DNA of 64,000 nucleotides, taken from positions 544,001 to 608,000 of the forward strand of contig CAWJET010000001.1 in NCBI GenBank assembly GCA_963842085.1, written 5' to 3'. The translations under genes were made by a program, and so were the position numbers. Position 1 is the stretch's first letter; every line of letters begins with the position of its first letter. The DNA is from an uncultured delta proteobacterium. Its GTDB lineage: Bacteria; Desulfobacterota; Binatia; Binatales; Binataceae. Under the pieces are notes generated by a model. The model was not told the DNA's origin. It worked only from the letters and a program-made list of their open reading frames with translations, and searched no databases. This document shows positions 1 through 64,000 of the stretch, in pieces.

Positions 1-41
1 ATCATCGCACGCAGGCCGGGCGATGAAGAAGCCCTGCATCT

Positions 42-254
42 CTAGGGGGCTTCCAAGTCAATCCGGACGCCGTCCTTGAACGACGCAATGATCCGGCCAT
101 AAGCAGCAACGCTGACCCGCTCGACATCGGACACCTTGCTCATGTTCGCCGCGGCCTCTTCGACGTCGCGCCACTTGCGCGGCATAGCACAGAGGGTCAT
201 CTTGCCGGCCTTGGTTCTCACATAAGCCGTGAACATTTTTTGTTTGCTCCGCAA
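42..254 (-). CDS. Small hypothetical protein
   Basis: 70-aa ORF with plausible composition; no motif recognised. Confidence 0.35.
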   Translation of the reverse strand: MRSKQKMFTAYVRTKAGKMTLCAMPRKWRDVEEAAANMSKVSDVERVSVAAYGRIIASFKDGVRIDLEAP

Positions 255-399
255 TGGGCGCTCAAGATGTCAAGCACGACGAAATCAAAGGCGCCGGCGT
301 GCTACGAATCTCGTAACTGCTACTACGGCCGCGATTATCCGCGATGCGAAGTAAAGCAAGTTTTCCTGCACTCCGAGCGGCCGTTTTCATTGGGCTTCG

Positions 400-429
400 T
401 TGACGCGCGAATGCGATGCCTGCTAGCCT
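400..429 (+). promoter_or_regulatory. Putative sigma70 promoter for nuoB
   Basis: TTGACG-18 bp-TAGCCT upstream of the ATG at 475. Confidence 0.35.
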
Positions 430-474
430 TCAACTGTAGCGAACTGACGTATATATCACACTTCGAAGGCATTT

Positions 475-2165
<1,691 letters not shown>

Positions 2166-2266
2166 ATCTTCATACGCCGATTCTCAGATACAAGGGTTTG
2201 ACAAGGGACAGGTGGAGGCTCCGACCATTCGGCGCACCCGTATGAATTTGCTTGGGCGCCGTAGGA

Positions 2267-2701
2267 TCAATCTACGATTTCCTGGAAACGATCGGTAAGG
2301 TGTGGCCTTCGGCCCATCCTCCGATAAGGGATGGTTTTTCTAATAGTGTTAGGACAACCGGTGGACCGGAAATGTGAGAAACGATGGCTCGTTTGCTGCC
2401 AGGTGAGCGATCCCGTTGACTGGCCTTGACCGTTGTCCAGAAACGCACCTAGCGTGACGCTGGCGCCAAGGTCGCGCTGGATATCCATGTGATAGAGAAG
2501 ACCGGTCTGGAGGCCGCCCGTATTAATCGTTGGGGGGCCTAATGCGTTCCCGGTCCAGGTTGCGCCTCCGTCCGTGCTCCTCCACATACCACCGTCATTA
2601 TCCGCGTAAACCACCGTGGGCGTACCTGGAACAAAACCCCAGGGATGGCCCCGTAAGAAGGCCGTCATGCTAGTCTCAAATTGCAAAACCAATGGTTTCA
2701 T
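2267..2701 (-). pseudogene. Fragment of a BNR/Asp-box beta-propeller protein
   Basis: Asp-box GGMWRSTDGGATW; no credible N- or C-terminus. Confidence 0.55.
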
Positions 2702-2778
2702 CAGAAATTCACATGCTGATCGCTGCGCCGAGGGCGGTTCGAGAGGAATCTAATTAAGCAGACACTTGGAATGGAATC

Positions 2779-3264
2779 ATGCACGGGAAGGTGCCGATGA
2801 GCCACAAGAAAATCACGATGGAGGGGCGGAAAAAAATCGCCCTAGTCGCGCACGATAACAAAAAACAGGACCTGTTTGAGTGGGCAAAGTTCAACCGCGA
2901 ATTGCTGGCCCAACATGACCTCTACGCAACTGGAACAACCGGCCAAGTCCTCAAAACTAAGCTGGACTTAGATATCATCAACCTGGAAAGCGGGCCTTTG
3001 GGAGGCGACCAGCAGATTGGTTCCAGGATCGCGCAAGGCGAGATTGATTTTGTCATTTTCTTCTGGGACCCACTGGAACCTCAGCCACACGATCCGGACG
3101 TCAAGGCGTTGCTACGTATTGCAGTGGTCTGGAACATTCCGGTTGCGTGCAACCGGGCTTCGGCGGACTCTATGATCTCCTCTCCACTGATGTCGGGCAA
3201 ATACCAGCGACTCGTCCCCGATTACTCGAAATACAGGGCTCGACCGAGCAGCAGCGCGGGCTAA
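2779..3264 (+). CDS. mgsA: Methylglyoxal synthase
   Basis: [36 protein letters not shown]. Confidence 0.95.
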
Positions 3265-3484
3265 GTCAAACGAGCCACCAGCGGCCTTGGACGACTTGAG
3301 TTCGTTGGACGGAAGTCTCGCAACCCAGCTGTGTTCTCGCGACACCGAAATTCAAGGCTAACGACCGAACTCGTACCGAACTGAAGGCGAACTCACTCTC
3401 TGGAGGATATTAGCTGATCTCGACAGGAAATTTCTCAAACAATCGCCGAGGTTTTCCTTCGGAAGGACTTCTCGCGACACCGAA

Positions 3485-3538
3485 GGTTCGAATCTCCCCC
3501 GCTCCCCCAGCCAGTCACCGCTAAACGCGTTGTCTCCG
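3485..3538 (+). repeat. tRNA-3'-end-like att scar, copy 1
   Basis: GGTTCGAATC...CTCCCCCA followed by GCCAGTC and AAACGCGTTGTCTCCG. Confidence 0.6.
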
Positions 3539-3615
3539 CGTAGGGTTCCAAAAGCAGGAATTCATGCCGGCGCGAGTCTCGCCAGTCCTTGGTCGACTAA
3601 TTGACGAGCGCCTGC

Positions 3616-3942
3616 TCAGGAAGCTTTTGCCTTCCTTTCCGCCCAACGCTTTTTCATCGCTCCGGACAGCCTCTTCCTGCCTGCGGGTGTGAGTCGCCCA
3701 CGTCTCTTTGGCGCGGCAGCCTTTGCCGACAATTTTTTTGCCCGCCGCTGCGCCCAACGTCTTTTCATCGCCAGTGACAATCGGCGTCGTCCTGCCGGGG
3801 TGATGCCACCTTGTCTCTTAGGCGCAGCTTTTCGAGTGGCGCCTTTGCCACTCACACCCGCGCTTCCGATTAGGGCAGCAATTGCCCGCCCTATCTTCTC
3901 TGTTTCGCTCTTCAATTCCGCGATGATTGTATTTAGGTCCAA
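3616..3942 (-). CDS. Small basic protein: coiled coil plus two TPAGRxRLSxAMKxRWA repeats (histone-like DNA-binding candidate)
   Basis: TTG start with AAGGAG RBS; Lys/Arg-rich; paralog at 9915. Confidence 0.7.
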   Translation of the reverse strand: MDLNTIIAELKSETEKIGRAIAALIGSAGVSGKGATRKAAPKRQGGITPAGRRRLSLAMKRRWAQRRAKKLSAKAAAPKRRGRLTPAGRKRLSGAMKKRWAERKAKAS

Positions 3943-4360
3943 TATGGGCTCTCCTTGACTGAGCAGTTGAGACAGTATCGTGTCGGCACGAAGGAACTTC
4001 AATAGCTTAGGCCGTCGCTCAAACGCGCAGCGAAACGGATGCGCCTCGCGAGGAGCAAATGGTGGCGCGAGGTGCACCCAGTCACAGCGAAACGCGCTAT
4101 CTCCGGATGGGTAAATCGCTACTTCTGACGCACTTCTTGTGACGCACCAATTTCCCGCCAATCATAAGTAGAGTTGGTCGCGTTTTGATCCGGCGCGTGG
4201 AAAATTCGTTCAGCCAGAGAGATCAAAGCGGCCGGGATCGACCTGGATCTGAATCGGGCAATCTGAGGTGCCGCGTACTCTTAGTTCTACGCCTGGTCGC
4301 AAGAAGGACTGCTGTTTCTGAAAGTGATGTGTCGATTATTGCAAAAGTTCTCGCGATGTC

Positions 4361-5557
4361 GTGAACTCTCAGGATTTCGGAATGCTCCGGCGAAGCGAAA
4401 AGTCTCTTCTAAGAATGTTCTCTCTTGTGCGGCAACTTCATGACCATCCCGAAGAATACAAACTCGCGCTCGCGATCCAAGAGGAATTGATAGTCCGGAA
4501 GTCGAACGTAGAGAGACGGATCCGCGTGCTTCGGCAGTGTCGCCGTGCTTCGAGTTTCGAACTTTCGAAGCGACATTCAGACCGCGGTCGAGCTAACGAG
4601 CTAAAGTCAGCGATTGCGCGAATCGATGATCGAATTGAGGAGGCTCGGCTACTTGACTCGGTCTATCTCGACATCGGCGATGCCGTCGCCTTTACTTACA
4701 TCGATCCTTGGGACATCAAACCGCTCGCGTTTCGTGAACGCGCTGGTTTCATTAGCGGAAAGAAGGGGGCACGCTTGGAGCGTAAGGTCCTGCGCGAAGT
4801 CTACAGGGTCGGCGGGATCGCTATCTTGAATGATCTTACGCATTCTCTTCGTTATGCCGATTTAACCGTGATTCGCAAGCCAAAGACCGATTTCTTGTTA
4901 CTGGAGCTTAAATCAGGACGCGGAGGCAGTCGGGTACGTGCACACCGGCAATTGAAAGCGGCCGAACGGGTGACGAACTATCTCAAAACGGACAAGGTCC
5001 AAGATCTTTACGCCCCAGGACAAGAAATGCTTCGCTATTCTGTTCATTCCGCACCTGTCTACAATGCGGATGCGATTAACCGCATGTTGGCAAAAACAAC
5101 GATGGACTCCTTGGTGCGCGAAGAAGTGGAGGCGGGCCTACATTACATTGCAATCGAGGGTGATTGGTCAGAGGATACCGATACGATTCTAGGACCCTAC
5201 TCAGCAAAGCACCTTGTGATGTTGGTCAATGATTTCAAAGGCTCGAAGGTAGGATACCGTCCATTCCTGTTGAACCTGGAGGACCCCAACAAAATGCTCC
5301 AATTCTACCAGGGTAGCATAGTAATCATCGTCATCATTGATACCGAATCGGTCAAGGAACGGCTCAGGCAGCGTGGACTGGATCTCCATCTCACCGGCAA
5401 CGATGAGTGGCCTTGGGAGATTAGTTGTCCCCCAGACGAAAATAGATCGAGATTTTCATGGCACTTCATAAGTCGTGTCGGCGCCGAGTTCTTGAGCCTT
5501 AGTTGGTTGGTCGACGAACTCTCTCAGCCTATCGACCCGATGAAATTGCCCAGTTAA
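4361..5557 (+). CDS. Hypothetical protein with coiled coil and PD-(D/E)XK-like nuclease motif
   Basis: ADL...LLELKSG motif; 398-aa ORF of lower GC than its flanks. Confidence 0.6.
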   Translation: MNSQDFGMLRRSEKSLLRMFSLVRQLHDHPEEYKLALAIQEELIVRKSNVERRIRVLRQCRRASSFELSKRHSDRGRANELKSAIARIDDRIEEARLLDSVYLDIGDAVAFTYIDPWDIKPLAFRERAGFISGKKGARLERKVLREVYRVGGIAILNDLTHSLRYADLTVIRKPKTDFLLLELKSGRGGSRVRAHRQLKAAERVTNYLKTDKVQDLYAPGQEMLRYSVHSAPVYNADAINRMLAKTTMDSLVREEVEAGLHYIAIEGDWSEDTDTILGPYSAKHLVMLVNDFKGSKVGYRPFLLNLEDPNKMLQFYQGSIVIIVIIDTESVKERLRQRGLDLHLTGNDEWPWEISCPPDENRSRFSWHFISRVGAEFLSLSWLVDELSQPIDPMKLPS

Positions 5558-5832
5558 AAGACAAACAGCGTAGAGAAAGGCGAATGTGGTCGAGAAGACG
5601 TCAAGGGCCGAATAATGGCTCGACCGTCGCAACCTGCGCAGCCACCAATCGCTTGAACATTAGTCGAGGCCGTACCGGCGGCGACCGCCGGTAAGCCCTT
5701 CGATTTCGTCAGGATCGAAAACATTGGTCACAGGCAATACAGGTGCGCTGGCGCCAAGCGACGCGCTCACCTTTGTTACTATCGTCGCCGTCCGCTGCCT
5801 GAGCATTTGAGAGGAGCGACTTCCTGGCTGTC

Positions 5833-6455
5833 TCACCAGCATCCCTTGATCCGTGAAAAACGACCACCAGTGGTGACACGCGGCAGGTCGTCCCATTCAA
5901 CGCTGCCGGGTTTGGGTAATGGGATGTACCTAAATGGCTCCGGTGCGGTGATGTAGTTGAACGCTCCGCAGGCGGCATCTACCTGATCATCATGTGCGTA
6001 CTCCCGCTCATTGGGGCTAAATTGCTCGCATTCTTCCAGGAACGCTTCGTTCCAAGCGCTGCGCAGCAGTTTCAGGTTGCCGGCCTCGGCAGCCGCTCGG
6101 AATGGTTGTGACCGTTCGAACTTGGTACCCCTGACTTGATCGGCATAAACCGGATACCCCAGTAGCAACCCCCGTCGCATAGCGTCGATCCATAGCGCGC
6201 TACCGCTCCCGGGCTCCTGTTGCAAGACAACGCGTATGTTACGGCTGTCTTGACCTGCGATATTCGCAATGAAGCTTTCGACTTCATGAGGGGTGCCCTG
6301 CATGCGCGCCACATGGAGGATATAGCCGACCCCATTGCGTGCGATGCCGTATTTGACGCCTGCAGTAAAGTCGCTGGTCTTAGTCTTTTGGTAGGCGGTG
6401 TCCCAATAACGTATGATCTCCAGTTCGGCGGGTGGCGCATCCACGATCTGGAACC
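5833..6455 (-). pseudogene. Phage terminase large subunit, C-terminal nuclease fragment truncated at the IS1111 end
   Basis: RYWDTA...SDFTAG, QEPGSG, HDDQVDA motifs; ATPase half missing. Confidence 0.85.
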
Positions 6456-6547
6456 TGATGGGATGGACCGCTCCCTACTGATAACGGCCTCAATGGGCCA
6501 AGGTGGTACGTTCGACCACCAACAATCGAAGCAGGGAGGGTCCGAAG

Positions 6548-7588
6548 ATGCAGGTTACTACGGTCGGGATCGATCTGGCAAAGAACGTGTTCTGTCTTCA
6601 CGGTTGCGATGCACAGGGCAGGCCGGTGTTGCGCAAGCAACTCGCGCGGCGGCAGCTGCTGAGCTTCGTCGCCATTCTGCCGCGGTGCCTGGTGGCGATG
6701 GAGGCATGTGCGAGCGCGCACTACTGGGCGCGCGAGATTGAGAAGCTCGGTCACCAGGTGCGGCTCATCAGTCCCAGGTTCGTAAAGCCTTACGTCAAAG
6801 CCAACAAGAACGACGCCAGCGACGCCGAGGCGATCTGCGAGGCGGCGAGCCGGCCGTCGATGCGCTTCGTCGCCGTCAAGAGTACCGCGCAGCAGGAGGT
6901 GCAGGCGGTCCATCGGGTGCGCCAACAGCTGGTGAAAACCCGAACTGCCCTGGTCAACCAGGCGCGCGGACTGCTGGAATTCGGCATCGTGGTCGCGCAG
7001 GGAGTTGGGCGCCTGCGCCGCGCCTTACCTACCATCCTCGAGGATCGGGAAAACGGACTCAGCGGAGTGATGCGCGAGCTGCTCGGAGAGATCGGCGAAC
7101 GTCTGAGGTTCATCGATGATCGCCTGCACAAGTATGACCTGACCATCCAGCGGCTCTTCCGCCAGGATGAACGCTGCCAGCGAGTGGCCGCAGTTGAAGG
7201 CGTGGGTCCGCTGACCGCCACCGCCCTGGTCGCTGCGGTGGGCAACGCCACCGACTTCAGAAGCGGGCGCGAACTAGCGGCCTATCTCGGACTGGTTCCG
7301 CGCCATCGCGCCAGCGGCGGGCGCACGGTGCTGCTCGGGATCAGCAAGCGTGGCGATCGTTACCTGCGCACGCTGCTGATTCACGGTGCGCGCTCGGCCC
7401 TGCTCCGGATCGAGCGGCAACGCAGTGCGCGCGCCATCTGGGCCGCGCGGCTCAAGCTTCGCCGTGGATCTAATGTGGCGGCGGTTGCGTTGGCGAACAA
7501 GAATGCGCGAGTGCTGTGGGCGCTGCTCAACCGACACCAGAGCTATCAACCAGCGCCGTTTCCCGCCCGCGTCCCCCAAAGTGGTTGA
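6548..7588 (+). CDS. IS110 family (IS1111 group) recombinase/transposase
   Basis: GIDLAK, MEAC, KNDASDA, GLVPRHRASGG. Confidence 0.95.
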   Translation: MQVTTVGIDLAKNVFCLHGCDAQGRPVLRKQLARRQLLSFVAILPRCLVAMEACASAHYWAREIEKLGHQVRLISPRFVKPYVKANKNDASDAEAICEAASRPSMRFVAVKSTAQQEVQAVHRVRQQLVKTRTALVNQARGLLEFGIVVAQGVGRLRRALPTILEDRENGLSGVMRELLGEIGERLRFIDDRLHKYDLTIQRLFRQDERCQRVAAVEGVGPLTATALVAAVGNATDFRSGRELAAYLGLVPRHRASGGRTVLLGISKRGDRYLRTLLIHGARSALLRIERQRSARAIWAARLKLRRGSNVAAVALANKNARVLWALLNRHQSYQPAPFPARVPQSG

Positions 7589-7624
7589 GGGAACGGCGGG
7601 CGGAAAATGGCTTTACCAGCCCTG

Positions 7625-7815
7625 AGATTGTGCAGGCTGTAGCGGAGAGCATGATGGCGAACCGGTCGGAACCGGCACCTTCTCGAACCTGGCCACACAC
7701 AAGGCCTTCGAGGCCGTGAACCTGATCAGGCGAAGGTGCGCGAACTTCCATCTGGGCCCGGGGCACAAAATGACGCCCCACTCAACGAGGCCGAATATAT
7801 GACTGCAACCGGATC
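7625..7815 (+). ncRNA. Putative bridge/seek RNA downstream of the IS1111 recombinase
   Basis: Target loop carries GCCACACACA (7692-7701) and GAACCTG (7718-7724); donor loop carries TTCCATC (7746-7752) and ATATATGA (7795-7802); boundaries approximate. Confidence 0.8.
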
Positions 7816-7866
7816 ATCGCTCATCAAACTCCACAAACAGTCTTGCGCCCGGGAGCGGTCCATATA

Positions 7867-7919
7867 TGTGTGTGGCGAATTGCTGATTCTGGGGAAATCA
7901 GTAATTCGCCACACACACG
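7867..7919. repeat. Long DNA hairpin, copy 1 (IS1111 target)
   Basis: TGTGTGTGGCGAATTGCTGATT-7 nt loop-AATCAGTAATTCGCCACACACA; 7873-7919 is the exact reverse complement of 10544-10590. Confidence 0.9.
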
Positions 7920-8113
7920 GGGCCGGCCGTCATGTTCGGCAGATCGAATTGTGCACGAAGCATGGCAACGTCGTTATCGCGCGCGCGCGGCCTTGAGATT
8001 TCCGATCGGCGGTTCAGATAAGGAACGGGCCAGCGAGGGAGGGGGGCCATTTCGCCGGCCCGCTGCCGACTGGTGAAAGGAAGGAGGCAAACACTAGCCA
8101 GCGATCTCCTGAC

Positions 8114-8136
8114 TACTAAATTGCCGCGCGAGCGTC
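8114..8136 (+). repeat. 23-bp direct repeat, copy 1
   Basis: TACTAAATTGCCGCGCGAGCGTC, identical at 13815-13837. Confidence 0.8.
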
Positions 8137-8411
8137 CAACGTCGGTGATACTCAGCCCCGAATTAAGACAGTACCGGTGGCCTGATGGCTTGGTGGCCTT
8201 GTTCTTCTCGCGCTCGAGCTTGCGCAGTTCCAGCTTGCGGTCGCGCTTCAGCCGGCGGAGTTCCTCGGCCCGGTCGTGCAGCCGATCCACGGTTTCTGCT
8301 TGCTTAGAGAAGGCGCGCCGAATCGAGCTTTTAGCGCAGCATCGCTCACGATCGCCGCGCGCGGATGCCGGCCCCCGCCCACGGTGGTGTACCCTAATAA
8401 ATCGATCGCGC

Positions 8412-8899
8412 TCAGTGGGCCAAGCGCTTTAGTGACAGTCGATGAAGCGGTAAATCGCCGGGCGTTCGAGAACAGTAACTCTTCAGACCCGACGGCATCG
8501 CGAGCATCGCCTGCATCGCTTGGTACGGAATCGGTGCGATCGAATCTCTGATCGCTGGACCGATCGAGCGCAAAGGCCGGAGCGCCTTCTCGCCCGCTGC
8601 GAGATCTCCCGACCAGCATGCGGTGATGCAGAAGGCGGGCGCGCCTGCAAGAAGGCCCGCGGTCGCGATCACGGTAAGTTCGTCCGGCATCGAAGAGTCC
8701 TTGCGACGTCCTCGGCGCAGGTGCACCGGGCAATCAGCGCTGGCAGTTTGTCGAAGCATCCGTTCCAGAGCTTGCGCGCGTCATCATAGTCGTGCTCACC
8801 AGGTCGCACGATGGTTCCCCGCAAATGAGACTTGAACTTGCCAATCGCAGATTCGTCGACGGCTTTGCCGTTGGTGGATATCACTGCTTGATTGTTCAT
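8412..8899 (-). pseudogene. FAD-binding oxidoreductase (BBE-like) remnant with internal deletion
   Basis: N-terminus YDDARKLWNG..PALIARC..EDV joined out of frame to a mid-protein segment PDELT...GEKALRPLR. Confidence 0.7.
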
Positions 8900-9013
8900 T
8901 TGGTGTTCCTGCACCGACCATTTGCCGCATCTTACTAAACTACCCGCTGGCGAGCTCAAAAGTTACTTCGCCACGGTCATCGAGTTCGCCATTCCTATCT
9001 CGCTTCAAGATCG

Positions 9014-9538
9014 CTAGAGCGCGGGCGCGGGGGTCCCGGGCGCCGACGCGAAGCCTGCCGGCAGGTCTTTTTCCGGAGTGATCCGAATCGCTATCCGGTC
9101 TCCGCTCGCAAAACTCGCGCGGCTCGGCCCGACCACGGAGTTCATCATGCCATATTTCTTCGGATAGTCGGTCAGGATCTTGTCCACCACAGCGGCATCG
9201 TTCGTGATCTCTGCCTTGCCGATAAAGCAGGGACCGTTGAGCCCGCCGATCCACACGATCACCGGGCTACCGCGTCTGATGCGCTTGTCCTTCCACGAGC
9301 CCTTATGCGCCTGGATGAAAAGCAGTGCGCGGTTGGCGCTCAGGGTGAACCACACGGGCGCCGGCGTGCTCTGATTGCCGTCCTTGCGCACGGTTGCGAT
9401 ATAAACGAGCGTGGCCTGGTCGAAGGCCTTCAGCTCAGGATCGGAGAACCCCGCGCAGCCCGCCGGTCCCGCGGTCATAATCGAGATGGTTAGCGCCGTC
9501 GCGACGGCGAGAATCGAAAGTGTCGCGAATCTTTTCAT
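9014..9538 (-). CDS. Secreted PNPOx-like/DUF2255-like split-barrel protein
   Basis: Signal peptide; IATVRKDG..PAPVWF, YPKKYG. Confidence 0.7.
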   Translation of the reverse strand: MKRFATLSILAVATALTISIMTAGPAGCAGFSDPELKAFDQATLVYIATVRKDGNQSTPAPVWFTLSANRALLFIQAHKGSWKDKRIRRGSPVIVWIGGLNGPCFIGKAEITNDAAVVDKILTDYPKKYGMMNSVVGPSRASFASGDRIAIRITPEKDLPAGFASAPGTPAPAL

Positions 9539-9914
9539 TGTTCGCCTCCGTTCCGAGCGCTGTTTATGTTCCATCATGGCGCGTTCGCCAACATCATGGC
9601 TGGGTCTCGCGGCAGGGGCCAGTCCCGAAATCACACGTGGATTATCACAATTGGCGCGCGATGGCTCAGTCTGCAGCATCACCGTGGTGAACACATCGAG
9701 CCCGAGCGCACGAACCATTCTGAAAGGAGCGATCGGAACGACCGGATGGGCGGCGACGATCGCTCGGTTTTGAGGAGCTGCTACGACCTAATTCTGCGGA
9801 GTCAATGGTTGGTATTTTCTAGCGCGAATGGCTATTGAGAGAGGTTGGGCGCGAGTCTGAGCGGTTACTCAAAGGATCAGCTAGGTAAGGCCGGCGAGCC
9901 AAAAGGAGCGAATC

Positions 9915-10151
9915 TTGGATTTGCAGAAAATAGTGGCAGACTTGAAGAAGGAGCGAGACCGACTGATTCGTGCCATTGCGGCGCTCGTGGGATCAGCCTC
10001 GCAACGGGGTGCTAAGAAGGAGCGTGCCAGAGCTCCTCAGCGCGCAGGAGTGAAAAAGAAGAAGCGCGGAGGTCTCACCCCGGAGGGCAGAAGGCGGTTG
10101 TCGCTAGCGATGAAGAAGCGCTGGGCAGAGCGCAGAAAGAAGGGTTCGTAG
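9915..10151 (+). CDS. Small basic protein, paralog of 3616-3942
   Basis: TTG start with AAGGAG RBS; DLxxIxAxLKxE..RAIAAL and LTPEGRRRLSLAMKKRWAER. Confidence 0.7.
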   Translation: MDLQKIVADLKKERDRLIRAIAALVGSASQRGAKKERARAPQRAGVKKKKRGGLTPEGRRRLSLAMKKRWAERRKKGS

Positions 10152-10261
10152 AAGACTGCCGCATCGACGCTGCGATGACGGACCGAGATAAAGCATTCGC
10201 CATCGAGGGATGCGTTAGGACTTCCGCTCGCGCTGAGAGAGCGGACACTCCAGTCAGGCCG

Positions 10262-10545
10262 CTAGCGCGGCGTGAGCAGCACCACGGGGATGTCGCGTTT
10301 CGTTCCGGCCTGGTAGTTGTCATAGTCGGGCCACTGGGCTGTCATGATCGGCCACACGCGCTTCTTTTCTTCGGCCGTCGCAGTCCGCGCCCGGACCGGA
10401 ATCACTTTGTCCCACACCTGGATCTCCACATCGGGGTGGGCGAGCAGGTTTTTGTACCACCCAGGATGGTCGGGCGCGCCACCTTTCGAAGCGACAACCA
10501 GATAGTTGTTGCCGTCGCGCCCGTAAATCAGCGGGAATTTTTTCG
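10262..10545 (-). pseudogene. Deazaflavin-dependent nitroreductase (Ddn-like), 5'-truncated
   Basis: Hand translation: KKFPLIYGRDGNNYLVVASKGGAPDHPGWYKNL...YQAGTKRDIPVVLLTPR*; cut at hairpin copy 2. Confidence 0.85.
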
Positions 10546-10590
10546 TGTGTGTGGCGAATTACTGATTTCCCCAGAATCAGCAATTCGCCA
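10544..10590. repeat. Long DNA hairpin, copy 2
   Basis: 47 bp, reverse complement of 7873-7919. Confidence 0.9.
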
Positions 10591-10671
10591 GAGTCACCCC
10601 AACTGCAAAGGCTCCCCAAAGCATAAGTTGGCTTACAATAGAACCATGTTACCAAAAATGCATGCCAGCCC

Positions 10672-10757
10672 GTCAACCACCGCGTTGTCAACCACCCTAT
10701 AGCGTCAACCGGTTGACGGTTGACGGAGAGCAGTTCGCATTAGACTGGCTCATCCAG
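10672..10757 (+). repeat. GTCAACC repeat array plus att-like core
   Basis: GTCAACC at 10672, 10687, 10704; inverted at 10711, 10718; then GAGA-G-CAGTTCG-N4-AGACTG-N3-CATCC. Confidence 0.65.
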
Positions 10758-10956
10758 CGGACGGTCAGAGATTTTTCGGGGCCTCTCCGGATGAATGATC
10801 GCCTTGGCACGAAGCTCGATCGCAGCGCCCGCCGTGACGAAAGTTCCATCTATGCCTGACGCACAAAGGGGTCGCCATTATCGACGTTAGGCGTGCCCGA
10901 GATGTATCGTGAATGGAAGCCGAGACGGCAGCGGCCCTTATGGCCCTGATCGAAAC

Positions 10957-11125
10957 ATGGGCACCAAGGTTTCGTCGGTCCTGAAGCGCAAAGGTCATGA
11001 TGTTGTCACCGTCACGCCGCGCCAGACAATCGCGTCGGTGGTCGAAGTGCTCACCCAAAATCGGGTCGGAGCCGCGCCGGTGGTGAACGAGGAAGGTCAA
11101 CTCATAGGGATCATCTCCGACAGAT
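10957..11125 (+). pseudogene. CBS-domain protein N-terminal fragment
   Basis: VSSVLKRKGHDVVTV...VGAAPVV...LIGIISDR, then unrelated sequence. Confidence 0.7.
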
Positions 11126-11186
11126 CGGGCTATCTCGGCTGCAAGAATTTCTGTGTTCATGATCGCGGGTCTCGTCGAAGTACCGC

Positions 11187-12170
11187 ATGAGTTCAGCGAA
11201 GAGCGTGAGACGCTTTGTTAAACGCGTATCTTTCATATTGCGTCCTGCGTCGCCGTTTCATTTCGACGGGACTTTCCACAAACCGTCGCATTTCCCCGCC
11301 CCGATAGAAGACTGGGAGTCCGGCAAGTATTGGCTGACGTTGCGTCGCGGCACGAAACTCTACGGCGTGCGAATTCAAAACGCCGGATCGAGGAGTAAGC
11401 CGGCGCTCCGGGTGTCGATCTTCGCCGACCAACGATTGGCGCGAACTGATCTGGATGCGATCAAAAGCGAACTCATCTGGCGATTTGACCTTGACGCGGA
11501 CCTTCGCGAGTTTGACCGAGCTGCTCGCTCGGATGCTCGGTTCAGAGCTGTATTCCGCAGATGGCGTGGCACGCGAGGCTCCTGGCACGGCAGCATCTAT
11601 GAGCTGCTCGTCATCTCAATTCTTCTCCAGAACGCCACGGTTAGGCGAACCGTCCAGATGATGCTTGCGCTGCTCGGAAAGTTCGGTACGAGACTATCGT
11701 TTGACTCGAAGAGCCTTTACGCGATGTGGCTGCCCGAAGATCTCGACAAGGTTTCGGAGGCTGACCTGAGAGTTCTGAAGATTGGCTATCGGGCGCGCTT
11801 CCTAAAGCGGCTGTCCGGCGACTTTGCGCGTGGAATCGTCGACGAGGTCAGGCTACGAACGCTCGATCTGAATTCCGCAAGGAAAGAACTGATTAAGCTC
11901 TACGGCGTCGGTCCCGAAACAGCGCGGATGTTGTTATATCCGGCGTGCCATCAGCATGAGCGGCTGAATCATATCGCGCCGTGGCAGCAGAAAATCTATT
12001 CGCGGATCTTTTACGACAAGCCGCTCGTTCCGGTCCGCAAAATCATGACTGATCTCAACAAGAGGTATGGCGATTTCGCGAGCCTAGCGACGCACTATGT
12101 TTGGGAGGACTTATTCTGGCGTCATAGGCGCGAGCCTATCGGGTGGTTGGCGAAAGAGATACGTCTGTGA
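11187..12170 (+). CDS. HhH-superfamily DNA glycosylase (AlkA/Ogg-like)
   Basis: ISILLQNA, LKIGYRA, HhH motif LYGVGPETA. Confidence 0.8.
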   Translation: MSSAKSVRRFVKRVSFILRPASPFHFDGTFHKPSHFPAPIEDWESGKYWLTLRRGTKLYGVRIQNAGSRSKPALRVSIFADQRLARTDLDAIKSELIWRFDLDADLREFDRAARSDARFRAVFRRWRGTRGSWHGSIYELLVISILLQNATVRRTVQMMLALLGKFGTRLSFDSKSLYAMWLPEDLDKVSEADLRVLKIGYRARFLKRLSGDFARGIVDEVRLRTLDLNSARKELIKLYGVGPETARMLLYPACHQHERLNHIAPWQQKIYSRIFYDKPLVPVRKIMTDLNKRYGDFASLATHYVWEDLFWRHRREPIGWLAKEIRL

Positions 12171-12728
12171 CTCGATCTGGGAGTTTGGCCGGAGGAGCCG
12201 AAGCTCAACTAACGAACCGCCGATCGCAAATCTCCAGGCCGTGGGTGAACTCACGGAAGCAGCGGCGAAATAGCTCCACGGCGCCGGACGCGGCGAAGGC
12301 CGGACAACGAGCGCCGACTTGAACTCTCCGAAACTCTGATCGAATGAGGAGCCGGAACGCGTACAAGAAAATTAGCACCTCGACCGTGCCAAGGAATATC
12401 GTCGCGAGCGTGGCGCTCAAGCCAGCGTCCTCCCGGGTCTTGTCTCTCAGTCTACGCGCGCGAGCGTAAGAACCGCTGGATGACACCGACTGGGCGATCG
12501 AGCGGTATTCGCGTCTGACCGATCGATATCTTCGAACAGCGGTCGCCGCGACCAACCTCGGGGCAGCGGTACCAGTTGCGGCAAAGGCGATCACCCACTG
12601 CGTAGCCTCGTTGACATTTCCAAGCTCGCCGCTAGGATTGAGATACGTGCTGGTCCTGACCGATCGGCAAAAGCGAAACGAGCGGCGGAAGCTGCTCATA
12701 GCGGCCGGAAGGCCTTGGAGGAATCCGA

Positions 12729-13178
12729 ATGTCCGTCGTCGAATTTTCTAATCTGCTCTCCGAACTCAACAAAAGCGCTAGCGAGCTGAACGCTGGAACC
12801 GAGACGGTTAACTCCGTGTTGGCGTCGGTGGAAACCCAGCTCACCAAGATGAATCTCGGGTTTGAGGTATGGGTTCCCGATTCGCTTTCGAGTATCCAAA
12901 TCAGCGAATATAGGTATCAAGATACCGAACTTGGGTTTGCGAAGATCGGCACCGATTGGTCCCTTGCGGTGCGGGTCCGGGAGGGCAAAAGAGATCCGCG
13001 TAGCGGCGATTTCGATTGGTATCCGCTTCCGATTCCCGGGTCGACTCGGCTGCTCGATGCTTCACGTCAGGTTCGAATCAAGGCGTTGCAGCACATACCG
13101 GAACTACTCGAGGCGCTGAAGAGCAAGGCCGACGAAGCAGCCGCTACGATTAAGGAAGCCAAGAAGCTCATAAAGTAA
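12729..13178 (+). CDS. Hypothetical protein
   Basis: GGAGG RBS; 149-aa clean ORF. Confidence 0.6.
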   Translation: MSVVEFSNLLSELNKSASELNAGTETVNSVLASVETQLTKMNLGFEVWVPDSLSSIQISEYRYQDTELGFAKIGTDWSLAVRVREGKRDPRSGDFDWYPLPIPGSTRLLDASRQVRIKALQHIPELLEALKSKADEAAATIKEAKKLIK

Positions 13179-13309
13179 GAATTGATTTCAACCGATCGTC
13201 GATCGGTCACAGAGCCCCGGAGCAGGGGCATGACTTCGGCACTGACTCCGAAGTAGGGGCGCTTGGCGAGAGAGAAACAGCCGACGCATCAGTTTGAAGG
13301 AGGTTTTCT

Positions 13310-13774
13310 ATGCCACCGCTCAATAAGCTGAAGGAGTTTCTCGACAGCAAGCAGGTCAGCTATGAAGTCCTCGCGCATCCCGTGGCACTTACCGCCCAGC
13401 ATCTGGCGGCCGTTGAGCACGTCAGCGGTAAGGAGCTCGCCAAAGTTGTGGTGTTACGCAGCGGGTCCGAATTCATGATGGTCGTGCTACCCGCGCCGTA
13501 TCACGTGGACCTTGAGAGGGCGCGAACCGCAACTGGCAAGCGGGACCTTGAGGTCGCCCGGGAATCAGAGTTCGCGAATCTTTTCCAATGTTGCGAGCCG
13601 GGGGCGATGCCGCCGTTCGGAAATCTGTATAACCTGCAGGTGTGGGTTGATGAGTCCCTCGCTCAAGATGACGAAATCGTCTTCAACGCTTGCACGCACA
13701 CGCAAGCTATCAGGATGAAGTACTCAGACTTTTCGCGCCTGGTGCATCCTAAGGTGGCTACGGTGAGACATTGA
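13310..13774 (+). CDS. YbaK/EbsC family aminoacyl-tRNA deacylase
   Basis: LAKVVVL, CEPGAMPPFG, VDESL. Confidence 0.9.
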   Translation: MPPLNKLKEFLDSKQVSYEVLAHPVALTAQHLAAVEHVSGKELAKVVVLRSGSEFMMVVLPAPYHVDLERARTATGKRDLEVARESEFANLFQCCEPGAMPPFGNLYNLQVWVDESLAQDDEIVFNACTHTQAIRMKYSDFSRLVHPKVATVRH

Positions 13775-13814
13775 AACACGGTGGCGAGGCATTTCGCCGG
13801 CCAGCGCGCGCTTA

Positions 13815-13837
13815 TACTAAATTGCCGCGCGAGCGTC
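13815..13837 (+). repeat. 23-bp direct repeat, copy 2
   Basis: Identical to 8114-8136. Confidence 0.8.
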
Positions 13838-14094
13838 TATCCGGCTTATCTTGCTGCAAGCCTGCCGCAGCGATATAGCTCGCCCATCACGCCAGGGCGG
13901 CTCTATGGCAACCAAGGCGAGCATCATTACCGCGATCGACGTAAAAGTCGGAAGTACTGAATACAAAATCTGGCGAATCGGACTCACGCACGATCCGGCA
14001 ACACGAAAGCAAGAGTGGTTTAAGACGGAAAGCGTTGTCTTCTGGCAACAATGGTAAGCCGATTCCTTGTCAGACGCTCAAGACATTGAAGCGC

Positions 14095-15398
14095 TGTGCC
14101 TGCGCAAAATTCCATCTCGTGTGAGATTTGGGGCGGCGGCGAGCACGGAGCGATGAAATGCACGAGTCGAGTCGGACGCCGATCCTCCCCGAGCGCGCTG
14201 GTCAGTCTGAGCAGCGGCTATTAGCCATCGGGATTCAGCACGCGCGGCATGGACCTCCACACAACGGCGGCCGTGAGAGATCGTGCAGCCCTCGAAAGCG
14301 GATCAAGCGGCGAGACGTTCGTAGCGATGGTGAAGACCGCCGACTTCTGGAATCGCGATCACCTCGCCGCGGTTCGGCGGATGGACGGGGCGAGCATCCG
14401 GGCAATCTTTGTCGAGCGAGAGATGTGTCCGCGAGCGGTTATAGTAATCGACGTACGAAGACAGGGCGCGGCGCAGATGGCGTTCGTTGATCACGAGTAC
14501 GTGATCCAGGCACTCGCGACGAATCGAGCCGATGACCCGCTCGACGTAGGCATTCTGCCAAGGTGAGCGTGGCGCCGTAACGACCTCTGTGATCCCCATC
14601 GCTCGAGCGCGCTCGCGAAAGCATTGACCATAAGATCGATCACGATCGCGCAGGAGGTAACGTGGCGCGGTGTCCCACGGAAATGCCTCGGTGATCTGGC
14701 GGGAGAGCCAACCCGCGGTAGGATGCGGGGTTACATTCAGATGCAGGATCCTCCGTCGCGCGTGACCTAAAATGACGCTCACGTAGAGCAGACGAAACGC
14801 GGCAGTGACGACCACGAGCATATCGATGGCGGCGATGCCGTCGATACAATTGTTCAGGAAGGTCCGCCAGGTTGGTGAGGCCGGACCATGCCGCCGCACC
14901 ATATGTCTCCCGACGGTTGCCTGGCTGACTTCGATGCCGAGCTTGAGCAGCTCGCCGTGAATCCGTGGGGCTCCCCACAGCGGGTTGGCAACGCTCATCT
15001 GCCGGATCAGCTCACGAATCTCGCGATTCACGCCTGGCCGCCCAACGCGGCGCGAGCTTGAGCGCCAACGCCAATATCTGCGGAAGCCCTGCCGGTGCCA
15101 CTGGAGCACGGTTGCGGGCTTGACCAGAACCATTACCTCCAGACAACGAGGCCAAATTCGGTAGAGCCAACCCCAGAGCAAGCGGTCTCCACGAACAAGC
15201 CACACTCGGCCGGGCCGCTGCCGATGGAGAACGGCCAACTGATGTCTGAGGGCGAGCACCTCCAGTTCCAGGGAGGCTCGACGCCGAAACCGGAAAGAGA
15301 CCAGAGAAACCATTGCCGACAGGATCGTAAGCATGCCGGCCACGATAAGGCAGTCGTCGCAAAACTCCAATGTTTACGGTGCGTACGGAATTATGAGG
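14095..15398 (-). mobile_element. rve-integrase-core IS element (IS481/IS3-like); upstream end apparently truncated
   Basis: Terminus TGTGCCTGCGCAAAA at 14095, repeated at 21608; full transposase inside. Confidence 0.65.
14303..15334 (-). CDS. Integrase core domain (rve) transposase
   Basis: WGAPRIHGEL, LLRDRD, PWQNAYVERVIGSIRRECLD, GGLHHRYERLAA. Confidence 0.9.
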   Translation of the reverse strand: MLTILSAMVSLVSFRFRRRASLELEVLALRHQLAVLHRQRPGRVWLVRGDRLLWGWLYRIWPRCLEVMVLVKPATVLQWHRQGFRRYWRWRSSSRRVGRPGVNREIRELIRQMSVANPLWGAPRIHGELLKLGIEVSQATVGRHMVRRHGPASPTWRTFLNNCIDGIAAIDMLVVVTAAFRLLYVSVILGHARRRILHLNVTPHPTAGWLSRQITEAFPWDTAPRYLLRDRDRSYGQCFRERARAMGITEVVTAPRSPWQNAYVERVIGSIRRECLDHVLVINERHLRRALSSYVDYYNRSRTHLSLDKDCPDARPVHPPNRGEVIAIPEVGGLHHRYERLAA

Positions 15399-15569
15399 CG
15401 TTCGCGGAGCTGAAGAGGCGATGCGTGGAACACTCGGCAGAGAAAGCGGGACCGGAGCTGAAGAGCGCGAGTGGCAGATAGGAGGGAGCAGCTATGGTCG
15501 AAGTCTCCGCCGACAAGGCTTATAGTGTCTTAACTTTTCGGTAGTCGGTCGAATTGAAAAGAGACGGCC

Positions 15570-15974
15570 TCAGTAAAACGACGCGATATAATCGATCCCC
15601 GGCTGCATGGCTTTGCGCCAAATAGCCTCGGTCTGGTCGTCGAAAGCCCAATCGCACTTTTTCGCTGCGACCATAAGTGAGTCAAGCCATAGCGCGTAAA
15701 GATGAGGCGGAATATTCTTGTCGTTCCGCGCGTGACGACGGGCGAGAGCGGCTAGTATCGAGTAATCCGCCGATTTAAGTACTACAGCACCGAGCATGAC
15801 ATAGAGCGAGAGTTTGAGCATCTCCTTCTGCCGCTTGAAGTCCGTGCCTTGGAATTTCGCAGCGACCTCGGGCGACAACAAGAAGTGATCATAGAACACA
15901 TCGAAGAAGCGTCGTCCTGACACCATGCACCGTTCAAAGCTTTCGTGGAAAGCAGCGATCTCAACGTCGGTCAT
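15570..15974 (-). CDS. Single-domain globin
   Basis: FYDHF..PEVAAKF..TDFKRQ, proximal His in LARRH. Confidence 0.85.
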   Translation of the reverse strand: MTDVEIAAFHESFERCMVSGRRFFDVFYDHFLLSPEVAAKFQGTDFKRQKEMLKLSLYVMLGAVVLKSADYSILAALARRHARNDKNIPPHLYALWLDSLMVAAKKCDWAFDDQTEAIWRKAMQPGIDYIASFY

Positions 15975-16361
15975 AATCCCACTCCTTCTCTATATTCTAG
16001 TTCCTACTACGCTTATTCGTATTGAGATCAGATCCACCCGAGTTCCTTCATGCACCATCCCGCATGCAAGATTTTAGTCATGTGCCGGACCTTCTCGCCG
16101 TTCGGAATTGCCCGAAGGGCAGCTGCGCGGCGATTGGGCGGCCGGAAAAACCGACTAGTCGGCGTGTGCCACGAATCTGGCGTAGGCGCAGTCAACTTCG
16201 CCGCGCTTGACGGCGGCGAGCAACATTTCCTTCTGCGCGCGAACCATCTGGCCGGTGGGCTACGCTGGCGCCCCAGCACGCGGTTTTCGAATCACCCGAA
16301 ACTTCATTGGAACTACCTCCATTTGATTAAGGTTACCAAGTTGCCGGTTTCGCGGGTCAGC

Positions 16362-16730
16362 TCATCCTTCGAACAAAGTGCCCTTCCATGAGCGCGCGGC
16401 CAGATCTATTTCGCCCTCGGCTCTGATTCTGCGGCCATCGGAGACCTCAGCAAAGTTCGCCGTGCGCCACTTGTGCTTCCCTATACTCTCGTAGGTCCCT
16501 TGACCGGCGCCGTTGAGAGTGTCGCCATTGTCCAGGTATGATGCCCAATGGAGGCCGAAAGTCCCACCCTTGCCGCCGCCTACGAAGGTAGCCGTCAGGA
16601 AGGTCGCCCCAAATCCGGTCCCCGTACCTTCCCAATTCACCTGGATAAGAACGCTACCTGCGGGTCCAGGACTTTGGGTGGAAGTGATCGACTTCAGTGA
16701 ATATTCTCCGATTGCTTTACCTGATGCCAT
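16362..16730 (-). CDS. Hypothetical beta-rich protein
   Basis: AAGGAG RBS; clean 122-aa ORF. Confidence 0.6.
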   Translation of the reverse strand: MASGKAIGEYSLKSITSTQSPGPAGSVLIQVNWEGTGTGFGATFLTATFVGGGKGGTFGLHWASYLDNGDTLNGAGQGTYESIGKHKWRTANFAEVSDGRRIRAEGEIDLAARSWKGTLFEG

Positions 16731-17370
16731 ACGCGTGTTCTCCTTTATGTTGAAGAGTTGAGTTCGCTACGACGGCCAACCTTATCCATTACTCCTGTGC
16801 CAGGCTTAGGGCGAGCCGAGCGGTACTTGCTGATTGCGACGCCACCTTCGCCGAATACAGCGCGAGCGAGTCTCGCGGCCTGGAGATTTGCGATTGGCGC
16901 GCGGCGTCCGATGGCTGAGCGCGATTGACGGGAACGACGGAACGCCGCCAGAAGCAATCCATGAATCCCCGTCACGCCGCCGCGCTCACCCTTGTGGGCT
17001 GAAGAATTCTCGGATGAACTCTCTAATTGCGCTCGCGCTCTTGGTTGTCTTCCTGGCATTGGCTTTCATGTGGCTTTTTTCTGATTGATCGCAAGCGACG
17101 CACAGTGCGCTTGTGTCGATAGCTGACAGTGAAGGGCCGAGCTGGAAGCTGCGGCTGGCGCGGGCATCGCGACCGACGATCCGCGCCTCAAAGCGGAGTA
17201 GTCAGAAAAGAAACGGGCCAGCGAAGAGAAGGTCAGTTCCATCGCCAGCCCGAACGCCGACTGGAAAGGGGGGGCAAACCCAGCCAGCAACTCCCCCGCG
17301 TATCAAACTGCCGCCCTTAGCGCCCGTCCCCCAAGCCAGCGAGGTCACCGCAATAGGTGTGTAAACGAGA

Positions 17371-17750
17371 TCAGGCGGCGCGGCGCTTCGGGATGGTTTC
17401 GCTTACTGGCATTCGGTCTTCGAATAGTTGTCCATCGTAAACTGCCGCGAGTAGTTGGGGCGAGTTGAGGCGGCGGAATTTCCTCTCCGCAATCATCAGG
17501 ATCTTCCAGATCAAGGCCTCGGCATTGGCGACCTTCTTGTAGCGCTTGGCGGCGTCGGTTCTAAGCCGCACCGCCGCGAACGGCGATTCCACCACATTGG
17601 TGGTGCGCAGATGGATCCAATGATCTTTGGGAAAGCGATAGAACGTCACCATCCGCTCCCAGTCGCGGCTCAGCGTCTGGACCGCCTTGGGCCAGAGCTT
17701 GCGATAGCGGTCGGCGAACTGTTCGCGCAGCCGCTCGCATTCAGCTCGGC
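17371..17750 (-). pseudogene. IS256 transposase C-terminal remnant
   Basis: FYRFPKDHWIHLRTTNVVESPF; IR-like GGTGTGTAAAC just downstream. Confidence 0.85.
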
Positions 17751-17867
17751 TTAAGGAAGCCATCTTGCTTTTGGGGTCCGATCTTGGGGCTTAGGCAGTC
17801 CCGCCAGGCCAGCACCCTCGGCTCGACGGGCCTTCGTCCGCGTTAGTGACGGGATTACAAGAGGTTT

Positions 17868-18752
17868 TCATTCGCGGTTCTTTAGTTGCTGACTATCGCC
17901 GAGTCCGTACACCATCGCGGTCTTGGTGGTGCCAAGTTTGATCCATTCCGCGCAATCGAGCTGCACTCTTTTGTAGAACTCTTCGGAGAGTTCAAGCGAC
18001 TCCTTGCTAACCTCGTCGACCCGATCGAACTTGCACTGAAAGGCGAATTCGCCCGACAGTGATTTTTCCAGCGCCCGGCTCCGCCATATGGCGATGGTGG
18101 TCTTACCCTTGAAGTGGTGCCCGAAGTGGATGATGCCCATGGTGTTCTGCACTTCCTCGACCGCTACGTTGTTGACCAGCATCATTTTGGTTCTTGGCCG
18201 TATGTCTATGCGTTTGAGGGTCGGGAACGCGCGGGCAATGTCCTCGATGCCGCGGTCGAGTTCAATCTTGGGCGATGTAAGCACGCATCCATGAGAGTAG
18301 ACGCTGCGCATTCCACCCAGACGATCGCGCTCGAGCAGCAACTCCTCTTTGAACTTTATCTCATCGTGTCCACCCAATTGCGGACGCACGTCAACGGCCG
18401 CGGCGTTCTTGAGCTCCGGCGTGCGGTATTTGAAGGCCAACTCGTGGCCGGGACGGGGCCATCCCTGATCGTAGAACGTGCGCTTTCGCAGAATGAAGTG
18501 ATGATTGTAAAGGTCAAACTCCGGGGTGTCGTAAAAAAGCACTTCCCGAACCTGGCTGTCGAATGCGTGCTCGTCGACATCTACTTTAAGACCGAGTTTC
18601 TTGAGAGTCTTGGACACGGTCTCCCAAAACTCGAGAAAACCATTCTTGCTCGTAAACCGATCGGGTTGCAGCAGAATCTTGTACTCACGGTAATGAACCA
18701 CGTCGGCAGCCAGATGCTTGGTTTCGGGATGCTTGCTTATGTGCTTGTCCAT
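17868..18752 (-). CDS. CYTH-like domain protein
   Basis: REYK, LFYDT, ILRKR, AFKYR motifs. Confidence 0.65.
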   Translation of the reverse strand: MDKHISKHPETKHLAADVVHYREYKILLQPDRFTSKNGFLEFWETVSKTLKKLGLKVDVDEHAFDSQVREVLFYDTPEFDLYNHHFILRKRTFYDQGWPRPGHELAFKYRTPELKNAAAVDVRPQLGGHDEIKFKEELLLERDRLGGMRSVYSHGCVLTSPKIELDRGIEDIARAFPTLKRIDIRPRTKMMLVNNVAVEEVQNTMGIIHFGHHFKGKTTIAIWRSRALEKSLSGEFAFQCKFDRVDEVSKESLELSEEFYKRVQLDCAEWIKLGTTKTAMVYGLGDSQQLKNRE

Positions 18753-18895
18753 AGGTCAAATTGCACCATATTCCATTGAATTTGGCAAAAACGGCGGATC
18801 GTCGCTAGCTGGCCTTTCTCTCAGGGACTTTGGGCTCAGAAAACGCCGTGCACGCGGGCAATTCGCGATCCAAAGCGTGAATTTCTCTGCATCGA

Positions 18896-18962
18896 AGACT
18901 CGGGTGCGGAGCAGAGTGAATTCGAACTGCCGGTTCCGATTCTCGAACAACCTGACGACAGC
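18896..18962 (-). repeat. tRNA-3'-end-like att scar, copy 2
   Basis: Minus strand CAGTTCGAATTCACTCTGCTCCGCA; shares ~55 nt of similarity with 27344-27398. Confidence 0.6.
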
Positions 18963-19027
18963 TGGTTGTTTCTTGGCACTGTTCAGCGCAACCGCCGTTC
19001 ACGGAGACCATCCGCACATGGCATAGT

Positions 19028-19630
19028 TTGCTAGTGCGGAACGGCGCTACCATCGAACTTCTCAGGAAGCACCTCTGGGCGCGTCCGCCGGGCGAAGTTG
19101 TGGAGGTCGGTCGCGTGGCTGCGCTGCTTGCCGTCTGTTGGTCTGACTTTGCGGGGGCGGATTCCGAGCGCATGCATGCGGGTAAACTCGGGCGCATGGA
19201 AGCCGTACAGTGGGATCCACCCGTGCTCAGCTTCACGATCGAGCGGCACGGGGCTATGGGTATGGGCTCGACGCGCGCCGAGCTCCAGCAGTGGCGCATC
19301 GATTTGGACCGAAGAACGGCAGAATGTGAACGCAGCCGCAGGTATCGCCAGATGCTTCCGCGCTCGGAAGCGGTGAAGGTAGAGCCCATCGCAAAGGAGC
19401 TTGCCGAGACGATAATCGCCGGTCGCAGTGATCCGCGGCTCAAGTGGCAAGGCCAGGAAACGGTGCGAGTTCTGATGACGAAGATTTTCCCGTATGACTC
19501 CGGCTACATGCAGACAGTAACAGGCCGCCGCGGTCGGCTGCGAGCGGTGTTGGGGACGCTTCTATCAGAGCAGGGCTGGCGGGAGATTCGGCGGGACGTG
19601 TACTCGAGAACGCCCTTGGTCAAGAATTAG
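19028..19630 (+). CDS. Hypothetical protein
   Basis: 200-aa ORF; start uncertain. Confidence 0.55.
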   Translation: MLVRNGATIELLRKHLWARPPGEVVEVGRVAALLAVCWSDFAGADSERMHAGKLGRMEAVQWDPPVLSFTIERHGAMGMGSTRAELQQWRIDLDRRTAECERSRRYRQMLPRSEAVKVEPIAKELAETIIAGRSDPRLKWQGQETVRVLMTKIFPYDSGYMQTVTGRRGRLRAVLGTLLSEQGWREIRRDVYSRTPLVKN

Positions 19631-19908
19631 CGACTTGAATCCTTCTCGACCAATCAGACCCGGGACTCGAGTCCGCGGCTCGCTCAGCATTTTCGTCACT
19701 GCTGTCCTCGTTGCGGTCGAGTGATTGAGCGCCTTTTTTGTCCTGGGGAAGGACGAGACCGCGCCTCAGGTTCCGATGTGGGCTATGCCAACGAGCGCGC
19801 CGGAGAGGGCCATGCTCCTTTTACTCCCATGCACCGGTGGCCCTCTCCTTTTCTTGGATCAGGCTCTCTCTACGCCAATACGTCTGGAAACCATGGAGAA
19901 CCGCTGAC

Positions 19909-20154
19909 ATGCCCCACGCCATCATCCGCGGCCGAAATGGTCGTAGACACGAAGTAGATTTTGAAGACGCGGAAATTCGCGTCGAAGTGTATTCCAGCGA
20001 TGAGACAGTCGAGATCGTCGTCGAAGCAGTAAACGACCTCGCGCCTTCGGATCGCCGCCAGTTCGCGCTGCTCAACATTCCAAAGCATCTCTTCTTGTCG
20101 GCGCTCGGCGAGGCGGCGCAGCGGAAGGGAACGCCAGGACCGCGGCGAGCGTAG
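19909..20154 (+). CDS. Hypothetical protein
   Basis: GGAG RBS; MPHAIIRGRNG... 81 aa. Confidence 0.55.
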   Translation: MPHAIIRGRNGRRHEVDFEDAEIRVEVYSSDETVEIVVEAVNDLAPSDRRQFALLNIPKHLFLSALGEAAQRKGTPGPRRA

Positions 20155-20163
20155 CAGCATCGA

Positions 20164-20538
20164 TCAGGCGTTCTTCTGTCGCATCGCTTTGCGCATCGTG
20201 ACTTTGTCCCACAGATTGATCATGTATCCGTCGGGGTCGCGTAGCTCAGCGCCGTAACCCCAGAACAGGCGCTGCGGAGCATTCACGAACTTTACGCCGT
20301 TGCCGGCAAGCTCGCGATGCTTCCCGTCCACGTCCTTCACCTGGAGCGTGATCGTGACCTTGGATCCGGGCAGGCTTTTCTGCGCCTTCGCAAGGAAGAT
20401 GGTGAACCCAGCGCTGTCCTGGATCGCCGTAATGCCTCCGCGCTCGAACTCGACCTTGAAGCCGAGATTCTTCACATACCAATCTCGCGATTTCCGAACG
20501 TTCGTGACCGGCAGGCTCATGTGGTCGAACTTCACCAT
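20164..20538 (-). CDS. VOC/glyoxalase family protein
   Basis: FDHMSLPV..WY..NLGF, FWG..LRDPDG. Confidence 0.9.
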   Translation of the reverse strand: MVKFDHMSLPVTNVRKSRDWYVKNLGFKVEFERGGITAIQDSAGFTIFLAKAQKSLPGSKVTITLQVKDVDGKHRELAGNGVKFVNAPQRLFWGYGAELRDPDGYMINLWDKVTMRKAMRQKNA

Positions 20539-20789
20539 GGACCTAACTCCTCAACCTTCGCGCAGATATACGATTTCAACAATTGCGACGCCACCTCAAT
20601 TTCGAGGATGCGCAATGTGCCGAGGCCGCCCCTCAGGAGGGTTGCCAGAGCGAGGGCGCTTCGTTAGCAGGATCTTTTAGCAGCGTCATCTGGCAGCGTG
20701 ATCAGGAGTTGTCACCGCGAAGTACTTCAAGGTAACGTTGGAGACCGAAGGCGCCGGTTGGTTTCTCGCGCTTCGGAATCCTGTGGCGT

Positions 20790-21326
20790 TCACTTAGCCT
20801 TTGGCGCGAACGCGCTCCCTTCGAAATGAGCCCCTTCGTGTATGTTCAATACTGTCGAAGCGATGTCGCCCCAAACCTTTCCCGTGGGAAGAATCTCGAC
20901 CCTGGGGCTCGCTATAGTCTTGACCTTCACCGTACCCGCAATGATTACCGAGGGGGCCCTCAACTCGTCACTGGTTATCGATCCGTTCTCGCCGAGCGTG
21001 ATCTCGTCCTGTCCAGTGATCTCACCCTCCACATGGCCATCTATGACGACCGGCCCCTCGAAGAACAGCGTGCCGATGATTTCGGAGCCCTTGGGGAGAC
21101 GAGAATCCCGCCGAGCACCTGGCGACGGCTTGGTAGTTCCATTCAGCTTAACAACTTGAGGAGCCGACGATATCCCGTTTGCTTCGTTCTGGTGCAATCG
21201 CTTCTCTCCCTTCCCGACCTTCGTAGCCGGGAGTAACTTCGTTAAAAGCGATGCTGCCTTACCGAAATTCAGTCGAATCGCGAGGAAAGTGAGGTTGCGC
21301 TTCAACAGCATTGCCGTCCTCCACAT
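20790..21326 (-). CDS. Bactofilin (polymer-forming cytoskeletal protein)
   Basis: IDGHVEGEI, VIIAGTV, VWGDI...IHEGAHFEG beta-helix repeats; start uncertain. Confidence 0.85.
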   Translation of the reverse strand: MWRTAMLLKRNLTFLAIRLNFGKAASLLTKLLPATKVGKGEKRLHQNEANGISSAPQVVKLNGTTKPSPGARRDSRLPKGSEIIGTLFFEGPVVIDGHVEGEITGQDEITLGENGSITSDELRAPSVIIAGTVKVKTIASPRVEILPTGKVWGDIASTVLNIHEGAHFEGSAFAPKAK

Positions 21327-21426
21327 CCATCAAGCGCCAACCCGAGCCTATCATATCTAGACACTTTGTCGAGCCAGGCTTCTCTCTAGGCCACGGTCTC
21401 AGGAAAATTGTGAGCTTTGATGTCTG

Positions 21427-22052
21427 TCCATAGTCAGAACTTCAAACCCGAATTTATTGATGATGAAGCCCGCCCAGGATCGGCATCGCGACGATGCGGC
21501 CGACCTTCTGTGAGCGTCGAGACTTCGGCGCGTCTTTGTCCAACGACAGATGAGTCCGCACCTCGTTGTAGTAGCTGGCGTAGGTCTTGAGAATCCGACG
21601 CAGGTGCTGTGCCTGCGCAAAACTGTATCTGGTGTCAGATTCTGGGCGGCGGCGAGTAGGGTGCGATGAAACGCACGAGGTGATTTCCCAATGGCGCTGG
21701 TCAGTCCGTGCGGTCGGCTTTTGCACTGTGGATTTTGCACGCGATGATATGGCTCGCCACACAGTGCGTGAGCGCCGGAGGAGATGGCGCAGCCTTGGAA
21801 AGCAGGTTAGGCGGCGAGGCGTTCGTAACGCTGGTGAAGCCCGCCGACTTGCGGAATCGCGATCACCTTGCCGCGGTTTGGCGGTTGGATGGAGCGAGCA
21901 TCCGGGCAGTCTTTGTCGAGCGAGAGATGGGTCCGCGAGCGGTGATAGTAATCGACGTACGAGACCAGGATGCGGCGCAGATGGCGCTCGTTAATCACGA
22001 GTACGTGATCCAGGCACTCGCGGCGAATCGAGCCGATGACCCGCTCGACGTA
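21427..22052 (-). pseudogene. Two nested 3' remnants of rve-integrase elements
   Basis: YYNEVRTHLSLDKD..GGLHHQ (21454-21605) and VERVIGSIRRECLD..HQRYERLAA (21807-22052), with an element terminus at 21608 between them. Confidence 0.8.
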
Positions 22053-22165
22053 GCTCCATCGCTTATTTTTCGCGGTTGCATTGAAGTGCGCGAAGGCTTC
22101 AGCCAATTTCCATTTTTTTTTTGGGGCATCAACACCTCCCTATGGTGTAGGCGCCGGGGCGGGGG

Positions 22166-23005
22166 CTAAGGTGCGGCTGACTGCGCGCTCATTAAGAGTT
22201 GCCGTACAAGCTCTTTAGCGACTTGCCAAAACATTGATGAGTCGTTGAAGGTCAGTATGATCCCGTGTCGAAGCTCCTTCTCAGGGTGAATGTAGTTCCT
22301 GTATTCCTTCAACACGTCCGCCAAGTCCTTGGCAGAATGCGTGATCCAGTTCAACTCGCGGGCGACCCTAATGTAGGAGTCTAACCTCCACTCTTGGTAA
22401 TTGATGGTCTTTCCGGTCTTGGGGTCTTTGGGAGCTGAAGCAGCGTTGATGAGCGCACTTTTGTCCGGCATCTTATTGGCGCGCGCCACGAATAGTGCCT
22501 CTAACAATCCGCCCATCATCACGATTGCCGCAAGGTGAGCGCCGGCGCTGACGCACCGGTGACACTCGTGCCAACGCCGCGTCAAGATATCTCGCATCGG
22601 TGGGTTACCAGCGAGTGCGGAAAAGTCGGGAGCAAGGTCGTCTGTGCTCCCGGCGGGAGATGCCGAAGGAGCAATCAAAACCGCGGTGCGTAGCGCGATG
22701 AGAGCGTCCTTGGTCTCCTTCAGCGCGTCGAGATATGTCCGCCTGGCCGCATGCTTGGCTGTCAAATCTAAAATAGTTGTGTAGGCGTGATCAGCGTCGC
22801 CAAGATCTACGCCAACGGCAGCGGAGGCCACCACAAGCCGATGCGAGTTGAACCAGGCATGTGCGGTCGATTTCAGCGTAGCTACAGCGTCAACGCCGCG
22901 GACCTGTTTTGTCTTGATCCTGGATACCAAAGAACGCGCTGTCGTCACCTCCGATATGGCGGCGTCGACGGCCTCGGAGCTAGTGGCCACGAGCGAATTC
23001 TCCAA
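22166..23005 (-). CDS. HEPN/DUF4145-like domain protein
   Basis: AAIVMMGGLLEAL...YRNYIHP (RNxxH). Confidence 0.7.
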   Translation of the reverse strand: MENSLVATSSEAVDAAISEVTTARSLVSRIKTKQVRGVDAVATLKSTAHAWFNSHRLVVASAAVGVDLGDADHAYTTILDLTAKHAARRTYLDALKETKDALIALRTAVLIAPSASPAGSTDDLAPDFSALAGNPPMRDILTRRWHECHRCVSAGAHLAAIVMMGGLLEALFVARANKMPDKSALINAASAPKDPKTGKTINYQEWRLDSYIRVARELNWITHSAKDLADVLKEYRNYIHPEKELRHGIILTFNDSSMFWQVAKELVRQLLMSAQSAAP

Positions 23006-23021
23006 TCCGCAGCGCCACCTT

Positions 23022-23663
23022 TTACGACCTCGCCTTCGCGCTCTTTTTCTTCCCCGCCTTCGTTGGCCGTTTTCTCGTTACCTTGCCGCGATTGTTCGCT
23101 TTCGCTGGTTCATTCCCGGGGAGCGTCACGGCCACCAAATTCTCGCCGACAGTGCTGATCCGGAATTTGCCCGGCTCGGTAGTGTCCAAATAGCCTGAGT
23201 TTTTTGCATTGTTTAGGGTCGCAAGCGGCTTACTCGGTCGCTTGCGATCCGCTAATCGGGCTGCGTCCGTTAGGTCCTTTGCTCCTATAGCTTCCTTCTT
23301 CTGCGGCTCCGGCGCCTCGAACTTGTGGAAGTATGCGACTACAGCAGCAAACTGTTGATCGCTCTTGGGAGCCTTCTCCGCAACGAACTGCTTGATGTCT
23401 TTCGTATGTACGCGAATCCCCTGCGAGGACGGAGCGGCAGGTGTTGCCCCCGGTTGGACCTGTGATACCACCAACGGTTGGGATTGAGAGGGAGGACGCA
23501 AATCGAGCCATTCGCTTGCAAAACGGATGGCCCGCTCTTGATGAGTCTTGTCCAGACCCCTTAGCGTTTCGATGATTGCTTTTGCGGCATCAAAGACCTT
23601 AGCCGCGTCAGGATGTTCCTCGCTCAAATTCCTTTCTCCAATTCGAGTTGACTGAACAAACAC
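23022..23663 (-). CDS. Hypothetical protein with probable C-terminal winged helix
   Basis: ATLNNAKNSGYL..GKFRISTVGE pattern; 16 bp upstream of the HEPN-like gene. Confidence 0.65.
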   Translation of the reverse strand: MFVQSTRIGERNLSEEHPDAAKVFDAAKAIIETLRGLDKTHQERAIRFASEWLDLRPPSQSQPLVVSQVQPGATPAAPSSQGIRVHTKDIKQFVAEKAPKSDQQFAAVVAYFHKFEAPEPQKKEAIGAKDLTDAARLADRKRPSKPLATLNNAKNSGYLDTTEPGKFRISTVGENLVAVTLPGNEPAKANNRGKVTRKRPTKAGKKKSAKARS

Positions 23664-23849
23664 ATTTTCCCGCGATCGGCATCCAATCTCAGTTTACCCT
23701 GTTGCTAGCTCGGTGTGAAATCAGGTGCGAGTGGTCGATTGCACGTGGCCTCGCTGGCGGGCATGATCGGGCGTGATGACTCGGCACAAGTTCATTTCAC
23801 ATGATGCGTTGGCTATTGTGTTTGCACGCGACGGAGGCCGATAGAGCCA

Positions 23850-24059
23850 ATGTTCGAACAAGCCTTCAAAAACATCGACGACGTGCTCCGGAAAGAGGCC
23901 ACCTCGTATAGAGATTACTACCATCGGTCGCGGACCCATCTTTCCCTGCAGAAGGACTGTCCCGACCCCCGCCCCGTCCAATCGGAGAATCGGGCCAAGG
24001 TGATCGCCATCGAGGAGGTGGGTGGCCTTCACCATCGTTACGAACGGCTGGCAGCCTAA
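23850..24059 (+). pseudogene. Type I R-M HsdM N-terminus (17 aa) fused to an rve-integrase 3' remnant
   Basis: MFEQAFKNIDDVLRKEA, then YYHRSRTHLSL..HHRYERLAA. Confidence 0.7.
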
Positions 24060-24103
24060 TTCGCGATGGGCTGAACGCGTCCACGGCCGCGGTCCCAGTC
24101 CAA

Positions 24104-24598
24104 TCACGAGTTGGCGTGCCGCAGGAGAGCCAAAGAGACTGTTCTCGGGGACTCGTATTTGAGCGGCGAGCACGGCGTCCCCGCTAGCTTGACTGCCAGA
24201 GTCACCAAATCGATCGACGGATTGTCCTCAATTTCAAAGCGAGCGAGCGAAGCTAGGTCGTTGAGCGAGCCCAGCACTCGGCGGTTCGCGGTCGCGCCGA
24301 TCGTAAACGACTCCATCTCTCGCACTTCCCGACCCACCGCATCCGGCCCTGCTCCGATGCCTTGCAGCACCGACCGAGCGGCATCTCGAAAACGCGGACT
24401 GAAGGAAGACGCGCCTCTGGCTTCAACAATCACCGGGAGCAGCGACCGTTCGCTAATGCAAACGATAAGCGGCACGTGCCTGACGAAAACCAGCTTGGCA
24501 TACCAGTTGCCGAGGCGATTGGTCGGTGAAGGCGGATCAGCGATCGCTTCTGCGCCCAGGCGTTTCAGCAGTTTGCGAGTACAGCGGATAGTCAGCAC
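24104..24598 (-). CDS. DUF6933-like protein
   Basis: IRCTRKLL...LGNWYA...NRRVLGSLND. Confidence 0.7.
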   Translation of the reverse strand: MLTIRCTRKLLKRLGAEAIADPPSPTNRLGNWYAKLVFVRHVPLIVCISERSLLPVIVEARGASSFSPRFRDAARSVLQGIGAGPDAVGREVREMESFTIGATANRRVLGSLNDLASLARFEIEDNPSIDLVTLAVKLAGTPCSPLKYESPRTVSLALLRHANS

Positions 24599-25130
24599 GT
24601 TCCAGGGGGGTTTGGATTCAAGGGGGCGGCAGTTGAGTCGCCTGATCCGTGGCCGACCAACTGAAAAAACCCTCCAGCTTCTCCCAAGGCTCGACTATCG
24701 CACGCATTTGGTGTTTTGAGTAGGCACACCGGCAGCCAGTCGCGCAAAACACGTCATTTCTGGGACGATCCCGGCCTCAAGGAAAAGTAAAATGGCCTCG
24801 TGCTTATAGGCTGGTATCTGATAGTGCTGCCAGGTGAAAAAACTATTTGACCTATACGGGGCGTCAGATAAGGCTGGTCAGATACGGGCCGTCAACAGAC
24901 CGCTCGCGAGAGCGACGCAGAGGTAAGCAAAATGGTACGACCATTCAAGCCTGCGATTTACCCCCGTCGCGCCCACCCAACCATGGGCGGGATGATCTCA
25001 TAGCTTAGGCACCTGAGCGCGAAATGGCGCGAACCCGCCGCCAGTCACGGATAAGAAACAAGCGCGGCAGGCAACGACACGACAAGACGGCTTTCTTAAG
25101 CCGCCTTAGCCGGGCCGCGGGTCATAGCCA

Positions 25131-25793
25131 TTACTTCCCGGCGTCGTTCTTTTGCTTCGGTCGCGGCGGCACCTTCTTCGATAGAGCTTTGACCTCACCC
25201 GGAAGAACGTAAATCGATGCAATCAGATTCTCCGTAATGTCGAGCAGCAGTTTTAGATCCTGCTGTGACGGCTGAAATCCCCGATGTGCCGATGCGCTAC
25301 CAGCATCGATGGTCACTTCGAGGAACTCTCTGTTGCTTGGAGATATGAATCCGCGCTTTTCGACAGCGGAAAGTTTTGCAGGGAAGTTGCCCACATCGCC
25401 GACGTGTTCAGTTATCACTATATCTATGAGTGTGCGGACCCCCGTTGCCGCAAGGACTCGCAAGTCCTCGTGAACCGCCACGTAAATCTCGTCCAGAAGC
25501 CGTACGATTTTCTTCTGCTCGCGCCGGAGAGAACCGCTCAACCAATACGGTTTCCGTCTCGAAACGGCAGCAGGAAAATAGTTGATCGTCTCGCGCGTCC
25601 CCCCTTCGATGGTAGTTACCCGTCTGAATCCGACAGTATCGCAACCGCAACAAGCTACGATTTGATAGCAATCTTCTCCGTATATCCCGGCGTCCACATC
25701 TGACCAGCTACTCTTCTTTTTGGCGACGAGAACGTGGTTCGTTTCCTTTAGGCAGCTATTGCAATGTGCCTTTACGATTACGACCTCGGCCAT
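25131..25793 (-). CDS. Zn-ribbon plus DUF4145 (HEPN-like) protein
   Basis: CNSC..H and CCGC; GVRTLID...GSASAHR. Confidence 0.75.
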   Translation of the reverse strand: MAEVVIVKAHCNSCLKETNHVLVAKKKSSWSDVDAGIYGEDCYQIVACCGCDTVGFRRVTTIEGGTRETINYFPAAVSRRKPYWLSGSLRREQKKIVRLLDEIYVAVHEDLRVLAATGVRTLIDIVITEHVGDVGNFPAKLSAVEKRGFISPSNREFLEVTIDAGSASAHRGFQPSQQDLKLLLDITENLIASIYVLPGEVKALSKKVPPRPKQKNDAGK

Positions 25794-25905
25794 TTGCCGA
25801 AAGCTCCTATTGGTGCGATCACCAGTTATAGCAACCCCATGTCCGCGCGAGCACAACGGCGTCGCGGAGCCTCATTGTGCGGCGGTGGTCGGCGAGAGCC
25901 GCCAG

Positions 25906-26271
25906 TTACCACAGGCGGGTGTCCCACACGTACCCGCTGATGGACGGTGCGAAAGGCCCGATGACCCAAGCCACGGTGGCAATACCAAAAGCGATAGCCA
26001 TGGCCACGTAGACAGGTAGCCACAACATTTCCCTGAGCGGCGGTGGGTTACTCCACGCCTCGATGATAGCGCCGACTGCGAGCCACGGGAAAATAGCCAA
26101 AAAGCACGCGATCGCAACGTAGCTAATTGCACTTTCGACGAAGACGAGAACGAAGTACACCGGGTCGTGGTAGTGCCTGTGATATGGCACCGTTGTCGTC
26201 AGTCGCATCGCCGCCACAGCGACCGCGATTACGACCGCTGTGATTGCAACTGGGCGAATCTTCTCCCACAT
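25906..26271 (-). CDS. Small membrane protein
   Basis: Three to four hydrophobic segments. Confidence 0.5.
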   Translation of the reverse strand: MWEKIRPVAITAVVIAVAVAAMRLTTTVPYHRHYHDPVYFVLVFVESAISYVAIACFLAIFPWLAVGAIIEAWSNPPPLREMLWLPVYVAMAIAFGIATVAWVIGPFAPSISGYVWDTRLW

Positions 26272-26318
26272 GCCGGGCTAGATCCTCTTTGGGCGTTGCG
26301 CAGTGACTTTGAATCCTT

Positions 26319-26555
26319 TCAGTCTTCGTCTAGCGGCGTGTACGCATCGGGTTTCTTGTCGGGACAGGATGGCTTGCACTTTATAGGAGGTCCGAAGCCG
26401 CCGCTTGTTTGCTGCCTGTGCCATTGGTTTAAGTGGTGGTGTTTGCACGTCTCCTCTCGGTGAGTGCCTCCGACTTGTCCAGCCTTGACATTGAACAGAG
26501 GATTTTTTGAACTGTCCCAAGTAGCATCGCAACCCGGTTTACCACATTTCATCAT
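26319..26555 (-). CDS. Small Cys/His-containing hypothetical protein
   Basis: Strong AAGGAGG RBS; five Cys. Confidence 0.45.
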   Translation of the reverse strand: MMKCGKPGCDATWDSSKNPLFNVKAGQVGGTHREETCKHHHLNQWHRQQTSGGFGPPIKCKPSCPDKKPDAYTPLDED

Positions 26556-26847
26556 GCGGTCCTCCTTTTACCACGAGCCCAAATGCACCAGCGCGGCGAC
26601 GTGTCGGGGTTCATTTTGAAAACGATCTAGCAGACAGACGCGCGACCGACAAATGGGCGCTGACTGGCTGCCGGTCGGTCGCGATTGCGCATCGCTTCGC
26701 CGCCCGGCCACGATTACCGTGACGCTCGACTGATGCGCCGTTGACCGAGAGGATGCTTACGCCGCCAGCCGCCGCTCCCGCGCCCGCAGCGCCTCACCAT
26801 CGATGCCGAGTTGGACCGTGCTATCCGTGGCGGCTAAAATCGATGGT

Positions 26848-27183
26848 ATGAGAGACAAACTGTTATGCGTGCTTCTGATTCTGACCATCGCCGGTGCGCC
26901 AAAAACGTACGCACAGACCACCACCGTGCAAGTGGCTAAACTCTGCGAGGCGATCGCAAACTTCGCGAACGAAGCGGCGCGGAACCGCGATAGCGGGGTT
27001 TCGCGCGGTGACTCGCTCAAAATTGCTAGAGCAACCGCCCCGCATTTTCCGATTCCTAATAAGTCGATGCTAAAGACGGCCACGACCATTATCAATAACG
27101 TTTACGACCATCCTACGGAAAGCGCCGAAGACCTGACGCGGGACACTTTCGACGAGTGCCTCACGGAGCAATCGCCACAGTAA
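26848..27183 (+). CDS. Small secreted hypothetical protein
   Basis: Signal peptide ending TYA; two Cys. Confidence 0.6.
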   Translation: MRDKLLCVLLILTIAGAPKTYAQTTTVQVAKLCEAIANFANEAARNRDSGVSRGDSLKIARATAPHFPIPNKSMLKTATTIINNVYDHPTESAEDLTRDTFDECLTEQSPQ

Positions 27184-27310
27184 GCCACCGCTGCGAGCGG
27201 ACAGCGGCGGGTAGGATCAGAGGAAAAGGCGAAGGAAGATGTCGAAATGCATTTTAGGTCCCTCAACTGTTTTCGGTCTCCGCCATTCCGCGCGGGTGTA
27301 CGCCAGCCTT

Positions 27311-27398
27311 CGGAGATAACGCGTTTTGCGCTGACTGTCTGCCGGAGCAAGATGAATTCGAACTCCCGGTACCGATTCTGGAACTTCCAGACGACAGC
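27311..27398 (-). repeat. tRNA-3'-end-like att scar, copy 3
   Basis: Minus strand GAGTTCGAATTCATCTTGCTCCGGCAGACAGTC-N7-AAACGCGTTATCTCCG. Confidence 0.65.
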
Positions 27399-27541
27399 TC
27401 TCGGTGAGGATTTCAGAACAGCTCGACGAGGCGGAGCGCTCTTTCCTCAAGCCTGCCCAACCGGAGCGAGATTGGCGCGTGTAGCGCGCATTTCGGAGAA
27501 GAACGTCGATCGGGGCCGGTGGTGCTCTCGCAGGCGGTGCG

Positions 27542-27620
27542 GTGGATTCTCTTGTGGTGCTGTCGGACGGCCGACTCGCCAGCGGTGGTGACGATGGCAC
27601 AATCAAGCCCTGGCCGAAAG
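27542..27620 (+). pseudogene. Single WD40 repeat remnant
   Basis: VDSLVVLSDGRLASGGDDGTIKPW. Confidence 0.55.
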
Positions 27621-28024
27621 ACGCTACCTGTCGTCGACGCTTCGAGATTGCGGACTGTTCATTTGACGGAATAGCGGGCAAAGAGATGAGCGCTCCAGAT
27701 ATTGAATTGGAAGCTGAGAATCTTCCCAGAGATTTTGGATACGTCTGGAGCGATTGGCTTTACGCTTATCGGCTAGTACGCCGAGTGGGAAGGGAATCAA
27801 CGGAAGAGTATCTAGCGGCTGCACCGGTCGTTGTGAGCTACGAAGATTTGAAAGACCATGGACTTGTTATCGCGCAGTACCACTCTGGCGCGACGTCGCC
27901 GACGCCTATGGAGAGGAATGCGGCGATTCAGTGGCTCCGCCAGGTGCTTAATCAGAACGAGAACATGTGATCGTGGCCGGCTTGCTGCTTGAAGGGGCTA
28001 ATGGTTGCGAGATAGATCGACGGC

Positions 28025-28680
28025 ATGGCAGAAAACAAAGTAAATTTTTTCATCAGTTACACCGCCGTCGACGAACGTTGGGCCGAGTGGGTCGCGTTCG
28101 TTCTCGAAGAGGATGGATATTCGACGCGCCTGCAGAAGTGGGATTTTGCGGCGCGTGGTAATTTCGTTCTTGAGATGCAGCGCGCTGCGAGCGAGTCTAC
28201 CCACACCATCGGCATTTTGTCACCGGACTATCTCAATTCCAGGTTCGTTAAACCGGAGTGGGCGGCAGCGTTAGCGGCCGACCCAGAGGGGGCAAAGCGA
28301 TCTCTAGCAGGTTGCGGAAAAAGGGTTTTTGACTCCTGATGACATTGATCCAAGACGCATTCTCGTGATCGTAGTAATGCTTACTCTTCGCCGAAATCGT
28401 CTTTCATTGAGTTTTTCCGCAACCTGCTAGTGCTGGTGAGAGTACGGCCGTGTGAGCCGAGCGGACTGCTCAAGCCGATCATTTACATCGACTTGGTCGG
28501 GCTCGACGAGGTGAAGCACGCCAGCGATTGTTGAGCGGCGTGCGCAGGGATCGCGCGAAGCCGTCGACACGGCCAGCATTCCTAGGGAAAGCCACTAAGC
28601 CACCAGCTCCGTTCCCCGGCTCTTCATCGTCGCTAGCCGGTAGAGAACCGAGCGTTAGGTACAAGCCGAACCTTCTTTCA
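28025..28680 (+). pseudogene. TIR_2-domain gene interrupted by a MITE and a frameshift
   Basis: FFISY..D..WAEW, LSPDYLNS..PEW; removing the MITE restores SLVLVRVRPCEPSGLLKPIIYIDLVGLDE; a shifted frame continues ARQRLLSG. Confidence 0.85.
28308..28426. mobile_element. 119-bp MITE with IS5-type ends
   Basis: Perfect 15-bp IRs CAGGTTGCGGAAAAA; CTAG target duplication at 28304-28307 and 28427-28430. Confidence 0.92.
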
Positions 28681-28687
28681 CGTCAAT

Positions 28688-29176
28688 TCAGAGTCGCTTT
28701 CCCCCGGGGGCACCTTCTGGCTGCTTTAGCAGATCCTCCATTTCCTGACTTGGTAAATCCGGCCCTGAGGTGCCGACCGCAATACCCAATTTGCGCATTT
28801 CATCTATGGTATCAGCCAACAAGTTGAGCCTCTGCCAGCGATCCTCAGGCTGCCACGCCTCTTGCTTTTCTTCCCGGTCGGTGAGTTTGTACTTCTCGCT
28901 GAGTGCCATCAAAGCCTGAATAGAACGGAAATCCCCTCCGGCTGCCTTGTTGACGAGCCGTCTTGAAATAACATCCATTTTGGTCACTCTCTTGCGTCGG
29001 CCTTCCTCGCTAATCACGACGCGCTCGCGGAGCGCCTCCTTCAAATGAGTAGCCATATTCTTGGCGCCGCGTGGACGCCCACGACTATTTCCCGACTGAC
29101 CCTTTTGAAAGCGTGTATGACGCGGTGGTTTGCCGTAGCCCACCTCGTATTCATCTTGCTTATTCTCGGTTTCCAC
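28688..29176 (-). CDS. DUF5681 domain protein
   Basis: YEVGYGKPP.HTRFQKGQSGN.RGRP. Confidence 0.85.
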   Translation of the reverse strand: METENKQDEYEVGYGKPPRHTRFQKGQSGNSRGRPRGAKNMATHLKEALRERVVISEEGRRKRVTKMDVISRRLVNKAAGGDFRSIQALMALSEKYKLTDREEKQEAWQPEDRWQRLNLLADTIDEMRKLGIAVGTSGPDLPSQEMEDLLKQPEGAPGGKRL

Positions 29177-30533
29177 CTTCCCTTACCTCCCTTTCAATCT
29201 TATCAAACGGTTCGCCGCTTGCGTGTCGTGCGGTGTCGCGAGTAAAGGCCTGCCAACGGCGAACGATTGCGTCGACATATAGCGCATCTATCTCTACACC
29301 AAAGCAACGGCGTCCAGTGCGCTCGGCGGCGATCACGGTCGACCCACTGCCCAGGAATCCGTCCAGGACGATCTCGCCTCTGCTGGTGCAGTCCATGAGC
29401 ACGTCGGCGATCATCGCGACCGGCTTCACAGTCGGATGCATCGCGAGCAGGTTACCCTCGTCGCCGGACCGCGAGAAAGAGCGCGCACTTGGATAGCGCC
29501 ATACGTTCGTGCGGTTGCGGCCGAACCGACCCAGTTGAACGTTGTTGGTATGTCGTCCCTGGCCATTCTTGTAGATGAAGATGAGCTCGTGCTGACTTCT
29601 GTACAGCGAGCCCATTCCGGCATTGTCCTTCGCCCACACGCACAGGTTCATAAGCTCGCTATAGGCGGCCCTGCCGGCTGCCAGCATCTCCGAGATATGC
29701 CGCCAATCCATGCACAGGAAGTGCAAGGAGCCATCGACACTGTGGCGCGCAAACAAAGAGAATGCCTTGGCCAGAAATTCGGTGAACTGAGACTCGGTCA
29801 TTTCACCGGAACCCATAGCGAATTCCCGATGTTGAACGGTGCCGAGGCCGCTGACGTTGCCCGCGATTCTTACGTTGTACGGCGGGTCGGCGAAAATCAC
29901 CGTGGCGCGCTCGTCGTCCATCAGCTTCGTGTATGCCGACGCGTCCAGAGCGCTTCCGCAATAGACTCGGCAATCCTTTCCCAATAGCCACAGATCGCCG
30001 GGTCGAGATACGGGAGGACCGTCCGGCACACCCGCGATGTCATCAGCCGCATCTGGTTCGCCTTGGGCTTCGCTGTTTGATTGTTCGATGCGAAGATCGA
30101 TTTCGCCCATCTCGAAGCCAGTCGCCTCAAGGCTGAAATCGAGATCGAGCTCCGCAAGGTCTCTAAGCTGCTCTCCGAGTAACTTCTCATCCCAGGTCGA
30201 AATTTCGGTCAATCTGTTGTCGGCGATCATGTACGCTCGCATCTGCGCCTCGGACAGGTGCGACAAACAAATCGTCGGCACCTCCATCAAGCCGAGATGC
30301 TGAGCGGCCATGACACGGCCATGCCCGGCGATCACCTTCCCATCAGAATCGATCAGAACCGGAACATTGAACCCGAACGTCTCAATGCTCCACGCCAGTT
30401 GGCGAATCTGTCTTGCGCCGTGGACCCTTGGATTGTTTGGGTCCAGCTTCAGCTCAGAGATTGAGCGATATATCACCTCAATCCGGCCCGCCCGATCCCC
30501 ATTTCCTAAACCGCCACCCTCCAGCAACCGCAT
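29160..30533 (-). CDS. ParB-N domain fused to an N6/N4 DNA methyltransferase
   Basis: IAGHGRV, IADNRL; DPPYN, HPTVKP, DGFLGSGST. Confidence 0.92.
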   Translation of the reverse strand: MRLLEGGGLGNGDRAGRIEVIYRSISELKLDPNNPRVHGARQIRQLAWSIETFGFNVPVLIDSDGKVIAGHGRVMAAQHLGLMEVPTICLSHLSEAQMRAYMIADNRLTEISTWDEKLLGEQLRDLAELDLDFSLEATGFEMGEIDLRIEQSNSEAQGEPDAADDIAGVPDGPPVSRPGDLWLLGKDCRVYCGSALDASAYTKLMDDERATVIFADPPYNVRIAGNVSGLGTVQHREFAMGSGEMTESQFTEFLAKAFSLFARHSVDGSLHFLCMDWRHISEMLAAGRAAYSELMNLCVWAKDNAGMGSLYRSQHELIFIYKNGQGRHTNNVQLGRFGRNRTNVWRYPSARSFSRSGDEGNLLAMHPTVKPVAMIADVLMDCTSRGEIVLDGFLGSGSTVIAAERTGRRCFGVEIDALYVDAIVRRWQAFTRDTARHASGEPFDKIEREVREGGNRE

Positions 30534-30649
30534 GCCTCCACCTGTCCTTCGGCACCCTCGATTGACGAGGGGCCTATTTTTCGATAATGTAACACGAAAT
30601 TTCGTGCTGTCAAGGCGACGGCATATCATTCTATCAACAGGAGGCTCCT

Positions 30650-31351
30650 ATGAGCTTTTCAGAACGGCTGAAAAAGGTGACGGCGGAGTTCGGATCCCGT
30701 TATGCGCTGGCCAAGGCCAGCGGCATACCGGCCAGCACCCTGCAAAGTTACGAAGCCGGCTCAAAACCGGGGATGGACGCGCTTGCGACTTTGGCCCGGG
30801 TCGCAAACGTCGACATCAATTGGCTGCTATCTGGCAAAGGTGAGATGCGCCCAGCGGGTTTGCTCTCCGGCGCAGTATTAGCGGACGTCCTCATGGTGGA
30901 CCAATACGAACTTGGGACGTCACTCGCCGCGGAAATGGTGATCGGGCAGATTCCCTTCAGCCGCAGATTTCTCGAGGCCATGCTACACCTCAAAGAGCCA
31001 ACCCATGAAACGCTGCTTGCCGTGGAGGCAGGTTCGGATCTATTCGACATCGACCGCGGCGATTTCGTGCTGATCGACCGAGACCACGCAAATCTTGCTC
31101 GTGACGGTATTTACCTCGTTGACCTTCCAGGAATCGAATTGCGCGGAATTTCCCGGCAGCCCAATCAAACCGTTCGGGTCGTCGGACCGGAGCGTAGGCA
31201 TCGGTTTTCGGGCTCAGCAGGGAATGGTCGGGACGGCGAACGCCTGAGCTCAGCGGAAGTCGTGATGACCCTCCACGAGTTGCTTGGTTTCCGAGGCCGC
31301 TCGGGGTCGAAGATCATCGGAAGAGCTGTTTGGATCGGCCGCGCGCTATAG
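30650..31351 (+). CDS. XRE/CI-like repressor with degenerate S24-like domain
   Basis: HTH LAKASGIPASTLQSYE..P..VDINWLLSG; C-terminal KIIGRAVW. Confidence 0.8.
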   Translation: MSFSERLKKVTAEFGSRYALAKASGIPASTLQSYEAGSKPGMDALATLARVANVDINWLLSGKGEMRPAGLLSGAVLADVLMVDQYELGTSLAAEMVIGQIPFSRRFLEAMLHLKEPTHETLLAVEAGSDLFDIDRGDFVLIDRDHANLARDGIYLVDLPGIELRGISRQPNQTVRVVGPERRHRFSGSAGNGRDGERLSSAEVVMTLHELLGFRGRSGSKIIGRAVWIGRAL

Positions 31352-31394
31352 CAGTTTGCCTTGCCTCTGCTGCACTGAAAATGCCGGCTCGGCT

Positions 31395-31658
31395 TTCCCT
31401 GTTATAGCCAGAAAGTTCCCTGATCCTCCAAAATAATTCCCTGTTTAGTGAAAATAATTCCCTGTTTTGATGCGTAGGGAATTTGCTGAAAAACCCCCAG
31501 CTCCGTCGTGGTTTTTCTTCTCTTGGACCGCCAAATCGGAGCAGAAGCCGCGCAAATTCCCTGCATTTTCCCTGTTGATCAGGGAATTTGACCCAGAGAT
31601 CAGTTCGAGCCAGACTGCCCCATCCGCCAGGCAGTCATAGGGAAACGCGTTATCTCCG
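31395..31658 (+). repeat. Phased TTCCCTG array plus hybrid att-like site (copy 4)
   Basis: TTCCCTG at 31395, 31416, 31437, 31458 (21-bp period), 31557, 31568; inverted at 31475 (1 mismatch) and 31580; core at 31596-31625; AAACGCGTTATCTCCG at 31643. Confidence 0.8.
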
Positions 31659-31725
31659 GGTTGGGTTACGAGAGCTTTTCGTGTGCAACGTGTCAACGAT
31701 TTCTAATTTTACATTCCTCTCGTGA

Positions 31726-32844
<1,119 letters not shown>

Positions 32845-33185
32845 TTTTTCGGGCGGATACCTGCTGACAATGGGCCCGCGCTTCGGGGGCGAACTACCGC
32901 CTTGGACATATCGTGAGAAGAGGCGGAAGACCCTTCAGCACGCTGCGCAACTCGCTGACGGTGACGAACACGACGAACAACAGCCAACATATCGAAGCCG
33001 TCAAAGTGAGCGTCGGGCTGTGCACGAATATGAAGGCGAAAGAATTTAAGAAGATGGTTGCTTTGGGCCGGTACCCGCCAATGTATTCAAACTGACCCAT
33101 TACAGGCCCAATTGGTGCGTATCTATCCGTTTTTCGGTGGCGCTTTCCGTGAGCGACGGGCTATGCTCACTGGAAGAGTTGGTCA

Positions 33186-33431
33186 ATGAAGCGACGGCTT
33201 AAGGCTAGGAAATCAACTTTGCCGGATGCGAATCATCCGGAAAACAAAACCAGACAACTCTTGGCCGCCTTGCCTCCGGAGGAACAACGAATCGTAAGAA
33301 TGCGCTTCGGCATCGATAGTGAAGATTATGCAGTAAAAGAGGTCGCCCGGGTTCTCGGAATCTCGGAGGCTGAAGTCCGCGCAGTAGAGGATAAGTTTCT
33401 CGGGCGATTTAGACAAACCGGACCAACCTAG
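33186..33431 (+). CDS. Stand-alone sigma70 region 4 HTH protein
   Basis: LPPEEQRIVRMRFGI...KEVARVLGISEAEVRAVE. Confidence 0.75.
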   Translation: MKRRLKARKSTLPDANHPENKTRQLLAALPPEEQRIVRMRFGIDSEDYAVKEVARVLGISEAEVRAVEDKFLGRFRQTGPT

Positions 33432-33455
33432 CGCAACTCGAAAGGAGTCCTCCCG

Positions 33456-33946
33456 ATGCCGACCAAGAAGAAACCCTCTCCGGCGCGACACAAGCCCGTC
33501 CGCCGAGCTCACAAGACCTCATCCACCGTGCCCAGGGCCCCCAAAGCCGCCAGCAGTTTTTCCGCGATGGCGTCGACGCAACTCAAGCAGTTGCGGAAAA
33601 CGGTCGATCAGCTCAAGGCTCGCCTCGAGAAAGAAGCCAGGGCGCGCTTGGCCGCTTCGACCGTTATTGGCGAGGCGAAGAAGGCTCGCGAAACCCTTAA
33701 GGTACAAATGAAGGCACTGCGCGACCAGGGCGCCAGCTTGACCAAGGAACTGAAGAAGGCGATGAGCCATGCCAGCAGGCGCGAAAACGCGCGTCAGCAG
33801 GCGGTCGTCAAGACTTCCGAGTTGCGTGCCGAACTCGCGCGCCGGACCGAGGAACTGAAACGCAAATCAGAAGAACTCGCCAGGCTGGCAATGGAATCCG
33901 CCGGGCGCGCCAAGGACATCATGATGAGTGGGGGATCGTCTGGGGC
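33456..33946 (+). pseudogene. Basic coiled-coil protein truncated by IS3
   Basis: AAGGAG RBS; long heptad-rich ORF that runs into the IS3 left IR. Confidence 0.6.
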
Positions 33947-34034
33947 TGTTCCCCGTCAGCACAAGTTGGACAATTCGAGGCGATTGAGGAAGAGAGGGTT
34001 TTTGGCTCATCTTTAACCGCGGAAGGAGCGGTAG

Positions 34035-34409
34035 ATGAGATCGAAAATCGATGCGCAGTCGGATGGGGCGGAAAAGGCGGTACGCGACATAAGGCGGGCG
34101 ACCCGCCGGCACTTCTCGGCTGAGGACAAGGTCCGGATCGTGATCGCCGGCCTGCGCGGCGAGGATAGCGTGGCCGAGTTGTGCCGCAAGGAAGGGATCA
34201 ACCAGAACCTCTACTATCGCTGGTCCAAGGACTTCCTGGAGGCGGGCAAGAGGCGGCTGGCCGGCGATACCGCGCGTGAAGCGACCAGCGATGAAGTCAA
34301 GGAGCTGCGGGCGGAGAGCCATCAGCTCAAGGAACTGCTGGCCGAACTGATGATGGAGAACCGCCTGCTCAAAAAAAGCGTGCTGGCGGATGGGGAGTCC
34401 GATATATGA
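34035..34409 (+). CDS. IS3 OrfA
   Basis: HTH FSAEDKVRIV..ELCRKEGI..YYRW; A7G slippery site at 34371-34378. Confidence 0.9.
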   Translation: MRSKIDAQSDGAEKAVRDIRRATRRHFSAEDKVRIVIAGLRGEDSVAELCRKEGINQNLYYRWSKDFLEAGKRRLAGDTAREATSDEVKELRAESHQLKELLAELMMENRLLKKSVLADGESDI

Positions 34410-35419
34410 GGTACGCGGCCGCCGAGAAGCTGGAGATCATCCGGCTGGTCGAGCAGTCGTCGCTGCCGGTGCGGCGCACCCTGGAGCAGATCGGCATCCC
34501 ACGGTCCACCTTCTATTGCTGGTACGATCGCTATCGAACTCGCGATGATGAAGGGCTGGAGGATCGCACGCCGGCGCCGCGGCGGGTGTGGAACAAGCTC
34601 CCAGCTGCAGTTACTCAGGCCGTGCTCGAGCTTGCGCTCAAAGAACCGCAGCTATCGCCGCGGGAGTTGGCGGTCTCGTTCGTCGACCAGCAGCAGTACT
34701 TCGTCTCGGAAGCCTCAGTTTATCGGCTGCTGAAGGCGCACGACCTGATCACCAGCCCGGCCTTCATCTTGATGAAGGCAGCCGACAGCTTCGCCCATCC
34801 AACCACCGCACCCAATCAACTCTGGCAGACCGACTTTACCTACCTGCGGGTGATCGGCTGGGGCTGGTTCTATCTGTCGACTGTCCTTGATGACTTCTCG
34901 CGCTATATCCTGGCCTGGAAGCTGTGTACCACCATGACTGCCACCGATGTCTCCGACACCCTCGCGATGGCGCTGCGCAACTCCGGGTTGGAGCGCGTCC
35001 GCGTCCGGCACCGGCCGCGCCTGCTGAGCGACAACGGACCGTCGTACGTGTCGGCCCAGCTTGGCTCCTGGCTCGCGGAGCATGGCATGATGCATACCCG
35101 CGGCAAGCCCTATCACCCGATGACCCAGGGTAAGATCGAACGTTACCATCGTTCGATGAAGAACCAGATCCTGCTCGAGAACTACTACCTGCCCGGTCAG
35201 CTCGAAGCGCGCCTGGCCGAGTTCGTCGACTACTACAACTCGCGCCGCTACCACGAAAGTCTCAACAACCTGACCCCGGCCGACGTCTACTTCGGCCGAG
35301 GTCCCGCGATTCTGTCACGGAGGAAAAATGCCAAACTGAAAACCATCGAAGCCAGACGCCGGCTGCATCATTCGTTCGCAGCCAAAGGTTCAACTCAGAT
35401 GGACCAGATCCTCTCTTAA
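34406..35419 (+). CDS. IS3 OrfB DDE transposase
   Basis: WQTDFTY, SDNG, QGKIERYH. Confidence 0.92.
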   Translation: MRYAAAEKLEIIRLVEQSSLPVRRTLEQIGIPRSTFYCWYDRYRTRDDEGLEDRTPAPRRVWNKLPAAVTQAVLELALKEPQLSPRELAVSFVDQQQYFVSEASVYRLLKAHDLITSPAFILMKAADSFAHPTTAPNQLWQTDFTYLRVIGWGWFYLSTVLDDFSRYILAWKLCTTMTATDVSDTLAMALRNSGLERVRVRHRPRLLSDNGPSYVSAQLGSWLAEHGMMHTRGKPYHPMTQGKIERYHRSMKNQILLENYYLPGQLEARLAEFVDYYNSRRYHESLNNLTPADVYFGRGPAILSRRKNAKLKTIEARRRLHHSFAAKGSTQMDQILS

Positions 35420-35459
35420 TTCCTGTGCCAACTTGTCCAATAGGTTCTGACGACGTACA

Positions 35460-35880
35460 GTTCAAGGACCGGAACATTGAGATCTACGAGGACACTGATT
35501 TAGCCCAGTCGCTTCGCAACGCGGTCGGCATCGAGTCGCCGCGCGGTTTCAAGATCGGCAAGCCGAGTGTCGGAAAGAAAATTGACTTGGTCGTCGCGCT
35601 GGCGATGAGCGCATTGGCCGCGGTGCATCACGAACGAGCCGGCTGGGGTGTGCGGGAGTTCACTCGCCAAGCAGCCGAACGAGCAGCACTCGGCCTGCCG
35701 GAACCCCCGCCGGATACCACCTGGCAGGACGAGTACGACAACGAGAGGCGCAGGTTGCGGAACCTTTGTGCCGTGTGTCGCCGTGAGGTCGTTGGCACCG
35801 GCATCGACGAGCTCGGGAGGCGGTACCACCCTGAATGCTGGAGGGCTATCACCCTGAATGTTGGGAAGCGCCGAGCATGA
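35460..35880 (+). pseudogene. Terminase-like C-terminal remnant with Zn-finger tail
   Basis: KKIDLVVALAM terminase-type motif; CAVC...HPEC; 5' part replaced by IS3. Confidence 0.6.
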
Positions 35881-36215
35881 TCATCTATCGGACCCTGCTC
35901 GATGAACTGGAGCGGAACGACCGGCTTTTCTGCTCCGACTGCTTCGAGCACACATTGCGGCACGCCCTCATCAAAGCGGCGCAAAAGGACGATCGTAACT
36001 TCCTGCTCTGCGAGAATTGCCGCGAACATTGGACGCCCGACCCGTCGGATTTAGCCGGCGCCATTCGCGATTGGGTGCTGGTGTTCACGACAGATGATCG
36101 CATGGCCGCCGTGCTGTGTGCCGAGTGCGCGGCTTCGCATCCCGAGCCCGCGATCGGCCTGCCGGAGATTGCGCGGTTGATCCTTTGGCGAAGCCCAGAC
36201 GGCCCGCTGCAGTGA
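35877..36215 (+). CDS. Small CxxC-rich hypothetical protein
   Basis: ATGA overlap with the upstream ORF; CSDC, CENC, CAEC. Confidence 0.55.
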   Translation: MIIYRTLLDELERNDRLFCSDCFEHTLRHALIKAAQKDDRNFLLCENCREHWTPDPSDLAGAIRDWVLVFTTDDRMAAVLCAECAASHPEPAIGLPEIARLILWRSPDGPLQ

Positions 36216-36682
36216 GGCGCCGCGCCATCACGTGTGCTTAAATTAGAAGTCGGATGGCCTTCATCGTACTCACTAAGACAATCGGGCCGAAGGGTCAGGT
36301 CCGTTATATCCAATTCGGAGAGCCCCACGAGACCATCCAAGAGGCTCGCAAAGTGGCTCAGTTCCCCAACTTGCGCGATCCAATCATCGTCGACCTCGCG
36401 CGCGCCGAGAAGGTTGAAAAGCTATAGCCCTGTTTCGCAAGGCGGATCGCGCGGACGGTCGCGCTGATAGGTGTCGAACGTGCCCAGCGGCGCGACAACG
36501 CAGCAAACAATAGGGAGTAGTCGGAAGAGTGACCCTCTGATCATCTCAATTCCCCAGTGATTTAGGGAACTTATCGCAGTGCACCGAGATTTGCGATTAT
36601 TTCGATTGTTGCGTCTATTGCGATTATAGGCTACAAAGGAGCTCAGGCGCCAGGGTTTGCCCATCCCCCAAGGAGGCCCAAC

Positions 36683-37141
36683 ATGAGACTCAGCCCCAAA
36701 AAGCTTGTTATCCCAACGACGAAGGAATCGAAACTTGCTGGCGAGGCCATCCAAAAACTGTCGTCTCACCTTTCCCGCGCGCGACAGGTCGACCTGATTT
36801 TGTCTACGCCTACCGGTAGTGCCGAACATGTCCCGGTGCCCGAACGGGCGGTAGAACTCCTTGCTGAAATCTTTCGTGAAACGGCCGCAGGCAACGCCGT
36901 TGCGGTATTGCCGGTGCATCGAGAATTGACGACGCAGGAGGCCGCCGATTTGATGAACGTCTCGCGGCCGTTCGTCATCAGTCTTGTCGAAAAAGGCGAG
37001 TTGCCGTGCCATAGGGTGGGCAGCCACCGCCGGATTCCGCTCGCCGCCGTGTTGGCACTAAAGTCGAAAGCTGATGCAGACCGCGACAAAGCTCTCGATT
37101 TCCTTGCCACGCAAGCTCAGGAATTAAAGCTCGGATACTGA
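36683..37141 (+). CDS. Excisionase-type HTH antitoxin/regulator
   Basis: ELTTQEAADLMNVSRP...VGSHRRI; AGGAGG RBS. Confidence 0.88.
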   Translation: MRLSPKKLVIPTTKESKLAGEAIQKLSSHLSRARQVDLILSTPTGSAEHVPVPERAVELLAEIFRETAAGNAVAVLPVHRELTTQEAADLMNVSRPFVISLVEKGELPCHRVGSHRRIPLAAVLALKSKADADRDKALDFLATQAQELKLGY

Positions 37142-37599
37142 GAGCAACTCAGTGGCCACCGACGCTGCGGTTCTGGACGCTTGCATCCTGTACCCCGCTC
37201 AACTCCGCGATTTTTTTCTGAGCTTGGCCGCGGCGGACCTTTTTCGACCGAAATGGTCGGACAAGATTCACGAAGAGTGGATCAATGCTTTGTTGGCGAA
37301 TCGCAGTGATCTTAAGCGAAGAGACCTCGAAATGACTCGCGATCAGATGAACAGATATTTTCTAGACTCCGTGGTACAAGGATTCGAGACATTAATTCCG
37401 ACGCTAACACTACCCGACCCGGATGACCGTCATGTCTTAGCTGCCGCTATCCATTCGCGCGCCCATGCGATCGTCACCGCGAACCTCCGACACTTTCCGG
37501 CCGCAGCACTAAAGCCACACGGCGTTGTGGCCGTAGGGCCCGACCAGTTCGCCAATTATTTGTTGGATCTTGACGAAAATGACGCGCTTTCGGCTCTAG

Positions 37600-38875
37600 C
37601 AGGCTGCGGAAAAAGTCCGGTTAGTTATGAATTTGTCCACTCCGGGTAGTTGTTAGTGTTATTGAGCGAGCATCTAAGGGCCAGCGCAGTGGAGCGCCGA
37701 CAGGTTCTGGTGTTCGCTTCAGGTGGCGATTGGCAAGAGGTTGCGCATCCTCACCAAGTTGTAGGCGGCGGCCGCGAAGGTAAACACCCAACCGACCCGG
37801 GCGGCACCCCGATGCCGGGTTTTGCGCAAGCCGCCGATGGTCTTCATCCAACCGAAGATCTCTTCCACCCGTTTGCGCTTGATCTGACTGATGGCGTAAC
37901 CCGGATGGCGAGTTGTGCGGTGGTCGATGGCGCTGTGCACTTTGCGCGCGACGTGCGGAGTAACCTGATGCGCGCGCAACTCACGCACCAATTCCTTCTG
38001 ATCGTAACCCTTATCGGCGCCCAGCGTGACTCGATGCTGGCCCGCGATCTGGGCCGCCATCGCGAGGGCCGCCTCGGGTTCGGCGCTGCCGCTGGCCTGA
38101 GTCAGCCGGGTGTTGACCACCAAGCCATGGCGATTGTCCATCTGCACGTGCCCGGCGTAACAGAGCTTGGCCTCTTTGCCCGACCCTTTGCGGGCCAGCC
38201 GTGCCTGGGGATCGGTGGTCGATTGGTGCGTGGCGTTGGTGCGTCGCTCACCATGGAAGTCCACGCTCGGGTTACCGGGATCATCGGGCGGGGTTTGCTG
38301 GTCGTCTCCTTTGCGCTTGAAACTCTTGTGTCCGGCCCAGGCCTCGATCAGGGTGCCGTCGACGGTAAAATGCTCGTTGGAGAGCAGGTCTTGGGCACGC
38401 GCTTGCTCGAGCACTGCGTTGAAAAAGCCCTGCGCTACCTCGGCCACCAGCAAGCGCTCGCGGTTCTTGGTGAAGACGGTCACGTCCCATACTGGGTCGT
38501 CGATGTTGAGCCCCACAAACCAGCGAAACAGGAAGTTGTAATCGAGCTGCTCCATCAAAAGTCGCTCACTGCGCACCGTGTAGAGCACCTGCAAGAGCAG
38601 CGCCCGCAGCAGCTTTTCGGGCGCGATCGACGGCCGCCCGCAGTTCGCGTAGACCGCGTCGAAGCGCCACGACGACTCCTTAAGGGCGGCGTCCACCATT
38701 ACCCGAATCGCTCGCAACGGATGATCCTTGGGTACTCGCCGCTCCGCCGATATGTAACTGAACATTCCGCTCTGCTGATGGTCCACCCCACGCATCACCG
38801 TCACCTCCTCCTACAACCTCTTCCTACTCCACTATATCCGATCGAGCGGAAAACTCCTCGTTTTTCCACAGCCTG
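37600..38875 (-). mobile_element. IS5 family element
   Basis: IRs CAGGCTG(C/T)GGAAAAA; CTAG duplication at 37596-37599 and 38876-38879. Confidence 0.95.
37719..38804 (-). CDS. IS5 family transposase
   Basis: GRPSIAPE, VDGTLI, GADKGY, RKRVEEIFGW. Confidence 0.95.
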   Translation of the reverse strand: MTVMRGVDHQQSGMFSYISAERRVPKDHPLRAIRVMVDAALKESSWRFDAVYANCGRPSIAPEKLLRALLLQVLYTVRSERLLMEQLDYNFLFRWFVGLNIDDPVWDVTVFTKNRERLLVAEVAQGFFNAVLEQARAQDLLSNEHFTVDGTLIEAWAGHKSFKRKGDDQQTPPDDPGNPSVDFHGERRTNATHQSTTDPQARLARKGSGKEAKLCYAGHVQMDNRHGLVVNTRLTQASGSAEPEAALAMAAQIAGQHRVTLGADKGYDQKELVRELRAHQVTPHVARKVHSAIDHRTTRHPGYAISQIKRKRVEEIFGWMKTIGGLRKTRHRGAARVGWVFTFAAAAYNLVRMRNLLPIAT

Positions 38876-39101
38876 CTAGCGAAGATGCGGAGCCGACTAA
38901 GGGCGCCTGCAATGACGCCCACAGAATTTGTTGATTCTATTGAGAGAGGGGGCCTACCGGGGGTCGCTATACGATTGCGTCGCCATACAACTCAACTCTG
39001 AGGCTCTTGGCGCCTGGCAAGTGTGGCCGCTCGACGGTTTTGTCCACAGCCGATCCTGACTTCCGACGGCCGCGCGGTGCGCTGTCGGTCATGCCGCCGG
39101 C

Positions 39102-39722
39102 GTGAAGTTTCTTGAACTCACGGCTTGGCGAACGGCTGTGTTTGGAGTAATTCAGCGATCCGGGGGAACAAACCAAACGCTCAAGAGTTCACTCCTTGTT
39201 GGCATGGCGGCGATGTTCCTTGCTTCCAGCTGCGCAACTCTTTTCACCAGTAACGACGTAACTGTGCAGATGAACTCGGACCCGCCTGGTGCAAAATATG
39301 ATGTGGGCCCCTTCTCTGGAAAGACACCAGATTCAATAGCGGTTCCAAAGAAGTCAATACCGGACTTCGCCACTTTTGAGATGCCTGGGTACGAAAGACG
39401 CACTGTGCCGGTTGAATCGGGAATCGCGGGCGTCTTTTGGATAAACATACTGTTCTGGCCGGGGATGATCGTCGACATCGTGACGGGCGATTATAAGACG
39501 CTGTCAGTCACCGAGATCTCGGCGACCCTCACGCCTCTCGCTGCGAACACGGCCGGGACTTCGCCACTTGCTCCTTCCGCTTCAGCTCCAGCTCAGCCCG
39601 GGATCTCGCCAGCTGCTGCGATCGCTAGCGATCAACCGAAGACTAATTCCAAACCTGCCGCGGTTCCAGTGGTGAACCCCCAAGGCGGGAACCAATGGAA
39701 ATCGTCCGACAATCCGCACTGA
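39102..39722 (+). CDS. PEGA-like lipoprotein
   Basis: Lipobox LASSC; SDPPGA, G.TP, PGYE; start uncertain. Confidence 0.65.
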   Translation: MKFLELTAWRTAVFGVIQRSGGTNQTLKSSLLVGMAAMFLASSCATLFTSNDVTVQMNSDPPGAKYDVGPFSGKTPDSIAVPKKSIPDFATFEMPGYERRTVPVESGIAGVFWINILFWPGMIVDIVTGDYKTLSVTEISATLTPLAANTAGTSPLAPSASAPAQPGISPAAAIASDQPKTNSKPAAVPVVNPQGGNQWKSSDNPH

Positions 39723-39770
39723 GCTAGGGCTGAGCACTCCTACCCGGGCGCTACTCACCCGGCGTACCAA

Positions 39771-40450
39771 ATGAAAAACCATTTGATGTGGACAACTTCG
39801 CTCGTAGCTATGTGCTGCGCCAACCTCGCAGTAGCGGCCCAGTCTATTTCACCTGCGACAAAAGAAATACCTGCAACTCATCAAAGCGCTGTGCTTCCGC
39901 GAACGGGATCAGACGAACCAGCCGACACAGCCACCAGGCGTAATTCAGAATCAATTCTAGAGATTCCCCAAGCGGTGAAGGGTTGTTGGGAAGCAACAAT
40001 GGATGGGCCGCCAGATTCATTTCAATATATTAAGGGCCCTCAAATTGGCGGGTGGGCCCGGGTGAAAAAACGCTTTGCTTTATCGAGACTGCTTCCCATT
40101 CGTTTCAGATTACCTATCAGACTGCAAATGCAGACCTCGCCGATGCCGCAAGCAAGGGAGGTAGGATCAGCGACTTCCAGTCGAAGGTAGAGGTGATTGG
40201 GAGCGACGAAAAGGGAAACTTCACACTGCGCTCAGTTGCAAGCGATCGGCAGAGCCTAGGATGGTTCTGGGGTCAAGTCGAATATACGACCATTAGCCAG
40301 CTTGAATGCAAATTTGAAGCGGAGGATTTGGTCGTTCAGGCGTCCTCACTCTCAAGCTGTACCGGAGCGCCGCGATCAGGTTGCGATGGCGGCCCAACGA
40401 GTACTTCCCAAGCGCATTTAATATTTCATCGAGCACGGGGCATCCCTTGA
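39771..40450 (+). pseudogene. Secreted protein split by a frameshift in an A6 run
   Basis: Signal peptide; the two overlapping ORFs join if the run at 40065-40070 were A7. Confidence 0.55.
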
Positions 40451-40933
40451 ATTTGACTGCGCCGCAAAGGACCTATACCAGCCCACAAGCGCGAGCGCGG
40501 CGAGCGTGGCGGGGGTTCACGCAGCCCTGTCCTTGGGCTTGGTTTCAAACTCTAGTTGGTTTCCCCCGCCGTTTCGTCACAGTTGGGCGCCGCTCCTTTT
40601 TCCTGAAAGCCGACCACTGATATAGAGTTGATCGCGACACAACGTGGCTCCGTTCAGATTATGAAATCCGTAGATGTATTACGGACGCTCCGGATGGAGC
40701 GATCATTTGCTGCTCGGGCATTCCCTTTTGTGAAAATTAGGTCCTTCGCGCTCTGGCCAATCTATTGGTCGCCCTGGCCATGAGCAGTCAACACGCAGGC
40801 GCTCATTGAGGACGTAAGACTCGCGACCAGCGCGAGCGCAGCGGCGTGGCGCGGCTTCATGCGACACTGAGTTAGCAGAGATTCCGAACGACCGACAAAT
40901 GGCGGGCACGGATTGTCAAATAGACGGCGCCCC

Positions 40934-41599
40934 TTAATCACGCGCTCGATTGCGAATGGCGACACGCTCGGCGTCGAAGGCTTTTCGCCGTTCCTCCCGC
41001 CTCCTCTCCTCCTCCATCTTCGCCTGGTAAGCTTCGCGCTTCCGTTTCTGCTCATGCTCACGGTGTTTGCTGTAGTGGTCTCGCGCCGACTGCCTGTTCG
41101 AACAGATGGCACCGCACGTTTTCGATCTGTCATTCAGCGCCACGAACAGCTTGTCGCAAATCGGACAGATCCGTAGGCGATCTACGTCGCGACCTTTCAG
41201 CGCGTCGACCAGCCTAGGGACGGTGTTTGCTACCACCTCCACCAGGCGGTTTTCCGTGATCGTGAATCTCGACGGCGGTCCCTCGATAATAGGAATATTC
41301 CCGAATGGGCCTACAGGCGCCTGCCTGACGGCCGCAATTTCGCGAAGAAACCCGAGCGCCTCATCGCGATGCCTCTGGCGAAAGTAGCGGACGGTGCGTT
41401 CGTCACGGATGTGCTGAACGTCCAGGCCCGGAGGTAGTGCTGCTTTGTCGGGGTTGTTGATGAAGGCCACCCACTTGATGAGCGGGCCATAGAGCTCGTT
41501 CATCGTCGGCCGATGCCGTTCACGCTGCCGCGATCGCCTGCGCGCTGCCTTGTTTTTCCTAGGCTGTTTCTGGCCAGTTGCCTTTTTTGGCTTATGCAC
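40934..41599 (-). CDS. CGNR-type zinc-finger protein
   Basis: RLRICPICDKLF......KTCG..CSNR. Confidence 0.7.
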   Translation of the reverse strand: MHKPKKATGQKQPRKNKAARRRSRQRERHRPTMNELYGPLIKWVAFINNPDKAALPPGLDVQHIRDERTVRYFRQRHRDEALGFLREIAAVRQAPVGPFGNIPIIEGPPSRFTITENRLVEVVANTVPRLVDALKGRDVDRLRICPICDKLFVALNDRSKTCGAICSNRQSARDHYSKHREHEQKRKREAYQAKMEEERRREERRKAFDAERVAIRNRARD

Positions 41600-41651
41600 G
41601 CCTGTGCTTAAAATCCATCATGACGGTGGGTTTAGGTGTATAGTCCGAGAT

Positions 41652-41936
41652 ATGAGCGGAAAAAGCAAGGCGAAAGAGACAGTAGGAAAACCCGGACTCG
41701 ACTTGGCAATGAGAACAATTCAAATCCCGAAACTCGCAAGCCTCCTGGGCAAGTCCGAATTTGCGCGGCGATGGGGCAAATCCCCCCAGATGGTGGACTA
41801 CCTAGTCGGCCGGCGGAAACTGAAATTCATCATGACGGCGAACGGCCGGCTATTTTTCCCGGAGGACGTTGAGCGCCTTCGCCGTGAGCGCGAACAGCGG
41901 CACGTACAGAAGGCAGAAGCCGCGATCGAAACGTAA
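41652..41936 (+). CDS. MerR/Xis-like HTH protein
   Basis: EFARRWGKSPQMV...GRLFFPEDVE. Confidence 0.6.
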   Translation: MSGKSKAKETVGKPGLDLAMRTIQIPKLASLLGKSEFARRWGKSPQMVDYLVGRRKLKFIMTANGRLFFPEDVERLRREREQRHVQKAEAAIET

Positions 41937-42016
41937 AAAAGATTGCCACGAAACCCTTGTGGCGCAGGGGCTTTGTGAGGGTTGAGTCTCAAATGGGGAG
42001 ACCGCAGGATTGAGGC

Positions 42017-42262
42017 ATGGCGAAGCAAATGAACGCAGAACAGCGCAACTGTCGGCTTGATCGACAGTTTAGGATTAGGCCGCTGGTTCTTTCTGTTCGG
42101 CAGACCGCCGTGATGCTTAACGTGTCGCCGCGGCTCGTGACTGAGCTGATACGCGCACGTGAGATCCGAAGTTTGAAGATTGGCGGCCGCCGGATGATTC
42201 CGGAGACGGCGATCGTCTCGTATGTGTCGCGCGGGATGGAGCGCGCGGCGACGGGCGGGTAG
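42017..42262 (+). CDS. Excisionase/AlpA-like HTH protein
   Basis: LSVRQTAVMLNVS...IRSLKIGGRRMI. Confidence 0.8.
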   Translation: MAKQMNAEQRNCRLDRQFRIRPLVLSVRQTAVMLNVSPRLVTELIRAREIRSLKIGGRRMIPETAIVSYVSRGMERAATGG

Positions 42263-42313
42263 AGACAAAAACAAAAGCGCCGACGCGGTTAGTGGCCACG
42301 CCGGCGCAGAGAC

Positions 42314-42928
42314 ATGGAACATGCGGCAGTGTTACGAGTACCCAAACTCGCGCAAAAAAGCAATGCGCTAAGCGCAGAAGACCTCGCACATGAGCTCGGG
42401 CGCGGCCGCGAACGTCGTGTCGGGCGCTCATCGTATCGTGTGCCGTGCGTGGTGCACGGCGGTCGCAGTCTCGAGATTTCTGAGAAAAACGGAAAGACGC
42501 TCTTTCACTGTTGGGCCGGCTGTAGCCAGGACGAGGTGCTCGCCGCGTTAAGGTCTCGCGGATTATGGCGCCCGGGATCGGCACCGCGCCGGCGTTCGTT
42601 CAATTGGGCGGAACATCTACTGCCTCCGCCAGTGACTCCGAGCTGCTGCTTCGAGGTGCCGCATAATTGTGAGCATTGGCAGCAATTCGATACCGACATC
42701 GTGCTCGCTGAGCTTCATAAGAACCTTGTCGAAGCTGCGGATGAAATCGTCAACTTGTACCGCATCGCGGGGTATGCGCTCAGCGCAGCAGAGCTTCGCG
42801 AGGAAATTGAACTTGCGGTTAGCTTGGCAGGCAGCGCGATCACTCCATGGAATCTGGACCCGACGATCGTGAAAGCGATCATGGAAATTGTTGTGGTGGA
42901 GGTGGGGGTGAACGGTGATGGAAATTAA
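42314..42928 (+). CDS. Primase zinc-binding-domain protein
   Basis: CVVH..SL.I......FHCWAGC. Confidence 0.75.
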   Translation: MEHAAVLRVPKLAQKSNALSAEDLAHELGRGRERRVGRSSYRVPCVVHGGRSLEISEKNGKTLFHCWAGCSQDEVLAALRSRGLWRPGSAPRRRSFNWAEHLLPPPVTPSCCFEVPHNCEHWQQFDTDIVLAELHKNLVEAADEIVNLYRIAGYALSAAELREEIELAVSLAGSAITPWNLDPTIVKAIMEIVVVEVGVNGDGN

Positions 42929-44489
42929 TGAAGGCATTGCGGGCGTCGAACGTCTTCGCGCACATGTCGCATTAAGACGTGTGTCGGACGAGTCCAAAGA
43001 GGCCGAGTCCGAACTGTGCGAAGCTCCGCGGCCGCTGCGGCGCCAATTGCCGCCGGCCGAGCCGTTTCCGGTCGATGCGCTGCCCGACGTACTGCGAGAG
43101 GCAGCGCTCGCGATACACGCGATTACGCGCGCACCAATCGCGATCGGCGCGCAGTCCGTGCTCGCGGTCGCTACCCTCGCAGTGCAGGCCCATGCGGACA
43201 TCGAGCTTCCGACGCGCGCGGTGCGGCCGCTGTCTTGCAACTTCATAACGATCGCGGATAGCGGCGATCGTAAGACCAGTGCGGATGACCTCGCGCTGAA
43301 ATCCATAAGAGATCGCGAGAAGCTGCTCACTCTCGACTATGAACGTGAGAGGAACGATCACGCGAATAGGCTTGAGGCTTGGGATAAGCAGCGCGCTCAG
43401 ATTCTCAGCGATAAGGGCAGATATCCCACCGCTGCCCAGAAACGTGCGGCGCTGGATGAACTTGGCGAGTCTCCGCTACCACCTCTGCTGCCGATGCTGA
43501 CATGTCCGGAACCGACCTTCGAAGGGTTGACCAAGCTACTTCGCGACGGTCAGCCGAGTATAGGCCTGTTCTCTTCCGAAGGCGGGCAATTCATTGGTGG
43601 TCACGCGATGAGCGCCGAGAATCGCCTTAAGACGGCCGCGGCATTCTCGTCGGTATGGGATGGAACCCCGGTGAATAGGGTCAGACAGGGTGATGGGTCC
43701 TTCGTCCTGCACGGCCGGCGAGTTGCTGTACATCTTCTCGTACAACCTGGTGTAGGTGCTCGTCTCTTCAGCGATGCAACTCTTGACGATCAGGGAACGC
43801 TGTCGCGATTGCTGGCGGCTTACCCGGAAACGACGGCCGGAACCCGTTTCTGGAAGGAGCCGGAAGATGCCGACTTTAGCAGGATTAGCAGCTTTAGCGG
43901 GTTGATCACTAAAATTCTAGAGACGCCAGCCCGCACTGGCGACAAGAGAAACGAGCTGGTGCCGCGGGTTCTGCGTCTCTCCCTGGCCGCACGTCGATTA
44001 TGGATTCAGTTTGTCGATCATATTGAAGCCCAAATGGGCGCCGGTGGTGATCTACGGCCGGTCCGGGCATTCGCGAGCAAAGCCCCGGAACATGCGGCGA
44101 GAATCGCCAGCGTATTTCAACTGATCTCGGATCTGGCTGCTCAAGACTTATCGGGGAAGCACATGGCGGCCGGGATAACCCTGGTCCAGCACTACATAAC
44201 TGAGGCTCTTCGTATTCATGCAGCCGGGTTAGATGATCCCGACCTCGTGCTGGCCTCGAAGCTGCTGGAATGGCTCACGGCCGATTGGTTGAAAAAAGAA
44301 CCAGACGGATATGTATCCCTGCCTGATATCTACCAACTCGGCCCTTCCGCCATCCGCGATAAAGGAACAGCTGGCCGCATCGTCGCGATACTCGTCGACC
44401 ACGGGTATCTGCGTCATCACGATGGTCCAATGAAGGTCGCCGGCGAGACACGAAGGGATGTGTGGGTCATCGTGAAGGAGGTCGGGTGA
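42915..44489 (+). CDS. DUF3987/YfjI family replication NTPase
   Basis: FPVDALP, ADSGDRKTS, PTFEGL, SSEGG, QG.LSRLL. Confidence 0.85.
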   Translation: MMEINEGIAGVERLRAHVALRRVSDESKEAESELCEAPRPLRRQLPPAEPFPVDALPDVLREAALAIHAITRAPIAIGAQSVLAVATLAVQAHADIELPTRAVRPLSCNFITIADSGDRKTSADDLALKSIRDREKLLTLDYERERNDHANRLEAWDKQRAQILSDKGRYPTAAQKRAALDELGESPLPPLLPMLTCPEPTFEGLTKLLRDGQPSIGLFSSEGGQFIGGHAMSAENRLKTAAAFSSVWDGTPVNRVRQGDGSFVLHGRRVAVHLLVQPGVGARLFSDATLDDQGTLSRLLAAYPETTAGTRFWKEPEDADFSRISSFSGLITKILETPARTGDKRNELVPRVLRLSLAARRLWIQFVDHIEAQMGAGGDLRPVRAFASKAPEHAARIASVFQLISDLAAQDLSGKHMAAGITLVQHYITEALRIHAAGLDDPDLVLASKLLEWLTADWLKKEPDGYVSLPDIYQLGPSAIRDKGTAGRIVAILVDHGYLRHHDGPMKVAGETRRDVWVIVKEVG

Positions 44490-44860
44490 TGGGATTCCAC
44501 AAATTTGACGCGTACGAGAATCTCTCAAAAACAGAAGGGTCGCCTGCTAAAGTTGCTAAAGCTGCTAAAGTTGACACGCTCGAGGCTCGCCCCGTCAATG
44601 AATCCGATCAACCCGGCCTGACTCCCGCGCAATCACCGCTCGCGACCCACCCTGCACCCGCGTCGCCGGTGGCGGTCGAGCTGATCTATGTCGAGCCGCA
44701 GCCGAAGGTGACACCGCTCGATCCTAAATTCCCACCGTGCAGGAAGTGCGGCGCACGGCGCTACTGGATCACGGACTCGGGCAAGGTCGTCTGCGGTGGC
44801 CCGGGCTGCGGCGAGGTCCGTTACATCCTGGCGTCGATCGAATATCACCCAATCGCGTAG
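44489..44860 (+). CDS. Small Zn-finger protein containing iteron-like repeats
   Basis: TGATG coupling; CRKC...C....C; TGCTAAAG x3 at 44545-44570. Confidence 0.6.
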   Translation: MGFHKFDAYENLSKTEGSPAKVAKAAKVDTLEARPVNESDQPGLTPAQSPLATHPAPASPVAVELIYVEPQPKVTPLDPKFPPCRKCGARRYWITDSGKVVCGGPGCGEVRYILASIEYHPIA

Positions 44861-44874
44861 GGGCTTTCGGACCG

Positions 44875-46479
<1,605 letters not shown>

Positions 46480-46511
46480 ACCGTCGAAACACGTTTACGT
46501 AGCAGGATGTT

Positions 46512-46588
46512 TGGGGTGAGTGAAGGGATTTGAACCCTCGACCGCCGGAGCCACAATCCGATGCTCTGCCAACTGAGCTACACTCACC
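46512..46588 (-). tRNA. tRNA-His(GTG)
   Basis: G-1, anticodon GTG, encoded CCA. Confidence 0.97.
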
Positions 46589-46648
46589 ACCCTCGATCTA
46601 TTCAATCCGCCCGGCGCCTTAAGCCGCCGCTATCGGAATTCGCCTCCG

Positions 46649-46725
<77 letters not shown>

Positions 46726-46727
46726 TA

Positions 46728-46801
46728 TCGGGGCGAGCCGATTTGAACGGCCGACCCCCTGCTCCCAAGGCAGGTGCGCTACCAGGCTGCGCTACGCCCC
46801 G
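46728..46801 (-). tRNA. tRNA-Pro(TGG)
   Basis: CGGGGCG acceptor stem, anticodon TGG; CCA not encoded. Confidence 0.96.
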
Positions 46802-46810
46802 AGCCTTTAG

Positions 46811-46839
46811 GAAGTAACACACGGACGATCCGCTCTCAA
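46811..46839 (-). promoter_or_regulatory. Putative sigma70 promoter of the tRNA operon
   Basis: TTGAGA-17 bp-TACTTC with TG extension, 10 bp upstream of tRNA-Pro. Confidence 0.55.
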
Positions 46840-47234
46840 CCAACGATCATCCGCACACCGGTTTTGTTCATCAATAGATTCGTGGAGCAACAGACAGTGC
46901 CGCATGCGAACGCAGTGGATAACGGCGTCGTTAATTCCGAGCGCAAAACTGGCCAGCGCGCTCCGGACCGATTGAGACTCCGCTGAGGCATATCACGTGT
47001 ATCGACGCATGACCCGGACTGCGCGCGGTGCAGTCGGCTTGCCGCAATCCACGGAACGCGTGAGTGCTATGCGTGCATAATGGGCTCGCATCCAGCGGTT
47101 CGGTCGCAACTTGCAAAACTCGCAATTTTCGGGCGAAAGTGACCGAATTCGAGACTTTCGGGTTCCCGGAGTCGCAGAAAGAGAAAAAGTCCGATCTCGA
47201 TACCGTGAATTCGTCACGGTTTTTCCGAGGCACA

Positions 47235-47369
47235 AGGTTTGCTTGAACTGTTGTTGCGCTGACAATCTCCTCCCCCGAGACAACAGCGCCTGTCCCCCAA
47301 GCAAAGGCCGGGCTACTTGAACCGTTGGCTCCCCACCGCGGTCCCCACTCGTAGCCCGGCCGTTCTTTT
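47235..47369 (+). ncRNA. Candidate small RNA with C-rich loops
   Basis: Stems TTTGCTTG/CAAGCAAA, CTGTTGT/ACAACAG and GGCCGGGCTAC/GTAGCCCGGCC, then a T-rich tail; loop CTCCTCCCCC. Confidence 0.5.
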
Positions 47370-47381
47370 ATTGAAAGTCAA

Positions 47382-48233
47382 ATGATCGCCGACGCGCGAT
47401 TTGGCTGCGCTGCCGGCAAATCGCCAGAAGACCCGCGCGAATTCTCCCGGCATTTATCTTTCGGAATTTCTGATAGGCTGACGGAGTACCGGACGGCGGC
47501 GTCGTTGCTCGAGACGTTCATCGGTGCGCTGAACTGTCCGACCGGGGGCCATATCGACCGCCTGAGGCGACAAATTTGTCCACTGCTCGTCGTGACACTC
47601 GCGGCCGCGGTGGCCGTTTGGATCAGCGGATGCTGGATGGCAGCGGCTCAACTCGCGCCCATCGCCGCCAATGTTGCGGAGGATGTCGGCGGTGGAGCCC
47701 TTGAGCTGGCCGCAGGTGTTGGTGCGTCTACCCATCGGGCGGCCACTCAAGCGAAGCAAGAAGAGGAAGCGCGTGAGAGTGCAATGAACGGCGCCGACAG
47801 CTGCGACCAGCTCGAAGTCGAAGTCCCCGGCGTGATCGAGTTGCGCAGGAGTGCAGCCGGCGCGCCCGAATATCGCGAGCTGCAGGTAAGCGATTCGATC
47901 GACCAGCCGCAGTGGGCGCCGATCGCGGACAGTGAAACCACACCGGATGGCTGGCGGCCGGCGGTTAATTTTCTTCAGATGAATTTCTCGCCGCCGCTGG
48001 GCGCAGTGGTCCCCGAGAAGGCAAGCAGCTTTCTGGCGTACGCGCCCTCGCGGTTTATCACGGCAGCCGACAGCGATCGGCTTACCGCGATGACATCGAA
48101 TTTCGGCAAACCGGTCGGCACATTCACCTGGGACGGCCAGTATTACCACTACGTCGTGACGAGCACGCTGCCATGCTTTCCACCGCCGCCCGAGCGGATT
48201 GCCCAGGATGTCACTGCCCCTTCCGGTTTCTAG
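47382..48233 (+). CDS. Hypothetical lipoprotein
   Basis: Hydrophobic stretch ending ISGC; true start probably downstream of 47382. Confidence 0.55.
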   Translation: MIADARFGCAAGKSPEDPREFSRHLSFGISDRLTEYRTAASLLETFIGALNCPTGGHIDRLRRQICPLLVVTLAAAVAVWISGCWMAAAQLAPIAANVAEDVGGGALELAAGVGASTHRAATQAKQEEEARESAMNGADSCDQLEVEVPGVIELRRSAAGAPEYRELQVSDSIDQPQWAPIADSETTPDGWRPAVNFLQMNFSPPLGAVVPEKASSFLAYAPSRFITAADSDRLTAMTSNFGKPVGTFTWDGQYYHYVVTSTLPCFPPPPERIAQDVTAPSGF

Positions 48234-48270
48234 CTAATTCGGTTTATCGGTTGCGACGAGCGTCAGCGCC

Positions 48271-49218
48271 TCAGCGCCGTAGCAGCGGGATTACTTCTCT
48301 GGCGAATTGCTCGTGTTGCGCGTCGCGATCAGCGGGAGCGCAAACCAGATCCAGGTTGACGTCGCGAATGCCCGCTTTGACGAACTCGTCGATTCGCGCT
48401 GCGACGTCGGATGGCCTGCCGACGGCGGCGTAGCGCTTGGCAGGCTCGCGGAAATCCATCGCGTAGCGCTTGCTCAGATGGGTTGCCGCGACGTCGAGCG
48501 CCTCTTCATAGCTGGGCCCAAGCGTCACGAACAAATGCAGCGCCGTGCCGAAGTGCTCGAACTTGCGCCCGGCCTTTGCCGCCTCGCGCGCGATGAACTC
48601 GAGTCCCTCGCCGACCCGCTTGGGCGTCACCACGTACGGCATCCATCCGTCGCCCAGCCGCGCCGCACGCCTGAGCGCGGCTTCGGCGCGTCCCCCGACC
48701 CACACCGGCGGTCCGCCGGGAGTGCGCGGTTTCGGCAGCATCGTAATTTTCGCGAAGCTGAAATACTTGCCGTGATACTCGACCGGTTCCCCGGTCCACA
48801 GCCGCTTGAGTATTTCGATTCCCTCGTTCGCACGCCCGCCGCGTTGTTTGAGCGGAACGCCGCATGCCTCGTACTCGGGCGGAAATTCACCGCCGACGCC
48901 GACGCCGAAAATGAAATGTCCCGCACCCATCAGGCGGTCCACCGTCGCGACCATCTTTGCGACCGTCACCGGATGACGCAGCGGCAACAGGTAAATGCTG
49001 GTGCCAAAAATCAGCTTCGGGTTCAGCGCGGACAGGTAGGTCAACTGGGTCAGCGGATCGTCGATCGGTCCCGTGAACGCAACGTGATCCCCTGTCCATA
49101 CACTGTCGTAGCCCCACTCGGACAGAGTGCTGACAGTCTTGAGCGCGTGCTCACGGTTGGCCGCGGTGGTAATCGCACCGAACCGGATTGTGGAATTCAG
49201 CGGCAGCGCGTCGCTCAT
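48271..49218 (-). CDS. LLM-class flavin/F420-dependent oxidoreductase
   Basis: GYDSVWTGDH, GVGVGG, PPVWVGG, GDGWMP. Confidence 0.9.
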   Translation of the reverse strand: MSDALPLNSTIRFGAITTAANREHALKTVSTLSEWGYDSVWTGDHVAFTGPIDDPLTQLTYLSALNPKLIFGTSIYLLPLRHPVTVAKMVATVDRLMGAGHFIFGVGVGGEFPPEYEACGVPLKQRGGRANEGIEILKRLWTGEPVEYHGKYFSFAKITMLPKPRTPGGPPVWVGGRAEAALRRAARLGDGWMPYVVTPKRVGEGLEFIAREAAKAGRKFEHFGTALHLFVTLGPSYEEALDVAATHLSKRYAMDFREPAKRYAAVGRPSDVAARIDEFVKAGIRDVNLDLVCAPADRDAQHEQFAREVIPLLRR

Positions 49219-49240
49219 ATCCGCACCTTCAAGCTCATGC

Positions 49241-50026
49241 TCACACCGAGCGCAGCGCGCCGCCGTCCACTCGGATCAAGGAGCCTGTCACGTAGGCCGC
49301 CAGCGGGCTCGCCAGGAACGCCGCGACCGCGCCGAATTCCGCGGGCGTGCCGAGCCGTCCGACCGGGATCGCCTGCGCGCTTCGCTGTACCGCCTCCTCG
49401 ACGGAAATTTTCTGGCGTTCCGCGGCCGCGCGGCTGAGTTGTACCATGCGATCGGTGGCGATCGCGCCCGGCAGAAGAGTGTTGACCGTTATTCCGTCGC
49501 GCGCCGTCTCTGTCGCCAGGGTCTTGGCCCATCCGACAATCGCACTGCGCAGCGTATTCGACACGCCGATTGCGGCGAGCGGTTCGACCACGCTGGTCGA
49601 GGCCACGTTGAGGATTCGGCCCCACTTTTGCGCCCGCATGTCGCCAAGCAGCAAGTCCGTTATGCGAAACAGCGGCATCACCATCGAATGGAACTGCTCC
49701 TCCCAGACGTTGGCCGGCACGCCGGCCACGCCCGACGGTGGCGGTCCGCCGGAATTATTGAGCAGGATGTCGATCGCCCCGAACCGTTTGCGCGCGGCGT
49801 TGGCGGCAGCCTCGAGGCTCGGCCACTTAGCCAGGTCCGCCGCAAATCCAATCGCCCTGGCGCCCCGCGACGTGATTTCGGCGACCGCGCGATCGAGCGC
49901 CTCCTGGCCGCGCGCAACCAGCGCGACCGCAACGCCCTCCGCCGCGAGCGCGTCGGCGACGCCGCGTCCGAGTCCCTTGCTGCCGCCAAGAATCAGCGCC
50001 GTTTTTCCCTTGAGTTGAAGATCCAT
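49241..50026 (-). CDS. SDR family oxidoreductase
   Basis: GGSKGLG, NNSGGP, VTG..IRVDGG. Confidence 0.92.
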   Translation of the reverse strand: MDLQLKGKTALILGGSKGLGRGVADALAAEGVAVALVARGQEALDRAVAEITSRGARAIGFAADLAKWPSLEAAANAARKRFGAIDILLNNSGGPPPSGVAGVPANVWEEQFHSMVMPLFRITDLLLGDMRAQKWGRILNVASTSVVEPLAAIGVSNTLRSAIVGWAKTLATETARDGITVNTLLPGAIATDRMVQLSRAAAERQKISVEEAVQRSAQAIPVGRLGTPAEFGAVAAFLASPLAAYVTGSLIRVDGGALRSV

Positions 50027-50051
50027 TTTTTCAGTACACCAGGTTTGATCG

Positions 50052-50612
50052 TTACGCGTCCTGCTTGCCGGCGCCCGGCAGGAAATCGTCGAGCGGCACG
50101 CCGAAGCTGTTGAGCGCCCACGAGACCAGGTTGTATTGCCCGATCGTGAAGACCGCGTCCATCATCTGCTCGATGCTGTAGCGCTCGGATAACTGCTGCC
50201 AGGTCTCGTCCGAAACCGCCGACTTCTCGTACAAATCGTCGGCAGCCTGGAGCAGCGCGGCGTCGTGTCTGTCCCAGCCGGCCTTCGGACCCTTGCTGAT
50301 TCGATCGATCTCTTCGTCGGTGAGCCCGGCGTTCTTGCCGATCCGCACGTGCTGCTCCCATTCGTATGGAGCCTGGTTCAGCCAGCCGATCCGCAGAATC
50401 AAAATCTCGCGGTCGCGCGCCGGCAGCGATTGATGCGACAAGATGTAGCCGGCGAAGCGCGACCAGCTTCGCGCCAGCTTTGGGTTCTGCATCAGCACCC
50501 TGATGATGTTAATGACCTCGCCGTTGACCTTGTTGCGCTCGGCCCGTTCGCGATCGTCGGCGCTAAGGGTCGAAAAGTCGCGGAACGGGACTCGTTGTTT
50601 TCTCGCCGTCAC
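50052..50612 (-). CDS. Carboxymuconolactone decarboxylase/AhpD family protein
   Basis: REILILRIG......YEWEQH. Confidence 0.85.
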   Translation of the reverse strand: MTARKQRVPFRDFSTLSADDRERAERNKVNGEVINIIRVLMQNPKLARSWSRFAGYILSHQSLPARDREILILRIGWLNQAPYEWEQHVRIGKNAGLTDEEIDRISKGPKAGWDRHDAALLQAADDLYEKSAVSDETWQQLSERYSIEQMMDAVFTIGQYNLVSWALNSFGVPLDDFLPGAGKQDA

Positions 50613-50786
50613 GGATTACTCCTCCGTCGTCGTCATTGCTCGTGAGACCATTTTCTTCGCGTGATCAGATGTAATCCACAATCGTGATTTTCTCCAGCCG
50701 ATTTTGCATTCCGATTCTCCTGAAATCGTTGTAGCGAATTTGACGCGATCCCGGCGGCCTTGCACGTTCGCTTGGCGTCGCGCGTA

Positions 50787-51974
50787 ATGACCTCGGCGAT
50801 GGAATCGTTCGACGTTGTGATCGTGGGCGCCGGAGCGGCGGGGCTGATGTGCGCGATGACGGCCGTGAAGCGCGGCCGGCGCGTGCTGCTGCTCGAGCAT
50901 AACGATCAGCCGGGCGCGAAGATTCTTATCTCGGGCGGCGGCCGCTGCAATTTCACCAATCTTGAAATAGCGCCCGAGCGGTTTCTTTCCGGCAACCCGC
51001 ATTTCTGCAAATCGGCGCTCAGCCTCTACACGCAGCACGATTTTATCGCACTGGTCGAACGCCATCGCATTCGCTATCACGAAAAAACTCTCGGCCAGCT
51101 GTTTTGCGACGGCTCCGCGCGCGAGATCCTCGCGATGCTGCTGGCGGAGTGCGCGGCCGCCCGCGTCGATTTGCGCACGCGCCACAGCGTCACCGAAATA
51201 AGCCGCGCCGATCGCTTTCGCATCGAGACGAACAAAGGCAGCTTTGCGGCGCCGGCCTTGGTGCTCGCGAGCGGCGGCCTCTCCATCCCCAAGATGGGCG
51301 CGAGCGGCTTTGCATACGAGATGGCGCGGCGCTTCGGTCTCGCGGTCATCGAGCCACGGCCCGGCCTGGTGCCGTTGACGGTCGCGGGCGAGACGCTCGA
51401 ACTTTGCCGGACTCTCGCCGGCGTTTCGATCGACGCGATCGCCTCATGTGGCCGCGACAGCTTTCGCGAAAACATTCTATTCACGCATCGCGGCCTGTCA
51501 GGTCCCGCGATTCTGCAGATCTCATCGTACTGGCGCGAGGGCGACACGCTGTCGCTCAACCTCGCGCCTTCATTAGATATCGGAAGCTTCTTCGCGGAGC
51601 GAAAGCGCGCGCGGCCCAAGGCGGAACTGAAAACCGTGCTGGCCGAGGCGATTCCCGCTCGGCTGGCACATACTCTTGCCAGTGCCACGGCGTCCGATCT
51701 CCCAATCGCGAATATTTCCGACCGCACCCTTTTTGAACTGGCGCAACGGTTAAAGCGATGGCAGCTCAAACCAAGCGGCTCCGAGGGATGGCCCAAAGCC
51801 GAGGTCACAGTTGCCGGAATCGACACCGCCGCGCTGTCTTCGAAGACGATGGAAGCGCGCGCCGTGCCCGGTTTGTTTGCGATCGGAGAAGCGGTGGACG
51901 TAACGGGATGGCTGGGCGGCTACAATTTCCAGTGGGCGTGGTCGAGCGGATGGTGCGCCGGGCAGGCAGTCTGA
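50787..51974 (+). CDS. HI0933/YhiN family flavoprotein
   Basis: GAGAAG, KILISGGGRCNFTN, LFTHRGLSGP, GGYNFQWAWSSG. Confidence 0.93.
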   Translation: MTSAMESFDVVIVGAGAAGLMCAMTAVKRGRRVLLLEHNDQPGAKILISGGGRCNFTNLEIAPERFLSGNPHFCKSALSLYTQHDFIALVERHRIRYHEKTLGQLFCDGSAREILAMLLAECAAARVDLRTRHSVTEISRADRFRIETNKGSFAAPALVLASGGLSIPKMGASGFAYEMARRFGLAVIEPRPGLVPLTVAGETLELCRTLAGVSIDAIASCGRDSFRENILFTHRGLSGPAILQISSYWREGDTLSLNLAPSLDIGSFFAERKRARPKAELKTVLAEAIPARLAHTLASATASDLPIANISDRTLFELAQRLKRWQLKPSGSEGWPKAEVTVAGIDTAALSSKTMEARAVPGLFAIGEAVDVTGWLGGYNFQWAWSSGWCAGQAV

Positions 51975-51992
51975 ATTCGGCGGACTCTGTTT

Positions 51993-54386
51993 TCAATCCC
52001 GCTTGCCTTCGGACTCTTCGATCACACCTTCGGCAACGAGCTTCGACACGTCCGCGTCGGGCATTTCGAGAATCGTGCGGCAGATTTCGCGCGTGTGTTG
52101 TCCCAGAGCGGGCGCCGGCGCAACGATCGGTTCGGGAATCGTCGTCGCGTGAAACGCCGGCCCCTCGAACATCATCGCGCCCACACCCGGTTGATCCACC
52201 GGTTGAGGATAGCCGCGGGCGAGCAGGTGCGGGTCAATCGGCATGTCGCTCGCGTACATCATGAAGCCGGCAGGCACGCCGGCGCGCTGCAGGATTTCGG
52301 TCACTTCGCGATCGCTGCGCGCGGAAGTCCAGTCAGTCACGCGTCGATCGAGTTCTGCGCGATGTTCGATTCGGCCGCGCGCCGTTTCGTAATCGCGTGC
52401 GCGCGCCCAGTGAGGATCGCCGATAGCGGTGCGGAACCGGCACCAATCTTCGTGACTCCGAATCGTTATTACACACCAGCGCTCGTTTCCGGCACAGGGG
52501 TAAACGCCCCACGGCGCACCGCGCTCGCTTTGATTGCCCTGTGGCCCGGCGGAGCCAGGCTCGAGCGCCGCCTTGAGCATCAGATCGGCGAGCAGCCCGA
52601 TGATTACTTCGACCTGCGCCACTTCCAGGTGGCCGCCGACGCCGCGGCGCTCGCGCGCGAACAGCGTAGCCATCGCTCCCAGAGCCAGCATGCGGCCGGC
52701 CAGATGATCGGGATGAATCGCGCCCGACCCCGGCGGCATCCCACCCTCGGGAAAGTTCCACAGGTAGGTCATCGCGCCCGCGGTGCGGCTGTTCGGACCG
52801 AATCCGATCCAATCCTTCCACGGGCCGCTCGCGCCCATGAGCTGGCTCGAGACGAGCACGATGCGCGGATTGATTTCGCGCATCTGCTCGAATCCCAAAC
52901 CGACTTTTTCCATCGTGCCGGTGGAACTGTTCTCGATGATTACATCGGAAACGGCGACGAGTCGCTTGACAATCTCGAGTCCGCGCTCGGTCCGAAGGTT
53001 GACGCCGAAACTGCGCTTGCATCGGCTGGACGAAGCGAACGACGGGCTCATCTCCGAGCCCGCGATCATGCGGATGAAGTCGGGGTACGCGCGGGACTCG
53101 ATCTTGATTACGTCCGCGCCGTATTCGGCCAGCAGCCGGCCCGCTTCGACGCCGACGCCGCCGATGCCGAAGTCCAACACGCGCAGGCCGGTGAACGGAT
53201 ACCGCCGCGGCACAGAGCTAGCGGCAGGCGCGGCCTTCGCGCTGGGTGCGAGCGTATCGCGACTATGCTCGCCGACCGCGGGGGCGCGGCCGGTGAAACC
53301 GAGCCGACGGCCATCGAGCATGAAGAAGCCGTCGGCAACTCTTCCGTACACACCGTCCGCGACTTCGGCGTCGCGAAAAGTTTCGCGGACCGCGAAATGA
53401 TCCGCCGCCAGCACTTCGTCAGGACTCAGCACCGGCGTCATCGCAAGGCCGCGACGCTGCGCCTCGCGTGCCAAGTCAAGCTTGGTCTTGTCCCTGAAAA
53501 ATTCCGCGTACATCGGATCGAGAATGTCCGTCTGGATCGACATGCGCCCCAGCAGGTGATCGAAGTGTTCGGCTTGCAGGACCTGCGGCTCACCCAGCCA
53601 CGCCCGCATCGCCCGCCACTGTCGCGGATGCAAAATGATCAGGCGGACGTAGCCGTCGGCGCACGGGTACCTCGTGTAAACCGGCGCCGAACCGGATCGA
53701 ATTTCGTAGTATGAGCCGCCGCGAGATTTCGTCGCGCTGAAATTCGGCAGCGCCCAGTCGGAAGTCTGCGCCGCCGCCTCCATCACGGATACGTCGAGAT
53801 GCTGGCCGCGTCCCGTCTTCGCGCGATCCCACAGCGCCGCGACCGTCGCGAACGCCGCGGTAGTGCCCGCGATGTCGTACGCCATCGCGCCCGGCGGCAG
53901 CAGGGGAGGCTTGCCCGGCACGCCCGAGCGAAAAAGCAGTCCCGACATCGCAACCAGGACCGCGTCAACGGCGTGGTAGTCGCGATATGGTCCTGTCAGC
54001 CCGAAGCCGGTGATCGAGGTGATGATGAGCCCGGGATGACGCTCGAGTAAATCGCGACGATCGAGGCCGAGCGATTCGAGATAGCCTGGCCGATGCGACT
54101 CGATCCACACGTCAGCCGCGTCCAGCAGACCGTCGAGGCGCCGACGCCCCTCGACAGTTTCCATGTCGAGCGTGACGCTCTTCTTGCCAAGATTCCGTAC
54201 GGCGAAGTACAGGCTGATCGCGTCGTGAAACGGTGGGACTGCGCGCGATGCCGCTCCGCCCGGCGGCTCGACGCGGATCACCTCAGCGCCGAGGTCGGCG
54301 AGCAGCCTGCCGCATAGCTCGCCCTTCTCGTCGGAGTGATCGATCACGCGGATTCCAGTAAGGGGGCGGTCGAAATCAGGCGGCAT
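51993..54386 (-). CDS. Tandem-domain CaiB/BaiF class III CoA-transferase
   Basis: Two repeats: LADLGAEVIRVE and LAEYGADVIKIE. Confidence 0.92.
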   Translation of the reverse strand: MPPDFDRPLTGIRVIDHSDEKGELCGRLLADLGAEVIRVEPPGGAASRAVPPFHDAISLYFAVRNLGKKSVTLDMETVEGRRRLDGLLDAADVWIESHRPGYLESLGLDRRDLLERHPGLIITSITGFGLTGPYRDYHAVDAVLVAMSGLLFRSGVPGKPPLLPPGAMAYDIAGTTAAFATVAALWDRAKTGRGQHLDVSVMEAAAQTSDWALPNFSATKSRGGSYYEIRSGSAPVYTRYPCADGYVRLIILHPRQWRAMRAWLGEPQVLQAEHFDHLLGRMSIQTDILDPMYAEFFRDKTKLDLAREAQRRGLAMTPVLSPDEVLAADHFAVRETFRDAEVADGVYGRVADGFFMLDGRRLGFTGRAPAVGEHSRDTLAPSAKAAPAASSVPRRYPFTGLRVLDFGIGGVGVEAGRLLAEYGADVIKIESRAYPDFIRMIAGSEMSPSFASSSRCKRSFGVNLRTERGLEIVKRLVAVSDVIIENSSTGTMEKVGLGFEQMREINPRIVLVSSQLMGASGPWKDWIGFGPNSRTAGAMTYLWNFPEGGMPPGSGAIHPDHLAGRMLALGAMATLFARERRGVGGHLEVAQVEVIIGLLADLMLKAALEPGSAGPQGNQSERGAPWGVYPCAGNERWCVITIRSHEDWCRFRTAIGDPHWARARDYETARGRIEHRAELDRRVTDWTSARSDREVTEILQRAGVPAGFMMYASDMPIDPHLLARGYPQPVDQPGVGAMMFEGPAFHATTIPEPIVAPAPALGQHTREICRTILEMPDADVSKLVAEGVIEESEGKRD

Positions 54387-54682
54387 GAAGCCTCATTTGA
54401 GACGGCTGACTCGGGCTGAAAGAGGCCGAGATACGCTATATGTAGTGGCTCCGAAAGTGCGCACTACCATCGGTGGGTTCGTTCCGTCAAAAAATGATTT
54501 TCGCGGGCGAGTGTGGTCAGGCTCAGGTTCGGGGGTTGTACGGTTGCGATGGATGGGGTGCATAACGTTTGTGATAGCACGGCAGGGGCATCGTCGAGGA
54601 GGCTTAATTGTTCATCCCTGAACTAAAATGGCACTGCAACAAGGAGCGCGCGCAGCGCGCGAGCAAGAGACCGGAACCGGCT

Positions 54683-54905
54683 TCGCGTGCGCGAAGCTGT
54701 CCGAGATCCTTCCATCCGCTCGCGCTGCTCGCTTCGTCAGGATGACAACTCGCGTGGGGCGAAGGTGTCCGAGATTCCTTCGACTACGCTCAGGACAGGC
54801 TCTTCCATCCGCTCGCGCTGCTCGCTTCGTCAGGATGACAACTCGCGTGCGCGAAGCTGTCCGAGATCCTTCGTGCCGCTCGCGTTGCGCGCTTGGTCAG
54901 GATGA
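54683..54905. repeat. REP-like intergenic repeat cluster
   Basis: 48-bp identical copies at 54709-54756 and 54802-54849; 30-bp copies at 54683 and 54843; GAGATCCTTC...TCAGGATGACA motif. Confidence 0.8.
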
Positions 54906-54958
54906 GGATCTGTCTGGCTCGCGCCGATTGCCCACTTGCATCGCCAACTTCACAACTT

Positions 54959-56194
54959 TCAGGCGGCTTTGCGCGCGCGCGGCGTGATGCGCACCGGCAG
55001 ATGCTTCAGCCCGTTGATGAAGTTCGAGCGCAGGCGCTTGACCGGGCCCGTGCGCTCGACCGACGCCACGCGCTTTACGAGTTCCTCGAACAGAATGTTC
55101 ATTTCGAGCCGCGCCAGGCTTGCGCCGAGGCAGAAGTGGGGACCGCCGCCGCCGAACGCGACGTGCTCGTTGGGCTTGCGCCTGATATCGAAGGTGAACG
55201 GGTCAGGAAAAATATCTTCGTCGCGATTGGCCGAGATGTACCAGATGCTGACCTTGTCGCCCGCCTTGAACTTTTGCCCGCGCAGCTCGGTATCGCGCGT
55301 GACGTTGCGGCGAAAGAACATCACCGGCGACGCCCAGCGCAGGATTTCCTCCGTGGCCGACGGCACCAGCGCGGGATCTTCCGCGAGCATTGCGAACTGC
55401 TCGGGATGCTCGATCAGCGCGTGCATCCCGTGCGACATCGCGTTGCGAGTCGTCTCGTTGCCGGCCACCGCGAGCAGCAGAAAGAAGACATTGAAGTCCA
55501 TCTCGGAGAGCCGGTCTCCGTCGAGGTCCGCGTTGAGCAGCGCAGTGACGATATCGTCGCGCGGCTGCTCGCGCCGCTGCCTGGCCAGCTCATTCGAGTA
55601 CATGTACATCTCGATCGCGGCATTCTGCGCCATCTGTTGGCTGACCGCGTACGCGGGATCCTTGCTGCCGATCATCCGGTTGCTCCATTCGAAGAGCTTG
55701 TGCCGATCCTGGTACGGCACCCCCAGCATCTGCGCGATTACCTGGAGCGGAAGCTCGGCGGCGACGTCGGTTACGAAATCGCAATCGCGCCTTTCAATCG
55801 CCGGCTCGAGAATTTCAACCACCATCTTCCGGATATGAGGGCCGAGCGCGTTGATCATGCGCGGCGTGAATCCTCGATTTACCAGCGAGCGGTAGCGCGT
55901 GTGATCGGGCGCGTCCATCGTGAGCATCATGCGGCCCTGCGCCGACAAGTCAGCCGCAGCGTCGGCATCCTCCAGCGCAACCACGCCGCCGCGCGACTGC
56001 TCGGAGGAATAGGTGACGCCGTCGCGGCCCACTTCGACCACGTCGTCGTAACGCGTAATCACCCAGAATCCGGGACCGCCCGGTTCATGATGATGGAAGA
56101 TTGGCGCGTTGTGCCGCAGCCAGGTGAACCATTCGTCGGGAACGCTCTGTTCAAAAACGAGCGGGTCGAGCAGATTGATCTCGCGAGCGTCCAC
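54959..56194 (-). CDS. Cytochrome P450 (CYP125/CYP124-like)
   Basis: AGNETT, EEILRW, FGGGGPHFCLG. Confidence 0.93.
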   Translation of the reverse strand: MDAREINLLDPLVFEQSVPDEWFTWLRHNAPIFHHHEPGGPGFWVITRYDDVVEVGRDGVTYSSEQSRGGVVALEDADAAADLSAQGRMMLTMDAPDHTRYRSLVNRGFTPRMINALGPHIRKMVVEILEPAIERRDCDFVTDVAAELPLQVIAQMLGVPYQDRHKLFEWSNRMIGSKDPAYAVSQQMAQNAAIEMYMYSNELARQRREQPRDDIVTALLNADLDGDRLSEMDFNVFFLLLAVAGNETTRNAMSHGMHALIEHPEQFAMLAEDPALVPSATEEILRWASPVMFFRRNVTRDTELRGQKFKAGDKVSIWYISANRDEDIFPDPFTFDIRRKPNEHVAFGGGGPHFCLGASLARLEMNILFEELVKRVASVERTGPVKRLRSNFINGLKHLPVRITPRARKAA

Positions 56195-56351
56195 AGCTGT
56201 GCCTCCGAGCCGAAATAGAATGCGTTCCAATGTACCAAGAGTGGCGCAGCGTGCGTCAATCACTCGAATGGACTAGGCCGAGCGCGGCGCCCTGGCTGTA
56301 CAATTGTGGGGCACGATTTTAGAGTCGAGCACACATAGAGGTTCATCAACG

Positions 56352-57482
56352 ATGCATACCGAGCTTTGCGACCGACTGGGAATCGAGTTCCCGATTTTCG
56401 CGTTCAGCCACTGCCGCGATGTGGTGGCCGCTGTCACCAAGTCCGGCGGATTCGGAGTGCTCGGGGCGCTGGCCTATCCGGCGGCTCAACTCGAGTACGA
56501 GCTGAAATGGATCGATTCGCAAGTGGGGGACAAGCCCTACGGCGTCGATATCGTTATCCCTGGAAAGTACGAAGGGATGGGCGAACTCGATCCGATAAAA
56601 CTCGAGCAGCAACTGATCGCGGCGATCCCGCCGCAGCACCGCGCGTTCGTCGATAAAATCCTCGAGCAGCACGGCATCCCCGATCTGCCGGCGGAAGAGA
56701 AAGGCGGCAGCGATCTGCTCGGATGGACGGCGGCCACGGCCGCGCCGCAAATTGAAGTCGCGCTGCGGCATCCCAAGGTCAAACTCGTCGCCAATGCGCT
56801 CGGCACGCCGCCCGCGGACGTGATCGAACGAATCCACAACTCGGGCCGCCTGATGGCGGCGCTGTGCGGCGCGACCAAGCATGCGCTCGCGCAGAAAAAA
56901 GCGGGCGTCGATATTCTAATCGCGCAAGGACACGAAGGCGGTGGGCACTGCGGCGAGATCGGCAGCATGGTGCTGTGGCCGGAGGTGATCGACGCCGTCG
57001 CGCCGCTTCCAGTTCTCGCCGCCGGCGGGATCGGAACCGGCAGGCAGATCGCCGCGGCGCTTGCGATGGGCGCGCAGGGCGTGTGGACGGGATCGATCTG
57101 GCTCACCGTGCAGGAGGCCGAGACGACTCCCGCCCAGCGCGAGGCGTACTTCCGCGCGAGCAGTTCCGACACGGTCCGCTCGCGCTCGTTCACCGGCAAG
57201 CCGGCCCGCATGCTGCGCAACGATTGGACGCAGGCGTGGGAGGCGCCCGACGCACCCAAGCCGCTGCCGATGCCCATGCAATACCTGGTGGCAGCTCCGG
57301 CAGCGGCCCGCGCGCGCCGCTACGGGGAGAAGGGAAACGCGTTGGGCTTCAATCCGGTCGGGCAGATCGTCGGCCGCATGAACGAGATGCGCTCAGTCAA
57401 GGAAGTCGTGTACCAGCTCGTCGATGAATATCTCGCGGCGGTGGAGCGGCTGGACAAACTGAGCTCGACGCAAACGGCCTGA
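56352..57482 (+). CDS. Nitronate monooxygenase/FabK-like flavoprotein
   Basis: [26 protein letters not shown]. Confidence 0.9.
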
Positions 57483-57513
57483 GCACATCGATAACGAACA
57501 CGGAGAAGCACCG

Positions 57514-58314
57514 ATGAGTGAACAGCCTCATGCGATCGTCGAGCGTTACGGTCACGTCCTGACGCTCACGATGAACCGGCCCGAGGCGCGCAACGCACTC
57601 TCGCCGGAGATGATGGACATCATGTCGAGCACGTGGGACGAGGTGAACTCGAATCCCGACATCCGCGTCGCGATCATCACCGGCGCCGGCGGCGCGTTTT
57701 GCGCGGGCGCGGATTTGAAGGCGATGACTCGAATGCATCCGGGCGACAGCTTTCGCCAGGGCAACGCCGGCGGCTTGAGCGCTGGTGTTATCAAGCCGCT
57801 GCTCAAGGGGTTCCGATTGACGAAACCGCTGATAGCCGCGGTTGAAGGCGCCGCGATTGCCGGCGGTACGGAGATTCTGCAGGCCACCGACATCCGCGTG
57901 GCCGGCGAGAGCGCGCGCTTCGGCGTCTCGGAGGTGCGATGGGGGCTCTTTCCGCTCGCGGGCTCGACGGTGAGACTGCGCCGCCAGGTTCCATACACCG
58001 TCGCGGCCGACATCCTGCTGACTGGGCGACATCTGAAGGCAGCAGAGGCAAAGGAAATCGGGCTAATCGGCTACGTCGTGCCCGACGGACAGGCGCTCGC
58101 GAAGGCCCGCGAACTGGCGGAAACAATCGCGGCTAACGGCCCGGTCGCTGTGCAAGCCGTGTTGCGCTCGATCCGGGAAACTGAATGCGTGCCGGAAGAC
58201 GAAGCGATGCGCGTCGAGAGCAAAATCGGGATGGAAGTTTTTCTCAGTGACGACGCCAAGGAAGGGCCGCTCGCGTTCATGCAGAAGCGCAAGCCCGAGT
58301 TCAAGGGCCGCTAG
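57514..58314 (+). CDS. Enoyl-CoA hydratase/isomerase
   Basis: [21 protein letters not shown]. Confidence 0.93.
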
Positions 58315-58437
58315 ACACATCGCCTCCAGATGCAGCGGATCTACTGCATTTAGTCGCTCCCATTGAGCCGCTAAGTAATCTAACATCAGTTGCAGGACTC
58401 GCAGGGTCGAATCGCGCGAGCAGGTCCGGAGGTCTGG

Positions 58438-60285
58438 ATGGATTCAGCGGAAGCGAAAATTGCCGGCGGAAGCGCCACTCCTGCCGCGCACACCTCCGAA
58501 CCATTGACTCTCAGGATCAAGCTGCTCTACGGCGCCCCCAGTTTCGCCGGCGCCGCCATGGTCATCCCGATCTTCATCCACATGCCGAAGTTTTACGCCG
58601 ACGTCGTGCTGGTGCCGCTGGGGTATCTCGCGATGGCGATCGCGATCGCGCGTTCGCTCGACGCGCTGAGCGATCCGCTGATGGGCTGGATCTCCGATCA
58701 CACGCACACGCGGCTTGGCCGTCGGCGGCCCTACATGCTGATTGGCGCTCCGCTGTGCGGGGTGGCTTTTTTCTGCCTGCTGAATCCGCCGGCTTCGTTG
58801 ACCGGCGGCCGCGCGGCGCTTTGGTTCGGCGTGACCTTCATCCTTTACTTTATATTTCATACGGTCTATGTCCTGCCGCATTACGCGCTTGGCCCGGAGC
58901 TCACGCAGAACTATCACGAGCGCTCGACCCTGTTCGCGTGGCGCGAGTCTTTCACCATTTTGGGAACGATCGTCGCGTCGGCGGCGCCCGGCGTCATGAT
59001 GAAAGCGCTGCACCTGACCGACCGGCAAGTGTTTTTCCGGCTCGGCATCTTCTTCGGCGTACTACTCACCATACTCTACTGGCTGCTGGTGCTGACCGTG
59101 AAAGAGCGGCCCGACTTCGTCGCCCGCGAATCAAATCCCCTGGTGCCCGGCGTGCGGCGCGCGCTGCGCAACCGCCCGTTCGGGATTCTGCTCGGCAGCT
59201 ACGTCGTCGGGAGCATCGCCGGCGCGATTCCGGCCACGATGATGCCGTTCTTCAACGCCTACGTAATCCGGCCGGACAATCCGACTTTCTGGCTCTCGAT
59301 GCTGCTGCTCGGTTATTTCGCGTTCGGTTTTATCTCGCTGCCGATGTGGGTTTGGGTTGCACGCCGAGTCGGAAAGCTCAACGCGTATCTCGCGAGCTTT
59401 TTTCTCGGCATCACCGGCGGCGGCGCGATGTTCCTGCTCGGGCCCGGCGACACCTGGTGGCTGCTCGTGTTGATTTGCTGGGCGGGTATCGGATTCGGCG
59501 CCGGTTTGTTCCTGACGCCCTCGATGCAGGCCGACGTGATCGACTACGACGAGCTCTACACCGGCAAGCGGCGCGAAGCGCAGTACACTGCGTTCTGGTC
59601 GATGCTGCCGAAGTTCGTTGCGATTCCGAGCGCCGCTGTTCCGATCGCGATTCTCGCCTCGCTCGGCTACATCCCCAACGCCGTGCAGGCGCCGCGCGTC
59701 GTCTTCGCGATTCGGGCGATCTTCGCGCTGGGCCCGGCGATTTGCTCGATGCTTTCTTTCCTGATCGCGCGCAGGTTCCCGATCACTCAGACGATCCATC
59801 GCGCGATTCTCGATGGTATCGCGAGCCACACTCGCGGCGAAGCGGTTCTCGACCCGCTGACTGGGGTGATCGTGCCGCCGCCGAAACCCGGCCCTGACGA
59901 AGACGTCGGCTGGTTCCTCGACTACTTTTCCAGCGGCGAGCTTAAGCGCTATCTGGCCAAAGGCGCGTCGCAGCCGCTGCGCGACGTGCTCACGGTGGCG
60001 GCGATATCGATTGGCGTCTCGGTATTTTCGGTCATTTATGTACTGGATCGCGTCAGCTCGCTGCGCACCGATCCAGGTGCGATGATTTCTCTGATCGTGG
60101 TGACAGCAGGGCTTGCGTTCGCGATATTCGTTTTCCACCTGATGCGCCTTGGACCCGCGCGCCGGCTTGCGGCGGGCGAAGTGCCGGCCGACGTCGTCCG
60201 CGCCCATCTCGGCGAGGTCGCCGAAGCTCTCCGGGAAGGAACTCCCACGCCCGTGGTCGCCGCCAGTGTCACGAGCCGCCGCTAG
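58438..60285 (+). CDS. MFS transporter of the GPH/MelB type with C-terminal extension
   Basis: DALSDPLMG.ISD.T.TRLGRRRPY, ADVIDYDEL.TGKRRE. Confidence 0.9.
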   Translation: MDSAEAKIAGGSATPAAHTSEPLTLRIKLLYGAPSFAGAAMVIPIFIHMPKFYADVVLVPLGYLAMAIAIARSLDALSDPLMGWISDHTHTRLGRRRPYMLIGAPLCGVAFFCLLNPPASLTGGRAALWFGVTFILYFIFHTVYVLPHYALGPELTQNYHERSTLFAWRESFTILGTIVASAAPGVMMKALHLTDRQVFFRLGIFFGVLLTILYWLLVLTVKERPDFVARESNPLVPGVRRALRNRPFGILLGSYVVGSIAGAIPATMMPFFNAYVIRPDNPTFWLSMLLLGYFAFGFISLPMWVWVARRVGKLNAYLASFFLGITGGGAMFLLGPGDTWWLLVLICWAGIGFGAGLFLTPSMQADVIDYDELYTGKRREAQYTAFWSMLPKFVAIPSAAVPIAILASLGYIPNAVQAPRVVFAIRAIFALGPAICSMLSFLIARRFPITQTIHRAILDGIASHTRGEAVLDPLTGVIVPPPKPGPDEDVGWFLDYFSSGELKRYLAKGASQPLRDVLTVAAISIGVSVFSVIYVLDRVSSLRTDPGAMISLIVVTAGLAFAIFVFHLMRLGPARRLAAGEVPADVVRAHLGEVAEALREGTPTPVVAASVTSRR

Positions 60286-60355
60286 TTGATAAGAAATTAG
60301 ACGGTAAGGGGGTTCGTGCCCGCCGCGCGAGTGCTTGCGACTGGAGGATTTGCCG

Positions 60356-61189
60356 ATGCCGTCAATCCCTGTAGTCTCCGCCAACGATTCTCCCGCCAAG
60401 GTCGTCGCGCGCCTGGAGCGCGACGGCGCCGTTGTGGTCACCGGAGTGATCGATCAAACCACTCGCGACGCGCTCGTGCGCGAACTGGCGCCTCATCTCG
60501 AAATCGCCGACCCGAACGCCAGCCTCAACAAAAAATACGCCGAAGACGGTGGAAATCCGGACTTCTATCCCGGCCACACCAAGCGCGTCACCGCGCTGGT
60601 CGCCCGGTCGGAAACCTTCCGCACCTTCGTGACGCATCCGCTGATGCTGTCGGCGTGCGACGCGATCCTGAAACCCAACTGCACGCACTACCAGGTGCAT
60701 GCGACCGCCGCGCTCAAAATCGGTCCCGGCGCGCGAGAGCAAGTACTCCATCGCGAGGAGGATCCGTATCAATTTTTTAGAGTTCCTCGTCCGCGCATGA
60801 TCCTCGCCAGCATGTGGGCGATAACCGATTTCACCGAAGCCAACGGCGGAACCCATATCGTTCCCGGCAGTCATCTGTGGCCCGCAGATCGCACCGCGCC
60901 TGCCGAGGAAGTCGTCGCGGCCGCGATGCCCGCGGGCTCGGTCCTGCTCTGGATGGGTGGCACGCTGCACGGCGCGGGCGCGAATCGAACCGACGAGTGG
61001 CGTTACGGCGTCTTCCTTTCGTATTCGCTCGGATGGCTGCGGCAGGAAGAAAACCAGTACATCGACACGCCCCGCGACGTCGCGCGCACGCTCTCCAAGC
61101 CCGTGCGCGATCTCGTTGGCTACCGGATGCACCTGGGACTCGGCTATGCCGACGTGCAGCCCAGGGATACTCGCGACGGGAGTCGCTGA
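60356..61189 (+). CDS. Phytanoyl-CoA dioxygenase family protein
   Basis: QVLHRE, DFTEANGGT..VPGSH, HGAGAN. Confidence 0.9.
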   Translation: MPSIPVVSANDSPAKVVARLERDGAVVVTGVIDQTTRDALVRELAPHLEIADPNASLNKKYAEDGGNPDFYPGHTKRVTALVARSETFRTFVTHPLMLSACDAILKPNCTHYQVHATAALKIGPGAREQVLHREEDPYQFFRVPRPRMILASMWAITDFTEANGGTHIVPGSHLWPADRTAPAEEVVAAAMPAGSVLLWMGGTLHGAGANRTDEWRYGVFLSYSLGWLRQEENQYIDTPRDVARTLSKPVRDLVGYRMHLGLGYADVQPRDTRDGSR

Positions 61190-62421
61190 TGCGCAAGATT
61201 TCCTATCGCGTGCGGCCCGAGACCGCCGTGCTGACCAGGGGCTTCGACCCGAAGTTGTCGGTCGGCTCGGCCAGGCCGCCGGTCTACCGGAGTTCGACCT
61301 TCGTCTTTCCAAGTCCGGAGGCGGCAGAGCGTGCGTTTCGAATCGTGCTCGGAAAAATCCGTCCGCTCGGCGACGATCGTCCCGACCTGATTTATGCGCG
61401 GCTGAATCATCCCAACGCCGAAATCCTCGAGGAGCAGCTCGTGCCGCTCGAGCGCGGCGCCAATTCCGCCGCCATCTTCAATTCCGGCATGGCCGCGATC
61501 TTCACCGTGATGCTCGCGTTCCTGGAACGCGGCGGCTCGCTCATCTACACCCAGCCTCTGTACGGCGGCAGCCAACATTTGATCCACCAGGTAATCGAAC
61601 CGCTCGGTTTCGACGCGCGCGCAGTGCCCGCCGGCAATACCAAGGCGCTGACCGAGGCGATTGAGCAGGCAAATAATCTAAGCCTGGTTCTGATCGAGAC
61701 TCCCGCCAATCCCACCCTCGTGATGACCGATATCGCGCAAGCGTCCGCCGCGGTGCGCCGAAAACAAAAGCGCGCCTTGCTCGCCATCGACAACACCCTG
61801 CTTGGTCCCACGTTTCAGCATCCGCTGATTCACGGCGCCGACCTCGCGATTTACTCGGCGACGAAGTTCCTCGGCGGATTCAGCGACTTGCTCGCCGGCG
61901 CGGTACTCTCCGCGGATCCTGAATTGATCCAGACGCTGACCGGAATGCGCGCGCTGCTCGGCAACATCCTGCAGGCCGACGAATGCTGGATGCTCGATTC
62001 GCGCCTTTCGACCGTCGCGCTGCGGATGAATCGGCAGAGCAAGAACGCGCAGCGAATCGCCGAGCAGTTGGCCAGGCATCCGCGCGTCAAGCGCGTCATC
62101 TATCCTTCCCTGTTCACCGACCCCGCCCAAATCAGGATTCGCGACGCGCAGACCGACTACCCGGGTTCGCTCCTGTCGCTGGAGGTCGAGGGCGGAAAGA
62201 CCGGCGCTTTCGAATTCCTGCGCCACCTGAAGATCGCCAAGAACGCCGTCAGCCTCGGCGGCGTCGAAACCCTCGTATGCCATCCGATGACGACCACCCA
62301 CAGCGAGTTGTCGCCAGAGGAATTGTCGGCGGCGGGAATCAGCGAATCACTGGTGCGCATCTCGGTCGGCACCGAGCATTGGCGCGATCTGCTCGACGAA
62401 TTCACCCGCGCGCTTGGCTGA
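61189..62421 (+). CDS. PLP-dependent Cys/Met metabolism enzyme (cystathionine gamma-synthase/methionine gamma-lyase family)
   Basis: SGMAAI, ETPANPT, DNT, SATKF, SLGGVE. Confidence 0.92.
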   Translation: MRKISYRVRPETAVLTRGFDPKLSVGSARPPVYRSSTFVFPSPEAAERAFRIVLGKIRPLGDDRPDLIYARLNHPNAEILEEQLVPLERGANSAAIFNSGMAAIFTVMLAFLERGGSLIYTQPLYGGSQHLIHQVIEPLGFDARAVPAGNTKALTEAIEQANNLSLVLIETPANPTLVMTDIAQASAAVRRKQKRALLAIDNTLLGPTFQHPLIHGADLAIYSATKFLGGFSDLLAGAVLSADPELIQTLTGMRALLGNILQADECWMLDSRLSTVALRMNRQSKNAQRIAEQLARHPRVKRVIYPSLFTDPAQIRIRDAQTDYPGSLLSLEVEGGKTGAFEFLRHLKIAKNAVSLGGVETLVCHPMTTTHSELSPEELSAAGISESLVRISVGTEHWRDLLDEFTRALG

Positions 62422-62449
62422 AGCCTGCGCGAGCCGCGCCACCTGCCGC

Positions 62450-62806
62450 TCAGGTGCGGATCTCTTCCAGACGTCCCGTGTGGTTGTGGATACCCGCGCG
62501 CAAGTGATTGGCGTTGATACCCAAGGTCTCGCAGACCCGGACGAACGCGAACGGGCCGGATTCCTCGTCGGAGCTGAGCCATTCGGCCGCTTCGCGGAAC
62601 TCCGGGTTGTCGCGCGAAGTTGGACCGGCATCGCGATGAGTGAGGTAGCATCGGATGGCATCTTCGAGCACCGCGAAAAGAAGCTTACGCTCACCTTGTG
62701 TGGGCAGCTTCTTGCTGCGCGCCTCGGCGTACTGAACGGGCAAGATGCCTACATTGTGGAATATGCTTGGCAGATCGTCGGACGCCACGTATGTGCTCAA
62801 TTCCAT
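62450..62806 (-). CDS. Conserved hypothetical protein
   Basis: ERKLLFAVLEDAI..EAAEW..F..VCETLGI pattern; GGAG RBS. Confidence 0.65.
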   Translation of the reverse strand: MELSTYVASDDLPSIFHNVGILPVQYAEARSKKLPTQGERKLLFAVLEDAIRCYLTHRDAGPTSRDNPEFREAAEWLSSDEESGPFAFVRVCETLGINANHLRAGIHNHTGRLEEIRT

Positions 62807-62998
62807 GTTTCTCCGCCTCCACTTCTGAGCCTTCGTCAAAATCTCTTACGCATTGAGCAAAACGTCTGCCAATTGAAGTCTGCTGGCAAAAGGCCACTTT
62901 TTATTAGCCGTTAGCGGCCTCCCGAAGGACCCGGTAAATTTTTCATGACCTGAAGACGCGAGCAGTGCGTACGCAGAACTGCGACATCCGAAAAACGG

Positions 62999-63646
62999 TC
63001 AGGTCAATTTTATTCCGGTCGCGGCTTCGAGTTCGGCAATCGCTTGCGGGCCGCTCTCCACCTTGATGGTTGTCATACCCATGGCGCGAGCGGGTTTGAG
63101 ATTGCCGCCGAGATCGTCGAGATAGACGCACGCGTCTGGCTTGACGCCGAGCTTCTCGCACATCATGAGGTAGATCCGCGGATCGGGCTTGCGGATTCCG
63201 ACCTTTGACGATTCGAGCAGCTCGTCGAACAGTTCCATGATCTCGCGCGAGTAGATCGAGCGGGCGGTGGCGACGGCGCGGGCCGCGTCCGGCGGCATGT
63301 TGTTGGTGATGCAGCCGGTTTTGAACTTGCACTTAATACGCCACAGCGCCTCGATCATCTCGGGCCGGAAGTCGCCGCCCAGGAGCGCAAGGACGTCGCG
63401 GCCCGGTATCTCGTAGCCGAGCATCCTGGCTTCCGCCGCAAAGGCGGCGTCGAAGCCGGCAAAGTCAATCGCCGACCGCTCGAACATCGCCCACGCATTG
63501 TTCTCGTGATTGGTGGAATTGATCTTGCGGATCACGCCGAGCGGGATGCCTCTGTCGCGCTCATAGCGCGCGAAGGCCTCGAACGGCGAGGTCGTGAACA
63601 CGCCGCCGAAATCCCATATCACCGCTTCGATCACGTCAGTCTCCAA
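62999..63646 (-). CDS. HAD-IA family hydrolase
   Basis: WDFGGV, RKPDPRIY, YLDD. Confidence 0.9.
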   Translation of the reverse strand: METDVIEAVIWDFGGVFTTSPFEAFARYERDRGIPLGVIRKINSTNHENNAWAMFERSAIDFAGFDAAFAAEARMLGYEIPGRDVLALLGGDFRPEMIEALWRIKCKFKTGCITNNMPPDAARAVATARSIYSREIMELFDELLESSKVGIRKPDPRIYLMMCEKLGVKPDACVYLDDLGGNLKPARAMGMTTIKVESGPQAIAELEAATGIKLT

Positions 63647-63775
63647 TCCTGTCGCTTCCGCACTTTTCGGTTTCCTTGCGCGATCATAATTGGGAACGAA
63701 CTAAACTATTACAAGCGATCGCCAGCATGCAGATCTCCGGGTTGATCGCGGGTCCTGCTATGCTCGCGGTTAGCA

Positions 63776-64000
63776 ATGCGCGTCTTCTCCTTCAGGGTTC
63801 TGTCCTGGAACTTGCACGGACTGGCTTGGCCGCTGTCCAGAGATCCTGACGCCCGAATGAATCGGGTTGGCGCGAAGATTCGCGAATTGGCGCCGGAGGT
63901 TGTCCTGTTGCAGGAGGTCTGGCTCGGCTCGCATCTCTCGCGTCTGACACGTACGCTCCAGCCGGATTGGATTCCAATATGTGTAAGGCGCCGCGTTGGC
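63776..64000 (+). CDS. Endonuclease/exonuclease/phosphatase family protein, partial
   Basis: Hand translation MRVFSFRVLSWNLHG...PEVVLLQEVW; runs off the window edge. Confidence 0.8.
   Translation, partial: MRVFSFRVLSWNLHGLAWPLSRDPDARMNRVGAKIRELAPEVVLLQEVWLGSHLSRLTRTLQPDWIPICVRRRVG

Follow-up and report, generated by a model that had tools for sequence, protein, structure and literature searches.

Among the systems described so far, the closest to the one considered here are the insertion sequences of the IS1111 group, which are associated with a seekRNA (Siddiquee et al. 2024, PMC11187229). As described there, the group is recognised by subterminal inverted repeats, by terminal extensions of 7 bp at the left (counted, in the Partridge/Hall convention, as the core plus the adjoining bases) and 3 bp at the right, by a non-coding region downstream of the gene, and by a characteristic C-terminal motif of the transposase. 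The right guide precedes the left one in the RNA, and for ISEc11 a short RNA without a donor loop is reported to be sufficient. For IS621, of the IS110 group, a bridge RNA with two loops has been described (Durrant et al. 2024, PMC11208160).

The window, that is, the whole 64-kb stretch of DNA that was analysed, contains at 6456–7868 an intact IS1111-group element of 1411 bp, an otherwise ordinary insertion sequence of a kind that is already known. It consists of a DEDD transposase of 346 aa, 13-bp subterminal inverted repeats and extensions of 7 bp at the left (the TG core plus 6458–6462) and 3 bp at the right, and its anatomy, including the downstream non-coding region and a GLVPRHRASG-type motif, fits the published definition of the group (PMC11187229). 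The repeats, 6463–6475 and 7851–7863, are complementary at 13/13 positions, where about 11–13 bp is typical of IS1111, and their arms covary in relatives, a paralogue for example having ATGGACCCAGCCC paired with GGGCTGGGTCCAT. The extensions, TGATGGG and ATA, show the asymmetry of the group (7 or 6 bp left, 3 bp right). The left non-coding region measures 90 nt, and the one 3′ of the gene 278–280 nt, from the stop codon, which ends at 7588, to the end of the element at 7866/7868. The two junctions have just the 2-bp core in common, and the insertion is without target duplication and specific for both site and orientation, the right end always lying against the body of the repeat.

The transposase matches PF01548 (E 5.6e-17) and PF02371 (E 1.2e-22) in Pfam, and has the DEDD (RuvC-like) N-terminal domain together with the PF02371 C-terminal domain that mark the IS1111 group. 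The C-terminal GL-P----S(T)G motif is present as GLVPRHRASG, the serine of which we take to be the catalytic one. It is aligned with GLTPRRYESG of IS621, and the C-terminal part of the protein aligns to the IS621 transposase (8wt6) with an E value of 6.2e-5. In NCBIfam the match is to NF033542 (346.6 bits, cut-off 140), which is entitled 'IS110 family RNA-guided transposase'; the protein already has this name, and the novelty is below what a sequence-only reading of this DNA had claimed. That reading had proposed a TG-core programmable ortholog, and the TG core is indeed present, but it is nothing special, with TG, CG, TT, CT, TA, AG and CA all occurring as cores among relatives. In the main it holds up well: the junctions, the target-loop stem, the guides and the donor-loop motifs were each found where it had placed them (Table 1), and the IS1111 family, the architecture and the guide assignments agree with the Pfam and NCBIfam matches, the ends, the guide order and the covariation described below.

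Table 1. Features of the element and its insertion site, in window positions
Feature	Position	Strand	Remark
Left flank GAACC	6451–6455		
TG core, left copy	6456–6457	+	Identical junction in 3/3 genomic copies
Left extension ATGGG	6458–6462	+	With the core, right-donor half-site
ATGGGA after left core copy	6458–6463		
Left subterminal inverted repeat ATGGACCGCTCCC	6463–6475	+	Perfect 13-bp complement of 7851–7863
Transposase/recombinase gene, 346 aa	6548–7588	+	ORF; GGGAGGG 5′ of ATG
Non-coding RNA region (predicted bridge/seek RNA)	7650–7868	+	Span of covariance model R1; 220.4 bits
5′ hairpin CGGT/ACCG	7663–7674	+	4 pairs, invariant in 14/14 sequences; neutral on pairing
Target-loop closing stem, 5′ arm GCACCTTC	7675–7682	+	Partner 7732–7739; both-sided changes in 6/8 pairs
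Right target guide GCCACACACA (predicted)	7692–7701	+	10/10 reverse complement of core + right flank (top strand)
Inner hairpin GGCC-TTCGA-GGCC	7703–7715	+	Between the two target guides; 85.7% of cells paired (14 sequences), 0 compensatory changes
Left target guide GAACCTG (predicted)	7718–7724	+	7/7, same sense as left flank + core; would pair with bottom strand
Target-loop closing stem, 3′ arm GAAGGTGC	7732–7739	+	
Donor-loop closing stem, 5′ arm GCG	7740–7742	+	Partner 7804–7806; RNAalifold; 100% paired, one-sided change only
Right donor guide TTCCATCT (predicted)	7746–7753	+	Complementary to core + left end (TG+ATGGGA)
Donor-loop inner stem, GGCC 7755–7758 / GGCC 7789–7792	7755–7792	+	Around a variable hairpin; 96.4% paired, no compensatory change
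Left donor guide ATATATG (predicted)	7795–7801	+	7/7, same sense as last 5 right-end bases + core
Donor-loop closing stem, 3′ arm TGC	7804–7806	+	RNAalifold
Right subterminal inverted repeat GGGAGCGGTCCAT	7851–7863	+	
CATATA, right end	7861–7866		
Right extension ATA, 3 bp	7864–7866	+	Rule as given in PMC11187229
TG core, right copy	7867–7868	+	First two bases of the repeat
REP-like palindrome, 51 bp, TGTGTGTGGCGAATT ... AATTCGCCACACACA	7867–7917	.	Element on left arm
Right flank TGTGTGGC	7869–7876		

The element very probably encodes, in its 3′ non-coding region, an RNA that guides the recombinase, with one loop for the target and one for the donor, and passes through a circular intermediate. 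In the mechanism that we propose, a serine/DEDD recombinase would be directed by this RNA. The first loop, closed by 7675–7682/7732–7739, would carry the target guides, overlapping on the TG core, and these would set both the insertion site and the orientation at the outer edge of the REP-like palindrome. The guides in the second loop (7740–7806) would be directed at the ends of the element itself once these are joined, CATATA+TG and TG+ATGGGA. The element would move via an excised circle, whose joined ends would form a −10-like TATGAT, 16 nt after TTGCGC. That the RNA is made, bound by the protein and required, and that the circle is formed, is carried over by analogy from the published work on IS1111 and IS110 elements.

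We now turn to the target guides. They match opposite strands and overlap at the core, with the complement of the top strand first, as is the case for IS1111 seekRNAs. The 64-kb window contains GCCACACACA four times, against 0.08 expected: as the guide, in the two arms of the adjacent repeat, and in a repeat at 10546. There is also a second GAACCTG at 7686–7692, which is not a guide because it lies within a scaffold segment, NAACCTG, that is conserved in relatives irrespective of their target.

The guide reading is supported by the covariation between guides and flanks. With 11 representatives, the cognate guide–flank score was reached in 0/100000 permutations. With 51 distinct guide pairs, the right guide matches at 7/9 positions or better in 32/51 cognate and 84/2550 non-cognate combinations, and the left guide at 6/7 or better in 25/41 and 84/1640, respectively, with 0/20000 permutations as high for each guide; in relatives, it is usually 7–9 inner bases of the right guide that match. 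Individual cases follow the same pattern. The paralogue IS-B in the same genome (69% identity) has the flanks TGGCC|TG and TG|CACCCCGA, and its target guides TGGCCTG (7/7) and TTGGGGTGCA (9/10) match them, while its left donor guide ATACATG fits its own end CATACA+TG. In a metagenomic variant the left guide CTTCTTG stands behind CTTCT|TG. As a positive control, an IS4321-family copy that adjoins a Tn3-family transposase gene was read in the same way, which returned its right flank, TT|CCGTTTTCTGAGACGACCCC. Recombinases that are 81–85% identical (L019; L020/L024–26) are found with other guide pairs at other sites, and these natural variants suggest that the element can be retargeted; the term 'programmable' would lean also on published work with other elements.

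The insertion sites were examined in the genome and in metagenomes; of 46 metagenome hits to an 18-nt pattern, 16 were set aside as fortuitous matches within unrelated genes. The palindrome lies to the right of all three genomic copies of the element; it is low-copy, with 12 full palindromes in the genome, of which 3 are occupied. For elements that share this right guide, 25/28 right junctions read TGTGTGGC, so the reading is not contradicted by the flanks of other copies; a single one of the 28 (L135, AGGAGGGA) bears no relation to it. At the left flank the match is looser: CC precedes the core in 13/14 sites, and the non-core part of the left guide matches at 2–5 of 5 positions in the 14 unique sites, with 5/5 in just 2/14. 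Because of this looseness, GAACC matters less than the sequence-only reading had it. That reading's observation that occupation is limited to the copy behind GAACC is correct within the window, but does not extend to a rule for the genome, where the two other element copies are preceded by GACCC and TTACC; genome-wide, CC|TG|TGTGTGGC is present in at least 8 arms that are free, AAACC and CAACC among them. A search by the left flank in the genomes of 40 relatives gave no empty orthologous site; in the only flank match (G013, 71% identity), which was considered as such a site, a terminase gene simply runs on. As to a link with a REP-associated tyrosine transposase, a single weak Y1_Tnp match was obtained (C1:1118947, 33.1 bits), and it is not near the listed copies of the repeat.

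The scaffold that holds the guides in its internal loops is structured and conserved. The covariance model R1 matches in 63/80 loci of relatives, on the same strand and 3′ of the gene, and also downstream of an IS4321-family gene (35.9 bits, E 2.3e-10). In the alignment of relatives, 94.7% of the cells of the scaffold are paired, compared to 28–40% with slid partners, and the compensatory changes, in 6 pairs, are confined to the closing stem of the target loop. An additional stem, CCTG 7688–7691 / CAGG 7727–7730, was considered and rejected, as it is lost in several relatives. Folding of the single sequence gives weak support: the z-score is −1.48 for 280 nt, with 17/200 shuffles folding as well, and −2.23 for 151 nt, with 5/200 shuffles equal and part of the right guide paired in the minimum-energy fold. 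The alignment was used for the structure instead on account of these weak z-scores and the partly buried right guide.

An Rfam scan of 6000–11000 with E up to 1 gave no match inside the element; weak unrelated matches outside it are nhaA-I at 10434–10483 (21.5 bits) and ar14 at 8021–8123 (20.9 bits). A simple scan gave no internal promoter, the sole promoter-like site being at 6388–6417, in the left flank. Metatranscriptome contigs from 4 runs of 3 studies overlap parts of the element, the non-coding region and the repeat (for example 7491–7814 in X18); they belong to relatives, are without strand or level information and may be carry-over of DNA. For annotation purposes, the 3′ non-coding region deserves the label of an RNA gene, and the adjoining palindrome that of an insertion hotspot.

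The two donor guides differ in how well they follow the ends. The left one is exact (7/7) in 32/42 distinct relatives, with more than 10 different 7-mers, a result reached in 0/20000 permutations. An 8/8 match had been claimed for it on the basis of ATATATGA (7795–7802); the eighth base is not reliably matched in relatives, and the figure to rely on is 7/7. In the right donor guide there are 6/8 Watson–Crick pairs plus one U–G wobble, with the mismatch falling on the first base of the core, and this guide covaries weakly (cognate mean 6.36 vs 5.98; 48/20000 permutations as high), because the left ends hardly vary. A tentative reading, to which we give slightly less than an even chance, is that the long IS1111 RNA of this clade is a complete two-loop bridge RNA, in which the left donor guide recognises the right end together with the core and the target is chosen mainly by the right guide of 8–10 nt, the left guide needing little beyond CC and the core. 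If true, this would tell what the 'long seekRNA' does, a question left open in print, and it would define a compact recombinase (346 aa, RNA of ~150 nt, TG core) with at least 3 natural guide pairs on recombinases that are at least 81% identical.

An alternative to the two-loop mechanism proposed above is that the first loop alone matters, as a short seekRNA of ~80–90 nt (roughly 7660–7742). The ends would then be recognised by the protein via the subterminal repeats and the target-derived flanks, and the likeness of 7795–7801 to the right end would have another cause or be a relic. Such a scenario would be in line with ISEc11, for which an RNA of 70–100 nt with target matches only sufficed, and with the same account in that it gives the role of the 145–170-nt long form as unknown and has excision depend on flanking target sequence (PMC11187229); the imperfect, barely covarying right donor guide would also fit. 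It leaves unexplained, however, the exact matches of the left donor guide across such varied 7-mers and the conserved stems of the donor loop. Moreover, the two loops together (7660–7806, about 147 nt) have the size of the published long form, and donor loops were predicted in IS1111 members by Durrant et al. (PMC11208160). We consider this alternative unlikely. The view that the guide-like matches are not RNA guides at all, but target-derived DNA, either a captured piece of the repeat or a recognition site at the DNA level, we find scarcely credible. In its favour, the sequence of the right guide is that of a repeat arm, and copies of the element have many such repeats around them; yet relatives in unrelated non-repeat sites have matching sequence at the same two scaffold positions. 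The two segments are in opposite senses and overlap at the core only, as dual-strand pairing predicts, they span only 10 and 7 bases and not a repeat fragment, and IS1111 transposases are purified together with RNA from homologous regions (PMC11187229).

A further possibility is a fixed relic: the window's copy would have lost its mobility, and the pattern would record past activity only. Decayed relatives do exist in the same genome, at C1:2581468 (with a truncated gene), C1:1580473 and C2:1291459. The three full genomic copies, of 100, 97 and 88% identity, nevertheless all have open frames, both ends of the copy in the window are perfect, the 97% identical copy is at another locus, and the free arms mentioned above are available as targets, which makes a relic improbable. 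Judging from these copies and from the 30 near-identical elements in metagenome contigs, with at least 14 unique left sites, the element has probably been active recently. The nearest relatives are from MAGs of Binataceae or 'delta proteobacterium'. A blastn search of the element against a plasmid collection gave 1129 records, 0 of them covering 80% or more of the query, and the same collection held no named relative above 57% aa identity.

Compared with the described IS1111 seekRNA elements ISEc11, ISPa11, ISKpn4 and ISPst6 (PMC11187229), the present one is similar in protein length (346 aa vs 330–350 aa), in the 13-bp subterminal repeats, the 7/3-bp extensions and the non-coding region 3′ of the gene, in the top-strand match lying 5′ of the bottom-strand match, and in the duplication of the core only. 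ISPa11 also has a REP sequence as its target. It is different in the host lineage, in that the target is the edge of a 51-bp palindrome, and in that it is known from sequence alone. IS4321 and IS5075 of the IS1111 family share 44% and 43% aa identity with it, the R1 match in the IS4321-family non-coding region and the same guide reading; their core is, however, TT instead of TG, with a left-end core copy that reads TA, and they target the terminal repeats of Tn21-type transposons and not a chromosomal repeat.

The likeness to the IS621 bridge RNA (PMC11208160; structures 8wt6 and others) lies in the two-loop logic with the core in all four guides, in the strands with which the guides pair (bottom for the left ones, top for the right ones), in the imperfect or discontinuous pairing of the right donor, and in the REP target. 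IS621, on the other hand, has its RNA encoded in the left end, 5′ of the gene, with the guides in the opposite order, and it has subterminal repeats of just 2–3 bp and CT as its core; the similarity of the proteins is distant and restricted to the C-terminal part. ISPpu9 and ISPpu10 of Pseudomonas putida (PMC12288879), compared here by their description, are IS110-family elements in REP sequences with a small-RNA module 3′ of the gene and with further RNA-only or truncated copies elsewhere in the genome; for ISPpu9, unlike what we propose here, the downstream RNA Ssr9 is reported to be dispensable for transposition. To these systems the present work adds an IS1111-group ortholog with clearly defined limits, from a soil lineage that has received little study, and leaves the known mechanism unchanged. 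The ortholog comes with its natural target at the palindrome edge, the TG core, a logo of the junctions (28 at the right, 14 at the left), and close relatives whose targets have changed naturally, and is as such a convenient starting set for examining the way in which donor and target are read by RNAs of the IS1111 type, and notably whether the second loop is needed.

The sequence-only reading had taken the IS1111-group insertion sequence at 6456-7868 of the window to encode a bridge RNA whose guides spell out its own insertion site. On reading 6200-8200 we found all of its motifs and coordinates as it gave them. With one core copy assigned to the left end, the extensions outside its inverted repeats measure 7 bp (left) and 3 bp (right), a geometry identical to that described for the IS1111 family (PMC11187229). 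The 346-aa protein matches PF01548 (E 5.6e-17), PF02371 (E 1.2e-22) and the NCBIfam model NF033542, "IS110 family RNA-guided transposase" (346.6 bits, cut-off 140). Its C-terminal part aligns with the IS621 transposase (PDB 8wt6, E 6.2e-5), GLVPRHRASG being placed against GLTPRRYESG, and 278-280 nt of non-coding sequence lie 3' of the stop codon. Of the features that define the IS1111 group, the element has every one that sequence can reveal.

Features of the element, its RNA scaffold and its surroundings (window positions unless a contig, C1, is named)
Feature	Position	Strand	Details
Left junction	6451-6455; 6456-6457; 6458-6463		GAACC; TG; ATGGGA
Right junction	7861-7866; 7867-7868; 7869-7876		CATATA; TG; TGTGTGGC
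Subterminal inverted repeats	6463-6475; 7851-7863		ATGGACCGCTCCC; GGGAGCGGTCCAT; perfect, 13 bp, just within the ends
Transposase gene	6548-7588	+	346 aa; sole long gene of the element
5' hairpin of scaffold			RNAalifold/hand-written structure
Closing stem, first (large internal) loop	7675-7682 with 7732-7739
Inner hairpin, first loop	7703-7715
Closing stem, second loop	7740-7742 with 7804-7806
Inner stem, second loop	7755-7758 with 7789-7792
Second, different IS110-family transposase gene	1035-1994	-	319 aa; PF01548 88.7 bits, PF02371 63.9 bits
Terminase large subunit ORF	5833-6444	-	C-terminal nuclease domain only; Terminase_6C, E 2.9e-11
Unoccupied palindrome copy	10546-10590	+	right arm degenerate (GCCAGAGTCA); left flank TTTCG
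Paralogue IS-B	C1:1494283-1495576	-	69% identical

For 11 elements with differing guides, every guide region was scored against the flanks of all elements, and the cognate total was reached in 0 of 100000 permutations. Right guides matched their own flanks at 7-10 of 10 positions (non-cognate mean 5.91) and left guides at 5-7 of 7 (non-cognate mean 4.75). A larger test used the 63 matches to R1, our covariance model of the RNA region, minus a partial match (L086) and a locus with too little flank (L043), that is, 61 rows with 51 distinct guide pairs. Here the right guide agreed at 7 or more of 9 positions in 32/51 cognate versus 84/2550 non-cognate pairings, and the left guide scored at least 6 of 7 in 25/41 versus 84/1640, the left end being locatable for 41; for each guide, 0 of 20000 permutations reached the observed sum. 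Among 42 distinct combinations, 32 have a left donor guide that repeats right end and core exactly over 7 nt, more than 10 different 7-mers being represented (0/20000 permutations as high), while the right donor guide covaries only slightly (48/20000 as high) because the left ends scarcely differ. In IS-B, which lies between TTTTGGCC with TG on the left and TG with CACCCCGA on the right, the same two loop positions hold TGGCCTG (7/7) and TTGGGGTGCA (9/10 as reverse complement), and the left donor guide, ATACATG, corresponds to IS-B's own right end, CATACA plus TG. As a positive control, the right guide of an IS4321-family copy is complementary to TT-CCGTTTT, its actual right flank, which adjoins a Tn3-family transposase gene and which, in line with a reference title, we take to be a Tn21-type terminal repeat. 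Overall, the sequence-only reading proves correct and well made.

Two observations on the core should be mentioned here. In three public MAG contigs with 68% aa relatives (L021, L022, L023), all four guides read the core as CG (right target ...GTCG, left target ...TTCG, left donor ATACGCG, right donor ...CATCG), TG stands at both DNA junctions, and the left-guide match is poor (3/7). Pairing would here require a G-T wobble with the top strand and, with the bottom strand, a C-A mismatch, unless the insertions are off-target. In many distant relatives (among them L034, L054, L030, L033, L039, L028, L071 and L154, the last of the IS4321 family), the second base of the left-junction core copy is A (TA or CA), irrespective of which core the guides read and the right junction shows (TG, TT, CG). 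This fits a 7-bp left extension that is part of the element, with a core version of its own. The clade of the present element has TG at both copies.

The RNA scaffold was derived from an alignment of the 3' region of 14 elements (two copies of the element, IS-B and 11 relatives from public genomes), using RNAalifold and then a structure written by hand. On this structure 94.7% of cells are paired, versus 28-40% with partners slid by 1-3 columns. Two-sided changes occur at 6 pairs, all within the first closing stem; the remaining helices are conserved and uninformative on pairing. R1 was built on this alignment; its 63 matches come from 80 loci encoding protein relatives of 36-97% identity, and all lie 3' of the gene on its coding strand. 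Downstream of the IS4321-family gene, carried by a Klebsiella plasmid, R1 scores 35.9 bits; a further IS110-family gene from Klebsiella gives 70 bits and a Xenorhabdus one a weak 14.4 bits. Rfam has no family matching the element's RNA region. Single-sequence folding is unimpressive (z -1.48 and -2.23).

The genome holds three full copies, 100, 97 and 88% identical (C1:550456, C1:3241035, C2:1664632), all with open frames. The same palindrome, TGTGTGTGGCGAATT ... AATTCGCCACACACA, lies to the right of each, and GGAACC, GGACCC and CTTACC precede TG on the left. An exact-match scan of metagenome contigs with 18 nt across the right guide gave 46 loci, 30 of them such elements and 16 chance matches in unrelated genes. 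The flank logo suggested by the sequence-only reading, built from these 30, the three genomic copies and two MAG copies, agrees with it: TGTGTGGC stands at 25 of the 28 readable right junctions, the other three comprising TGTGTGGG, a version displaced by a single base and an unrelated sequence (L135); 13 of 14 unique left flanks have CC before the core. Of the five non-core left-guide bases, all match at two of these sites, four at six sites, three at five and two at one, the L140/L149 site being entered once, as 4/5. From these tallies, insertion follows the right guide closely and the left one loosely; for IS110 elements zero to two mismatches are described as usual (Durrant et al., PMC11208160). 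In the variant L104 a left guide CTTCTTG accompanies the flank CTTCT-TG, a compensatory change.

A genome census with at most 2 mismatches found 40 half-sites of the repeat, making 12 full 51-bp palindromes, of which 3 are occupied. At its outer edge the repeat has the consensus (A)CC TGTGTGTGGC, and the left guide therefore reads the terminal bases of the repeat. It had been claimed that only the copy preceded by GAACC is occupied. This holds for the window's three copies (7867, 7908-7917, 10546), but not as a rule, since at least 8 free arms read CC-TG-TGTGTGGC, AAACC and CAACC among them; two occupied repeats contribute their opposite arms to this set. Just upstream of the 10546 palindrome there is a weak Rfam nhaA-I match (10434-10483; 21.5 bits, under threshold). 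The palindrome 7867-7919 occurs alone, with differing neighbours, in several RNA-library contigs of metatranscriptome runs X19 and X20; repeat copies are therefore present in wetland and peat communities, and are perhaps transcribed.

By homology with published systems, RNA from about 7650-7810 would bind the recombinase, the first loop would pair with both strands at the repeat edge and the second with the joined ends of the excised circle, and recombination at the TG core would give insertion in a single orientation. The first loop alone (~83 nt) matches the published short seekRNA in size, and both loops together (~147 nt) the long form; for ISEc11 the short form is described as sufficient and the role of the long one is left open (PMC11187229). 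The strength with which 7795-7801 tracks the right end favours the view that, in the element's clade, the second loop would act as a genuine donor loop. Judging from the sequence, end joining would create TATGAT (TA, TG and AT) 16 nt after TTGCGC (7843-7848), which would be in keeping with the family's junction promoter as PMC11187229 describes it. A simple scan found no promoter inside the element. The sole sigma-70-like site in 6300-8000 (6388-6417, +; TTGGTA, 18 nt, TATGAT) is located in the left flank and directed into the element; in this copy it might drive read-through into the transposase gene.

The terminase ORF ends 12 bp from the element's left end. It has the appearance of a prophage remnant that is truncated and has the repeat and the element at its border, since its N-terminal half was not found right of the repeat and an orthologue (71% identity) in G013, the genome of a relative, continues upstream. 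The transposase at 1035-1994 probably belongs to another subgroup, as no R1 match lies beside it; in that subgroup the RNA is perhaps upstream.

The closest relatives overall are from Binataceae and "delta proteobacterium" MAGs (81-97% identity), the best plasmid match has 57% aa identity, and the nearest named relatives found are ISShdy1 (47%), IS4321 (44%) and IS5075 (43%). Although unsurprising to specialists, the element is useful as a clean example and an engineering candidate. The genome also contains three decayed or orphan scaffold copies, C1:2581468-2581677 (165 bits; 3' of a truncated transposase gene), C1:1580473-1580680 (89 bits) and C2:1291459-1291622 (74 bits), which recall the stand-alone small-RNA modules described for ISPpu9 (PMC12288879). 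Finally, in some of the closest MAG relatives, whose proteins are 81-85% identical, the guide pairs differ and so do the occupied sites, which is natural retargeting of the same kind as described for ISEc11 and ISXne4 (PMC11187229).
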